From a virus, in the IMG/VR virus record IMGVR_UViG_3300002168_000001, positions 1-35,625 of that record: DNA of 35,625 nucleotides; one strand, given 5' to 3'. The notes beneath the pieces were generated by a model. It did no database searches and was not told where the DNA came from. It saw only the letters and a list, made by a program, of their open reading frames with translations. Positions 1 through 35,625 of this stretch are shown piece by piece. Within the stretch, counting starts at the first letter, position 1. Each line of letters begins with the position of its first letter. Both the position numbers and the translations under genes were made by a program.

Positions 1-97
1 GGGGTGGTAATTATTTCCCATTAAAACCAACGCAATGCTTTTATATTTGGGATAAAAAACAACCGCACGACTTTAGCCTTGCAATGTGTGAAATGGC
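1..97. repeat. Terminal overlap copy A, identical to 35529..35625 (circular assembly or terminal redundancy signature)
   Basis: Base-by-base comparison shows 97/97 identity with the window end. Confidence 0.95.
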
Positions 98-401
98 TTG
101 GACATCGTTTTCAAAACCTGCTAAAATATGGAGTTTGAGCGTACTAAAAGAAAAGAACAAAATACACCCAACTCAAAAACCTGTTGAAATTTACGATTGG
201 ATTTTGAAAAACAATGTTGAAAGTGGAATGAAAATAATAGATACACATTTAGGCAGCGGAAGTATTGCAATCGCAGTTGAAAAAGCAAACCGATTAGATA
301 AAATGAACCTGCAATTTGTCGGTATTGAAATCGACAAAGAATATTTTCTTGCTTCAGTAGAAAGATTTAATAACTACAAACGACAATTAACAATATTTTA
401 A
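1..401 (+). CDS. DNA methyltransferase, beta-class N6A/N4C type. This is the C-terminal part of a gene split by linearisation; the N-terminal part is 35279..35625.
   Basis: The reading frame continues across the 97-bp overlap. Motifs IHPTQKPVEIYDW and DTHLGSGS (AdoMet-binding FxGxG-like) are present. It is a paralog of 4347..5030 and has the same C-terminal ending QL(T/R)(I/L)F. Confidence 0.85.
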   Translation, partial: GGNYFPLKPTQCFYIWDKKQPHDFSLAMCEMAWTSFSKPAKIWSLSVLKEKNKIHPTQKPVEIYDWILKNNVESGMKIIDTHLGSGSIAIAVEKANRLDKMNLQFVGIEIDKEYFLASVERFNNYKRQLTIF

Positions 402-446
402 TGCAAACAAAAACATGACGTAAAACATATAAAAACATGCAATCAT

Positions 447-483
447 ATAGCGTATATTTTAACCGATATGCGCTATTGTTTTG
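447..483 (+). terminator. Candidate hairpin terminator or operator downstream of the methyltransferase gene
   Basis: The arm atagcgtatat (447..457) pairs with atatgcgctat (466..476), giving 11 bp with one G-U pair and an 8-nt loop. It is followed by tgttttg. Confidence 0.35.
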
Positions 484-491
484 TACATTTG
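484..491 (+). promoter_or_regulatory. Candidate Bacteroidota -7 promoter element (TAcaTTTG) upstream of 527..1732
   Basis: tacatttg matches TAnnTTTG. No clear -33 TTG was found. Confidence 0.3.
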
Positions 492-526
492 CTTAAATCA
501 AATTAATAACTAAAAAAAATAAAATT

Positions 527-1732
527 ATGACAAACGAAATTGTAAAACTTGAAGCTCCTGAATTACAGGGATTAGAAAAAAGCAAAGCAGAACAAATCAA
601 AGCCACATTTGAACCAATGGCTAAAATGTTATCAGAGTTTGAAGATGCCTATAATGTCGTCGTTTCGGAAGCTGAAAAGGAAATTACATTCGATGTAACT
701 GCAAAAGCTAAGAGATTGAGAATTGATATAGGTAAAGTTAGAATTGAAACTGAAAAAGCCAGAAAAGAACAAAAAGAGGAATATTTACGTGCAGGAAAAG
801 CAATCGATGGAGTTAGTAATATTCTTAAATGGGCGGTTACAGACAAAGAAAACAAGCTAAAAGAAATTGAAAATTATTTTGAAATTCAGGAACAAAAAAG
901 GCTTGAAGCACTGCAATTAGAACGTGCTGAAAAACTTGCTCCTTATGTTGAAGATGCTCACGAAAGAGATTTAGCAAAGTTTGCCGATGATGAATTTGAA
1001 GCTTTACTTGCTATGAAAAAGAAAGAGCATGAAGATAAGATTGCAGCCGAAAAGAAAGCCGAAGAAGAACGTATTGCAAAAGAAAAAGCAGAAGCCGAAG
1101 AAAGAAAACGCATTGCAGCCGAAAACGAAAAACTGAAAAAAGAAGCAGAAGAACGTGAGCGATTAGCAAAGATTGAAGCTGAAAAAAGAGAAAAGGCAGA
1201 ACAAGAGCGTAAAGCTAAAGAAGAAGCCGAACGCAAAATAAGAGAGGAAAAAGAAAGAAAAGAACGTGCCGAATATGAAGCTAAAATAAAAGCTGAACGG
1301 GAAGCAAAAGAAAAAGCGTTAAAATTAGAACGTGAAAAGGCAGAAGCTGAGCGTAAAGCCATTGAAGAAAAAGCAAGAAAAGAACGTGAAGAGGTTGAAA
1401 GAATTGCAGCGATTGAGCGCAAAAAACAAGCAGAAATACAAGCAAAAAAAGATGCTGAATTAAAAGCAATTCAAGAGGCTAAAGAAAAACTTGAGCGTGA
1501 AAAACAAGCAGAAATAGACAGATTGAAAGCTATTGAATTGCAAAAACAAAAAGATGCTGAAAAACTTGCAAAAAGTTCAGACAAAAACAAGCTAAATGTT
1601 TGGGTTGACTCTTTTGTTATATCTCAAGAATGTAATGTTGTTTCAGATAAATCAATCGAAACAAAAAATGAAATTATTGAAAAGTTTAATTCTTTCAAAA
1701 ATTGGGCAAAAAAACAAGTTGAAAATATTTAA
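527..1732 (+). CDS. Lys/Glu-rich protein with a very long charged helix (about 180 aa) between N- and C-terminal globular parts. Function unknown; it sits in the recombination module.
   Basis: 401-aa ORF with an ATG start. The central EKKAEEERIAKEKAEAEERKR... segment is almost entirely E/K/R/A. The gene lies immediately upstream of the annealase gene. Confidence 0.7.
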   Translation: MTNEIVKLEAPELQGLEKSKAEQIKATFEPMAKMLSEFEDAYNVVVSEAEKEITFDVTAKAKRLRIDIGKVRIETEKARKEQKEEYLRAGKAIDGVSNILKWAVTDKENKLKEIENYFEIQEQKRLEALQLERAEKLAPYVEDAHERDLAKFADDEFEALLAMKKKEHEDKIAAEKKAEEERIAKEKAEAEERKRIAAENEKLKKEAEERERLAKIEAEKREKAEQERKAKEEAERKIREEKERKERAEYEAKIKAEREAKEKALKLEREKAEAERKAIEEKARKEREEVERIAAIERKKQAEIQAKKDAELKAIQEAKEKLEREKQAEIDRLKAIELQKQKDAEKLAKSSDKNKLNVWVDSFVISQECNVVSDKSIETKNEIIEKFNSFKNWAKKQVENI

Positions 1733-1740
1733 AATAAAAT

Positions 1741-2481
1741 ATGGAAATTAGAACTTTAAGAGCGGACGAAATAGAATGCCGCGTGCAACAAGTAAAAAAA
1801 ACAGGATGTGTATTACTAATATACAAAGATGCGCGTGTAGATATGCGAATCCTTGATGAGGTGTACGGTGCTGAAAATTGGCAAAGAACACACGAGGTTA
1901 TAAACGGAAATCTATTTTGCAATGTAGAAATATGGTGCAGCGAGAAAAAACAATGGGTAAAAAAACAGGACGTAGGTACTGAAAGTAATACAGAAAAACA
2001 AAAAGGCGAAGCATCAGACAGCTTTAAGCGTGCGTGTTTTAATGTTGGAATCGGTCGTGAGCTTTATTCTGCACCTTTTACATGGATTAATCTTGCAGAA
2101 AATGAAATAACTGTTTATAAAGATAAAAACGGAAAAGATGCTTATAGATTAAATTTCGGCATATCATTTTCGGTAAAAGAAATCGAGTACGACGAAAACA
2201 GAAACATATCAAAATTGACTATTATAGACAATAAAAAAGTAGAGCGGTTTAAGTTCAATAAAAATGCTTTGCAGGATATGAAAAAAGCGAAAGCAGGACT
2301 AATACCAAACAATAGTAACGACAAAGAAATTGAACTCGCAAAAAAAGCACTTGAAGCTTGTCAGTCTCTTGCTAATTTAGAAAAAATATATTTAGGATTA
2401 GAGCCACATTTGAAAATCGCTCTTAAACAGTTCACTAAAAATTTAAAAACTAAACTTGAAACTAAACAAAATGGAGTTTAA
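1741..2481 (+). CDS. Rad52/Sak-family single-strand annealing protein
   Basis: The N-terminal pattern ADEIECRVQQ...YKDARVDMRILDEVYGAENWQ and the motif ASDSFKRACFNVGIGRELY are typical of Rad52-type phage annealases. An exonuclease gene follows. Confidence 0.75.
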   Translation: MEIRTLRADEIECRVQQVKKTGCVLLIYKDARVDMRILDEVYGAENWQRTHEVINGNLFCNVEIWCSEKKQWVKKQDVGTESNTEKQKGEASDSFKRACFNVGIGRELYSAPFTWINLAENEITVYKDKNGKDAYRLNFGISFSVKEIEYDENRNISKLTIIDNKKVERFKFNKNALQDMKKAKAGLIPNNSNDKEIELAKKALEACQSLANLEKIYLGLEPHLKIALKQFTKNLKTKLETKQNGV

Positions 2482-3130
2482 AATAAGATGCAGCGCAATC
2501 GGTCAAATAATGACCAATGCGCGAACTAAAGGACAGCTAAGTAAAACAACACAATCTTATTGCGAATCGTGGCTAAAAGAAAAGATTTACGGTAAGAGAA
2601 AAGAATTTACAAGTAAATATACCGACAAAGGTATTTTAGAAGAGGATGCAAACATAGAATTTGCAAACAAAATGCTTGGAATTACTTCGATAAAAAATGA
2701 AGAGTATTTTGAGAATGATTTTCTAACAGGAACGCCCGATATTATTCTTGAAAATGAAATTATCGACATTAAAAGCTCGTGGGATTGCTTTACTTTTCCT
2801 ATCTTTGATACAGAAATCAATAAAGATTATTTTTATCAATTACAAGGGTACATGGAGCTGACAGGGAAGCGAAAAGCAAGACTCGTGTATGTGCTTGGGG
2901 ATACGCCCGTTTCTATCCTACACAGCGAGGCAAACAAACTCAAATACTCTCTTGGATATGATTTTGAAGAAGCATTAGAAATAGTAAAAAAGAAACACGA
3001 TTACAGCCACGTTTTAGACGATTTAAGGATAAAAGTTTTTGAGGTGGTATATGATGCCGAAATTATAGAAAAAATCAAACAGAGGGTAAAAGAATGCGAA
3101 ATTTACACTAATAACTTAATAACATTATGA
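2471..3130 (+). CDS. YqaJ/lambda-Exo-like PD-(D/E)XK recombination exonuclease
   Basis: The motif GTPDIILENEIIDIKSSWD fits PD...E.K. The N-terminus has CSAIGQIM. The ATG at 2471 is preferred over the TTG at 2456. Confidence 0.7.
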   Translation: MEFKIRCSAIGQIMTNARTKGQLSKTTQSYCESWLKEKIYGKRKEFTSKYTDKGILEEDANIEFANKMLGITSIKNEEYFENDFLTGTPDIILENEIIDIKSSWDCFTFPIFDTEINKDYFYQLQGYMELTGKRKARLVYVLGDTPVSILHSEANKLKYSLGYDFEEALEIVKKKHDYSHVLDDLRIKVFEVVYDAEIIEKIKQRVKECEIYTNNLITL

Positions 3131-3618
3131 AAACAATAAAAGCACCAAAAGGTTACAAGTTCGGAAATACCGAACAACTAGAGGGGTTATTGGTCGCTCA
3201 AATAGTTCCTGACATACCCTCAAACAAGTGGGTAAGGTTCGGCGCAAATCTTGACCGTATCGGATTCTACAAAGAAAACTATCAATTTCATTTTATATTC
3301 ATTGCTGGCGGCGTTGGTAGAGGTGGAGAATTAAAACCAAACGAGCCGATTAAATGCCTTACTCTCAAAGAGCAAGAACAAGCAGAACAATGTTTGAGAG
3401 ATATGGGATATATCAAGCGAGGGAATGTGTTAAAAAAAAGATACAGAGCAGAACGAGGACAAAAATACTATACAATTATGTTCAATCGTAACGAGGTTGT
3501 GGAACAAATTGAAACGAGAAACGATTACGATACTAATTTATTTAAATCAGGAAATTACTTTGAAACACGAGAAATTGCAGAACATTATTTCAACTATTTT
3601 AAAAATCAAATATTATAA
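3127..3618 (+). CDS. Hypothetical protein
   Basis: 163-aa ORF with an ATGA overlap to the upstream gene. No motif recognised. Confidence 0.6.
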   Translation: MKTIKAPKGYKFGNTEQLEGLLVAQIVPDIPSNKWVRFGANLDRIGFYKENYQFHFIFIAGGVGRGGELKPNEPIKCLTLKEQEQAEQCLRDMGYIKRGNVLKKRYRAERGQKYYTIMFNRNEVVEQIETRNDYDTNLFKSGNYFETREIAEHYFNYFKNQIL

Positions 3619-3621
3619 ATT

Positions 3622-3948
3622 ATGGAAGTAAAAGGAATCACACAGAAAGTGTACCCGAGAGAATCGGGAGTATCTAAAACAGGCAAAGAATGGAGTAAAC
3701 AAGGAATAGTAATTACCGTTCCTGACAAATACCCATACTCATTATACATTACGAATTTTAACGACAGGGCTGGATTTTCAAAAGTAAAAGAAGGCGATAC
3801 CGTTACTATTTCTGCGAATGTATCAAGTCGAGAATTTAACGGAAAATGGTACACGGAAGTAATGGCATGGAAATGCGATGTAGAACAATCCGCACCGCAA
3901 AGCCCAGTAATTGACAATGAGCCAGAGGGGGACGATTTGCCTTTTTAG
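3622..3948 (+). CDS. SSB-like OB-fold ssDNA-binding protein (DUF3127-like) with an acidic C-terminal tip
   Basis: 108 aa. The C-terminus EPEGDDLPF resembles the bacterial SSB tip DDDIPF. The gene sits in the recombination/replication module. Confidence 0.6.
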   Translation: MEVKGITQKVYPRESGVSKTGKEWSKQGIVITVPDKYPYSLYITNFNDRAGFSKVKEGDTVTISANVSSREFNGKWYTEVMAWKCDVEQSAPQSPVIDNEPEGDDLPF

Positions 3949-3997
3949 TAATTGATTAAATATCAAATAGTTATAACAAATAAAAAACAAAAATAAA

Positions 3998-4261
3998 ATG
4001 GGGAAATTTAGAAAAAAACCAGTAGTAATTGAAGCATGGGAATGGGATGAGACCAAAACCACGTTTGAAAAAATAGGGTGTAAATGTATGAGTTGTAGCG
4101 GACACTCTAAACGCCCTGATGAAATGACAAGCCTAAGGATAGAGACACCTGAGGGAACAATGAGTGTGAATAAAGGCGATTATATTATTAAGGGTGTAAA
4201 AGGTGAATTTTATCCATGCAAACCCGATATATTTAAAGCAACATACGAAGCCGTCTTATAA
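3998..4261 (+). CDS. Conserved phage protein (PGDYG-like small protein)
   Basis: RKKPVVIEAWEW at the N-terminus and KGDYIIKG..GEFYPCKPDIFKATYE at the C-terminus resemble a widespread small phage protein family. Confidence 0.55.
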   Translation: MGKFRKKPVVIEAWEWDETKTTFEKIGCKCMSCSGHSKRPDEMTSLRIETPEGTMSVNKGDYIIKGVKGEFYPCKPDIFKATYEAVL

Positions 4262-4279
4262 TTGGTGGTAACGGACGAA

Positions 4280-4299
4280 TGTTTGTGCAGTTGGGGATT
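4280..4299. repeat. 20-bp perfect direct repeat (tgtttgtgcagttggggatt), copy 1, upstream of the methyltransferase 4347..5030
   Basis: Identical to 5049..5068. Both copies are preceded by a TAACG motif 5-6 nt upstream. Confidence 0.9.
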
Positions 4300-4346
4300 C
4301 CCGACACTAAAGCCCAATAGTAGTAATAACTTTAAATTAAACACAA

Positions 4347-5030
4347 ATGATTGATAGAAATACAGAAACACCAATGACGCAAAACCCTTGTTATGTGCAG
4401 CCCTTTTCGGAAGTTTTCAATGAGGACTGCATACAGGTTATGAAGCGTTATCCTGACAAATTCTTTGACCTTGCAGTAGTTGACCCTCCTTATGGCATTG
4501 GAGCAAACAAAATGCAACTTGGCAATGGTAAACGAAAGATTTACAGAGGAGAAAATGACTGGGATAACTCAATACCTGCTGCTGAATATTGGCAGGAACT
4601 ATTCCGAGTATCTAAAAACCAAATTGTGTGGGGGGGCAATTATATGACCGAACACCTAAAGCCAACTTCGTCTTGGTTATTTTGGGACAAAGGAACTGGT
4701 GATAATGATTTTGCTGATGGAGAATTAGCGTGGACTTCATTTGGTGGTGCATTGCGAAAAATAACAAAGAGTTGGGTGGGAGCAAACGCAAAAGACGGAC
4801 TTGAACGAATACACCCCACGCAAAAGCCGATTTATTTATATGATTGGATTTTTGACAGATACTGCAAAGAAGGGGATTGGGTTTTAGATACTCATTTGGG
4901 GAGTGCCAGCAGTAGGATTTCAGCGAATAAAGCCAAGTTGCGTTTTGTTGGTTGTGAAATTGACACTAAATACTTTAAAGATGGAGAAACAAGGTTCAAA
5001 GAATTTGTCTCACAGTTGCGGCTCTTTTAG
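4347..5030 (+). CDS. DNA methyltransferase, beta-class N6A/N4C type (second paralog)
   Basis: The motifs VVDPPYGIG (motif IV), IHPTQKPIYLYDW and DTHLGSAS (motif I) appear in beta-class order. Confidence 0.85.
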   Translation: MIDRNTETPMTQNPCYVQPFSEVFNEDCIQVMKRYPDKFFDLAVVDPPYGIGANKMQLGNGKRKIYRGENDWDNSIPAAEYWQELFRVSKNQIVWGGNYMTEHLKPTSSWLFWDKGTGDNDFADGELAWTSFGGALRKITKSWVGANAKDGLERIHPTQKPIYLYDWIFDRYCKEGDWVLDTHLGSASSRISANKAKLRFVGCEIDTKYFKDGETRFKEFVSQLRLF

Positions 5031-5048
5031 GTTGCACATAACGTTGAG

Positions 5049-5068
5049 TGTTTGTGCAGTTGGGGATT
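5049..5068. repeat. 20-bp perfect direct repeat, copy 2, downstream of the methyltransferase 4347..5030
   Basis: Identical to 4280..4299. Confidence 0.9.
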
Positions 5069-5119
5069 AGAAACCACTGCACTATCGAAATAGTATTAAC
5101 TTAATAAATTGAGATATAG

Positions 5120-5419
5120 ATGAAATTGCATAAACATAGTGTTATAGGAAGTTTTCTTTCTGACACCATTTATATTATTCACCCTTTCAATAATCACATA
5201 CGATTTAAGAAAGTTTGGCCAAATATTCCAAATAGCCGACCAATCGTTGAATTTTTGAAAGGCAATGATAAAGACCCCGATGGAGATTTTATATTAGCTT
5301 TTACAGCTGATTGCGAAATTAGGAACGACAATCTATTAGTTAAACGTTCCAATTTCGGACAAATATGGGAAACTTCAATTCCGCTATCGAGTATTGAGGC
5401 GGATTTAAATTTCCTATAA
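5120..5419 (+). CDS. Hypothetical protein
   Basis: 99-aa ORF with an ATG start. No motif recognised. Confidence 0.55.
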   Translation: MKLHKHSVIGSFLSDTIYIIHPFNNHIRFKKVWPNIPNSRPIVEFLKGNDKDPDGDFILAFTADCEIRNDNLLVKRSNFGQIWETSIPLSSIEADLNFL

Positions 5420-5432
5420 CGTTTTGTGGCTA
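5414..5432. repeat. Intergenic repeat ctataacgttttgtGgcta containing the AACGTT palindrome (copy 1)
   Basis: 18/19 identical to 9567..9585. Confidence 0.8.
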
Positions 5433-5433
5433 T

Positions 5434-5694
5434 ATGCAGTACGAATTATTAACACAAAAACTCAATAAAATGGACAAAGAAAAAATATTATTAGATGCAC
5501 TCAATACATTTGGAAATTTCACAAGTGTTGAGCAGGAATTTAACCAGAATCAGCTTGAAGTTATTTACGAAGCAATGAACTATGTAGCCAATGTTGTGGG
5601 GCAAGGCGAACAGTTTTGTGATTGCGGTAAACCGATTGATAGCAGATATGCTCCATGTTGTAGCTTGGAATGTTGGGATAAGAAATTTCTCTAA
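5434..5694 (+). CDS. Hypothetical protein with a C-terminal Cys cluster (possible zinc-binding)
   Basis: 86-aa ORF. The C-terminal region reads CDCGKPIDSRYAPCCSLEC. Confidence 0.55.
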   Translation: MQYELLTQKLNKMDKEKILLDALNTFGNFTSVEQEFNQNQLEVIYEAMNYVANVVGQGEQFCDCGKPIDSRYAPCCSLECWDKKFL

Positions 5695-5716
5695 GCAAAA
5701 TTGCCCACAACTAACT

Positions 5717-5739
5717 TATATGTATAACAAAATAGTCCA
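5717..5739. repeat. Intergenic repeat tatatgtataacaaaatagTcca (copy 1)
   Basis: 22/23 identical to 12007..12029. The flanking bases are also similar (5708.. versus 11998..). Confidence 0.85.
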
Positions 5740-5762
5740 AACAAAAACTTAAACAATTAATT

Positions 5763-5873
5763 ATGATAACAACGGCATTAATATTCGGAGCGATGTTTGC
5801 GATAGTAGCATTCCTCTCTCGAATTCTCGCAAAATGGGCAATTCGTAAATTAGAAGAAAAAAAATTATTGTAA
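5763..5873 (+). CDS. Small single-pass membrane protein (36 aa)
   Basis: The sequence is MITTALIFGAMFAIVAFLSRILAKWAIRKLEEKKLL, a hydrophobic helix followed by a basic tail. It is not in the ORF track because it is under 60 aa. Confidence 0.4.
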   Translation: MITTALIFGAMFAIVAFLSRILAKWAIRKLEEKKLL

Positions 5874-5992
5874 ATTTGCTTTTTATAAATTAATTATTGT
5901 ATATTAGCAAAAATTTAAGTTATTAAGGTTATTGATTAATGCGGTGTTGTTTCATAGTCGGCACCGTATTTTTCACAAAAAAATTTTACAAC

Positions 5993-6145
5993 ATGAAAAA
6001 AAAGATAATTAGAAAGGATTTAATGAGTAAATCAGAATACTCAAAACAATACGGAATAAGTCGTCCGACAGTAGATAAAAAAATCGAAAACGGCGAACTT
6101 GTAGTTGAGGTAATTTCTGGAGTTGAATATGTTAAAATAGCGTAA
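5993..6145 (+). CDS. Small helix-turn-helix DNA-binding protein (excisionase/MerR-like HTH)
   Basis: The segment SKSEYSKQYGISRPTVDKKIENGEL is HTH-like. The ATG at 5993 (MKKKII) is preferred over 5939, whose extension is Cys/Phe-rich and implausible. Confidence 0.6.
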   Translation: MKKKIIRKDLMSKSEYSKQYGISRPTVDKKIENGELVVEVISGVEYVKIA

Positions 6146-6190
6146 TAGCACATTTTTTTGTGCAATAAATTTTTACAAATTGTTAAAAAT

Positions 6191-6940
6191 ATGAAAGAAA
6201 CATTTTATTTCTCACATGATTACAATGCGAGGTCTGACGAAAAAATAAAAAGACTATTAGTAAAACATGGATTTCTTGGGTATGGTGTGTATTGGGCTAT
6301 TATAGAAGACTTATATCAGAATGCGAACGCAATGCGAACGGATTACGAATGTATTGCGTATGAATTGCGAGTGAATGAAGACTGCATAAAAAGTATAATA
6401 AATGACTTTGATTTATTTGAAATAGAAGGTAATGTTTTTGGTAGTTTAAGCGTTCAAAGACGATTGGACGAAAGAGACAAAAAAAGCAAAAAGGCAAGAG
6501 AATCAGCACTTTACCGTTGGAATAAAAACAAAGAAAATGCGAACGCAATGCGAACGCAATGCGATCGCAATGCTATAAAGGAAAGTAAAGTAAAGGAAAG
6601 TAAAAGAAAAGAAAGTATAAAAAAAGACACTTTCACGCCCCCTCAAATTTCAGAAGTTATAGAATATTTTACCGAAAAAGGATATTCAAAACAAGCCGCA
6701 GAAAAAATGTTTGAATATTACAGCGTGGCAGATTGGAAAGATAGCAGAGGTAATAAGATTCGTAATTGGAAGCAGAAAGCGAATGCGGTTTGGTTTAAGG
6801 ATGAGAATAAAACAAAATCAAACGCAATAGACTATTCGGACAAAACAAAATGGGCGAAACAATCAAACGGATATTACGTTTCTGTAGATACATTCGACCC
6901 TATCACGAAACAAGCGTATTTAGAAAGGATTGCAAAATGA
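6191..6940 (+). CDS. Replication organiser/initiator-like protein (DUF4373, Lin1244/Lin1753-like N-terminal domain)
   Basis: The N-terminus is FYFSHDYNARSDEKIKRLLVKHGFLGYGVYWAIIEDLY. It lies directly upstream of the primase-helicase with an overlapping ATGA. It contains iterons. The ATG at 6191 is preferred over the TTG at 6158. Confidence 0.65.
   Translation: MKETFYFSHDYNARSDEKIKRLLVKHGFLGYGVYWAIIEDLYQNANAMRTDYECIAYELRVNEDCIKSIINDFDLFEIEGNVFGSLSVQRRLDERDKKSKKARESALYRWNKNKENANAMRTQCDRNAIKESKVKESKRKESIKKDTFTPPQISEVIEYFTEKGYSKQAAEKMFEYYSVADWKDSRGNKIRNWKQKANAVWFKDENKTKSNAIDYSDKTKWAKQSNGYYVSVDTFDPITKQAYLERIAK
6320..6340. repeat. Iteron block 1: two 11-bp units (aatgcgaacgc aatgcgaacg)
   Basis: Tandem 11-bp units are seen directly. 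Inverted half-sites attgcg follow at 6353..6358 and 6365..6370. Confidence 0.8.
6536..6573. repeat. Iteron block 2: about 3.5 tandem 11-bp units (aatgcgaacgc aatgcgaacgc aatgcgatcgc aatgc)
   Basis: Seen directly. It is followed by a purine-rich 3 x 15-bp imperfect tandem repeat at 6578..6622. Confidence 0.85.
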
Positions 6941-8706
6941 AAATAATACACTTAGAAACGAGAGAATCGTATTACATAGATTTTCAAAGAGGGCGTGGCG
7001 AGGAGAGAATGACTTGCCCTGTATGTTCTCCTACACGAAAAAAGAAGTCGGTAAAATGTTTCTCATGGAATCATGATAAAGAAATGGGATTTTGCTCTCA
7101 TTGTCAAGCTAAATTTGTAGCATATTCAGAGCAAGTAGATAACTATGTGAAACCTGAATGGAAAAACAATACCGATTTATCTGAAAAAGTAGTAAAATGG
7201 TTTGAGGGTAGGGGTATAAGCCAATTTACTTTGAGAGAAATGAAAGTAAGCGAGGGCATGGAATGGATGCCGCAAGTCTCAAAAGAAGTAAATACGATTC
7301 AGTTCAACTACTTTCGAGACGGCGAACTTGTAAACGTGAAATATAGAGATGCACGTAAAAATTTCAAATTACATTCGGGTAGTGAATTAATCGTGTACAA
7401 CTATGATAATGTTAAAGATTCAAAACAAATCGTAATTGTAGAGGGTGAAATGGATTGTTTGTCTCTCTATGAATGCGGAATACACAATGCAATTTCAGTT
7501 CCAAATGGAGCTGGCAAAGGCGTGATAAACTTGCAGTACATTGATAACTGTATCGAGTTGTTCGGTGATGATGTAGAGATAATTATTGCAACCGACAATG
7601 ATAGTCCGGGCATTAATCTACGTAACGAATTGGCATCAAGACTTGGAATTGAGAGGTGCAAAAAAGTTGATTTCGGCAAATGCAAGGATGCAAACGAATT
7701 TTTAGTGACTTATGGTGCAATTACTCTAAACGAACTGATTACACACGCAAAACCGTTTCCTATTGAGGGTGCTTTTACCGTTCGTGATTTTAATGGAGAA
7801 CTTGATGCACTTTACGAACATGGTTTGACTGCTGGGCTTCAGATAGGATTTCGAGAGTTTGATACATTAATTAGTTTTGAAACACAAAGGCTTTATACGA
7901 TTACTGGCATTCCAGGGCATGGTAAAAGTGAGTTTGTCGATGAAATAGTAGTAAGATTAAACACAACGCATGGATATAAGGCTGCCTATTTTAGTCCTGA
8001 AAACGTGCCGCTTCAACTTCATGCAAGTAAGATTATAGAAAAAATTAGCGGCAAAAGATTTAATAAATTCGCCTTGAAACGTTCGGAGTTGGAAATGGTT
8101 AAGGATTATTATTCAGATAATTTTTATCACATTTTGCCTGAAAACGATTTCACTATTGATACTATTTTGAGCAGAGCAAGGGGATTGATTAAACAGAAAG
8201 GAATCAAAATTCTAATTATTGACCCGTACAACACGATTGAACACAAGCGACAAAATGGAATGACTGAACATGAGTATATTTCAATGTTTTTGGACGTGTT
8301 GCGAAACTTCGCAAAACGGAATAATATTATAATATTTCTTGTTGCGCACCCCACGAAAATGAAAAAGGAACAAGGTATATTTGAAATTCCTGATATGTAT
8401 TCGATTTCGGGCAGTTCTAACTTTTACAACAAAACAGACTTTGGAATGACCGTATATCTGAATAGTGGCGGCATTACTGAAATTCACGTAAATAAAGTAA
8501 AATTCAAACATTTAGGGAAAAAGGGAATAGCATACTTTCAATGGGAATATTCAAATGGTAGGTACTATGAGAGAATTGACGGTATGCCGTACGTTACTGA
8601 CAATAAAAATCTAATTGAGAAACAAGAAACAATACAAGATTATGAGCCAAACAAAGAATTTGACACAGGATTCGACACGCAAGTTGAAACCGATATACCA
8701 TTTTAA
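6937..8706 (+). CDS. Bifunctional primase-helicase (zinc finger + TOPRIM + DnaB/RecA-like P-loop; T7 gp4-like)
   Basis: Zinc finger CPVCSPTRKKKSVKCFSW..CSHC. TOPRIM IVIVEGEMDCLS and IIATDNDSPG. Walker A GIPGHGKSEF. Walker B ILIIDPYN. The start at 6937 forms an ATGA overlap with the upstream stop. Confidence 0.88.
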   Translation: MKIIHLETRESYYIDFQRGRGEERMTCPVCSPTRKKKSVKCFSWNHDKEMGFCSHCQAKFVAYSEQVDNYVKPEWKNNTDLSEKVVKWFEGRGISQFTLREMKVSEGMEWMPQVSKEVNTIQFNYFRDGELVNVKYRDARKNFKLHSGSELIVYNYDNVKDSKQIVIVEGEMDCLSLYECGIHNAISVPNGAGKGVINLQYIDNCIELFGDDVEIIIATDNDSPGINLRNELASRLGIERCKKVDFGKCKDANEFLVTYGAITLNELITHAKPFPIEGAFTVRDFNGELDALYEHGLTAGLQIGFREFDTLISFETQRLYTITGIPGHGKSEFVDEIVVRLNTTHGYKAAYFSPENVPLQLHASKIIEKISGKRFNKFALKRSELEMVKDYYSDNFYHILPENDFTIDTILSRARGLIKQKGIKILIIDPYNTIEHKRQNGMTEHEYISMFLDVLRNFAKRNNIIIFLVAHPTKMKKEQGIFEIPDMYSISGSSNFYNKTDFGMTVYLNSGGITEIHVNKVKFKHLGKKGIAYFQWEYSNGRYYERIDGMPYVTDNKNLIEKQETIQDYEPNKEFDTGFDTQVETDIPF

Positions 8707-8740
8707 AGCAGATAAGGTCGTGTATCGTGGCGGTATTTTA

Positions 8741-8872
8741 ATGCAATTACTCTACAAACCGAATAGACTAAATGCAAAAATATTAAGCGACATTCAATAC
8801 TTCAAATATACGACAGGAAGTAATTTTGAAGTAATCGAAATAATGAAAAAAGGAAACGTAAAATATAAATAG
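8741..8872 (+). CDS. Small hypothetical protein (43 aa)
   Basis: An ATG at 8741 fills the gap between the primase-helicase and the next gene. The longer 8615 version overlaps the helicase 3' end. Confidence 0.3.
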   Translation: MQLLYKPNRLNAKILSDIQYFKYTTGSNFEVIEIMKKGNVKYK

Positions 8873-8873
8873 A

Positions 8874-9287
8874 ATGAAAGCAAAAGTGTTTAATCTTGAA
8901 CAATTAAAAGATACGTTTAATAAAATTGCAAAAGCCGATTTATCCAAAGGATTTGTTATTGAATGGAAACGATTCCAGAAAGTTAGAACAAACGATCAAA
9001 ACGCATTATATTGGATGTGGCTAACTTGTTTGGAGCAAGAAACAGGACAGGAAAAAGACAGCTTACACGATTACTTTAGAGAAAAATATCTACAAGTTAC
9101 ATACGAAAAAGTATTCGATTCCGAAAGAAAAATATTACAATCCACCACGAAATTAGATACCGTTGCAATGAGAAACTATTTAGATAAAATACAAGTATTT
9201 GCGGCTACGGAATTAGCGGTTACACTTCCCGACCCCGAAGACAGATATTTTGAGGAATTTTTATCACAATACGAAAGATTTAGATAA
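8874..9287 (+). CDS. NinB/Orf-family recombination mediator-like protein
   Basis: RTNDQNALYWMWLTCLE parallels lambda NinB RSLDQNRKLWACLGDVS. QSTTKLDTVAMRNYLDKIQVFA parallels GQSTSRMRVGEFAELLELIQAF. Confidence 0.55.
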   Translation: MKAKVFNLEQLKDTFNKIAKADLSKGFVIEWKRFQKVRTNDQNALYWMWLTCLEQETGQEKDSLHDYFREKYLQVTYEKVFDSERKILQSTTKLDTVAMRNYLDKIQVFAATELAVTLPDPEDRYFEEFLSQYERFR

Positions 9288-9293
9288 AAACTA

Positions 9294-9324
9294 TTGATTT
9301 ATAAATATTAATTTTGTATATTTG
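9294..9324 (+). promoter_or_regulatory. Bacteroidota-type promoter (TTG-N20-TAtaTTTG)
   Basis: ttg at 9294..9296 and tatatttg at 9317..9324, 22 nt upstream of the ATG at 9347. Confidence 0.5.
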
Positions 9325-9346
9325 AAAAACTAAAATATAAAACTAT

Positions 9347-9562
9347 ATGTCTTGTATTGAAATAAATAATGGAATACTATGTATGGAAAATATTGATTTT
9401 GCCTGTCCAAAATGCAAAAAAGTATATTCAGATGATAAAGATAAATACCTAAATCGTTGCAATAAAAATCAAAATGGATGTGCAAAAATCAAATGTGATT
9501 GCGGACAATCATTTTATATGACTTACAATTATAAAGGTGATGCAGTATCGTTTATGCCTTAA
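9347..9562 (+). CDS. Small Cys-rich (zinc-ribbon-like) protein
   Basis: 71 aa with CPKC...C....C..C.C spacing. Confidence 0.55.
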   Translation: MSCIEINNGILCMENIDFACPKCKKVYSDDKDKYLNRCNKNQNGCAKIKCDCGQSFYMTYNYKGDAVSFMP

Positions 9563-9566
9563 TTGG

Positions 9567-9585
9567 CTATAACGTTTTGTAGCTA
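9567..9585. repeat. Intergenic repeat ctataacgttttgtAgcta (copy 2)
   Basis: 18/19 identical to 5414..5432. Confidence 0.8.
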
Positions 9586-9651
9586 ACAATGGTTGTTTGC
9601 GAATTATTTAAAAATAACTTAAAACGTGTAAAATGACAAAAGAAGATATAA

Positions 9652-10176
9652 ATGATAACAAAAGAGCAAATAATTGACATAGCAAGAGATGAACTTACAC
9701 CGATAGGATGGCATGAAGAACACGCTAAATACATTGACGGACTTGATGCCTTTGCAGAAAGGCTATTAAAATTATGCGACTGTAAAGATTTTAAAATAAA
9801 AGGAAATATGAGCGAAAAAGCAGAACACAGACAAGTATGTGATTATATAAGGACTCAATACCCGAATGCAATATTTAATACAGATGCGAGCGGTGTTAAA
9901 TTGACAACAGGTCAAGCGGTGCAAATGAAAAAATTAAGGTCTGGTAGAGGGTTTCCTGATATTGTTGTCTATGAGCCGCGTAATGGATATTATGGGCTTT
10001 TTATCGAGATGAAAAAAACGGGCGAGATTTTGTTTAAAAAGAATGGCGAGCCTAAAACAGAACACATTAAAGAACAAATTGAAATGTGCGAAATGTTAAT
10101 GAGCAGGAGGTATTATGCTATGATATGCTTGGGATTCGAGCATGCAAAAAAAATAATTGATTGGTATATGAAATAA
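9652..10176 (+). CDS. VRR-NUC domain nuclease (PD-(D/E)XK) with an N-terminal extension
   Basis: GRGFPDIVVY...GLFIEMKKTGE fits the PD...E.K motif. The segment EHIKEQIEMCEMLMSRRYYAMICLGFEHAKKIIDWY is typical of a VRR-NUC C-terminus. Confidence 0.65.
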   Translation: MITKEQIIDIARDELTPIGWHEEHAKYIDGLDAFAERLLKLCDCKDFKIKGNMSEKAEHRQVCDYIRTQYPNAIFNTDASGVKLTTGQAVQMKKLRSGRGFPDIVVYEPRNGYYGLFIEMKKTGEILFKKNGEPKTEHIKEQIEMCEMLMSRRYYAMICLGFEHAKKIIDWYMK

Positions 10177-10188
10177 TAACTATATTTG
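10157..10188 (+). promoter_or_regulatory. Bacteroidota-type promoter (TTG-N21-TAtaTTTG)
   Basis: ttg at 10157..10159 and tatatttg at 10181..10188, upstream of the ATG at 10209. Confidence 0.45.
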
Positions 10189-10208
10189 TAAAACTAAAAG
10201 ATAATATT

Positions 10209-10445
10209 ATGGTGCATGAATTAAAGATAAAGGGAGAATATCTACTTGCCATTCAAGAAGGTCGGAAAACTTTTGAAATAAGAAAATTAGATAGAGATTT
10301 TAAAGAAAATGATTATTTATATTTAAGAGAATTTCATGACGGAAAATATACTGGAAATGAATGTGTAAAAAAAATATCTTACATTTATGTAGGTAATGAT
10401 GAATATGGACTAAAAAAAGGATTTGGAATATTAGGAATAATCTAA
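10209..10445 (+). CDS. ASCH-like (DUF3850-like) small protein
   Basis: HELKIKGEYLLAIQEGRKTFEIRKLDRDFKENDYLYLREF matches the DUF3850/ASCH pattern. The ATG at 10209 lies downstream of the promoter. Confidence 0.6.
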   Translation: MVHELKIKGEYLLAIQEGRKTFEIRKLDRDFKENDYLYLREFHDGKYTGNECVKKISYIYVGNDEYGLKKGFGILGII

Positions 10446-10458
10446 AAAAAATAATACT

Positions 10459-10806
10459 ATGAAATATCACAACACTTTAAAACAAGCTGAAACGTCAGCG
10501 AAAGAAACTGGATTCAAATACTCAAAAACAGATTACCTCTGCAGCTGCGGTCAAATACGAGATGCTTACATTATTTTAGATTCAGAAGGAAAATGTACGG
10601 ACGCTCATGTGGTTTGTCGAAAATGTAACCCTGTTAAACTTGGAGGGAAGAGAAAAAACTGCGGAAGACCCAAAGTTGATGACAAAAAAGAGCAAACGCC
10701 GATTTACATTAAACGCTCTCGAATGGAGTTGCTTGGGCGTAAATTAGTGCGTAAAATTTCGAGTGATGCGGTAGAAGCTGAGTATCAGAAACGGATTAAT
10801 GGGTAA
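10459..10806 (+). CDS. Hypothetical basic protein with two Cys pairs
   Basis: 115-aa ORF with CSCG...CRKC and a Lys/Arg-rich C-terminal half. Confidence 0.55.
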   Translation: MKYHNTLKQAETSAKETGFKYSKTDYLCSCGQIRDAYIILDSEGKCTDAHVVCRKCNPVKLGGKRKNCGRPKVDDKKEQTPIYIKRSRMELLGRKLVRKISSDAVEAEYQKRING

Positions 10807-10813
10807 CGGTCGA

Positions 10814-10852
10814 TTGTATGTAAAGTGTGACGTAGTGGAATTTTACATACAA
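10814..10852 (+). promoter_or_regulatory. Perfect 11-bp-stem hairpin or inverted repeat upstream of the C5 methyltransferase gene
   Basis: ttgtatgtaaa (10814..10824) pairs with tttacatacaa (10842..10852), with a 17-nt loop. No T-tract follows immediately. Confidence 0.5.
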
Positions 10853-10902
10853 GATGTTATGCACAGGTTTTTATAATAAATTAACTATACTTAAAATATA
10901 AT

Positions 10903-11988
10903 ATGAATAATCATAGATTTCCATATAAATGGACTTTAAAAGATGCCAACTTCACAAAGGATAAAGGCAAAGTATTTAGTTGTTTTGCTTGTGGTGGTGG
11001 TTCAACTATGGGTTATAAATTAGCTGGATTTGATGTGATAGGATGCAATGAGATTGACCCTAAAATGATTGAAGCATACAAGGTAAACCATAATCCAAAA
11101 TATGCCTATTTAGAGCCAATACAGACCTTTAAATTAAGAACTGATTTACCTGATGAATTATACCAATTAGATATTTTGGATGGTTCGCCGCCTTGCAGTA
11201 GCTTTTCAATGGCTGGCAATAGAGAAAAAGACTGGGGAAAAAATAAAGTTTTTAGGGAAGGACAAGCAATGCAAGTTTTAGATACTTTGTTTTTTGACTT
11301 TATTGATTTAGCAAAAAAGCTACAACCAAAAGTAGTGATTGCTGAAAACGTAAAAGGTTTGCTTTTAGGAAAAGCAAAAGCCTATGTAAGGCAAATATAC
11401 CGCGAGTTTGATTTAGCTGGGTATTATTGCCAACATTGGTTATTAGATGCTTCAAAAATGGGAGTGCCACAACGTAGGGAACGAGTGTTTTTTATTGCTT
11501 TACGTAAAGATTTGGCAAACCAATTTTTAGAACAAGTTGATATGTTTACCGTGTTGCCAAAATTAAAACTTGAATTTAATGAGCCACAAATAAACTTTGG
11601 AGAATTTTATGAAGCTGGAGTTGATGATAGACCCGCTTCACAAGGCAAAATGTATGAGTATTGGCAAAATAGAAAACAAGGTGACGAAAGTTTTTGTGAT
11701 ACAATAAAAAGAGTTGAAGGTGCTGAAAGATGCTTTACCAATAAATACCTTTACTCTGATATTGTTCCAATGACATACACAAGCAATTCAGATGTGATTT
11801 ACTTGTTTGATGAATACAGAAAGCCAAACAAAAAAGAAAGTTGCTGTATTGGCTCATACCCACAAGATTATAAATTTACTGGTGTGCAATACAATTATTT
11901 AATTGGAATGAGCGTTCCGCCTGTAATGACAGCAAACATAGCGACTGAAATTTATTCGCAATGGCTCTCAAAGTTGGAACGGTCTTAA
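10903..11988 (+). CDS. dcm: DNA (cytosine-5)-methyltransferase
   Basis: Motif I FSCFACGGGSTMGY, motif IV GSPPCSSFS, motif VI ENVKGLL, motif VIII QRRERVFFIA, motif X GMSVPPVM. Confidence 0.9.
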   Translation: MNNHRFPYKWTLKDANFTKDKGKVFSCFACGGGSTMGYKLAGFDVIGCNEIDPKMIEAYKVNHNPKYAYLEPIQTFKLRTDLPDELYQLDILDGSPPCSSFSMAGNREKDWGKNKVFREGQAMQVLDTLFFDFIDLAKKLQPKVVIAENVKGLLLGKAKAYVRQIYREFDLAGYYCQHWLLDASKMGVPQRRERVFFIALRKDLANQFLEQVDMFTVLPKLKLEFNEPQINFGEFYEAGVDDRPASQGKMYEYWQNRKQGDESFCDTIKRVEGAERCFTNKYLYSDIVPMTYTSNSDVIYLFDEYRKPNKKESCCIGSYPQDYKFTGVQYNYLIGMSVPPVMTANIATEIYSQWLSKLERS

Positions 11989-12006
11989 ACTTGTGCATAA
12001 CTACTG

Positions 12007-12029
12007 TATATGTATAACAAAATAGCCCA
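12007..12029. repeat. Intergenic repeat tatatgtataacaaaatagCcca (copy 2)
   Basis: 22/23 identical to 5717..5739. Confidence 0.85.
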
Positions 12030-12085
12030 TTTAACTATTAATTAACTAAAAATGAAAAAATTAGGCAAACAAAGAAAAATACAAT

Positions 12086-12116
12086 TTTGAAAATCAACTA
12101 AAATATACTATATTTG
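12086..12116 (+). promoter_or_regulatory. Bacteroidota-type promoter (TTTG-N19-TAtaTTTG)
   Basis: tttg at 12086..12089 and tatatttg at 12109..12116, just upstream of the ATG at 12121. Confidence 0.5.
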
Positions 12117-12120
12117 TAAA

Positions 12121-12354
12121 ATGGATATTATACGAAATATGAAAAAATTAATCATTCTAATCGGAATTGCTGCAATGTTTTCTTGCACGAAAGTAAAATG
12201 TTATTCTTGTAATTATGAAGACCCTCGATACAAAAACAAAAAAGAGGTAATTTGTGATATGAACAAACGTGAATTAAAAGCATATCAAGAGACAAAAACA
12301 ATTACAGATGTGCGAGGTAATGAAATTGAATATAAATGTGTAAAAAATGAGTAG
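12121..12354 (+). CDS. Small Cys-rich lipoprotein
   Basis: The signal peptide MKKLIILIGIAAMFSC ends in a lipobox-like Cys. The mature part has further Cys residues. The start may instead be 12139. Confidence 0.6.
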   Translation: MDIIRNMKKLIILIGIAAMFSCTKVKCYSCNYEDPRYKNKKEVICDMNKRELKAYQETKTITDVRGNEIEYKCVKNE

Positions 12355-12949
12355 TATGGGATTGTTTGATGAAATAGATTGTGTTAGTTATTCTAAAATC
12401 AAAGCACGAGCAGAAAAAAGAGAAATAAAACAAAATTTGAAATTTGAATTAAGAAACTCAAATTTAGAAACAATAATAAAAAGTTGCGGTGGACTTCCGA
12501 ATAACAATGAGATTTTAGAGTTTGTTTCTGACGGCACAAGTGACACGGGTTCATTCCTTGAGCTGATAATAAAAGAGTTTGGAGTAATTGATGAAATGTA
12601 TTTAAGCACGTGGACTATTTCTCGATTAAATGTTATTAGGCTATTAGATAAAATTGATAATAAAAAAATAAAACATTTTGAATTTTTAATAAATAATGGT
12701 CTTTTAAAAACAAACTCAACAAAGAGTATATGGGGAATGATATGCGATGAGTTTAATAAGAGAAATATAAAATATAAAGCAATAAATTCACATGCAAAAA
12801 TTTTTACCTGCAGATGTGCAGACAAATATATTACGGTTTCAGGTTCTGGTAATTGGAGCGAAAATCCTCGAACTGAAAACTATTTTGTTATAGGGGGGAA
12901 GGATTCTTTTTGTTTCAATAAAAAATGGATGCAGGAATATAATATTTAA
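12347..12949 (+). CDS. PLD-family (single HKD motif) nuclease-like protein
   Basis: NSHAKIFTCRCADKYITVSGSGNWS fits HxK...GSxN. It is 200 aa and lies immediately upstream of the terminase genes. Confidence 0.5.
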   Translation: MSSMGLFDEIDCVSYSKIKARAEKREIKQNLKFELRNSNLETIIKSCGGLPNNNEILEFVSDGTSDTGSFLELIIKEFGVIDEMYLSTWTISRLNVIRLLDKIDNKKIKHFEFLINNGLLKTNSTKSIWGMICDEFNKRNIKYKAINSHAKIFTCRCADKYITVSGSGNWSENPRTENYFVIGGKDSFCFNKKWMQEYNI

Positions 12950-12953
12950 AATT

Positions 12954-13373
12954 ATGAGCAAAGAAAATCGAAGCACTAAAATTGAGAAAGAGCAAAGGGT
13001 TATGCTCGTTGCAAAAGCTATGTTAGACGGTTTTACTAATAGGAAAATTTTAATTCAATATGTTACAGAGCAATATAAGTGGGACGTGACTGAAAGAACA
13101 ATAGATGAGTATATAAAAAATGCAAGGGATTTACTTCGCTCGACAAACGAAAATGACATTGAGCTTGAAAAAACAATTGCATTAAATAGACTTGATGCGC
13201 TCTATTATATGAATTATAAAATTCACGACTTTAGAGAATGCAGAAATGTTATTGAGAGTAGGGCAAAAATATTAGGAATAAATGCGCCAGAAAAAAGTGA
13301 AAACAAAACAGAGCATTCAGTAGCTGCACCAATCACAGTACAAATTGACGGTAAAAATATCGAATTGAAATAG
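12954..13373 (+). CDS. Terminase small subunit (positional call)
   Basis: 139-aa ORF directly upstream of the large terminase. Helical, HTH-like N-terminal half. Confidence 0.5.
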   Translation: MSKENRSTKIEKEQRVMLVAKAMLDGFTNRKILIQYVTEQYKWDVTERTIDEYIKNARDLLRSTNENDIELEKTIALNRLDALYYMNYKIHDFRECRNVIESRAKILGINAPEKSENKTEHSVAAPITVQIDGKNIELK

Positions 13374-13396
13374 AAAACACTAAAAAAGATTACAAT

Positions 13397-14632
13397 ATGA
13401 CATTTGACCCCAACCCGTTATTTTATTGGATGCTAAAAAAATATGCGGAATGGGACAGTAATGATAAGTTAGTGATATGTAATGAAGGCGGAAGTCGTTC
13501 AGGTAAGACGTGGGACACATTTCATTTATTAGTTTATATTTGTTGGCACACCGAAACACCTTTGTCTATATACGTACTACGTAATACGCTAACTGAATGT
13601 AGAGACAAGACGTTTGATGACTTCTTGAAGTTTGCTCGGATAGTTGGAATATACGATAGTAACGCATACGTAACAAGCCCGAAGCCAAATTACAAAATAG
13701 GCAATCACATAATCAAGTTCAGAGGATTGGACGATGAAAAAGATACAGAGGGTTTCCCGTCTGATATTACTTTCTTGAATGAAGCGTTAGAGCTTTCCAC
13801 AGAATCAAAGATAACGGGTATATTCATGCGATGTACTAAACTATTCATTGCAGATTGGAACCCGAAATTCACAGCACATTGGATATTCAAGTGGGAGAAG
13901 CGAGACAATGTATTTTTCACAAGAACAACGTACCTCAACAACAAACACTGCCCCGAAGCAGTTGTAAAAGAACTTAAAGGATACGAGCCAACAAAACAAA
14001 ACATAGAGCAAGGCACAGCGAACGAGTACAGATACAAGGTGTACACTCTAGGGCAACGTGGAAGCATGGACGGTCTTGTGTTTCCCGATGTTATTTGGGT
14101 TGATTCGCTCGATTACGAAACAGACAAAATCATGTACGGTCTTGACTTCGGAAACACAACAGGTACATTTGCCTTTGCGGAAGTGTACACGAACGGAAAT
14201 AACTTGTATGCAGACTGCCCAATTTATAGCAAGTTCGCAACGAAAGAAGATATAGTTACCGACAAAAATTCGGGGCTGCTTAATTTCTATGAGGTTTTTA
14301 AATCTTACTTGAAAGAGAGAGAACTCGAAAAAACAGAAATGTTTATCATATGCGATTCGGCAAATCCCGACTTTATAACAAATCTAAATATATGGGCTAA
14401 TAGAGATGGGTATAATTGTAAATTCCTACCTGTTAAAAAATACCCTGGATGTGTTACGGCACGAATAGATAAAATAAATCGGTACAAAATGCACCTCGTT
14501 AAACGAGACTGGGTTGTAGAAGAACAAGAGAACTACTCATACCTTGAAATAAACGGCATAAAAACCAATCAGCCGAAGAAAGGAAACGATCATTTCTTTG
14601 ACGCTCTAGGGTATGCTTTTCAATATTACTAA
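13397..14632 (+). CDS. terL: Terminase large subunit (PBSX/Terminase_3-like)
   Basis: Walker A NEGGSRSGKTWD, Walker B-like ITFLNEALE, and the C-terminal nuclease signature NDHFFDALGYAFQYY. Confidence 0.85.
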   Translation: MTFDPNPLFYWMLKKYAEWDSNDKLVICNEGGSRSGKTWDTFHLLVYICWHTETPLSIYVLRNTLTECRDKTFDDFLKFARIVGIYDSNAYVTSPKPNYKIGNHIIKFRGLDDEKDTEGFPSDITFLNEALELSTESKITGIFMRCTKLFIADWNPKFTAHWIFKWEKRDNVFFTRTTYLNNKHCPEAVVKELKGYEPTKQNIEQGTANEYRYKVYTLGQRGSMDGLVFPDVIWVDSLDYETDKIMYGLDFGNTTGTFAFAEVYTNGNNLYADCPIYSKFATKEDIVTDKNSGLLNFYEVFKSYLKERELEKTEMFIICDSANPDFITNLNIWANRDGYNCKFLPVKKYPGCVTARIDKINRYKMHLVKRDWVVEEQENYSYLEINGIKTNQPKKGNDHFFDALGYAFQYY

Positions 14633-14648
14633 CAAATTATTACTTTTA

Positions 14649-14681
14649 TTTGCTTTTTACTTACAGATTGTTATATATTTG
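14649..14681 (+). promoter_or_regulatory. Bacteroidota-type promoter (TTTG-N21-TAtaTTTG) upstream of the portal gene
   Basis: tttg at 14649..14652 and tatatttg at 14674..14681. Confidence 0.45.
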
Positions 14682-14697
14682 TGAAAATTATTGATTA

Positions 14698-15939
14698 ATG
14701 AGCGTTCTAAATAGGATAACAAGATTTTTTGGCAAAGACGCAACAATGGAAGTTTACGACTCGCAAACTTTCGGCAATATCGATAACGCATTAAAATTGA
14801 CAGACGAAAATTGTTTCGATTTGGCAATTACGGTACCTGAATTGTTTTTCCCTGTAGATTTTTTTGCGGACAGAATATCAAAACTCGATTACTCAATAGT
14901 TGACAACAACGGCAAGGTATTAGATAATTATACAAAAAGATTAAAGAATCTAAACCCTTTGTATTCGTTCAAAGATTTAGTGTACAAGTATGTTTTTTCG
15001 CTATATAGCTATGGGAATGCAATCACATACATTCACACTTCTGATTCGTTTGCAAGAAACACGTTTGATTCTATAACTAGACTCGATGTATTGACACCTT
15101 CTTTAACTGAAATAAAAGAATTTAACACGATTAATGAGCTTTTTATTTCTGATTTAAACGAAGCGATACAAGAAGTAAGGTATTACAACAACGCACAAAG
15201 ATATAAGGTTATAAAAAAAGAAAATGTAAACGTGTGCGGCGTTGGGTATAAAAAGCAAGTAGATTCTCTTATATTAGACAAATCAATGTTATTTATAGCG
15301 GAAAAAGCTATAAATATATTACTTTCTGTTTATTCCGCACGGTTAAACATTTACAAGAATAACGGAATGGCTGGTATTCTTACAAAAAAAACAGTTCCAG
15401 CAAGTTCAGATATTGCAAGTATAGGAATCAACGGTAACAATCGAGAAGATATAGTGAAAGATATAAACTCGAAATATGGAATAGTCGGACGGAAAAACTT
15501 ATGGGGAATTTCTGGCGTGCCTGTAGAATTTATAAATACACTCGCTTCTATTCGTGAATTAATGCCACTTGAAGAAACTCTCGAATTGTCGATAAAAATA
15601 GCGAGCATATTCCAAATACCGCCACAACTAGTGCCAAGAAAAGATAATAGCACATTTGATAATCAAGCGAGTGCAGAGCGTGGAGTATGGTCTAATGCTT
15701 TGATTCCAGCACTTCAAACGGTAGAGGATAATTTAACGAGAATTCTTAAATTACCAATTGGAACAAAATTAAAAGGTGATTTGAGCAATGTAGAAGCGTT
15801 GCAAGAAAATGAATCAGAAAAGGAAGATTTTGTAACAAAAAAACTGGCAAATCTCGAAAAACTGAAAGCATTAAGTCCAGAATCAAAAGAAATTGAAATC
15901 GAAATACAGAAAATTATAAAAGATTATGGAACAAAATAA
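14698..15939 (+). CDS. Portal protein
   Basis: 413 aa. It lies between the terminase and the prohead protease, in the HK97-like order. Confidence 0.65.
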   Translation: MSVLNRITRFFGKDATMEVYDSQTFGNIDNALKLTDENCFDLAITVPELFFPVDFFADRISKLDYSIVDNNGKVLDNYTKRLKNLNPLYSFKDLVYKYVFSLYSYGNAITYIHTSDSFARNTFDSITRLDVLTPSLTEIKEFNTINELFISDLNEAIQEVRYYNNAQRYKVIKKENVNVCGVGYKKQVDSLILDKSMLFIAEKAINILLSVYSARLNIYKNNGMAGILTKKTVPASSDIASIGINGNNREDIVKDINSKYGIVGRKNLWGISGVPVEFINTLASIRELMPLEETLELSIKIASIFQIPPQLVPRKDNSTFDNQASAERGVWSNALIPALQTVEDNLTRILKLPIGTKLKGDLSNVEALQENESEKEDFVTKKLANLEKLKALSPESKEIEIEIQKIIKDYGTK

Positions 15940-16513
15940 AGAAGAACGTAGAATATTGCGCGCTATATTAGAGCCTTCGAATAGCGAAGAGTATGATTTT
16001 ACAGCAGTAGCTACACCAACAAACAACGGTCAAGTAAGATACTCGCACATGAATGATGAGTATTTCGTTCAAGTATTGCGAACATCCGAGCAGTCAGTAA
16101 AAGTTGATAGATTAAAAAGTGGATTACCCGTTTTCGACAATCACGAGTGGGAGAAATCAGCAAGCAAGACACTTGGTATATCTGTAGGTTACGATTTTAC
16201 CGAAAGAGGTTTAGAGATAAAAGTAAAACTAGGAGCAAGAGCGGATGAAGCTCTTCGTAAAGATATTAAAGATGGGATTATCAAAACCATGTCTATTGAA
16301 GGGGATGTTTTGTCTTACGAAATTAAACGAGAGCAAGGTAAATTGCCGATTTATGAAGCGGAATTATGGGAGCCAACTTCTGTAAGTTTTGCTCCAGTTC
16401 CTCAAGATATTGATGCACAAATTGAAGTGAAGAGAGGAATCGAAAAACAATTACAAGTAAATCAAACAAGTAAATCACAAATAAGTAAATTAATTAGCAA
16501 ATTTAAAAAGTAG
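15926..16513 (+). CDS. Prohead maturation protease (HK97 gp4-like)
   Basis: 195 aa between the portal and capsid genes. It has a PVFDNHEW..KTLG His motif and a TMSIEGD Ser motif. Confidence 0.6.
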   Translation: MEQNKEERRILRAILEPSNSEEYDFTAVATPTNNGQVRYSHMNDEYFVQVLRTSEQSVKVDRLKSGLPVFDNHEWEKSASKTLGISVGYDFTERGLEIKVKLGARADEALRKDIKDGIIKTMSIEGDVLSYEIKREQGKLPIYEAELWEPTSVSFAPVPQDIDAQIEVKRGIEKQLQVNQTSKSQISKLISKFKK

Positions 16514-16517
16514 AAAA

Positions 16518-17750
16518 ATGAAAAAAACAGAATTTTTAGAAATTTGCCGTACGAAAATAGGAAAGGATTTGACTCAAGAGGAGACTTCATTCCTAGAAAC
16601 AATCGGCGAAGGTATCGAACGAGCAATGTCTTGCGATGCCGAAGTGAGAAAAACCGAAATCGAAAGAGCAATGACCGAAGTTGTTGGGAAATTCGAAGAC
16701 GGTAAAAGTGTTGCTGACGTTTTACGTGGGCTTTCGCTTAAGATTGAATCTATTGAAGAGAAAAGCAAAAGCTCTTTAACAGCAAATGACAAGTATTGTT
16801 TGCGAAAAAAACTTGAAGAGAAAAAAGAAGAAATTCAACGCGCAATGAAAGGCGATACAAATTTCTCTATTGAGTTTCACGCAAAACGTGATGCGGCATT
16901 AATGACGTCAGCTAATTTCATGACAGGAGCAGGTCAGGTTTCCGAAAATTGGATTGACGATACAGAAGTTGCAGTAATTCAGTATCCTAAAAACTTTATT
17001 CTTGATGCGATTTCTTCTCGTCAAGTTTCAAAAGTTCCTGCAGCTATTGTTCAAAGCGAGCAAACATCTTTAGAAGGTGATGCCACTGTAGTTCCTGAAG
17101 GTACAGTTAAACCTTTAATGCAATATGTATGGGAGAAAAAAACATATACTCGCGATAAATATGCTGGGCGTATCGAATATTCAGAAGAGTTGGAAATGGA
17201 TTACGAACAATTATTGCTTAAGGTAATTGAAATGTTTGAAGAGCAAGTTCTTCGCGTATGGAATGATGCTATTTTAACTAAAGTTATTAATTATGCAGCA
17301 CCTTACGTTTCGACAGGTCTCGAAGGAACAATGACAAAACCTGATAATTTTGCAGTAATTGGCGCGATGATTCTTCATGTCTCAAATGCTGATTACGATG
17401 CTGATATTATCGCAATGAATCCAGCCGATGTTTGGGCAATGAGACTTGAACAAAATGCAAACGGAGATTACAAAATCAATCCACTTGCTGGAAATGGTTT
17501 TGAAGGATTGCAGCCGTTTATTTCAACAAAAGTGCCAGTTGGTAATATTTTGATTGGAACGAAACGAACAATCAAAGAACAGCATGGCGCATTCATTATT
17601 CGAAAAGGTGTTTATGGAGACCAATTAATCGAAAATGAATCAACTATTATCGGGGAAATTTTCTCTATTTTCCAAGCTCCTACAGTTTCTAAATTGTCAT
17701 GGTGCTACGGAAATATTGCAACAATTAAAGACGCTTTAACAGCGGAGTAA
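16518..17750 (+). CDS. Major capsid protein (HK97 fold) with an N-terminal delta/scaffold-like domain
   Basis: 410 aa. The N-terminal ~110 aa are a charged coiled segment and the remainder has an HK97-capsid-like pattern. Position follows the protease gene. Confidence 0.8.
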   Translation: MKKTEFLEICRTKIGKDLTQEETSFLETIGEGIERAMSCDAEVRKTEIERAMTEVVGKFEDGKSVADVLRGLSLKIESIEEKSKSSLTANDKYCLRKKLEEKKEEIQRAMKGDTNFSIEFHAKRDAALMTSANFMTGAGQVSENWIDDTEVAVIQYPKNFILDAISSRQVSKVPAAIVQSEQTSLEGDATVVPEGTVKPLMQYVWEKKTYTRDKYAGRIEYSEELEMDYEQLLLKVIEMFEEQVLRVWNDAILTKVINYAAPYVSTGLEGTMTKPDNFAVIGAMILHVSNADYDADIIAMNPADVWAMRLEQNANGDYKINPLAGNGFEGLQPFISTKVPVGNILIGTKRTIKEQHGAFIIRKGVYGDQLIENESTIIGEIFSIFQAPTVSKLSWCYGNIATIKDALTAE

Positions 17751-17772
17751 TTAACAATTAAAAATTTAAGTC

Positions 17773-17925
17773 ATGAAAAATATAAAATTAGACGACAAAA
17801 TTTGGATTAAAAGCGCAAGCGGAAAATATGGCGCAACGCAAGTACACAGAATTCTTGGCGAAAAACTGATTGCACAAAAAAAAGCAGTCGCATGTGATGA
17901 GCCTAAAAAACAAGCAAAAAAATGA
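17773..17925 (+). CDS. Small basic hypothetical protein (50 aa)
   Basis: It starts at ATG 17773 and its stop overlaps the next start as ATGA. Not in the ORF track. Confidence 0.35.
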   Translation: MKNIKLDDKIWIKSASGKYGATQVHRILGEKLIAQKKAVACDEPKKQAKK

Positions 17926-18350
17926 AAAAGTTAGTATTTCTAATGTTCACTCTTATTGCAGCAATAGGAGTGAATGCTCAAACATTCTCGTTAGTTAATA
18001 ACAAATCGGTTATTGATTATACGTTTACCGACACTCTCGGGACTTCGGACACTCTTACGTATGAATTTACAGTAAAAGGAACGCCACTTGCTTATGCGAG
18101 TATTGGTATTCAATGCGATACTGTAGATGCTGACACCAGTTCTTATGTTGCTATTATTTACAAAACTAAAAACTTTATAGATTATACGGCAATAGACACT
18201 ATTACTAGAGCGACAAACGGACACGCGTGGGATGAGTATGATAGTTTTCTAATCTTAGACAGGGGCTACCGTATAAGAATAATCTCAACGGCAGCGTCAA
18301 GTCAAGGAGCATTAATAAACATCATAGGAGTTATTCGTAGATATAATTAA
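17922..18350 (+). CDS. Secreted protein with a cleavable signal peptide (moron-like insert in the head module)
   Basis: The N-terminus is MKKLVFLMFTLIAAIGVNAQ, followed by a beta-rich 120-aa body. Its own terminator follows. Confidence 0.65.
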   Translation: MKKLVFLMFTLIAAIGVNAQTFSLVNNKSVIDYTFTDTLGTSDTLTYEFTVKGTPLAYASIGIQCDTVDADTSSYVAIIYKTKNFIDYTAIDTITRATNGHAWDEYDSFLILDRGYRIRIISTAASSQGALINIIGVIRRYN

Positions 18351-18357
18351 AAACAAT

Positions 18358-18383
18358 GGGCGGTGTAGTGCCGCCCTTATTTT
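18358..18383 (+). terminator. Rho-independent terminator
   Basis: The GGGCGG/CCGCCC stem (18358..18376) has a 7-nt loop and is followed by ttatttt. Confidence 0.75.
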
Positions 18384-18390
18384 GTAAAAC

Positions 18391-18750
18391 ATGAGCATTG
18401 TAACAACATCAGATTTTGTTTATCCTTATTTTCTTGATACGTCTGGGGATAATACTTTACTTCAATCTATTATAGATTATGTAGAAAACGAGTATGTGCC
18501 TTTAGTTTCAATAGAAGATTTATCGGAAAAAAAATCAATGATTCTTGGGTTTGTGTATGCTTTTTATTGTTCTGAACAATTAAGAATGAATACGAGTATC
18601 GGAAATGTGAGTATAAATACTGATAATGCAACGAAAGATGGACATATAAGTAATGCGTTTGCAATTTACAATGCGTCGGTTATTCTGTTTAACGAATATG
18701 TTATTGATAAAGCAAACAAGTTGAGAATGTATAATGAATTTGGATTATGA
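18391..18750 (+). CDS. Head-tail connector/adaptor protein (positional call)
   Basis: 119 aa between the capsid and tail genes. Confidence 0.45.
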   Translation: MSIVTTSDFVYPYFLDTSGDNTLLQSIIDYVENEYVPLVSIEDLSEKKSMILGFVYAFYCSEQLRMNTSIGNVSINTDNATKDGHISNAFAIYNASVILFNEYVIDKANKLRMYNEFGL

Positions 18751-19196
18751 TAGATGCAATTAAATATTCAGTTGAGCAAATGAATCCAAAGCCTAGATTT
18801 ATTGTCGGGTCATGGCTTGAAGCTACGAAACTGAATGGCATTTTATCGCATGACAAAACAATGGACGGCAAGAAATATCCTTTAGTGTTTCTCGATTCAA
18901 ATTTTGAAACTGACAAATCAGAAACGGCTACAGTAGATTTGTATTTTGTCGCTCGGAGCAAAGAGAGTTACACAACACAGCAGAGAGAATCACTTGTTTA
19001 TGCAGCTATTCTCACACCTTTGTTTCGTGATTTTCTTTATCAAGCGTTTAAATCGGCAAAGTTTATATTTGAAAACGTAGAGAATGCAAGAGATTATTAT
19101 GCAGAATATACAACCGATAAAATGTACTACGCCCCCAATGTATTAAATGACATTGTTGATGTTTTACACGTAAATTTACAATTAAAATTAAAATAA
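18747..19196 (+). CDS. Head-tail joining or tail completion protein (positional call)
   Basis: 149 aa, ATGA-coupled to the upstream gene and directly upstream of the major tail protein gene. Confidence 0.45.
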   Translation: MIDAIKYSVEQMNPKPRFIVGSWLEATKLNGILSHDKTMDGKKYPLVFLDSNFETDKSETATVDLYFVARSKESYTTQQRESLVYAAILTPLFRDFLYQAFKSAKFIFENVENARDYYAEYTTDKMYYAPNVLNDIVDVLHVNLQLKLK

Positions 19197-19200
19197 GAAA

Positions 19201-20124
19201 ATGGCACAAGAAATTAATCAATTTTCAGAAAAGACGAAAGAATACGGAAACACAGGTTTTCGGGATTTAATCGCAAATAAACGAGGAGCTATATGCGGCG
19301 CGGTTGCGTGTGTACGTGGTTTCTCACAGTTCGAAACTATCGAAGACGCTTATGATTTAGCGAAATGGAATGCGAAGTTTCGAGACATCAAAACAAAACG
19401 CGCTTTCATGTTACCGTTATTTGACGGTATCGAAGATATGAGCGAGGAAGATGTATATGATGAAGGACTGCAAGGCTCGAAATTCTCGGCATGGGGAAAT
19501 GCAAAGTTTAAAGCGACTATTGATGTGAACGCATATCAAGAATGGCAATTACGTGGTTTCTCTGAAAGAGAAATGGACGTATATCTGCTCGATGTTGCGC
19601 AAAACATTCTCGGATTTTCTCCAGACAATACAAAAATAGAAGGCTTTAGCATGATGATTCATGTAGGAAAAACCCCTATTGTTGCGAAAGGAGAGAAAGT
19701 GAAATTGCCAGTATTTTTTACTGTAAAATCTTCGCAAGAGTGGATATACCCTGTAGTGATAGAGCCAACAGTACAAACAACTGCATGGAATCCTTTAACG
19801 GACTTTGACGGCGTTTATGATGTGGACTTGACTCAAGTATCGGCATCAGCTACGACAATTGTACTTGATGTAACGAAAAAATCTATCGACCCGGCACTTG
19901 GATACGCTGCGGTAAGTGGATTAGTTCTTGCGGACTTCGTTCATTCGGGAGCGGTAATGACGGCAGCAGAAGAGAGTGATACAATTCCAGGACGTTATAC
20001 TCTTACAGGAACATTCGCAAACGATGGCACTATTAATTTAGTTGCTTGTGCGAGTATATCTATAACTACTCCGTTTATTGAATCAACAGGTGCAATGACA
20101 ATTAGCGGTATAGAATTAGAATAA
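19201..20124 (+). CDS. Major tail protein, probably with a C-terminal Ig-like domain
   Basis: 307 aa, positioned upstream of the chaperone-like genes and the tape measure gene. The C-terminal ~100 aa are beta-rich (VYDVDLTQVSASATTIVLDVTKKS...). Confidence 0.6.
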   Translation: MAQEINQFSEKTKEYGNTGFRDLIANKRGAICGAVACVRGFSQFETIEDAYDLAKWNAKFRDIKTKRAFMLPLFDGIEDMSEEDVYDEGLQGSKFSAWGNAKFKATIDVNAYQEWQLRGFSEREMDVYLLDVAQNILGFSPDNTKIEGFSMMIHVGKTPIVAKGEKVKLPVFFTVKSSQEWIYPVVIEPTVQTTAWNPLTDFDGVYDVDLTQVSASATTIVLDVTKKSIDPALGYAAVSGLVLADFVHSGAVMTAAEESDTIPGRYTLTGTFANDGTINLVACASISITTPFIESTGAMTISGIELE

Positions 20125-20357
20125 TGTTTACACCGAACAAGGAGGGAGCTTTATTAATGGGTCGCGATAATTTTGTCGCGGCTCATATAAAGTTCAAAGA
20201 TTTTAGAAATCTTACCCCAAAAGATGCAGCGAAAAAACTTAATAAGATATACGATGAACTTGAGGGAACTAAACGAAAAGATACAGAAGTTAGACCTTCA
20301 ACAAGCGGTCCAAGATTGGATAAGCGAAAACGAAAACCTACTACTAGAGCTATTTAA
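20124..20357 (+). CDS. Uncertain ORF. Only the first ~37 codons look genuine, and they may be the N-terminus of the next gene (see the A6 tract finding).
   Basis: The ATG overlaps the upstream stop. The C-terminal half is basic and low-complexity, and it overlaps a better-looking frame. Confidence 0.3.
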   Translation: MFTPNKEGALLMGRDNFVAAHIKFKDFRNLTPKDAAKKLNKIYDELEGTKRKDTEVRPSTSGPRLDKRKRKPTTRAI

Positions 20358-20655
20358 AGAGCAATTATATAGGGGTGAAGTTGGTAATACTTTTTATACG
20401 TATAGTTCGCCTTCGTATCAGAAAGAGAAACTACGAATGAATCCAACCGCGAGAGGTAAGGTCGATTTGTATTATACTGGGAAATTTTACGAAGGGTTTT
20501 ATTTCGATGCAGACAATGAAGGCATATCGTTCTACTCGAAAGACAGTAAGACGAAAGATTTAGAAACAAAATATCAGAATCTATTTAAAGTGAATGCAAA
20601 TACAAAAGCGAAATTGGTTGTAAGATTTAAAAATGAGTTAGTAGGGTACTTATGA
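20254..20655 (+). CDS. Hypothetical tail-module protein
   Basis: MNLRELNEKIQKLDLQQAVQDWISENENLLLELFKEQLYRG... has a natural, protein-like composition. The frame is open from 20191. Confidence 0.6.
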   Translation: MNLRELNEKIQKLDLQQAVQDWISENENLLLELFKEQLYRGEVGNTFYTYSSPSYQKEKLRMNPTARGKVDLYYTGKFYEGFYFDADNEGISFYSKDSKTKDLETKYQNLFKVNANTKAKLVVRFKNELVGYL

Positions 20656-21197
20656 TATACAGGAGTTTAGATGATTTACCGATATATAATTACTTCAAAT
20701 GTTCAGAAGGGCATTTGCAGTATTTGTATGAAGAATATCATAAGAATAAAAAAATAACTATCGAGCTATTTGATATTTGGGATAAACTTCAAGAGGATTT
20801 TTCAATAGCGACGAATGACGACAGCGCGGCAATTATGAGACTCAAATACGCTTCTGTACTCGTTATGGTGCGACAAGTATTAAACCTTAAGAATTGTCAC
20901 GAGATGTTAAGTATGAGGTCGGATAAAGACGTGGTAGAACTACTTAAACTCATGAATTTTAACTTTGATTTAAACAGAAAAGAATCAGAACTAAAGAGAC
21001 TTAAAGGTCATATTCTTAATTTAGAAGCAAGGATAAAAGAAAAACAACCGAAAGAGGAATCTACTAACTTATTTGAAATCGCAGCAAACATAAAAAAAGT
21101 ATTAGGTTTTAATTTCGATGTAAAAATGACATCATGTTCAGAATTTATATCATACATTAATTTATTGAAAAATGGCAAAGGACAAACTACTATATGA
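20652..21197 (+). CDS. Tail assembly chaperone-like protein (positional call)
   Basis: 181 aa, immediately upstream of the tape measure gene and ATGA-coupled to the upstream gene. Confidence 0.45.
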   Translation: MIYRSLDDLPIYNYFKCSEGHLQYLYEEYHKNKKITIELFDIWDKLQEDFSIATNDDSAAIMRLKYASVLVMVRQVLNLKNCHEMLSMRSDKDVVELLKLMNFNFDLNRKESELKRLKGHILNLEARIKEKQPKEESTNLFEIAANIKKVLGFNFDVKMTSCSEFISYINLLKNGKGQTTI

Positions 21198-24100
21198 TGA
21201 TATAATTGACAAGAGTGTTAAAGAAGGGATTGATGCGCTTAAGAAGTCTATGAATGAATTGTACGAGTCGTTCAAAAAATTAACTGAACAATCCGTAAAA
21301 AATTCGACTTCGACAAAAGACGCTGCGAGTTCAACAAAAAAACTATCGGACGAACAAAGACGTATAAACGATGAGGAAAAGAGAGCCGAAAAAATTGCGA
21401 GAGATTTAAAAAACACAAGAGAGAAATTAAATAAAAGCTACATAGCAGCGCAAGAGCAAGTAAGAAAAAGACGAGCCGCCATATTAGAAGAAATTAGAGC
21501 GGAAAATCAAGCACATGATTCTCTCGCAAAAAAAGAAGCACTATTGCGTAAATTAACACAGCAATATAGGAACGCTTCGAGTGTTGTCGCTCGGCAAATG
21601 GCTCCCGAAATTAAGAAACTAAAAACAGAAATAAACAATCTAAACGGCGCAATAGGAAACAATACGGGTCGCGTAGGTTCATATTTTAAAAGCTTTGTGC
21701 AAGGTGCTGCGTCTATGGCAACGATGTACGTGTCTTTTCAAGGATTTACACGCTTGATTAGTTCTACGTTCGGTATAATGACTTCGTTTGAAAAAACAAT
21801 GTCGGGTGTTGCTGCAATATCGAGGGCAACGGGAACGGAATTACAGAAGTTGGAAGAAGACGCAAAAAGATTAGGAGCAACAACGAGTAAGACGGCGACA
21901 GAGGTTGCACAATTGCAAGTAGAGTATGCAAAGCTCGGATTCACTACTCAAGAAATCTTAAACGCAACAGAGGCTACTGTATTATTATCACAAGCAACAG
22001 GAGAAGATTTAGCAAGGTCAGCGGAGATTGCTGGTGCTACAATTAGAGGTTTCGGAATGGATGCTTCGGAATCAAGCAGGGTAGTGGACGTTATGGCTGC
22101 ATCATTTACAAGTTCAGCCTTAAATCTTGAAAGGTTCGCAGAAGCAATGAAATATGTTGCGCCAGTTGCGAAGGCTTCGGGTATTACATTAGAGCAAACG
22201 GCGGCGATGATGTCAAAACTTGCAGATGCGGGTATTCATGGTTCAATGGCGGGTACAGCGTTACGACAAATAATGCTCGAAATGGCAAAAGCTGGCAAAA
22301 CAGGAATGCAAGGATTTAACGAAATGGCAAAAGCTGGATTATCTTTAGCAGATGCAAATGATGAGGTAGGGCAAAGAGCAGCAACAGCATTACTTATATT
22401 ATCAAAAAATGAGAAAGCGGTAAATAATTTAACAGAATCTTACAACAACGCGGAAGGTGCTGCAAAAGAAATGGCAGATACGCAAATGGATAATCTTTCG
22501 GGGTCTATTACCATACTTTCGTCAGCATGGGAGGGGCTTGTGTTGAAAATAACATCAGGAAACGGTGCGTTGAAGCGATTTGTAGACACTATATCTTCAT
22601 TCGTTCAATGGTTGTCAGGAGCAAACTACGAAATGAAAGAGTATAATTTTAATCAAAACGTATTAGAACAAGCTACTCGAAAATATAATGATGTTATTGC
22701 AAAAGAGACAAACGAGATAGATTTATTATTTCGAATGCTTAAACAGACAAACCCAGAATCAAAAAAAAGAATAGATTTAGTTTCTGAAATTCAAAAAAAA
22801 TATCCTGATTACATTTCAAATATAGATTTGGAAAAAGCTGGTGTTGAAGGATTAGCTTTAGCTCAAAAGGAGTATAATGACCAGATTGAGCGAAAAATGA
22901 TAATAGCAGCAAAAGAAGAAGCGACAAATGAGTTATTAAAAGAAGCTAATAGATATATAAAACAACGATACGAAGCAGAAATTCAGTTAATAAAAATTGA
23001 AGCAAGACGGCAGCAGATTTACGGCGATGGGATGAAAATAATAACAGAAGCGGAATCAAAAGAGCTTGAGTTTATGAAATTAAATGAGACTGTGTTAAAT
23101 TCCATTATTCTTGGTTCTGCATCAGCGATTAATGATTATAAAAATCAGATGGTTAAAATAGAAGAATACTATTCTGATTTTATTAAAACAAGCAGTAATG
23201 CGAATTCAACAGTATCGTCAGGTTCAAAAAAATTAACAAAAGATGAGGTTAATGAATTAATTAAACGACTTGAACAACAAAGGGATTTCCGAACTTCTGA
23301 ATTAAAATTATGGGGTGCTGGTCAATCGGCAATTTTTGCATCAGAGCAAAGATTCAATGAAGAGATTTTAGAGCTTCGCAAAAAATACGGACTTCTAAAT
23401 GAAATTGAATATAAAACACAAGCGAATAAAAATGCACTTGCGAGAAAAGAACAGCAAAAGAAAGAACTTGAAGAAACACAAGCGATGTTTAACGAGATGA
23501 ATTTAAGTTTGCAAGAAAATGAATCGACAAATGAGGATTTCTCATTTTTTGAAAGTCCCGTTACGTTCAAAGAGAGATTTGAAGAATATAAAGACGTTTA
23601 TCGTGAAGCTGGGCAATCTATTGTAGACATAACTCGTGAACATTACGAGGAAATGCGAGAAATAGCCGACATGGAAAAGCAACTCGCAGATGACAAAGTG
23701 AACAATGCACGTGATTATTTCAATCAACAACAGAATTTAGCGGCGCAAGGTTTCCAAAATAACATGGCACAAGCCGAAAAAGAGCTGTTGCTTGCAAAAC
23801 AAACACAGGCGAAAGCAGAACGAGAACAAAGAAAAGCACTACGAAACCAACAGATATTACAATCAATCGAGCAAGGCGCGAACTTATTAACAGCTTCGAC
23901 TTCGATTTACAACACAGCAAAAGGAAATCCACTTTTATATGTGCCTTTACTCGCAACGATGTGGGGGTCTTTCTTTGTTCAAAAAGCAAAATCAATTAAA
24001 GCGACGAGATACGGCAAAGGTGGTATAATTGATATTGGAGGGGGGTCGCACGAATCAGGGAATGACACAAGTCTTGGCGTTCATGGAGGTATAGAGAGAA

Positions 24101-24363
24101 TTGTAGAAGGCGGCGAAAAAGTATTTGTGGTAAATAAAACAAGCTCGAAAAAGTATAGAAATATATTACCAAATTTGGTCGATTCGATAAACAAAGGAAA
24201 TTTGTCCGTAAAAGCAGACAGCAGAGGCAATATTGTGAACATATCTACGGAACGAATGGAGCGAGGGCTTGATAAAATTGCAAAGAACACAAGCACTATT
24301 ACTTACACGAAAAACGGAAAAACTATAATAAAACAAGGACTAAACACAATTGAATATGTATAA
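21172..24363 (+). CDS. Tail tape measure protein
   Basis: 1063 aa. It has a TP901-type TMP core (MSGVAAISRATGTELQKLEEDAKRLGATTSKTATEVAQLQVEYAKLGF...GSMAGTALRQIM) flanked by coiled-coil regions. Confidence 0.9.
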   Translation: MAKDKLLYDDIIDKSVKEGIDALKKSMNELYESFKKLTEQSVKNSTSTKDAASSTKKLSDEQRRINDEEKRAEKIARDLKNTREKLNKSYIAAQEQVRKRRAAILEEIRAENQAHDSLAKKEALLRKLTQQYRNASSVVARQMAPEIKKLKTEINNLNGAIGNNTGRVGSYFKSFVQGAASMATMYVSFQGFTRLISSTFGIMTSFEKTMSGVAAISRATGTELQKLEEDAKRLGATTSKTATEVAQLQVEYAKLGFTTQEILNATEATVLLSQATGEDLARSAEIAGATIRGFGMDASESSRVVDVMAASFTSSALNLERFAEAMKYVAPVAKASGITLEQTAAMMSKLADAGIHGSMAGTALRQIMLEMAKAGKTGMQGFNEMAKAGLSLADANDEVGQRAATALLILSKNEKAVNNLTESYNNAEGAAKEMADTQMDNLSGSITILSSAWEGLVLKITSGNGALKRFVDTISSFVQWLSGANYEMKEYNFNQNVLEQATRKYNDVIAKETNEIDLLFRMLKQTNPESKKRIDLVSEIQKKYPDYISNIDLEKAGVEGLALAQKEYNDQIERKMIIAAKEEATNELLKEANRYIKQRYEAEIQLIKIEARRQQIYGDGMKIITEAESKELEFMKLNETVLNSIILGSASAINDYKNQMVKIEEYYSDFIKTSSNANSTVSSGSKKLTKDEVNELIKRLEQQRDFRTSELKLWGAGQSAIFASEQRFNEEILELRKKYGLLNEIEYKTQANKNALARKEQQKKELEETQAMFNEMNLSLQENESTNEDFSFFESPVTFKERFEEYKDVYREAGQSIVDITREHYEEMREIADMEKQLADDKVNNARDYFNQQQNLAAQGFQNNMAQAEKELLLAKQTQAKAEREQRKALRNQQILQSIEQGANLLTASTSIYNTAKGNPLLYVPLLATMWGSFFVQKAKSIKATRYGKGGIIDIGGGSHESGNDTSLGVHGGIERIVEGGEKVFVVNKTSSKKYRNILPNLVDSINKGNLSVKADSRGNIVNISTERMERGLDKIAKNTSTITYTKNGKTIIKQGLNTIEYV

Positions 24364-26476
24364 TTTCGCTCTATCTTCTTCTAAAATAACAGGTTTTGCA
24401 ACCGTAACACCTTATTATGAGACTCTCGAAATAGAATACTCAATAGATAAAGGCGCAAATAAGACGGTTAAGCTAAACGGCGATTTGATATTTAAAGGTG
24501 TTGATGTGGATGTTATTAACTTACACGACATTACGGACACTATCACAGTTGCAATAGGGCGAATGGTTGGAAACTCAAACACTTTAATATACAAAGGCGA
24601 GTTCACTTTAAGAGACTGCGATGTTGACGTAGATAACAACGAAATAAAACTGACAATCACTACTGTAGATTATTACACGCAATTTCTCGATGTGTACGAA
24701 AAAGAGGTAAACTTAACAGATTTGCCAATTAAAAAAATACCGTTCAAATACGATATCCCCGAAGTGATGCAAGTGTATGTGGTTGGAGACGATTATTTGA
24801 CGAACATATATGCGAATGGTCTTACATTTGAGCAACCATGTGGGAAAATTGAAATTGATACTAGTCCTAATGATTTATGGGATATAATGACATTTATAAA
24901 TAGTGAAGATGTCCGTATTAATAAATTCACTAGATGTCAAACTGTTTTCTATAGCAATGAGATAGGTGGGCAATGGAATGGACTTTATGATGCTGATTTT
25001 AATTTCAATGACAGCCCGTTTGTGTATTATTTCAAATCTATAGACAATAGATACAGAATAGATAGGGTAGCGACAGGAAAAAATATATGGCGATGGGATT
25101 TGTATGAGTATGAGGGTTCGGGATACACTAATTTACTATATTCTTCTAATTCTTTAAAAGGAGACTTGCTGTCAATATCTTTATACACATTTACTCATGT
25201 GGTTACAGGCGCAACATTGCGATTTCCAGCGGAACGTATAATATTAACAAGAATACTTACGAATAATTCAACAGGCGCAACAACTCATGATTCAGACGAC
25301 ATTCTGCATTATAATAATTTGTATAATTATCAAAAAGTTTTTTCTGGTAACCTTAATACAACATTAACTATTAAGTTAGAGAACTTCACACAAACAACAC
25401 CAAATCAATTCCCAGCGAACGATATAGGCAAGTATTTCAGGGGAACAAGGAACGGATATACAGCGTTCGGCTCTCGCGTTTGGTCTGAATATTACTTATT
25501 ATTCAGCAATTCAGATTTAGGAAACAAAGATAATAAAGGAACTAAAGAAATAGAAATACAAGGGTATAGATTTCAAGATGCTTTTCAAGTCTTATTAAAT
25601 CACTTCGGATTACCTTTGACGTTCGTTTCTGAAATGATTACAAGGGGTCGGTTTCTTTCGGGGATATGGGCATTCACTCATTTATCAAATTTGCAGACGA
25701 GAGTGTCGAAAGGAAATAATTTAGCGACAAACAATGTGATTTCACTTGCTCGACTGATTGAGTATTTCGAAAAGCAGTTCAATGCCTCTTGGGATATTTA
25801 CAATAAGAAATTAAGAGTTGAACACAAATACTTTTACCAAAACGGGTTAAGCTATAGTGTAACGCCGAATGTTATTGATTTAACATTAATGAATAATAGG
25901 AGACTTGATTTGAACGTAGTGAGTAACGCGAATGCATATAAATATGATTATAAAGATTACGAGACGCGCATTCTGGAGCAACAAAATGCATTGGACGTGT
26001 TCAAACAAAGCACTATTCAATTAAACTTCACGACAAAAAAAGAGGAACGAATTACAATAGACACTTTCACAACTGACTTCTATTATCTTATTTCGAGCAA
26101 CCTACGTGCTGACGGTTTTTTTTCGGCATTGCTTGATTCGAGTAATAAGATAGTGAATTATACATTTACTGCAAACTCAAAAACTTACACTAATTTAATA
26201 AACGGATATTTTAATATTTCAGTTTTAGCGAGATTATTCTACCGTTATAATGAATATGGTAGTGTTGTGGTCGTTGACGGCGTAAATCGTAATGTAATAG
26301 GAGGATTTTACGCAAAAGAGCAAGAAGTAGAATATCTCGATACAGATTACACACCTTCAAGTATTAAGGAACATTTCTTGAGAAAAACAGAACTCGGAAA
26401 TGGATTTGTGAAAAAAATTGTTGTAAATTTACTCGATAATATAATTAAAATAGAATTATTGCATGCTGTTGACTAG
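24356..26476 (+). CDS. Tail tip/baseplate protein (distal tail or Tal-like, positional call)
   Basis: 706 aa, directly after the tape measure gene. The ATG at 24356 is preferred over the TTG at 24350. Confidence 0.55.
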   Translation: MYNFALSSSKITGFATVTPYYETLEIEYSIDKGANKTVKLNGDLIFKGVDVDVINLHDITDTITVAIGRMVGNSNTLIYKGEFTLRDCDVDVDNNEIKLTITTVDYYTQFLDVYEKEVNLTDLPIKKIPFKYDIPEVMQVYVVGDDYLTNIYANGLTFEQPCGKIEIDTSPNDLWDIMTFINSEDVRINKFTRCQTVFYSNEIGGQWNGLYDADFNFNDSPFVYYFKSIDNRYRIDRVATGKNIWRWDLYEYEGSGYTNLLYSSNSLKGDLLSISLYTFTHVVTGATLRFPAERIILTRILTNNSTGATTHDSDDILHYNNLYNYQKVFSGNLNTTLTIKLENFTQTTPNQFPANDIGKYFRGTRNGYTAFGSRVWSEYYLLFSNSDLGNKDNKGTKEIEIQGYRFQDAFQVLLNHFGLPLTFVSEMITRGRFLSGIWAFTHLSNLQTRVSKGNNLATNNVISLARLIEYFEKQFNASWDIYNKKLRVEHKYFYQNGLSYSVTPNVIDLTLMNNRRLDLNVVSNANAYKYDYKDYETRILEQQNALDVFKQSTIQLNFTTKKEERITIDTFTTDFYYLISSNLRADGFFSALLDSSNKIVNYTFTANSKTYTNLINGYFNISVLARLFYRYNEYGSVVVVDGVNRNVIGGFYAKEQEVEYLDTDYTPSSIKEHFLRKTELGNGFVKKIVVNLLDNIIKIELLHAVD

Positions 26477-27329
26477 TACAAATATTAACCCGTTACCATT
26501 TTACACGTCTTTAGATGAAAAATGGCAGCATAGAAGATATGCGGATAAACATGACATATTTTGTCCTACGGATAGAATTATACCGTTTCAATTAATTATA
26601 GGCGAATATACTCTATATGCTTACAGAGTGTGGCTATACGATGCAATTACAAACACAGAAGTAAAGCGGTTAGTATTAAACACCGATTACACGCAGAATG
26701 GAAAAAGATATACAGGTTATGAGGTTGTCACTATTTCAGATGTTGCAAGTGCTGGCTTAATGGAAGCGGGTAAATATTACTATTTAAAATTCGCAGTTGA
26801 ATTGCCCGGCGCTACATTGAGAGATGTTTGGTATTCGGACGACTTCCAAGCGAACTCACGAACTGGTGAAATGTGTAGACTTGATTATTATAACGAACGA
26901 GACATGGCAATAGGAGACTATACGATATTTGGCGGAAGCTCGACGAAAAGATTTGTATTCCGATACTATATCCCTCACGAACTAGGCAAACCCGAATACC
27001 CATTTTACACGAGAATTTCGGAACGGAACAATATTGAATATCCTTTAACGATGCGTTCTCAGAAGAAATTCAGAGTTCCGATTACAGCAACGGAAATGCA
27101 GATTGACGCATTGCGTTTGGCGGTAGTCAGCGATAAGGTTGCTTTGACTTGTAACGGAAAAACTTATAAAATTTGGATGATTGAATGGACGGAAGTAGAA
27201 TGGCGAGGAGACGGCATAGGAGTGTTTGACTGTTTATTTACAACAAACGAAATTTTAAATAATAGTTTCCAAGCGGCACCAACTCGTGGAGACTTTAATG
27301 ATGATTTTAACGATGATTTTAGCATATAA
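26463..27329 (+). CDS. Tail/baseplate protein (positional call)
   Basis: 288-aa ORF in the tail-tip cluster. C-terminus is GDFNDDFNDDFSI. Confidence 0.5.
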   Translation: MLLTSTNINPLPFYTSLDEKWQHRRYADKHDIFCPTDRIIPFQLIIGEYTLYAYRVWLYDAITNTEVKRLVLNTDYTQNGKRYTGYEVVTISDVASAGLMEAGKYYYLKFAVELPGATLRDVWYSDDFQANSRTGEMCRLDYYNERDMAIGDYTIFGGSSTKRFVFRYYIPHELGKPEYPFYTRISERNNIEYPLTMRSQKKFRVPITATEMQIDALRLAVVSDKVALTCNGKTYKIWMIEWTEVEWRGDGIGVFDCLFTTNEILNNSFQAAPTRGDFNDDFNDDFSI

Positions 27330-27332
27330 ATT

Positions 27333-28160
27333 ATGGCATACGAAAGTTTAAAAGCGGCATTGGACGCGAAAATATACACAAACGGAAATGAAGAGGTAAC
27401 AGCTTCAATGGTAAACAGCGTTATTTCTGACTGTATCTCTCAATTAGGCAATTTCGAATGCGGAGGAGAAATAACACCTACAACGCTATTTGACTTTAAC
27501 GCGGAATTAAAATGGTGGTTTATTGCAGTTGAATCAGGTACTTATACGAATTTTGACGGGATAATAATTGACGATGAGGTCGCAATAATCTTATATGAAG
27601 ACGCAGTATTTACAAAAATAGAATTAATAAACAAACAAATTACGAATGTTGCAAATGATACTACGGAAATAGGAAAATCGTTACTAACAAATGATCTTGT
27701 TTTCGATATAGAAAAATCAGTCATATATCAACTATTAGAAGACACAGCAACAACCGACACTTTATCGGATTTAACAAAACAAGTAGTTGCAGACGGGTTA
27801 AAACTTGACGGAATAGAAGAAGGTGCACAGAAAAATGTAAATGCTGATTGGGATTCCGTATCAGGCGATTCCCAAATATTAAACAAGCCTACAGACGTAA
27901 CGGACTTAAGCAGGCACGCAAGTTCAGAGCTTTCAGACGGTTCAGATTTAGTGAAAGGTCCAGCATCTTCAACAGATAACGCAATAGCAAGATTTGACGG
28001 CACGACAGGTAAATTGGTACAGGATAGCCCTGCAACTATTGACGATGACGGAAATATAGCGGGATTAAAAGACACATCAACAGAAACAGTTACAATAGAT
28101 TCCGCTGTACAAATGAGTTATGACCCAGTTACCGAAACATTAGAATTTAATTTTATCTAA
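27333..28160 (+). CDS. Tail fibre-like protein
   Basis: The C-terminal segment PASSTDNAIARFDGTTGKLVQDSPATIDDDGNI resembles a motif common in phage fibre proteins. Confidence 0.5.
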   Translation: MAYESLKAALDAKIYTNGNEEVTASMVNSVISDCISQLGNFECGGEITPTTLFDFNAELKWWFIAVESGTYTNFDGIIIDDEVAIILYEDAVFTKIELINKQITNVANDTTEIGKSLLTNDLVFDIEKSVIYQLLEDTATTDTLSDLTKQVVADGLKLDGIEEGAQKNVNADWDSVSGDSQILNKPTDVTDLSRHASSELSDGSDLVKGPASSTDNAIARFDGTTGKLVQDSPATIDDDGNIAGLKDTSTETVTIDSAVQMSYDPVTETLEFNFI

Positions 28161-28161
28161 A

Positions 28162-29562
28162 ATGGCACTATTATTACATTATACAGGACAGGATTATGTA
28201 AGCAGAGGGTTGCTCAATACACAGTTAACTCCAGGCTCTACATCTGCTATTGTAGGAGGTTGTAAGACAGGTAAGGGGTTTGAGTTTGATGGGACGGCGG
28301 ATAGTGCGTTATATGTGAATAATATAGGTATATCAATGCCTACTCAATTTACAGTAAGTTGTTGGTCTCGAATCTCTGGATCAGGTGCAAACATGATTTT
28401 CACAAATGGAGGCAACATAAATTCAGGGTTTCAATTGGAAATACTTGTTAACTATGTGAGGGCATATTCTTACAATACATCGAACGTCGTTAAAATTATA
28501 GCATCTTCGGCAGGCACTATACAACCAAACACATGGTATCATTTAGTTGCTGGTATAGATGGTAGTAGAATTTTTTTATATCTCAACGGTTCCTTTGTCG
28601 CAGAAGATACTATAATAGGTACAATTCGGACTAACTTTTCACCAATAATAGGTTATAGATATTCCGCATCGCCTTTCAACGGACAAATCTGCAACTTCAA
28701 ATATTACAACCACGTCCTTTCATCTCGTGAAATAGCAGAAGATTACAAATCATTGATGCTGCATTATAAGTTGGATAAACCTATTACTGATACAGTATAT
28801 GACGTATCAGGATTTCAAAGACATATAGCTGTTATTGAGAATACAACTACTAATTCTACTTCTGAAAAAAGAGTGTATGGAGGTTCGCTTGAGAATGATG
28901 GAACAAAGTCTTTATACGGTTCATTGAATCTTACTGAATTAAATGGAATAAATGAAATATCTGTTGCAGTTCGTTTTCGTTTCATTTCACAAGCGGGTAC
29001 TCATGGTTATTTTTCAAGTAGAACGGCACTTCAAGGTGGTATCGCCTTGTTAAAATTAGGTGGTTCAAGTAGGGGTATGTATGTTGATATAGGTGGTCGT
29101 AACACATTTACATTACCTTATGATTTGGTCTCAGGCACTTGGTATGATTTAGTTGCAGTTAAAACCACTACAGATGTGAAACTATACATAAACGGAGTAC
29201 TGATTAACACAATTGCGAATACCAATTCAATAAGCAACATGGGGCAACTCTACGCCTCAATTAGTCGCTCAATAATAGACGATAACTTAACGCTATCAAA
29301 CCAACTAAACGGCAACGTCCAAGACATACGCTTCTACGCCAAAGCACTTACACAAGCAGATGTAACAGAATTGTACCAAACAAGGCATATGGTAGATAAA
29401 GACAGTAATTGTTATACGTATGAATTAATAGAAGGTCAAACAACTGTTGGCATGAACAAACAAGGTAAATTATTATGTGATGAGATAATCGAAAATGAAG
29501 ACGGTACATTTCAAATAGTAAATAATAAAACAATAAAAACTAAAGAAATAAAGGAGATATAA
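28162..29562 (+). CDS. Tandem LamG/concanavalin-A-like lectin-domain protein (candidate receptor-binding protein)
   Basis: There are two copies of the Laminin_G_3-like pattern: NTWYHLVAGIDGSRIFLYLNGSFV...FNGQICNFKYYNHVLSSREI and GTWYDLVAVKTTTDVKLYINGVLI...LNGNVQDIRFYAKALTQADV. Confidence 0.7.
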   Translation: MALLLHYTGQDYVSRGLLNTQLTPGSTSAIVGGCKTGKGFEFDGTADSALYVNNIGISMPTQFTVSCWSRISGSGANMIFTNGGNINSGFQLEILVNYVRAYSYNTSNVVKIIASSAGTIQPNTWYHLVAGIDGSRIFLYLNGSFVAEDTIIGTIRTNFSPIIGYRYSASPFNGQICNFKYYNHVLSSREIAEDYKSLMLHYKLDKPITDTVYDVSGFQRHIAVIENTTTNSTSEKRVYGGSLENDGTKSLYGSLNLTELNGINEISVAVRFRFISQAGTHGYFSSRTALQGGIALLKLGGSSRGMYVDIGGRNTFTLPYDLVSGTWYDLVAVKTTTDVKLYINGVLINTIANTNSISNMGQLYASISRSIIDDNLTLSNQLNGNVQDIRFYAKALTQADVTELYQTRHMVDKDSNCYTYELIEGQTTVGMNKQGKLLCDEIIENEDGTFQIVNNKTIKTKEIKEI

Positions 29563-29563
29563 T

Positions 29564-30052
29564 ATGGCACAATTAAAAGATACAACGGTTACAGGCAATT
29601 TGACAGTTTCAGGAACAGTTAACGGTAGAGATATAGCAGCTGATGGAGCGAAGTTGGATCAAATAGGAGGGCATATAACTTCTAATTTTGCAGGCAAAAT
29701 AGCAAAAACATTAAATGTAAACACTCTTAACGCAGAGGTTACACTATTCACTGTACCGAGCGGAAAAATGTGCAAATGTGGAAACATGGCAGATTCGACA
29801 TGTAAGATTTATATTTTTGGAACAAAAACGAGTATGAGCGAAGATGCTGTTGTTGATGTTACTTTTAATAATTTCGTAGGGACAGCAAGAACGAGAACAT
29901 TTACTTTATCCACGTTAGGTGGAGACCCTTACGTTTTTATTTGTGATTTGGTAGACCAAAAAATTGGTCCTGGTGACGTTAAGGTTAAGGTAACCACAGC
30001 AGGAACGGGAGCGAATGGTAATGTAATAATAACAACAGACGCAGTTTGGTAA
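29564..30052 (+). CDS. Tail fibre/spike-associated protein
   Basis: The N-terminus MAQLKDTTVTGNLTVSGTVNGRDIAADGAKLD is typical of phage fibre N-termini. Confidence 0.5.
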   Translation: MAQLKDTTVTGNLTVSGTVNGRDIAADGAKLDQIGGHITSNFAGKIAKTLNVNTLNAEVTLFTVPSGKMCKCGNMADSTCKIYIFGTKTSMSEDAVVDVTFNNFVGTARTRTFTLSTLGGDPYVFICDLVDQKIGPGDVKVKVTTAGTGANGNVIITTDAVW

Positions 30053-30124
30053 ATGGCAACAGTAATATTAATATCAGTAATAATAGCCGTACAAGTTACG
30101 GCGGTAATATTGATTAGAAGATGA
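30053..30124 (+). CDS. 23-aa single transmembrane peptide (lysis-cassette accessory or holin partner candidate)
   Basis: The sequence is MATVILISVIIAVQVTAVILIRR. Its start abuts the upstream stop, and its own stop overlaps the next ATG as ATGA. Confidence 0.4.
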   Translation: MATVILISVIIAVQVTAVILIRR

Positions 30125-30423
30125 GCGAGGGTCAAAAAGATTTAGTTTTAGAATTATTCGGACTATTACGGTCTGATATATCGGACTTGCACAAAAAAGT
30201 AGATGAAATTAAAGAGCAAACTACAAAGACAAACGGACGTGTTACATCGCTTGAAAAGTCTAAAATTACGGCAGATTTGTTGTGCTCCGAAATGAAACAG
30301 CACATAAACGAATCTATTACACGAGAGTCAAAACAGTATCGAATAGGAGCATTTTTATTAAACGCAAGTGCAACCGCTGCGGTGTTGGGAGCAATTTACG
30401 GGCTTATTAAAATAGTACTATGA
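30121..30423 (+). CDS. Holin-like membrane protein (N-terminal coiled coil, C-terminal transmembrane helix)
   Basis: 100 aa. The C-terminal IGAFLLNASATAAVLGAIYGLIKIVL is hydrophobic. It is coupled to the downstream hydrolase-like gene. Confidence 0.5.
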   Translation: MSEGQKDLVLELFGLLRSDISDLHKKVDEIKEQTTKTNGRVTSLEKSKITADLLCSEMKQHINESITRESKQYRIGAFLLNASATAAVLGAIYGLIKIVL

Positions 30424-30803
30424 AACTAAAACTAATTAGACTCATTTTCACTGAAGAATATACAGAAGGTCAATTATACATTGATGATGAATACTTTTGC
30501 GACACGATTGAAGACGCATTGCGAAAAGTAAAGATTAAACACATAACGTGTATTGACGCTGGTGTGTATAAAGTATCTCTCACATACTCATCTGTTTTTC
30601 GTAGAGTATTGCCGCTTTTACACGATGTGCCGAAATTCTCGGGCATACGCATTCACAGAGGGAATACAGCGGAACATTCAAGCGGGTGCATAATTGTAGG
30701 TAAAAAATTACGAGACGGATTTGTTGGAAATTCAACCGAAACAGAAAAACTATTATTAAAAAAACTCGAAGGTATTAATAATATAGAAATTGAAATAATA
30801 TGA
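30420..30803 (+). CDS. Putative cell-wall hydrolase with a YkuD/L,D-transpeptidase-like catalytic motif (DUF5675-like)
   Basis: IRIHRGNTAEHSSGCIIVG resembles the H...S.GC catalytic signature. It sits in the lysis position after the holin-like gene. Confidence 0.4.
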   Translation: MKLKLIRLIFTEEYTEGQLYIDDEYFCDTIEDALRKVKIKHITCIDAGVYKVSLTYSSVFRRVLPLLHDVPKFSGIRIHRGNTAEHSSGCIIVGKKLRDGFVGNSTETEKLLLKKLEGINNIEIEII

Positions 30804-31681
30804 TAATAGATTCGCACACACACGCAGGATTATCGTATAGAGACTATCCTAATAAAATTTTTGGAGTATTCTCAAAGTTTTTGCTTGGAAAAAAAAAGCG
30901 TGTGAAATTCGCTGCAAAATTCCTATCCGCTATAATTCCGACCGACAAAGACTTTCTCGAACGATACGCACGTCTTTTAGAATATTCAGAAAAAAGCACA
31001 GCGGAACGAATAGAGGATGCATTAACCTATTGCGATAAACTAAACGCACTTTCTATTAATCTGCAATACATGGGCGCAGGAGACACTCAAAGAACATACG
31101 ATGAACAAATGGAAATGCTCGTATTAATGCGAGAAAAATATAAAGATAGAATCAATATATTCATGATGTTGGAGCCGCAAGACCCGAACATTATTAGACA
31201 CGTAATAAAGTATGAGAGATTTTGCAAGGGGTGGAAATATTACCCACCCGTTTCGGGAACTATCAATAACGGAATGATAAGGCATATTTTAGAAAAACAC
31301 CCGAAGCCGATAATCATCCACACAACGAATACAAGTCCAATTTACAACAAGTTTTTCAAAAAAAAGGTTGCGCAAGATTTCGCACACCCGAAATACTGCA
31401 TTCCATTAATTGAGAAATACCCGAACGTGCCGTTTATATTTGCGCATTTAGGCGGTGAAAATTGGCAAAACGAAGTAATAACTTTATGCAAAAAATATCC
31501 GAATGTTTACACAGACATATCATTCACATTTTCAAAAGACCACGATACATTAAGTAAGATATTTCACAGGATACCCGAAAAAATATTATGGGGTACGGAC
31601 AACCACATGACCGACCCCGAACCGTTCTTGAAAGTTCCATATTTTGAAGCCATGCAAAAAAATAACTCGAAATTATTTTGA
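30800..31681 (+). CDS. Metal-dependent amidohydrolase (TIM-barrel, Amidohydrolase_2-like)
   Basis: IIDSHTHAG at the N-terminus, then IIIHT, FAHLGG and WGTDNHM, matching the amidohydrolase metal-ligand pattern. Confidence 0.65.
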   Translation: MIIDSHTHAGLSYRDYPNKIFGVFSKFLLGKKKRVKFAAKFLSAIIPTDKDFLERYARLLEYSEKSTAERIEDALTYCDKLNALSINLQYMGAGDTQRTYDEQMEMLVLMREKYKDRINIFMMLEPQDPNIIRHVIKYERFCKGWKYYPPVSGTINNGMIRHILEKHPKPIIIHTTNTSPIYNKFFKKKVAQDFAHPKYCIPLIEKYPNVPFIFAHLGGENWQNEVITLCKKYPNVYTDISFTFSKDHDTLSKIFHRIPEKILWGTDNHMTDPEPFLKVPYFEAMQKNNSKLF

Positions 31682-31743
31682 TTTAAATATTTTATACCTT
31701 ATATTTACAGCCTACGCACTTTTATAGGATTATTTTTTAGTTT

Positions 31744-31790
31744 ACCCCCGATTTTGTCGCCCGATAAAACGGGGGTTTTTAACTTTTTTT
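31744..31790 (+). terminator. Strong rho-independent terminator ending the late operon
   Basis: The hairpin ACCCCCG-a-TTTT-g-TCG cc CGA-t-AAAA-CGGGGGT (31744..31776) is followed by a T-run. Confidence 0.85.
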
Positions 31791-31877
31791 AACTTTTTTT
31801 CACTTTTTTCAACATTTTTTCATTAAAACTATTGACAAATCAAATTAATTATATTATATTTGTACTATAATAATTAA
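31786..31877 (+). promoter_or_regulatory. 92-bp perfect repeat, copy 1: phased T-tracts plus a strong Bacteroidota-type promoter (TTGACA-N20-TAtaTTTG)
   Basis: Identical to 32391..32482. ttgaca at 31832..31837 and tatatttg at 31855..31862. T-tracts recur about every 10 bp across 31781..31822. Confidence 0.75.
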
Positions 31878-31900
31878 CAAACAACTAAAAAATAGAAATT

Positions 31901-32044
31901 ATGAAAACAACAGAATCGAAAAATGGAAAGATGAAAACTCTAACGATTGAGCAAAAAGAACAAGCATTAAGAGATATTAATTTTTTCGTTGGTGGATTAA
32001 CAGATGAAGCGATTGAATATTACTATAATAAGTTGATATCGTAA
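31901..32044 (+). CDS. Small early hypothetical protein (47 aa)
   Basis: It is preceded by the conserved leader aactaaaaaatagaaattATGaaaa. The product is MKTTESKNGKMKTLTIEQKEQALRDINFFVGGLTDEAIEYYYNKLIS. Confidence 0.45.
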   Translation: MKTTESKNGKMKTLTIEQKEQALRDINFFVGGLTDEAIEYYYNKLIS

Positions 32045-32101
32045 AACGATAATATCATGGAAACACCATTTACACAGTCAAACAATTAAAAATTAGAAAT
32101 T

Positions 32102-32359
32102 ATGAAAACAGAATTAGAAAAATACACCAAAAAATTAAAAAGATTAAAAGGGAAGGAGTTGGTGTTGAAAATGAAAGAAATCCTTCCCAAAGGGAAATAC
32201 ATTGGTTATCCAGACTTTATTTTCATAAATGAAAAGGAAAAGGCGGTAAGGGTTAGTGAAGCCTCGCCAAGATGGGCAAATAATGCCAAAAAGGTGTTTA
32301 AAGAGTTGGGGTATAATCTCAATTTAGATGTCCGAAAAAAAGGAAGTATAATGCTATGA
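32102..32359 (+). CDS. Small basic early hypothetical protein
   Basis: 85-aa ORF with a leader-like upstream sequence (aattaaaaattagaaattATGaaaa). Confidence 0.6.
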   Translation: MKTELEKYTKKLKRLKGKELVLKMKEILPKGKYIGYPDFIFINEKEKAVRVSEASPRWANNAKKVFKELGYNLNLDVRKKGSIML

Positions 32360-32390
32360 GCAAACAGCAGCTTCCAGTAAGAGTTGATGG

Positions 32391-32482
32391 TTTTTAACTT
32401 TTTTTCACTTTTTTCAACATTTTTTCATTAAAACTATTGACAAATCAAATTAATTATATTATATTTGTACTATAATAATTAA
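32391..32482 (+). promoter_or_regulatory. 92-bp perfect repeat, copy 2 (the same promoter)
   Basis: Identical to 31786..31877. ttgaca at 32437..32442 and tatatttg at 32460..32467. Confidence 0.75.
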
Positions 32483-32506
32483 ACAAAAACTAAAAAATAA
32501 AACAAA

Positions 32507-32791
32507 ATGGAAACAACAAATTTAAAAAACAAAATCCAAAAAGAAGTAGAAATAAACATGATTGACTACTTAAGCCATGCAAAAACTGCAATTGCATTTA
32601 TCAACGAAGTTGTTAGCCCGCTTACTTCGGTAAGCGAAGAACAGGAGCAGGCAATAGGCGACATTCTCTGCCTTACTCAACAAGAGTGGGAGGAGGCAGA
32701 ATGCGATGCAGAGGGTCCAAATAAAGAGCAAGATGCTGCTCTTGATAAGATTATTGAAGATGCAGCTGCTGCCATTTCTGAACTTTTTTAA
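32507..32791 (+). CDS. Small, strongly acidic early protein
   Basis: 94 aa with 15 Glu, 6 Asp, 6 Lys and no Arg. It is the first gene after the second promoter copy. The C-terminal helix is DAALDKIIEDAAAAISELF. Confidence 0.65.
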   Translation: METTNLKNKIQKEVEINMIDYLSHAKTAIAFINEVVSPLTSVSEEQEQAIGDILCLTQQEWEEAECDAEGPNKEQDAALDKIIEDAAAAISELF

Positions 32792-32834
32792 AAAATCAAA
32801 ACCTATATTAATAAAAAAACTAAAAAATAATACT

Positions 32835-33257
32835 ATGAAAACAATGGAAAAAATTAATGCTAAATGGGTAGATGAAAACAACAACACATGGACTTCTTCC
32901 TTATACACTAAGGAAGAGGCAATTGAAATGAGTAAATCTCTTATCAATTGTCGGGATTGTTCGGATTGTCGGTATTGTCGAGATTGTCATGATTGTCATG
33001 ATTGTCGGTATTGTCGGTATTGTTCGGATTGCCGGAATTGTTCGGATTGTCGGAATTGCTATAATTGTGAGGGATGTCGGTATTGTTGGGGTTATCAGGG
33101 ATGCCGTGATTGCTATAATTGTGAGGGATGTCGTGATTGTAATGGGTGCATGGAGTGTAAGGATTGTGGTTGCTGTGAATATTGTGAGGGATGCCGTGAT
33201 TGCTATAATTGTGAGGGATGCCGTGATTGCTATAATTGTGAGGGATGCTGCTCTTGA
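32835..33257 (+). CDS. Cys-triplet-repeat protein: a 38-aa N-terminal domain followed by 102 aa with Cys at every third residue
   Basis: MKTMEKINAKWVDENNNTWTSSLYTKEEAIEMSKSLIN is followed by CRDCSDCRYCRDCHDCHDC...CEGCRDCYNCEGCCS. The leader motif lies upstream. The ATG at 32835 is preferred over 32706, which would overlap the previous gene. Confidence 0.65.
   Translation: MKTMEKINAKWVDENNNTWTSSLYTKEEAIEMSKSLINCRDCSDCRYCRDCHDCHDCRYCRYCSDCRNCSDCRNCYNCEGCRYCWGYQGCRDCYNCEGCRDCNGCMECKDCGCCEYCEGCRDCYNCEGCRDCYNCEGCCS
32949..33254. repeat. 9-bp-periodic coding tandem repeat (TGY-NNN-NNN, 34 units), including two perfect 27-bp units
   Basis: 33 of 34 consecutive codon triplets begin with TGT or TGC. 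The perfect tandem tgtgagggatgccgtgattgctataat occurs at 33183..33209 and 33210..33236. Confidence 0.9.
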
Positions 33258-33338
33258 TAAGATTATTGAAGATGCAGCAACCTCTATTGCCGAACTTTTT
33301 AAAAAAAAAAATTAAACAAAAACTAAAAAATAGAAATT

Positions 33339-33890
33339 ATGAAAAATTTAAAAATCACAATCGAAAATTTACAACAACTTAATCCATGCGAATCGGGATA
33401 CGAGTTCGCCCAATCTAAAAATTCTTTAATAGAAGCATGGGAAACGTGTGAAAGAGGCGATTTGATGCTTTGGTTTGCAAGTAAACTTGAGTGTCCAGTG
33501 GAACTATTGACCCTAGCAAAGGGGAAATGTGCTGAAACAGTTATTCATTTGATGAAAGACGAAAGAAGTCGCAAGGCGGTAAAAGCTGCCATTGATTTTG
33601 GTAATGGCGTTGCTTCACGTGAAGAATTAGATGCGGCTTCTGATGCTGCTCATGTTGCTGCTAAGGATGCTTTTGATTATGCTTTTGCAGCTTATGCTGC
33701 AGCCGCTTCGAATGCTGCTTATGCTGCTTATGCTGCTGCGAATGCTGCTTATGCAGCTGCTGCTTATGCTGCTTCTTATGCTTCTTCTGCTTCTGCTGCT
33801 GCTGCTGATGCTGCGAAAAAAGCAAACCAGCTTCAAACGGCTAACATCTGCAGAGAAGTGCTTACTGATTTTATAAAATCAAAACTATGA
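33339..33890 (+). CDS. Ala/Tyr-repeat protein: a Cys-containing N-terminal domain followed by a low-complexity alanine-rich helical repeat
   Basis: The N-terminus LNPCESGYEFAQ...AWETCERGDLMLWFASKL is followed by DAASDAAHVAAKDAFDYAFAAYAAAASNAAYAAYAAANAAYAAAAYAASYASSASAAAADAA. An identical 25-nt leader lies upstream. Confidence 0.65.
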   Translation: MKNLKITIENLQQLNPCESGYEFAQSKNSLIEAWETCERGDLMLWFASKLECPVELLTLAKGKCAETVIHLMKDERSRKAVKAAIDFGNGVASREELDAASDAAHVAAKDAFDYAFAAYAAAASNAAYAAYAAANAAYAAAAYAASYASSASAAAADAAKKANQLQTANICREVLTDFIKSKL

Positions 33891-33916
33891 AAAAATAATA
33901 TTAAAAAATAGAAATT

Positions 33917-34189
33917 ATGAAAAAAACACATCAAGACTATTTTAAAGCGGTCGAGTTCGCAAAAGAAACAACCGACAAAGTGATTGAAAAGCTCGAACAA
34001 ATAGCAATCGAGAATAAAATAGAAGCGAAAATCACAACAGAATACATTGCGGAACGAAACGCATTCGTAATTGAAGTTAGCAATATGACTAACTACCATA
34101 TTAACGAAGTCGCAAAAGTAATGCTTGGGAAACGAGCGCAATCGACTTCGATGAAATCAGGCTATATTGTAATTGATATAAACGAGTAA
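33917..34189 (+). CDS. Small early hypothetical protein
   Basis: 90-aa ORF with the conserved leader upstream. Confidence 0.6.
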   Translation: MKKTHQDYFKAVEFAKETTDKVIEKLEQIAIENKIEAKITTEYIAERNAFVIEVSNMTNYHINEVAKVMLGKRAQSTSMKSGYIVIDINE

Positions 34190-34191
34190 TT

Positions 34192-34398
34192 ATGTACGGA
34201 TTCACAACTGTAGAGGAAGACTTAGCTAAATATATGCAAGAGCTTGAAGAAAGAGAAAAAGAAGACATCGAATATTACAGCGAAGAAATCGAATGTGCTG
34301 AATGCGGAGAAACACACGCACGTGGCGACATGAACGAAATCTGGTTACATTGGATTTGCGATAAGTGTAAAAATGAGCATTTCCCGAGAAAGAAATAA
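34192..34398 (+). CDS. Small acidic zinc-ribbon protein
   Basis: 68 aa with an acidic N-terminal half, then CAEC...CDKC. Confidence 0.6.
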   Translation: MYGFTTVEEDLAKYMQELEEREKEDIEYYSEEIECAECGETHARGDMNEIWLHWICDKCKNEHFPRKK

Positions 34399-34472
34399 CT
34401 TCCTTGTATGTACACTATAATAATTAACAAACTAAAAATGAGCAATATAATAACAACAGAAACGCAAATAAA

Positions 34473-34883
34473 ATGAAAGACATAAACAAAATAATCAGAA
34501 TAGTAGAAAAACACGCAGGTTTCTCAATCAGAAACAAAGGGCGTAAACGTGAACTTGTTGAATACAGACAAATAGCGCAAGAACTCTGCATAAATTACAC
34601 AAATTGCAGCCTTAAGCAAATAGGTTACGCAACAAATCAAGACCATTCAACGGTAATATACGCACGTAAGCAAGTAGAGATATTAATGTGCAACAAAGAA
34701 TTTGAGCGCAAATATAAAGAAATTGAAAAAATCGTAATCAAAGAGTTAAACACGAACGCAGAAAAACGCACTCAAATGATTCACGACCTCGAACAGCGGA
34801 TTTGGGGAGCAGAACACCCCGAACATTTATCCCAAATGAAATCACGTCTCGGGCATTTACTTTACGCAGAATTACAGGATTAA
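34473..34883 (+). CDS. Stand-alone DnaA domain IV-like (Bac_DnaA_C) helix-turn-helix protein
   Basis: GRKRELVEYRQIAQELCINYTNCSLKQIGYATNQDHSTVIYARKQVE aligns with E. coli DnaA [48 protein letters not shown]. No AAA+ domain is present. Confidence 0.8.
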   Translation: MKDINKIIRIVEKHAGFSIRNKGRKRELVEYRQIAQELCINYTNCSLKQIGYATNQDHSTVIYARKQVEILMCNKEFERKYKEIEKIVIKELNTNAEKRTQMIHDLEQRIWGAEHPEHLSQMKSRLGHLLYAELQD

Positions 34884-34925
34884 TATGAAAACAGAAATCG
34901 TAAATAATAAACACAGTAAAAGGAT

Positions 34926-35267
34926 ATGAAAAACAAAATTATCAAAATTGCAGATGACCTCCGAAACGGAGTGATAGAAACAGAAACCGCACGAAGCCTT
35001 TTATTGGGTTTATTTAGTGTTAGTGGCTGCTTATTGGTCAATGCTAAAAAAGGAGATTATTTAAAATGTACAAAGGTTTATTCTCAATCAAAAAAATATA
35101 CAGTTGGTAAAATGTACCAAATAATAAATATTGAAATGATTGATGTTATTCATTTATGGAAAAAAGAACCACACATAGTAATAAGAGATGACAATAATAA
35201 ATTAACAAGAATAAATCAAATAAGTGGAATAAGTTTCACTGAGTTTGATGTTTTAAGTTGCCACTAA
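34926..35267 (+). CDS. Hypothetical protein
   Basis: 113-aa ORF. No motif recognised. Confidence 0.55.
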   Translation: MKNKIIKIADDLRNGVIETETARSLLLGLFSVSGCLLVNAKKGDYLKCTKVYSQSKKYTVGKMYQIINIEMIDVIHLWKKEPHIVIRDDNNKLTRINQISGISFTEFDVLSCH

Positions 35268-35278
35268 AGAATGGTTTT

Positions 35279-35625
35279 ATGAAATATAGTGGATTTGAAA
35301 AAGAGGAGCATTTCGATAGAATTAGCTTTTATAACGGTGATTGTATGGATTTATTAAAACAAACACCTGATAAATACTACGACCTTGCTTTGGTTGACCC
35401 GCCTTATGGAATTGGGATTAGCTCCAACCCTGTAAGACAACGGCACGAAAAAAAAGACTGGGACAATGCGATACCTACACACGAATATTTTGAGCAACTA
35501 TTTAGGGTAAGCAAAAATCAAATAATTTGGGGTGGTAATTATTTCCCATTAAAACCAACGCAATGCTTTTATATTTGGGATAAAAAACAACCGCACGACT
35601 TTAGCCTTGCAATGTGTGAAATGGC
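35279..35625 (+). CDS. DNA methyltransferase, beta-class N6A/N4C type: N-terminal part, continuing at 98..401 after the circular junction
   Basis: The ATG at 35279 is followed by FYNGDCMDLL and LVDPPYGIG (motif IV). It is in frame with 84..401 through the 97-bp overlap. The reconstructed gene is 651 nt (216 aa). Confidence 0.85.
   Translation, partial: MKYSGFEKEEHFDRISFYNGDCMDLLKQTPDKYYDLALVDPPYGIGISSNPVRQRHEKKDWDNAIPTHEYFEQLFRVSKNQIIWGGNYFPLKPTQCFYIWDKKQPHDFSLAMCEM
35529..35625. repeat. Terminal overlap copy B, identical to 1..97
   Basis: 97/97 identity by direct comparison. Confidence 0.95.

Follow-up and report, generated by a model that had tools for sequence, protein, structure and literature searches.

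The DNA analysed here (the window, 35,625 nucleotides) represents the entire circular genome, about 35.5 kb, of a siphovirus found in metagenomes of biogas fermenters; the circularity follows from a 97-nt overlap between the window ends. The + strand carries every called gene, as well as all features described below. The gene order is early small genes, methyltransferase, Erf/exonuclease, primase-helicase, terminase, portal, capsid, tape measure, DUF5675/amidohydrolase and terminator. A Lin1244_N protein is encoded in addition to the primase-helicase, and the genome has no DNA polymerase gene of its own. The most likely host is a member of the Bacteroidota. Because 100% identical sequence is present in several independent public assemblies, the repeats in the early interval are not an assembly artefact.

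The late operon ends at 31744-31776 with a GC-rich hairpin followed by a U-run, as expected of an intrinsic terminator (dG -19.6 kcal/mol, z -4.1, none of 200 shuffled sequences being equally stable). Behind it lie two copies of a promoter/leader module of 139 nt (31786-31923 and 32391-32528), which are 92% identical over their full length and 96% identical in a core of 112 nt (31786-31897 and 32391-32502). Each contains a predicted promoter, P1 at 31832-31862 and P2 at 32437-32467, of the sequence TTGACA-17-TATATT, which agrees with the consensus at 11 of 12 positions and can also be read as the Bacteroidota promoter form TTG-N20-TATATTTG. Both are intergenic and possess the -33 TTG and the -7 TAnnTTTG, 19-21 nt apart, of Bacteroidota sigma-A promoters. 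Genome-wide there are 7 matches to TTG-N19-21-TAnnTTTG on the + strand and 3 on the - strand, compared with 0.57 in shuffles, and five of the seven + strand matches fall in intergenic DNA, which makes up 6.6% of the genome. Upstream of each promoter is an array of T-tracts with a period of 10 nt, comprising 4.5 units before P1 (31776-31822) and 3.5 units before P2 (32391-32427); phased T-tracts are assumed here to affect promoter strength. A preliminary description of this DNA had counted two or three promoter copies. Two are complete, whereas the third (34393-34432, 78% identity) is a remnant of the transcribed leader part from which the -33 and -7 elements are absent.

Each of the genes g1 to g6 is preceded by a variant of (A)ACTAAAAAATAGAAATT-ATG-AAAA, so that six near-identical A-rich leaders are present. 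The leader 20-mer occurs 4 times (0.2 expected), a count reached in none of 100 shuffles. Only the cassettes before g1 and g3 include a promoter; there is none before g2, g4, g5 and g6. The leaders are unstructured, with intergenic folding energies of 0 to -3.7 kcal/mol (about 0, not better than shuffles), and folding revealed no hairpin terminators between the early genes. Shine-Dalgarno sequences are almost absent before the genes and are lacking in the leaders of g1 to g6. The A-rich leaders therefore fit translation initiation in the Bacteroidia, whose ribosomes use starts of this A-rich, Shine-Dalgarno-less kind (PMC6847099). The leaders had been regarded as a feature of the early interval, but similar cassettes lie outside it, at 527, 10459 and 13397, and also downstream of other promoters. 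They are the general translation-start sequence of the phage and not specific to an island. The late 3'UTR ends in 24 nt (31720-31743) that are complementary to the early leaders and that we call the anti-leader. It is 92% complementary to the g4 leader with its start codon (32817-32840), and within it lies the sole exact minus-strand copy of AACTAAAAAAT. Duplexes of the late 3'UTR with the g1-g6 leaders have a mean of -14.0 kcal/mol, compared with -8.1 ± 1.65 for 300 shuffled UTRs.

The early genes number nine (g1 to g9), not about ten as previously counted, and directly after g9 follows the gene of an N6 DNA methyltransferase of 216 aa (35279-35625, continuing across the circular junction to window position 401). 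All nine reading frames are intact and the leaders are well formed. g1 (47 aa; 31901-32044) has no known relatives. The basic g2 product (85 aa, pI 10; 32102-32359) has no close relative that could be found: searches of Pfam, PHROGs, NCBIfam and GenBank phages gave no match, nor did a search of IMG/VR that covered close relatives. Likewise, no close relative of g6 (90 aa; 33917-34189) was found in a set of databases that included Pfam, PHROGs and NCBIfam. The acidic g3 product (94 aa, pI 4.05, net charge -15; 32507-32791) belongs to a small family of four-helix proteins, of which 34 representatives were found, with the conserved motif W..AECD.EG.T.EQD..LD.IIE. Its AF2 model shows four helices with a pLDDT of 95; the structure search returned no fold match, nor was there a Pfam match at E <= 0.1. 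g5 (183 aa, including 48 Ala and 8 Tyr; 33339-33890) belongs to a much larger family of more than 1051 homologues across phyla. In the family alignment a Cys-containing helical N-domain and a C-terminal helix are conserved, and the helical Ala/Tyr/Asp linker between them varies in length; four Cys are conserved in the family. The AF2 model of g5 reached a pLDDT of 79 and found no match in the PDB. The acidic, zinc-ribbon-like g7 product (68 aa; 34192-34398) contains the pattern CxxC...CxxC and gave sub-threshold matches only to zinc-ribbon profiles; its homologues in the related contigs L005 and L207 are 70-75% identical in amino acid sequence. g9 (113 aa; 34926-35267) is a single-gene mobile cassette: 362 nt, from about 20 nt upstream of the ATG to the stop codon, recur at 93% nucleotide identity inside otherwise unrelated IMG/VR phage contigs, and the protein is 90-95% identical between different phages.

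g4 (140 aa; 32835-33257) consists of an N-domain followed by (CxxCxx)n repeats, with 35 Cys in 140 aa, and matches phrog_15341 at 9.8e-26. Public gene calls give an alternative frame, 32989-33315, in its place. Alignment with its family revealed that g4 is without the C-terminal domain. A direct repeat of 64 nt is found as the 3' end of g3 (32732-32795) and again, 88% identical and out of frame with g4, at 33244-33307, where it represents what is left of another g3-type gene, namely part of its 3' end. This is the recombination scar between neighbouring genes that had been reported before. Its breakpoint, between g4 and the g3 remnant, lies at GATGC, a 5-nt microhomology in coding sequence, and g4 is, judging from the family alignment, truncated by the scar. 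As g3 directly adjoins g5 in the relative L280, g4 is an insertion, bounded by the g3 3'-end repeat and a leader. g3, g4 and g5 are members of genuine but uncharacterised families. In two of these, those of g4 and g5, repeat numbers vary, which bears out the earlier view of low-complexity, expandable proteins.

g8 (136 aa; 34473-34883) is a stand-alone DnaA domain IV with a C-terminal extension of about 60 aa. It matches PF08299 over the whole 69-position model (4.8e-15, 55.8 bits, cut-off 31.5) and PDB 3pvp at 1e-8. Within the motif NQDHSTVIYA, the segment QDHSTVIYA keeps the D, H, T and V of the DnaA signature RDHTTVLHA and differs from it at two positions, T to S and H to Y; the comparison follows the numbering of E. 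coli DnaA. A full-length DnaA initiator was rejected as an identification, the AAA+ domain III and the N-terminal domains being absent; against TIGR00362 only positions 348-435 of 437 are matched, with 41 bits against a cut-off of 344. The protein is a DNA binder of the DnaA-box type that probably acts as a phage regulator or origin protein or competes with host DnaA. Apart from g8, a function can be read only for the neighbouring orphan methyltransferases, which probably methylate the phage's own DNA and so guard it against restriction. In the window, L005 and L207, g7 lies next to g8 or nearly so. The other protein features in the preliminary description, namely the acidic g3, the Cys-repeat g4, the Ala/Tyr-rich g5 and the CxxC...CxxC of g7, were recovered together with the domain IV of g8, and its terminator, repeated promoter, six leaders, small genes and scar all lie where it had placed them.

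Conserved gene content across relatives would have spoken against the rapid evolution that had been suggested for this interval, but gene content turns over rapidly. Eight partial relatives (L005, L006, L207, L210, L211, L212, L213 and L280), all of them short contigs from metagenomes (1.2-18 kb) and possibly chimeric, arrange the genes around g8 and g5 in at least seven different ways. In L213 the late genes are followed by a homing endonuclease and then directly by g8, g1 to g7 all being absent, while L280 retains only a 141-nt 3' remnant of g8. The apparent constancy of g8 is partly an ascertainment bias, since most relatives were found through this gene. In L006, L207, L210, L211 and L212 a leader cassette stands directly after the g8 stop codon, at the point where the content diverges. 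At the corresponding place, relatives also carry homing endonucleases and remnants of genes.

We consider it likely that the interval represents the promoter-proximal (immediate-early) end of a single transcription programme and a mosaic of independently mobile accessory genes. As had been proposed, it is built from reiterated regulatory cassettes, two promoter modules and six leaders, and its position and promoter consensus place it at the start of the single transcription direction of the phage. Two tandem promoters of the host sigma-A type, situated after the late terminator, would fire into a stretch without internal terminator, each presumably activated by curved DNA that its phased T-tracts form. 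Transcription would pass through the nine small genes and continue into those for the methyltransferase, recombination and replication, and g1 to g6 would be translated from one shared unstructured, A-rich leader of the Shine-Dalgarno-less type used by Bacteroidia ribosomes. Because the leader cassette sits where relatives switch gene content, we infer that it doubles as a homology patch for the gain, loss and exchange of single genes; the junctions on which this role in recombination rests amount to a handful, and the sole mapped breakpoint lies in coding sequence and not in a leader. The result would be a mosaic and not a co-inherited system, as members of the g3, g4 and g5 families are not found together in other elements, except for g3 and g5 in one close relative. 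In short, we regard this early region as an ordinary hyperplastic one whose regulatory cassettes are mobile.

How far does such a region serve in the conflict with the host? The preliminary description had envisaged a candidate island for host takeover or counter-defence; read as a dedicated island, it would house at least one undescribed anti-defence system of cooperating parts. The genes do occupy the first-expressed position behind tandem strong promoters, they are small, without known relatives and subject to rapid turnover, and g3, with its confident four-helix model, is strongly acidic, as DNA-mimic anti-restriction proteins are. Methyltransferases recur beside these genes, not only after g9 in the window but also in L277 (a C5 methyltransferase two genes after g9) and in L280 (four after the g5 homologue). 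Furthermore, LPD28, which is known from polyvalent conflict proteins (PMC5512222), is present in one g4 homologue. However, a search of Pfam, PHROGs and NCBIfam gave no match of g1 to g9 to known anti-defence families (Ocr, ArdA, anti-CRISPR and others), as the preliminary description had anticipated, and g3 and g5 are both without a fold match. The notion of cooperating parts fits poorly with families that do not co-occur outside close relatives, with the absence of g1 to g7 from L213 and with the truncation of g4, and in about 60 loci the genes beside g5-family members are of generic early or recombination types. Such an island is therefore rather unlikely in our judgement. An anti-defence function of the early region is nevertheless plausible, and some early products other than the methyltransferases and g8 may act on the host or its defences. 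It is possible, if somewhat doubtful, that at least one family here is a new phage counter-defence protein or host inhibitor, with g5, g3 and g9 as candidates, and that the anti-leader silences the early leaders by base pairing.

The region might instead be mainly concerned with regulation and replication control, g8, perhaps with g7, setting the early-to-middle switch or marking an origin and the other products serving as adaptors of the replisome or of host RNA polymerase. The DnaA domain IV of g8 is genuine, and g8 is 92-97% identical across relatives in which g7 reaches only 70-75%; its homologue in Tenacibaculum phage Gundel_1 is annotated as a replication initiation protein, and HTVC010P-type pelagiphages have stand-alone DnaA domain IV genes in their early regions, for which a replication role was proposed (PMC8477408). 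We think this reading unlikely: the phage genome contains no DnaA-box cluster, L280 makes do with a 3' remnant of g8, the separate Lin1244_N protein and the primase-helicase could serve initiation, and nothing is said about g1 to g6 or g9. Very unlikely, in our opinion, is that much of the interval is evolutionary debris, i.e. selfish or decaying fragments of little phage function in an insertion-tolerant region. The g4 gene deprived of its family's C-terminal domain, the persisting 64-nt fragment, the degenerate third promoter module, the relative without g1 to g7 and the homing endonucleases and remnants in other relatives would all suit this idea, yet it does not account for nine intact reading frames with well-formed leaders, for conserved motifs of the g3, g4 and g5 families across many elements, for confident AF2 models of g3 and g5 or for the preservation of g9 in different phages.

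Many anti-defence and host-shut-off proteins of model phages came from early accessory regions, and very little is known about such regions in Bacteroidota phages. The locus offers a compact, well-delimited set of candidates, three of them in real families, one of which spans several phyla and is very large. The locus also illustrates clearly what is probably the swapping of single genes at regulatory cassettes, in a host group with unusual promoters and Shine-Dalgarno-less starts. What is new here is the truncation and insertion of g4, the turnover of gene order, the g9 cassette, the leader at the switch points and the g3, g4 and g5 families. This amounts to a good list of candidates and a neat instance of modular evolution, not the discovery of a new system.

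The mosaic early region favoured here resembles several known arrangements. In coliphage T7 the early region begins with the tandem promoters A1-A3, behind which the acidic DNA mimic Ocr is encoded. Tandem strong host-RNA-polymerase promoters at the genome start and a small acidic protein among the first products are shared with T7, but neither the Pfam search (E <= 0.1) nor the fold search linked g3 to Ocr. The host-takeover module of Bacillus phage SPO1 is reportedly driven by several strong host-polymerase promoters, and by position and consensus the small-gene cluster described here has the same layout, in first-expressed position behind such promoters. As in SPO1 (PMC6873191), small promoter-proximal early genes encode mostly unrecognisable products. 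There are 9 genes compared with 26 in SPO1, homology of the early cluster to SPO1 products was not found, and host shut-off by SPO1 has been demonstrated experimentally, whereas the present cluster is known from its sequence. Like the HTVC010P-type pelagiphages (PMC8477408) and Gundel_1, the phage has a short DnaA DNA-binding-domain protein in its early region; unlike theirs, g8 adds the extension of about 60 aa and differs at two signature positions. A further parallel in organisation is offered by the PeSL cassettes of T4-type hyperplastic regions (PMC2839356, PMC4122927), which are likewise short regulatory cassettes reiterated between uncharacterised small genes in variable regions. There, insertions, deletions and replacements of single-gene modules between close relatives fall at or near the cassettes, as a handful of junctions suggest for the leaders here. 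A PeSL combines an early promoter with a stem-loop terminator; here the promoter is present in two cassettes only and the stem-loop in none. The setting differs too, with Bacteroidota-like promoters and no Shine-Dalgarno sequences in a 35-kb siphovirus, and the part that all cassettes have in common is the translation leader.

The first 97 nt of the window (1-97) recur as its last 97 (35529-35625), and a public contig of 35,669 bp and three more contigs, from biogas-fermenter samples, match it with 100% identity. The window thus represents a complete circular assembly of approximately 35.5 kb (about 35,528 bp), in which every called gene lies on the plus strand. The early region (31682-35278) contains nine small genes, g1 to g9. 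They are followed by an N6 DNA methyltransferase, a 401-aa protein (p401), an Erf-like annealing protein, an exonuclease, DUF3127, a second methyltransferase, Lin1244_N, a primase-helicase, NinB, a resolvase and a third methyltransferase, and then by terminase, portal, major head protein, a 1063-aa tape measure, tail-fibre-like proteins, DUF5675 and an amidohydrolase. From this order the early region can be recognised as the segment linking the end of the late operon to the replication genes of a small siphovirus. The three methyltransferase genes are located at 35279-401 (across the circular junction), 4347-5030 and 10903-11988; the third shares 80-82% nucleotide identity with methyltransferase genes of Flavobacterium phages and of a 'Rhodobacteraceae phage'. 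Rfam and tRNA scans gave nothing real, a SNORD36 match (E 0.22) being attributable to chance.

Several features point to a host within the Bacteroidota. The promoter form typical of this phylum, TTG-N19-21-TAnnTTTG, occurs seven times on the plus and three times on the minus strand, as against 0.57 in shuffled sequences, and five of the seven plus-strand matches fall in intergenic DNA, which makes up 6.6% of the genome. Shine-Dalgarno sequences are missing from almost all genes, as they generally are in Bacteroidia (PMC6847099). Among cultured phages there were few DNA or protein matches, and these were to phages of Flavobacterium, Tenacibaculum and Bacteroides. The closest homologues of g5 in genomes were found in MAGs of Dysgonamonadaceae, Tannerella, Rikenellaceae and Prevotellaceae.

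The late operon ends in a hairpin (31744-31776; -19.6 kcal/mol, z -4.1) followed by a U-run. Downstream of it, two modules (31786-31897 and 32391-32502) with 96% identity to each other precede g1 and g3. Both contain T-tracts phased at 10 nt and the sequence TTGACA-17-TATATT, which can also be read as TTG-N20-TATATTTG. Two or three promoter copies had been proposed in the preliminary description; the third 'copy' (34393-34432) has kept the transcribed part alone. No match to the promoter pattern was found in IMG/VR. The six reiterated leaders described for this region are all present, a variant of (A)ACTAAAAAATAGAAATT-ATG-AAAA standing before each of g1 to g6, and the leader 20-mer occurs four times where 0.2 occurrences are expected. 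Leader-like sequences are, however, also found beyond the interval, at 527, 10459 and 13397 and downstream of other promoters. The leader is the general translation start of this phage, and its conservation is merely best in the early region. Matches to the 20-mer in IMG/VR (more than 119, all single) were compatible with chance in AT-rich DNA and were uninformative. Since the leaders of g1 to g6 are unstructured and there are no terminators between the genes, both promoters would probably feed one long message across the small genes.

Promoter motifs of the Bacteroidota type were also seen upstream of genes at 9294-9324, 10157-10188, 12087-12116 and 14650-14681. These probably serve as middle or late promoters, and several of them precede leaders of the AACTAAAA type. 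In addition, the 125-nt spacer before the p401 gene (402-526) contains TACATTTG, a piece of the sequence of the two early promoters (AAATCAAATTAAT) and a copy of the leader; it is a further relative of the promoter module, though a weaker one.

Immediately 5' of the terminator hairpin, the late 3'UTR ends in 24 nt (31720-31743) with 92% complementarity to the leader and start codon of g4 (32817-32840); these 24 nt were compared also with 32487-32500 and with the remaining early leaders. The sole exact minus-strand copy of the leader core lies within these 24 nt. Predicted duplexes between the end of the late 3'UTR and the leaders of g1 to g6 averaged -14.0 kcal/mol, compared with -9.65 ± 2.75 kcal/mol for the other 36 genes and -8.1 ± 1.65 kcal/mol for shuffled UTRs. 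The real duplexes were thus about 3.5 SD stronger than the shuffled ones, and none of 300 shuffled UTRs reached the g1-g6 average. Late or read-through transcripts may silence the early leaders by an antisense mechanism, or the element may insulate read-through transcripts. An inverted cassette, surviving here as a relic, would be an equally good explanation. The relatives recovered do not extend over this stretch.

The Cys-repeat protein reported earlier is encoded by g4. In its homologues an N-domain is followed by CxxCxx repeats, which vary in number, and by a C-terminal domain of about 85 aa (NPQRYTT..IGSRN.QTTFYW...VCGCF). One member of the family has LPD28 in place of this C-domain (PMC5512222). 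Phages of Campylobacter and Flavobacterium carry members of the family, as do the replication regions of temperate phages. The g4 of the window terminates inside the CxxCxx repeats and lacks the C-domain. Immediately at its end (33244-33307) there is a second copy, out of frame and with 88% identity, of a 64-nt sequence (32732-32795) comprising the last 19 codons of g3, its stop codon and 4 nt more; the similarity starts precisely at GATGC. The recombination scar described between neighbouring genes is real. In the partial relative L280 a g3 homologue (66% amino acid identity) is followed directly by a g5 homologue (65%), with a single leader separating them. Most simply, the scar would have arisen by illegitimate crossover, with a full-length g4 recombining through its Cys repeats with the 3' end of another g3-type gene, one that once lay ahead of g5. 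Public gene calls place an alternative-frame ORF at 32989-33315 (108 aa, MIVMIVGIVGIV...). We rejected it in favour of the Cys frame because the latter has the conserved N-domain, 51 homologues and a match to phrog_15341 at 9.8e-26; the alternative ORF ends with a g3-like peptide (DAALDKIIEDAATSIAELF) because the scar is read in frame.

The g3 family (34 representatives) shares the motif W..AECD.EG.T.EQD..LD.IIE and was predicted very confidently to adopt a four-helix fold (pLDDT 95), for which a fold search returned nothing at E < 1. A single weak PADLOC match to PtuA (E 0.0043) was judged spurious, PADLOC being the wrong kind of library here. The g5 family is far larger, with more than 1051 clusters, and has no Pfam domain. 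Its N-domain (C17, C37, RGDW, C64, HLM.D.RS) and C-terminal helix (ARKENQLQTANICRE) are conserved, and the length of its Ala/Tyr/Asp segment varies greatly. The AF2 model is entirely helical (pLDDT 79) and gave no PDB match at E < 1; a profile search against PDB sequences likewise found nothing. Four Cys (C17, C37, C64 and C171), spread over the N-domain and the C-terminal helix, are nearly invariant in the family alignment, pointing to a metal site or to a disulfide clamp joining both conserved parts around the variable Ala/Tyr insert. Members occur on MAG contigs from many phyla, surrounded by small genes with helicases, methyltransferases, RecT and integrases close by. Blastn matches of g5 to Salmonella phage 9NA, Caulobacter phage Cr30 and others were discounted as homologues because they reflect GCT-rich low-complexity DNA and were not recovered by tblastn in the same collection.

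The DnaA domain IV protein recognised earlier is the product of g8. It is a stand-alone domain (PF08299, 55.8 bits; PDB 3pvp at 1e-8), here with a C-terminal extension. Pelagiphages encode proteins of this kind in their early regions, and a role in replication has been suggested for them (PMC8477408). DnaA boxes were sought in the phage genome as TTWTNCACA, which gave 12 sites, and as TTATCCACA with one mismatch, which gave 15. These sites were scattered and formed no cluster, so that no target of g8 can be named. No relatives of g1, g2 and g6 were detectable in the libraries searched, and profiles lent no support to the reading of g2 as a PD-(D/E)xK nuclease remnant (motif GYPDF...EKEK).

Relatives were recovered via g8, g9 and g5, the majority by the g8 search, and the apparent constancy of g8 is thus partly an artefact; the g3 alignment was too diverse for locus searches, and the amidohydrolase as anchor found none. 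The Erf-like protein led to 80 loci, only one of which (L005) had anything else in common with the window, indicating that Erf is itself a mobile module. Each relative has its own arrangement. Where the window has g7, g8, g9, methyltransferase, p401 and Erf, L005 has g7, methyltransferase, g8, unknown genes and Erf; L006 has three unrelated small genes, g8 and a different methyltransferase; L207 and L212 have g7, a 98-aa gene, g8, an SNF2-like helicase and a 337-aa methyltransferase; L210 has g8, a 102-aa gene and Erf; and L211 has g8 and a mosaic methyltransferase. In L213 a late tail gene, a LAGLIDADG homing endonuclease and g8 follow one another, and DUF5675, amidohydrolase and g1-g7 are missing; the endonuclease (868-1824, between late tail genes and g8, with its own Bacteroidota-type promoter) stands where these would be. 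L280 carries g3, g5, an 83-aa gene and four methyltransferases. Of its g8 only 141 nt from the 3' end remain (3558-3698, 91% nucleotide identity), flanked by two methyltransferase genes, so g8 too can be lost or replaced.

In five relatives the leader cassette abuts the g8 stop codon, at the point where gene content diverges, and g7 is only 70-75% identical among relatives whose g8 is 96-97% identical. g9 behaves as a single-gene cassette: a patch of 362 nt (34906-35267), from about 20 nt 5' of the ATG to the stop codon, has 93% nucleotide identity in L277 (3982-4342) and about 92% in L278 (2011-2376), two phage contigs otherwise unrelated to the window. The gene directly after g9 in the window encodes the N6 methyltransferase, and L277 has a C5 methyltransferase two genes downstream of g9; other methyltransferases occupy the same place in relatives, with four in L280.

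The preliminary description of a repeat-built region with rapid turnover was confirmed in its observations, its about ten small genes becoming nine, and partly supported in its interpretation. The architecture is consistent with a hyperplastic early region whose regulatory cassettes are mobile. That its genes serve anti-defence is plausible from their position and turnover, the acidic g3, the recurring methyltransferases and the horizontal exchange of g9. On the other hand, the products of g1 to g9 match no known anti-defence family represented in Pfam, PHROGs or NCBIfam, in line with what had been stated, and the gene families do not travel together; there is thus no evidence for a multi-gene system. 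The region is of moderate interest as a list of candidates and as a case of gene exchange mediated by cassettes in a phage of the Bacteroidota.

The resemblance to the host-takeover module of SPO1 (PMC6873191) is one of layout. Among described systems, the PeSLs of T4-type phages (PMC2839356, PMC4122927) come closest to this architecture. Unlike PeSLs, the cassettes described here have no stem-loops and most have no promoter, which sets them apart as an analogue rather than a strict member of that kind.

Follow-up and report, generated by a model that had tools for sequence, protein, structure and literature searches.

How does the 3' end of one small phage gene come to stand, out of frame, behind a neighbouring gene of another family? 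The question is raised by two identical 35-nt stretches in the window, that is, the whole 35,625-nt stretch of virus DNA analysed here: one lies near the end of a gene for an acidic protein, and the other at the end of a cysteine-repeat (Cys-repeat) gene. An earlier note on this DNA had proposed two readings. In the first, illegitimate recombination pasted the 3' end of the neighbour onto the repeat array and truncated it; in the second, the tail is reached by +1 frameshifting or by a change in repeat length, and the C-terminal helix would be an optional, phase-variable appendage.

Genome context and the two copies

Sequence comparison across the 35,625-nt window revealed that its first 97 nt are identical to its last 97 nt, and a public contig crosses the window end into the window start; these observations indicate that the window is a complete, circularly permuted phage genome of ~35.5 kb, recovered from biogas-fermenter metagenomes. 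The host of this uncultured phage group is probably a member of the Bacteroidota. All large genes lie on the + strand, and the gene order runs from terminase, portal, capsid, tape measure and lysis genes through a small early-gene block, which contains the locus, to a DnaA_C-like gene, a methyltransferase and a primase-helicase. Matches to PHROGs identify a phage recombination module (1741..3130, + strand) consisting of an Erf-like single-strand annealing protein (SSAP; 1741-2481, + strand) and an exonuclease (2456-3130, + strand), as well as NinB/Orf (8874-9287) and a resolvase-like gene (9652-10176). Among reference phages, a distant blastn search of 50,697 phage records with positions 31800-34500 gave only low-complexity matches to Ala-rich repeats, and in IMG/VR the acidic protein had no relative, while the Cys-array genes present there were all distant.

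The window contains two exact copies of the duplicated stretch, GATGCTGCTCTTGATAAGATTATTGAAGATGCAGC, and no more: 32732-32766 and 33244-33278, each on the + strand. No further match with up to three mismatches exists elsewhere in the window, and at the same tolerance 0 of 100 dinucleotide-preserving shuffles contained one. Copy 1 encodes DAALDKIIEDAA near the C-terminus of the acidic protein and opens a unit of gene tail and intergenic leader (32732..32834, + strand), in which the 35-nt block is followed by a lineage-specific 22-nt end (AAISELF) with its stop codon and by the spacer to the ATG of the Cys gene. Copy 2 opens a remnant of an acidic-gene 3' end (33244..33315, + strand; 35-nt block 33244-33278, then 22 nt 33279-33300), which in the +1 frame relative to the Cys open reading frame (ORF) reads DAALDKIIEDAATSIAELFKKKN before a stop codon. 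The TGA that ends the Cys ORF (33255-33257) lies inside copy 2 and is directly followed by an in-frame TAA. The pentanucleotide GATGC (33244..33248, + strand), the proposed breakpoint of an illegitimate recombination, is common to the 27-bp repeat unit of the Cys gene (tgtgagGGATGCcgt) and to the acidic gene (caaGATGCtgc), and in alignment the similarity to copy 1 starts exactly there and stops upstream of 33244. What the earlier note had described thus holds in all its parts: the identity of the two stretches, the +1-frame tail with the Cys stop codon inside the module, as seen from sequence and translation, and the GATGC overlap at the junction.

Beyond the identical block, an ungapped similarity of 64 nt (88%) links 32732-32795 to 33244-33307. 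Mismatches between the two copies are unevenly spread, with 0/35 in the first block and 7/22 in the segment that follows (Fisher p = 0.0006). The 22-nt end of copy 1 differs from every relative at 4 or more positions. Within the 35-mer three sites are polymorphic, and both copies in the window carry the combination C-C-A, which is found in 0 of 11 relatives. The 35-mer is also unusually conserved at synonymous sites across the family, which could mean constraint at the nucleotide level rather than recency.

Origin of the out-of-frame tail

The intact acidic-protein gene (32507..32791, + strand) encodes 94 aa with 21 acidic and 6 basic residues (pI 4.05), and a search of 5.8 billion protein clusters returned 24 homologues with identities of 55-100%. 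They vary little at the C-terminus, where the consensus is DKIIEDAAxSIAELF. An AlphaFold model (pLDDT 90.8) predicts a compact four-helix fold (helices 2-22, 28-36, 44-63 and 73-91), the last helix of which (residues 73-91) contains the shared module. The module is accordingly predicted to make up most of that helix and to be a structural part of the acidic fold, not an autonomous or portable appendage. A structure search with the acidic protein gave no PDB match at E below 2. Neither this protein, nor the Cys protein, nor the product of the Ala-rich 'AAYAA' gene further downstream has an above-threshold match in Pfam, and the only families matched in PHROGs are of unknown function.

The earlier note had called the tail behind the Cys gene a diverged version of ...AAAAISELF. 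It is indeed related to that end, but the translated tail of copy 2, DAATSIAELF, is nearer the family consensus than the DAAAAISELF of the acidic protein in the window itself. At the nucleotide level, 33244-33300 aligns with the final 57 nt of 11 acidic-family genes, and over the last 22 nt of copy 2 (33279-33300) identity with the terminal segment of the intact acidic gene in L026/L027 is 100%; L026 is a relative that belongs to the same biogas-fermenter study. The native TAA has disappeared within a T/A run, so that the frame continues through KKKN to the next stop codon; apart from this loss, the spacer after copy 2 matches the spacer between the acidic gene and the AAYAA gene in three relatives (L021, L023, L024). 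The homologous leader before the AAYAA gene in the window (aaacaaaaactaaaaaatagaaatt; 33316..33338, + strand) is conserved, and the AAYAA gene that follows (33339..33890, + strand; 183 aa) has 90% nucleotide identity to L023 and 86% to L021. The other unit, 32732-32834, aligns over 99 of its 103 nt with the tail and spacer of L008/L009, and also aligns with L021, L022 and L014; both 32732-32834 and 33244-33338 thus correspond to the gene-tail and spacer unit of relatives up to the next start codon. The identity of the 22 nt to L026/L027, together with the relatives' spacer downstream, indicates that copy 2 is the native 3' end of an acidic gene in its original position, the 5' three-quarters of which have been replaced by the Cys gene.

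Homologous loci in relatives, which the earlier note had named as a comparison to make, agree in their gene order with this assignment. Among the 22 loci fetched through the acidic gene, eight (L007, L008, L009, L013, L014, L021, L023 and L024) carry the acidic gene directly before an AAYAA homologue, with a spacer of about 40-110 nt and no Cys gene between them. A Cys array in any frame was found in 0/22 of these loci, and at the nucleotide level nothing in them matches the Cys gene segment 32835-33243. Everything around this segment is shared, with matches of 78-94% in relatives for the promoter and the acidic gene, for both tail-plus-spacer units, and for the AAYAA gene and the one after it. 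Since the Cys DNA is missing from relatives in which the flanks match, the Cys gene is, as judged by this comparison, a lineage-specific intruder between normally adjacent genes.

The intruder itself is incomplete. The Cys-repeat gene (32835..33257, + strand; ATG at 32835) encodes 140 aa, among them 35 Cys, with an N-terminal W-x-D-E-N-N-N-x-W domain followed by a CxxCxx array. It matches phrog_15341, a family of unknown function, with E 9.8e-26 (residues 4-90 on profile positions 1-87 of 276), and it has the N-terminal W-x-D-x-N-N-N-x-W domain and the CxxCxx array of that family but not its C-terminal region. The array is encoded by tandem DNA repeats with periods of 9 bp and 27 bp (32947..33248, + strand); its final two complete 27-bp units (33183-33209 and 33210-33236) do not differ from each other, and of a third only the first 12 nt remain. 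In all, 59 Cys homologues were found. Only 2 residues follow the array in the window protein, as against 12-219 in 58/58 homologues in which the array was located. A C-terminal domain of ~75 residues (NPQRYTT..IGSR..VVCGCF) is present in 33/59 homologues, including all of the closest ones, and it is encoded nowhere in the window; the remaining types are HCRAGW-type ends (6/59), other domains including LPD28 (PF18843) and PF18909 (9/59) and short tails of 12-40 residues (11/59). The two-residue end, set against at least 12 residues in homologues, and the missing domain indicate that the joint cut the Cys gene inside its array at the GATGC microhomology.

Taken together, homology to a gene 3' end, ancestral synteny downstream, a microhomology joint that ignores the reading frame and a truncated upstream gene argue that copy 2 is very probably a recombination scar, a 72-bp pseudogene fragment at a phage mosaic junction that arose by ordinary phage mosaicism. 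As part of this explanation, it is also very probable that the tail is not translated within the Cys protein. The remnant still has an open +1 frame and encodes a consensus-like peptide, both of which a very recent scar also predicts.

From the observed repeat, frames, synteny, truncation and mosaic pattern, we infer in what order the events occurred and which enzymes took part. At the outset, an acidic-gene 3' end would have occupied its ancestral position immediately before the AAYAA gene. Illegitimate recombination mediated by the GATGC microhomology would then have joined the array of a foreign Cys gene to codon D76 of the acidic gene, and this out-of-frame join would have deprived the Cys protein of its C-terminal part and brought in a stop codon three codons further on. 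Two routes to this joint can be envisaged. Unequal exchange between related co-infecting genomes may have placed the Cys ORF between the downstream leader of one acidic gene and the tail of a second template, duplicating a tail-plus-leader unit of ~100 bp. Alternatively, a microhomology-mediated deletion may have acted on an ancestor with an acidic gene, a full Cys gene and a second acidic gene in a row, in which case the shared haplotype would follow from concerted evolution of the two paralogues. Both options fit the data and are not separated by them because a donor-type relative, with a full-length Cys gene beside an acidic gene or flanked by two acidic paralogues, was not among the relatives recovered. 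The locus of the closest Cys homologue (P0025, in L029) was considered as a donor and rejected, as it has a different leader of Shine-Dalgarno type and the acidic gene is missing. In another relative, L020 (SRR13001967), the contig ends 14 nt beyond the acidic gene, and the spacer behind copy 1 is the best match for these 14 nt.

A single event would not suffice. The change from 0/35 to 7/22 mismatches calls for at least one further homologous exchange or gene-conversion tract, with its boundary at 32766/33278, so that copy 2 is itself a mosaic, copy-1-like over 35 nt and L026-like thereafter, for which at least two events are needed. The first reading of the earlier note therefore survives in part. 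The illegitimate join at GATGC and the truncation of the Cys gene stand, but the direction does not: the tail is not simply the copied end of the neighbour, as 7 of its distal 22 nt differ from the neighbour and all 22 match L026/L027, and since it occupies its ancestral place, as in the eight loci that lack the Cys gene, either the Cys gene is the newcomer or a deletion fused both.

The likely catalysts would be enzymes that the phage itself encodes, namely its Erf-type annealing recombinase, its exonuclease and its Orf mediator. Pairs of Erf and Exo proteins are efficient at recombining diverged sequences (PMC3945230; see also PMC2327257), and the minimum quoted for Red-beta recombination is ~30 bp (PMC3945230), so that an identity tract of 35 bp has the expected size. 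Related chimeras occur elsewhere in the group. In L023 the first 13 codons of the acidic gene are fused in frame to the AAYAA gene, in L010-L012 a 3'-truncated acidic gene adjoins a helicase, and in L013 the tail plus promoter is present twice, which demonstrates that such duplications exist in this group. These sister chimeras suggest that the early-gene block is a playground of recombination.

Alternative readings of the tail

The alternative that retains most weight concerns the retention of the remnant, not its origin, and is compatible with an origin as a scar: the remnant may have been kept as functional DNA or RNA, as a hairpin or weak terminator or as context for translation initiation of the AAYAA gene, in which case the scar would be selected and not neutral. 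The central 24 nt of the module, TCTTGATAAGATTATTGAAGATGC, are almost invariant in 13 sequences, including third codon positions, the proposed helix is pairable in 95% of cells, at the gene end relatives form a GC stem with ACUUUUUU behind it (z from -2 to -4.7), and surviving recombinants keep the AAYAA leader intact. However, compensatory double changes were found at 0 pairs, with shuffles reaching the same score, relatives differ in their minimum-free-energy structures, a terminator scan called nothing at either tail, and the locus has no Rfam family match, the only hit being a spurious snoRNA elsewhere. The conservation could just as well stem from the peptide combined with frequent recombination, and we regard a selected nucleotide role as unlikely.

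Programmed +1 frameshifting, one form of the second reading in the earlier note, is very unlikely. Under this reading, some of the ribosomes that reach UCU UGA U (33252-33258) would extend the Cys protein by DKIIEDAATSIAELFKKKN, an optional C-terminal helix, and the peptide across the junction would read ...CYNCEGCCS-DKIIEDAATSIAELFK. A +1 shift at the UGA does enter the frame of the tail exactly, prfB-type sites likewise have a stop codon in the A site, a purine run (GAGGGA) lies 6 nt upstream, and the local RNA folds better than shuffles (dG -19.7, z -3.6). Against this, the site is no known +1 slippery sequence: re-pairing from UCU to CUU is poor, unlike at CUU-U or CCC-U sites, since the +1 codon CUU does not match the anticodon of the Ser tRNA, and the 5' arm of the hairpin includes the stop codon and hence cannot act as a downstream stimulator. 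A Cys array combined with the tail was found in 0 relatives and in 0 proteins among 5.8 billion clusters; an artificial in-frame fusion of the two, used as a query against the same database, returned only ordinary Cys-family proteins, none with the tail, and none of the relatives has the two-frame architecture. Synteny already accounts for the tail as a gene remnant, and its predicted place as the last helix of a four-helix fold argues against a stand-alone module. Recoding or read-through of the TGA was also considered and rejected, as the TAA directly after it in frame would leave nothing gained.

It remains conceivable, though highly doubtful, that a low-efficiency +1 shift at UCU-UGA-U, perhaps aided by the strong local hairpin at 33240-33284, yields a minor isoform of the Cys protein with an acidic amphipathic C-terminal helix, which would fit a family whose array precedes many interchangeable C-terminal modules. 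A milder version, to be held just as sceptically together with it, would see in the array DNA a landing pad for recombination that swaps C-terminal domains, and in the present locus an out-of-frame product caught in the act.

An error of assembly or sequencing, such that the true genome has the tail in frame (the earlier note had named an error restoring a single frame) or is devoid of copy 2, is extremely unlikely. A short-read assembler could be misled by tandem repeats together with a 35-nt duplicate, but contigs from independent assemblies of different runs (ERZ925054 / SRR3184675 and ERZ925076 / SRR3184649) are 100% identical over 29672-35625, which argues against an assembly or indel artefact. 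The acidic protein has been recorded on 6 contigs, the junction is free of homopolymers, and the 35-nt repeat is far shorter than the k-mer size named in the contig records (k127) and thus cannot cause a collapse. The junction between Cys array and tail is carried by one genotype only.

The other form of the second reading, in which a change in repeat number switches the tail in and out of frame, has next to no chance of being correct. The array is tandem, and its length does vary between near-identical contigs in a related family member (156 aa in L004 vs 120 aa in L005), but the periods of 9 and 27 bp are all multiples of three, so that gain or loss of units never changes the frame, and the difference between L004 and L005 is 108 nt, again in frame. 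The segment 32835-33257 has no homopolymer or dinucleotide tract beyond A6 and G3, and the independent assemblies are identical. The mark of a contingency locus, a repeat unit that is not a multiple of three or a homopolymer within the ORF through which copy-number change would shift the frame, is thus absent.

No more credible is the view that the +1-frame ORF (32989..33315, + strand; 108 aa, Ile/Val-rich, plus the tail) is a real overprinted gene ending with the tail: its 327 nt are open and public gene calls, made automatically, chose it over the Cys frame, but it has no family match, it starts at an internal ATG that lacks the conserved leader preceding real genes here, and the Cys frame is the one conserved in 59 homologues. 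Triplet-periodic arrays leave alternative frames open automatically, as in L004/L005, and here the remnant prolongs such a frame, which explains a spurious ORF of this length. Neither the 140-aa Cys product nor the 108-aa product has an exact entry in the cluster collection. A template-and-variable pair of a diversity-generating retroelement was rejected, as the mismatches between the copies (T/A, G/A, T/C, G/T, C/T, T/G, T/C) are not confined to template adenines; no reverse-transcriptase family was found among the proteins scanned or in the precomputed Pfam hits on L001.

Significance and comparison with known systems

The importance of the locus is modest. As a recombination scar, it offers a clean, datable example of the shuffling of small early genes in an uncultured phage group, and it combines a microhomology joint, an identity tract of ~35 bp near the size that phage annealing recombinases require, and several sister chimeras. 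There is also a consequence for annotation, in that a fictitious 108-aa protein is called and the real Cys-repeat gene is missed because the remnant extends an alternative open frame. Were the frameshift reading true, the locus would represent a +1 site of a new type and would exemplify an optional C-terminal module; none of the findings points in that direction.

Four known systems invite comparison. Programmed +1 frameshifting is known from E. coli prfB (CUU-UGA-C) and from the capsid and tail genes of Listeria phage PSA (CCC-UGA). The locus shares with them a stop codon at which a +1 shift would open an extended C-terminus, but here there is no P-site codon competent for re-pairing, no correctly spaced stimulator, no conserved two-frame arrangement and no evidence of a product. 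Contingency loci, in which simple sequence repeats drive phase variation, resemble it in having a tandem repeat within an ORF, with copy-number variation documented in a family member, and differ in that the unit length here is divisible by three and the frame is never switched. The Cys-array proteins of phrog_15341 match the window protein in the N-terminal domain and the CxxCxx array, but the homologues carry one of several C-terminal domains and the window protein carries none.

The closest parallel is found in the mosaic junctions and gene remnants of tailed phages, which are attributed to illegitimate or 'relaxed' homologous recombination via phage Rad52-like recombinases (Martinsohn et al. 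2008, PMC2327257; De Paepe et al. 2014, PMC3945230). The present case differs in that the mechanism is read from sequence, the parental genomes not having been recovered, that the joint lies inside a coding tandem repeat, and that a tail-plus-leader unit has been duplicated in place of a clean module boundary. In other respects the likeness is close: the novel joint lies at a microhomology of a few bases and disregards the reading frame, exchange tracts are bounded by short perfect identity (35 bp here), and the event falls in a variable early or accessory region of a genome that encodes an Erf-like SSAP, an exonuclease and Orf. The locus is thus a new instance of the well-known mosaic joints and gene remnants of tailed-phage genomes.

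Regulatory repeats and a shared leader

A stretch of 98 nt is repeated with 96% identity in the window (31800-31897 and 32405-32502), in front of both the 47-aa gene and the acidic gene, and a weaker third copy lies at 34393-34432. The repeat contains a strong promoter-like site, TTGACA-17-TATATT, and this site also includes TAtaTTTG. Since this promoter-like element also precedes the acidic gene in relatives, with 84-94% identity, the pair of 47-aa and 85-aa genes, too, looks like a cassette flanked by repeated regulatory sequence. In addition, at least five small early genes in the window share a conserved upstream leader, AACTAAAAAATAGAAATTATGAAAA, roughly 25 nt long (sites at 31869-31907, 32070-32108, 32474-32512, 33307-33345 and 33885-33923). 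This leader is likely to be a translation-initiation region common to these genes, and likely also provides a ready-made short homology for the exchange of cassettes.

Junctions at the acidic gene and its AAYAA neighbour

Related metagenomic contigs carry other junctions at the acidic gene. In L023 (684-1175), the acidic gene contributes its first 13 codons (MKNLKNKIKMEVE), fused in frame to an N-terminally shortened AAYAA protein, the Ala-rich product of the gene directly downstream of the acidic gene in relatives, and a second, full AAYAA gene follows this chimera. In L010 (777-1007), and likewise in L011 and L012, only about the first 68 residues of the acidic protein are still encoded, with a new end of 8 residues, and a DEAD/SNF2-type helicase gene follows 7 nt further on; this truncation is a further junction within the acidic gene. 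In L013, the acidic-gene tail and the promoter element are duplicated, 391 nt apart, on both sides of the acidic gene body (1-135 and 392-526), the contig beginning within the first copy.

The AAYAA protein of the window (33339-33890) matches phrog_18326 and contains a conserved N-terminal region, NPCESGY..AWETCERGD, and a long Ala/Tyr/Asp-rich repeat. In blastn, the DNA of this repeat aligns at 73-78% with hypothetical genes from several phages, among them Salmonella phage 9NA and Caulobacter phage Cr30; these matches are probably due to low complexity.

Genome closure, recombination functions and host

A 97-nt terminal direct repeat (1-97 is identical to 35529-35625) and a public contig that spans the two ends show that the window comprises the entire genome, assembled as a closed circle. 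It encodes a complete phage recombination toolkit, comprising an Erf-like SSAP, an exonuclease, a NinB/Orf mediator and a Holliday-junction resolvase-like protein (1741-3130, 8874-9287 and 9652-10176). An Rfam match to SNORD36 within the portal gene region (15078-15157; E 0.22) is almost certainly spurious, with 31.8 bits barely above the gathering score of 30 in an AT-rich phage. The acidic protein has only one relative in the genome collection, at 43% identity (L028, 2193-2477); the 8-kb contig that carries it was binned into a Bacteroidota MAG, which hints weakly at Bacteroidota as the host phylum.

The Cys-array family

In the public annotation of the source contigs, the real Cys-repeat gene is missed and a 108-aa ORF in its +1 frame is called instead (window 32989-33315; L001 4483-4809), Ile/Val-rich and ending in the tail; the recombination scar is what caused this misannotation. 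Homologues of the Cys-array protein (P0025-P0084) share one N-terminal domain followed by a CxxCxx array of highly variable length, and the C-terminal modules that they carry are of at least five kinds (NPQRYTT-type, HCRAGW-type, LPD28 PF18843, PF18909 and others). Between the near-identical contigs L004 (3914-4384) and L005 (3914-4276), the array differs by 36 codons. The Cys array may act as a linker prone to recombination.

Follow-up and report, generated by a model that had tools for sequence, protein, structure and literature searches.

The window, by which we mean the whole 35,625-nucleotide stretch of viral DNA that was analyzed, carries near its right end a gene on the forward strand (32835..33257) whose product places a cysteine at nearly every third residue over most of its length. 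The reading frame runs from an ATG at 32835 to a TGA stop at 33255-33257 (141 codons) and specifies a protein of 140 aa, referred to here as the Cys-triplet protein. Upstream lies the second copy of a promoter-bearing 112-nt repeat element (32391..32502, forward strand), which is 96% identical to the copy at 31786-31897. Within this element the sequence TTGACA-17-TATATT at 32437-32465 scored 11/12 in a promoter scan and is likely to be the promoter of an operon comprising ORF94, the Cys-triplet gene and ORF183. Given that this near-consensus promoter precedes the upstream gene, the Cys-triplet gene would be the second in the operon. The proposal of the earlier note that it is expressed from a strong early promoter is no more than plausible. 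The upstream gene, ORF94 (32507..32791, forward strand, 94 aa), has no match in family searches and no relative among the viral contigs; the segment duplicated after the cysteine array derives from, or is paralogous to, its 3′ end (32732-32795). An A-rich leader (..AAACTAAAAAATAATACT; 32803..32834, forward strand) directly precedes the ATG and, by sequence comparison, is related to the leader ahead of other genes in the block. On the other side, ORF183 (33339..33890, forward strand, 183 aa) belongs to the same putative operon, matches phrog_18326 and was found by repeat analysis to contain a 9-bp-periodic Ala/Tyr repeat of its own.

The Cys-triplet protein begins with an N-terminal domain (residues 1-38; 32835..32948, forward strand) that contains the motif KWVDENNNTW..YTKEEAIEMSKSLINC and is predicted to adopt a beta-beta-beta-alpha arrangement. 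A recount of the translation agrees with the earlier description of what follows: residues 39-140 form 34 triplets, 33 of which start with Cys. The total of 35 Cys given previously is likewise correct as a count of codons (TGT 23, TGC 12), but the last two of these Cys, in the final CCS, sit together with the stop codon in an out-of-frame duplicate of the upstream gene, and the native array therefore ends at about 33245. Repeat and codon analysis delimits this native (Cys-x-x)33 array, with its 9-bp periodicity, to 32949..33245 on the forward strand; the repeat periods given by TRF are 9 and 27. Its 5′ half consists of degenerate 9-bp units and its 3′ half of 27-bp units (CEG CRD CYN). Two of the latter form a perfect tandem at 33183..33236 (forward strand), as had been stated before, the 27 bp of 33183-33209 being identical to those of 33210-33236, which indicates a recent expansion. 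The sole triplet that does not start with Cys, YQG at 33093, lies in a diverged 27-bp unit (33093..33119, forward strand) with two mismatches to the unit and represents a point-mutated copy in which TGT GAG became TAT CAG. Among the 34 triplets the third residue (x2) is Asp in 12, Gly in 8, Asn in 6 and Tyr in 5, and the array includes 10 Tyr and 1 Trp in all.

The pattern of codon variation bears on whether the array is maintained as protein. Across the 33 units ahead of the junction, which comprise 18 distinct 9-mers, positions 1 and 2 of the Cys codon carry a minor base at 1 of 66 sites, whereas minor bases occupy 9 of 33 sites at the synonymous third position and 9-18 of 33 at each position of the x codons. 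Thus, the cysteines have been kept by selection and not by recent duplication alone. These observations also bear on the suggestion that the region is a non-coding tandem repeat in which an ORF arose by chance. Each of the three forward frames stays mostly open over the repeat, and the GenBank annotation of phage FL-1 uses another frame of a similar repeat. Within the window an alternative-frame ORF of 108 aa (IVGIV...; 32989..33315, forward strand) stays open through the repeat into the duplicated tail, although it is probably not a gene and found no match in family searches. Against a non-coding origin, the array shares its reading frame with the N-terminal domain, which hundreds of proteins have conserved, Cys-codon variation is, the TAT triplet aside, synonymous only, Rfam holds no match, and homologs back the Cys frame and none of the alternatives. 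The homolog evidence refutes a chance ORF, so that the uninterrupted frame stressed in the earlier note is a coding one, and we regard the probability of a non-coding repeat as negligible.

Judged from sequence comparison, the ORF is a real gene and one member of a large, uncharacterized family of phage accessory proteins. In searches of the protein and its neighbors against Pfam, NCBIfam and PHROGs, its sole match was phrog_15341, which is without an assigned function (E=9.8e-26, residues 4-90), and phmmer recovered 51 homologous database proteins. A profile of the N-terminal domain matched 858 clusters with a cut-off of E<=1e-3, 217 of them also passing E<=1e-10, and within the window it matched the Cys-triplet ORF alone (E=3.5e-24). 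Megablast of the locus against phage genomes gave no match, no exact copy of the window protein is on record, and its best metagenome relatives are 52-54% identical. Across the family the N-terminal domain is about 35 aa long with the motif W.D.NNN.W..YT.E.A...S..L.NC, which the window protein shares, and N17, A29, L36 and C39 are invariant in the alignment. The array begins at the last residue of this domain, and the domain is always joined straight to an array. The usual layout is an N-terminal domain, a (C-x-[D/N])n array and, in most full-length members, an alpha/beta C-terminal domain of about 78 aa with the motif NPQRY..IGSRN.QTTFYW..QVVCGCF.G.L..FE. The x1 residue is mainly Ser or Arg and now and then His, and x2, which is strongly biased to Asp, Asn, Tyr and Gly, is Asp or Asn in 66% of triplets. 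In some single proteins the N-terminal domain and array have been duplicated as a unit, such that two modules are present. Homologs occur in 16 Campylobacter phage genome records, where proteins consisting of the N-terminal domain and array only are kept; members of this reduced type include CPt10_1641, P0028 and P0046. The earlier note recognized no standard domain, and we concur, since Pfam and NCBIfam, each at E<=1, contain no family for the Cys-triplet protein, and the PDB is likewise without a match beyond the marginal ones described below.

As read from the sequence, the window copy has lost the family's usual C-terminal domain through microhomology-mediated recombination. The protein ends two residues past the array, and a C-terminal domain profile run against all frames of the window found nothing (best E=2.6), whereas the nearest relatives, L012 and L013, retain the domain. 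At the microhomology GATGC the array is joined to a duplicate of the upstream gene's 3′-terminal segment (33244..33307, forward strand), of which 35 bp are identical to 32732-32766 and which shows 88% identity over 64 nt. The duplicate is read out of frame and contributes the terminal codons TGC TGC TCT as well as the TGA stop, so the product comprises the N-terminal domain and 34 triplets only. In the +1 frame the duplicate would read DAALDKIIEDAATSIAELFKKKN. A programmed frameshift into the duplicated DAALDKIIEDAATSIAELF tail was considered, because the frames would be joined if one G were deleted; this is conjectural, and since the 7 differences between the copies are mostly non-synonymous, the frame of the tail shows no sign of selection. 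The truncated window copy could be a decaying remnant.

The earlier expectation that the array can expand and contract is borne out by its relatives, which carry 2-40 triplets. Proteins with both flanking domains (n=87) have 4-35 triplets with a median of 17. Between close relatives, identity in the flanking domains is 80-97%, yet their arrays differ in length and at the x positions. In one clade, identity is 71-97% for the flanking domains compared with only 44-68% for the arrays, which comprise 20-32 triplets, and L012 and L013 have near-identical flanks with 40 and 29 triplets, respectively. The array changes in 9-bp steps with fast turnover of the x residues, while the period of the cysteines is kept. 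Array lengths in the set of 87 show no quantization (mod 2, 3 and 4 are roughly even), so that they give no hint of a coil length. Moreover, the array that lies between two other domains in a second family (N2/WHTCDTTHCRAGW) can shrink to 0-2 triplets, which a dispensable linker would fit as well as a rod.

These features invite the view that the array is a functionless, expandable linker, in which 9-bp slippage at a domain boundary is merely tolerated, and that the window copy is a remnant being lost. Any triplet count from 2 to 40 occurs, the array can be as short as 0-2 triplets in the N2/WHTCDTTHCRAGW family, AF2 confidence over the array is low, slippage is ongoing as judged by the perfect 27-bp tandem, and the window gene stops at an out-of-frame junction. 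We nevertheless consider this view fairly unlikely. A linker under no constraint would not be expected to change its Cys codons synonymously only while the x codons differ freely among the 18 distinct units, nor to show a family-wide bias of x2 to Asp, Asn, Tyr and Gly. The invariable joining of the N-terminal domain to an array, the copying of the two as a module and the retention of proteins made up of these two parts only in the 16 Campylobacter phage genome records also argue against it.

Structure prediction separates the flanking domains from the array. With family alignments, AF2 modeled the N-terminal domain of the window protein at pLDDT 86-94 and the folded N- and C-terminal domains at 86-96, whereas the array reached only 41-52 in the window protein and 46-60 in P0023. 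Isolated bridges at successive Cys were placed in these models, at an array pLDDT of 41-60. As AF2 is confident for the flanking domains and not for the array, no fold can be claimed for the latter on this basis. Foldseek against the PDB returned no hits for the window model and nothing at E<0.4 for the other model. A sequence profile search of the PDB gave marginal matches only, namely the Tenebrio molitor antifreeze protein (TmAFP; 1EZG) as the top match at E=0.09 and CXXC-type metal-binding domains and fingers at E 0.1-1. TmAFP (PF02420) resembles the phage array in being a thin repeat protein with a core formed by a ladder of Cys and a regular polar surface. It is built from a 12-residue TCTxSxxCxxAx repeat with a Cys every 6 residues and is secreted and disulfide-bonded, whereas the phage array has a Cys every 3 residues, is preceded by no signal peptide and has no current match to this Pfam family. 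Weak PF02420 matches had nonetheless been noted for the homolog in phage CPt10 in an old annotation of that phage.

Further information comes from the company that the C-terminal domain keeps in other phage proteins. The metagenomic protein P0237 combines pentapeptide repeats (PF00805) with the family C-terminal domain (E=4e-12), and the C-terminal part of SEP1_136 of Staphylococcus phage phiIBB-SEP1, which is annotated as a pentapeptide repeat protein, is the same domain. A Foldseek comparison with BFVD aligned the C-terminal domain, over 65-69 columns at an rmsd of 1.5-2.0 and a prob of 1.00, to proteins that bear the names beta solenoid repeat, hexapeptide-repeat transferase-like, pentapeptide repeat and polymer-forming cytoskeletal protein. 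In SEP1_136 and P0237 the domain, as IGSR..TT.YW....VVCGC[FW].G.L.EFE..V...H.DN, directly follows the repeats just as it does in the Cys family, and both types of protein are encoded by small phage accessory genes. They differ in that the former carry an A(D/N)LXX pentapeptide (or a hexapeptide or bactofilin) repeat and another N-terminal cap, and in that the window protein is without the shared C-terminal domain; the window protein itself has no PF00805 or other Pfam match, and its relation to these proteins runs via the shared C-terminal domain architecture of its relatives only. Since elsewhere among phage proteins the same C-terminal domain is preceded by beta-solenoids of pentapeptide, hexapeptide or bactofilin type, the array occupies what is usually the solenoid slot. 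One of several options raised previously, a metal- or disulfide-stapled solenoid, thereby gains indirect support. The earlier interpretation stands in part; it overlooked the phage family, the absent C-terminal domain, the recombination junction and the analogy to Cys-Xaa-Xaa bacteriocins.

That analogy suggests a further explanation, in which the N-terminal domain would be the leader of a RiPP precursor and the Cys-x-x core would be heterocyclized or crosslinked by a maturase to a thiazole-rich or thioether peptide. The literature, covered for cysteine-every-third-residue repeats and for phage pentapeptide proteins, contained no match to the family and a single relevant paper, which describes heterocycloanthracin precursors with an N-terminal leader of about 35 aa followed by strain-variable Cys-Xaa-Xaa repeats that undergo tripeptide indels (Haft 2009; PMC2674419). 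Heterocycloanthracin/sonorensin-type TOMM precursors (TIGR03601; PMC2674419) thus share with the phage proteins a Cys-Xaa-Xaa core of variable repeat number and a leader-sized N-terminal region, and genes of both kinds are easily mis-called by gene finders. The window product, moreover, consists of a leader-sized N-terminal domain and a core alone. Unlike the TOMM precursors, the Cys family is phage-encoded and its N-terminal domain is predicted to fold as a globular unit (pLDDT 86-94 in the window protein), a folded domain follows the supposed core in most members, and some members contain two modules. Neither the heterocycloanthracin model nor any other NCBIfam model matched at E<=1. Among 10 window ORFs in Pfam and 10 in PHROGs, with several ORFs covered by only one of the two or by neither, no cyclodehydratase, dehydrogenase or docking/maturase-type match was found, and genes of maturase type are absent from the listed Pfam content of the homolog neighborhoods; the host might nevertheless encode such enzymes. 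A radical SAM gene does lie two genes downstream of the CPt10 homolog, but the match is generic and below all cut-offs, and the nearby radical SAM gene in another phage, L023, sits with QueC and PTPS, a deazaguanine pathway. Finally, the x residues are Ser or Arg and Asp or Asn in the phage proteins as opposed to Gly-Gly in heterocycloanthracin-type precursors, and what precedes a Cys in the phage array is in most cases Asp or Asn. Characterized cyclodehydratases of the heterocycloanthracin class prefer Gly at this position. We therefore regard a RiPP precursor as very unlikely.

The density of cysteine also recalls metal-binding proteins, and two possibilities of this kind must be considered. 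The first is a metallothionein-like sponge that would sequester or buffer metals (Zn, Cu, Cd or Fe) during infection, its capacity growing with the number of repeats. It is consistent with 35 Cys in 102 residues, with an occasional His at x1 and with a variable repeat number, which would set capacity; like metallothioneins, the array is extremely rich in Cys and has polar residues in between, and metal-thiolate binding is plausible from its composition. Metallothioneins, however, typically have CxC, CC and CxxC clusters and a near absence of aromatic residues, whereas the phage array has a strict C-x-x period, common aromatics (particularly Tyr), folded flanks and a hypervariable length. No metallothionein model matched in Pfam or NCBIfam, some members have just 4-6 triplets, no metal-transport or stress genes lie in the homolog neighborhoods examined, and conserved folded domains with a solenoid-equivalent layout would be unexpected for a sponge, which leads us to judge it distinctly unlikely. 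The second is a chain of Fe-S clusters that would conduct electrons or serve as a redox sink. The classic segment that provides three ligands in 4Fe-4S ferredoxins is CxxCxxC, and by profile the array weakly resembles metal-binding domains of the CXXC type (E~0.1). In both CXXC-type zinc fingers and ferredoxins, however, this local spacing provides three ligands to one site, and the sites are single 8-Cys or 4-Cys sites within a fold, whereas the phage array iterates the spacing up to 40 times. Ferredoxin and Fe-S families went unmatched in Pfam and NCBIfam, neither the CP nor a distal fourth-ligand pattern is present, the polar x residues offer no hydrophobic shielding of clusters, and the free length variation is unlike defined cluster sites. 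An Fe-S chain thus seems highly improbable. Taken individually, the RiPP precursor, the metallothionein and the non-coding repeat are all disfavored.

We propose instead, at about an even balance of probability, that the window gene encodes a truncated accessory protein, made early in infection, whose array is a rod-like scaffold with a core of Cys that is probably stapled by metal. Its fold, metal and target are inferred. The protein would be produced early from the repeated promoter, and its array, judged by architecture, may fold as a thin rod or solenoid-like stack in which the Cys thiols or thiolates form the sole core, the polar x residues the variable surface and the N-terminal domain a cap or nucleator. 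The N-terminus of the window protein is hydrophilic, with neither a hydrophobic stretch nor a signal peptide, which suggests a cytoplasmic location. Because the protein is expected in this reducing compartment, stapling by metal ions in Zn-type tetrathiolate sites is the most likely arrangement. The solenoid proteins that otherwise fill this slot suggest, purely as an analogy, that the rod could serve as a scaffold or mimic of tunable length and bind some component of the host; the listed Pfam content of homolog neighborhoods reveals no conserved neighbor gene pointing to a target. A more specific version, which we find unlikely, holds that the array is a novel repeat class with a core formed by a column of metal tetrathiolates (about 1 Zn per 4 Cys) and the N-terminal domain as its cap, and that it takes the role of the pentapeptide-repeat solenoids of its sister proteins as a length-tunable mimic or decoy (e.g., of nucleic acid) with a strongly anionic and rapidly evolving surface, neutralizing a DNA-binding enzyme or defense of the host.

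Repeats of this kind leave several reading frames open and are wrongly annotated in public genomes of phages, as FL-1 exemplifies. Given the truncation, the window gene is a weaker entry point for experiments than a full-length relative such as L012. Should the array prove to be an ordered rod with a (metal-stapled) core of Cys, it would extend the small set of solenoid folds by a new repeat class with only three residues per unit and would provide a functional handle on at least several hundred unannotated phage accessory proteins. The exchange of pentapeptide, hexapeptide, bactofilin and Cys repeats ahead of one C-terminal domain suggests a common phage strategy that may be approached through any of them.

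The Cys-rich protein of the window is almost certainly a member of a large phage family. Its gene (32835..33257, + strand) is uninterrupted over 141 codons including the TGA stop, and the product, in which no signal peptide was found, consists of an ordinary-looking hydrophilic N-domain (residues 1-38) and 34 triplets (residues 39-140). The earlier note had described Cys at every third residue within a 9-bp-periodic repeat, and this description holds: Cys comes first in 33 of the 34 triplets, there are 35 Cys codons (23 TGT and 12 TGC), Tandem Repeats Finder gives periods of 9 and 27, and sequence comparison identifies the 27-mers at 33183-33209 and 33210-33236 (+ strand) as identical tandem copies. 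The sole exception, YQG at 33093, belongs to a copy of the 27-bp unit that has acquired two point changes. A search of 5.8 billion proteins returned 51 homologues, tblastn added 16 Campylobacter phage (Firehammervirus-type) records and one Flavobacterium phage, and a profile covering the N-domain and four triplets retrieved 858 clusters (E<=1e-3; 217 of them at E<=1e-10) from 1.84 billion representatives. In every alignment the conserved N-domain (W.D.NNN.W..YT.E.A...S..L.NC) and the Cys reading of the repeat share one frame, which settles the true frame and bears out the earlier claim that this is a genuine coding frame and not a chance ORF. It is thus extremely improbable that the region is a non-coding repeat, and no Rfam family matched it. 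In Flavobacterium phage FL-1 (KY421186.2, 3833-4649), the GenBank CDS APZ82901.1 (3945-4289) has been called in the wrong frame of a 9-bp repeat and as annotated reads APVAPIAPV...; the homologue-supported frame, ORF 3833..4537, encodes a different N-domain, ~40 CxxC triplets and an IENIHQKV..WH.C domain, which a frameshift splits from the next annotated CDS (4425-4649, ...CRAGWVVQLAGK...).

The array also proved to be no standard domain, as had been proposed. Pfam and NCBIfam gave no match to the protein at E<=1, and in a profile search of the PDB the only matches, both marginal, were 1EZG, the beta-helical antifreeze protein of Tenebrio (E=0.09), and CXXC zinc fingers (E~0.1). The array is represented by no entry in Pfam, NCBIfam or the PDB, and a literature search found no paper on it. 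In the databases it occurs only in hypothetical proteins and in one PHROG without annotated function (phrog_15341, E=9.8e-26).

Most family members have the order N-domain, (C-x-x)n array and a C-domain of ~78 residues (NPQRYTT.KIGSRN.QTTFYW....QVVCGCF.G.L..FE..V..TH.DN). The first residue after Cys is mainly Ser or Arg, and the second is Asp/Asn in 66% of triplets, followed by Tyr and Gly. Variations on this order are frequent: ten proteins carry two N-domain plus array modules per chain, CPt10_1641, P0028 and P0046 are among those without a C-domain, and the C-domain is swapped for LPD28 in P0026 and for a WHTCDTTHCRAGW domain in P0044 and P0071. A second family has a different N-domain, 0 to ~40 triplets and then the WHTCDTTHCRAGW domain, which belongs to no Pfam family and is mostly a stand-alone protein of ~100 residues (P0245-P0363; 1425 database matches).

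Comparisons within the family show rapid change in the array under a constant Cys period. Members of the clade P0003/4/11/17/21/31 share 71-97% identity in the N- and C-domains but only 44-68% in the arrays (20-32 triplets), one third of the latter identity being invariant Cys. L012 and L013, the relatives closest to the window gene, have an identical N-domain stretch of 16 residues in common with it; their C-domains are almost identical to one another, yet their arrays have 40 and 29 triplets with differing x residues, so that arrays in metagenomic relatives reach 40. The proposed expansion and contraction of the repeat is therefore seen among related phage proteins. Within the window gene, positions 1-2 of the Cys codons show one minor base in 66 sites across the 33 units before the junction at the array's 3' end, whereas the synonymous third position has a minor base in 9 of 33 and each x-codon position in 9-18 of 33; these units comprise 18 distinct 9-mers. 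The Cys period is therefore kept by selection and is more than a remnant of recent duplication. Array lengths in the 87 proteins with both flanking domains range from 4 to 35 triplets (median 17) and are not biased towards multiples of 2, 3 or 4. Such unquantised lengths, together with members of 0-2 triplets and the low pLDDT of the array, would suit a dispensable linker driven by slippage; we consider this unlikely, as it leaves unexplained both the conservation of Cys at the codon level and the retention of genes with only N-domain and array in many Campylobacter phage genomes.

The copy in the window is, with near certainty, a truncated member of the family. Its array ends ...TGT GAG GGA TGC, then TGC TCT TGA, and the DNA from 33244 on duplicates the 3' end of the upstream gene ORF94 (32507..32791, + strand, 94 aa), with 35 bp identical to 32732-32766 and 88% identity over 64 nt, followed by an A-rich leader similar to the upstream one. 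Array and duplicate meet out of frame within a common pentamer, GATGC, so that a stop follows three codons later. No trace of the C-domain was found in any frame of the window (profile, best E=2.6), and L012 and L013 retain it. The simplest account is that the C-domain was lost when the array recombined illegitimately with an ORF94-type 3' end. The duplicate would read DAALDKIIEDAATSIAELFKKKN in the +1 frame; of the seven differences between the copies most are non-synonymous, which gives no sign that this reading is used. A second frame (IVGIVRIAG..., 32989-33315) has no stop anywhere in the repeat and continues in frame into the DAALDKIIEDAATSIAELFKKKN tail, and loss of a single G from the junction GGG would fuse that tail to the Cys frame instead; we found no evidence for either product.

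The window is a tailed-phage segment encoding a primase/helicase, two DNA methyltransferases, a large terminase, a portal and a major head protein, and its terminase most resembles those of Rhodobacteraceae, Cellulophaga, Bacteroides and Flavobacterium phages. The methyltransferases (N6_N4_Mtase; phrog_116) and an Amidohydro_2-family protein lie at 4347-5030, 10903-11988 and 30800-31681, the last family directly upstream of a block of small genes. This block, past the structural module, contains the Cys gene. A 112-nt element carrying TTGACA-17-TATATT, then TG and a TATAAT box, is present in two copies 96% identical (31786-31897 and 32391-32502) and a third partial copy (~34393-34432), which appear to head three small-gene transcription units. 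ORF94 follows the second copy, which would make the Cys gene the second of that unit; no terminator is predicted between the two genes, and early expression is plausible. A conserved A-rich leader (..AACTAAAAAATAGAAATTATGAAAA) directly precedes five start codons (31869-31907, 32070-32108, 32474-32512, 33307-33345 and 33885-33923), and its five copies have no Shine-Dalgarno-like purine run, which fits a Bacteroidota-type host. The adjoining gene (33339-33890; phrog_18326, function not annotated; no Pfam family) has its own 9-bp-periodic coding repeat (33680-33814; Ala/Tyr-rich, AAYAAAASNAAYAAYAAANAAY...), so two repeat proteins lie side by side in one putative operon.

Elsewhere, homologues in phage contigs are likewise surrounded by small genes without annotation, and no partner gene recurs in the neighbourhoods checked. 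The homologue in Campylobacter phage CPt10 (L009, 4001-6256), which has N-domain and array but no C-domain, lies two genes ahead of a generic radical SAM gene, and the homologue in another phage contig, L023 (424-5510), has QueC, PTPS and a radical SAM gene nearby, that is, a 7-deazaguanine pathway. This proximity probably reflects coincidence and not a maturase link. The nearest published sequence analogue of the array is found in heterocycloanthracin precursors (PMC2674419), and a comparable RiPP precursor is very improbable here: there is no match to the leader model, nor any maturase-type match among the window ORFs searched (10 in PHROGs, 10 in Pfam) or in the neighbourhoods checked, the N-domain is predicted to be folded, the presumed core is followed in most members by a folded domain, and the residue ahead of most Cys is Asp/Asn.

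AlphaFold2 with the family alignment predicts a confident beta-beta-beta-alpha N-domain (block means 86-94) and a low-confidence array (41-52), in which DSSP assigns isolated bridges at successive Cys. In P0023, a short full-length homologue, the N- and C-domains are again confident (86-96) and the array is not (46-60); Foldseek found nothing in the PDB for either model. The C-domain is the most informative. Its profile retrieves P0237, a pentapeptide-repeat protein (PF00805) with the C-domain at its end (E=4e-12), and tblastn with that domain finds proteins annotated pentapeptide repeat protein, pipB2 and putative acyltransferase in Staphylococcus, Listeria and Bacillus phages, among others; SEP1_136 of phage phiIBB-SEP1 has pentapeptide repeats, then ...IDNIGTFAGKVTYLPEQDKVFAGCWKGNLEEF... 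Furthermore, in a Foldseek search of BFVD, 65-69 columns of the C-domain align (probability 1.00, rmsd 1.5-2.0 A) with viral proteins that bear the names beta solenoid repeat protein, hexapeptide-repeat transferase-like, pentapeptide repeat and polymer-forming cytoskeletal protein. Thus, the Cys array sits where at least three kinds of beta-solenoid sit in sister proteins, and mainly for this reason we suggest a rod- or solenoid-like scaffold, on architectural support that is distinct from a fold prediction.

In such a scaffold Cys would be the only possible core, since the x residues are nearly all polar, and in a reducing cytoplasm metal-thiolate stapling would be likelier than disulfides. 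We regard a rod-like fold and metal binding of the array as moderately likely. A metallothionein-like sponge would agree with the Cys density, but the strict period, the Tyr content, the folded flanking domains and members of only 4-6 triplets disagree with it, and we rate it as rather improbable; a chain of Fe-S centres is unlikely, more so than the sponge. Experiments would be better done on a full-length relative, given the truncation of the window copy. The scaffold reading would make the product a thin rod of tunable length and variable surface, capped by the N-domain, that would bind or mimic something in the host. Taken as a whole, from family membership and truncation to a metal-stapled scaffold and host binding or mimicry, we give this account an even chance, and we doubt that the array represents a genuinely novel repeat fold with a metal core that serves as a molecular mimic. 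The family may best be filed as one in which a Cys-cored repeat scaffold, of a pattern otherwise known only from TOMM precursors, would take the place of known solenoids.
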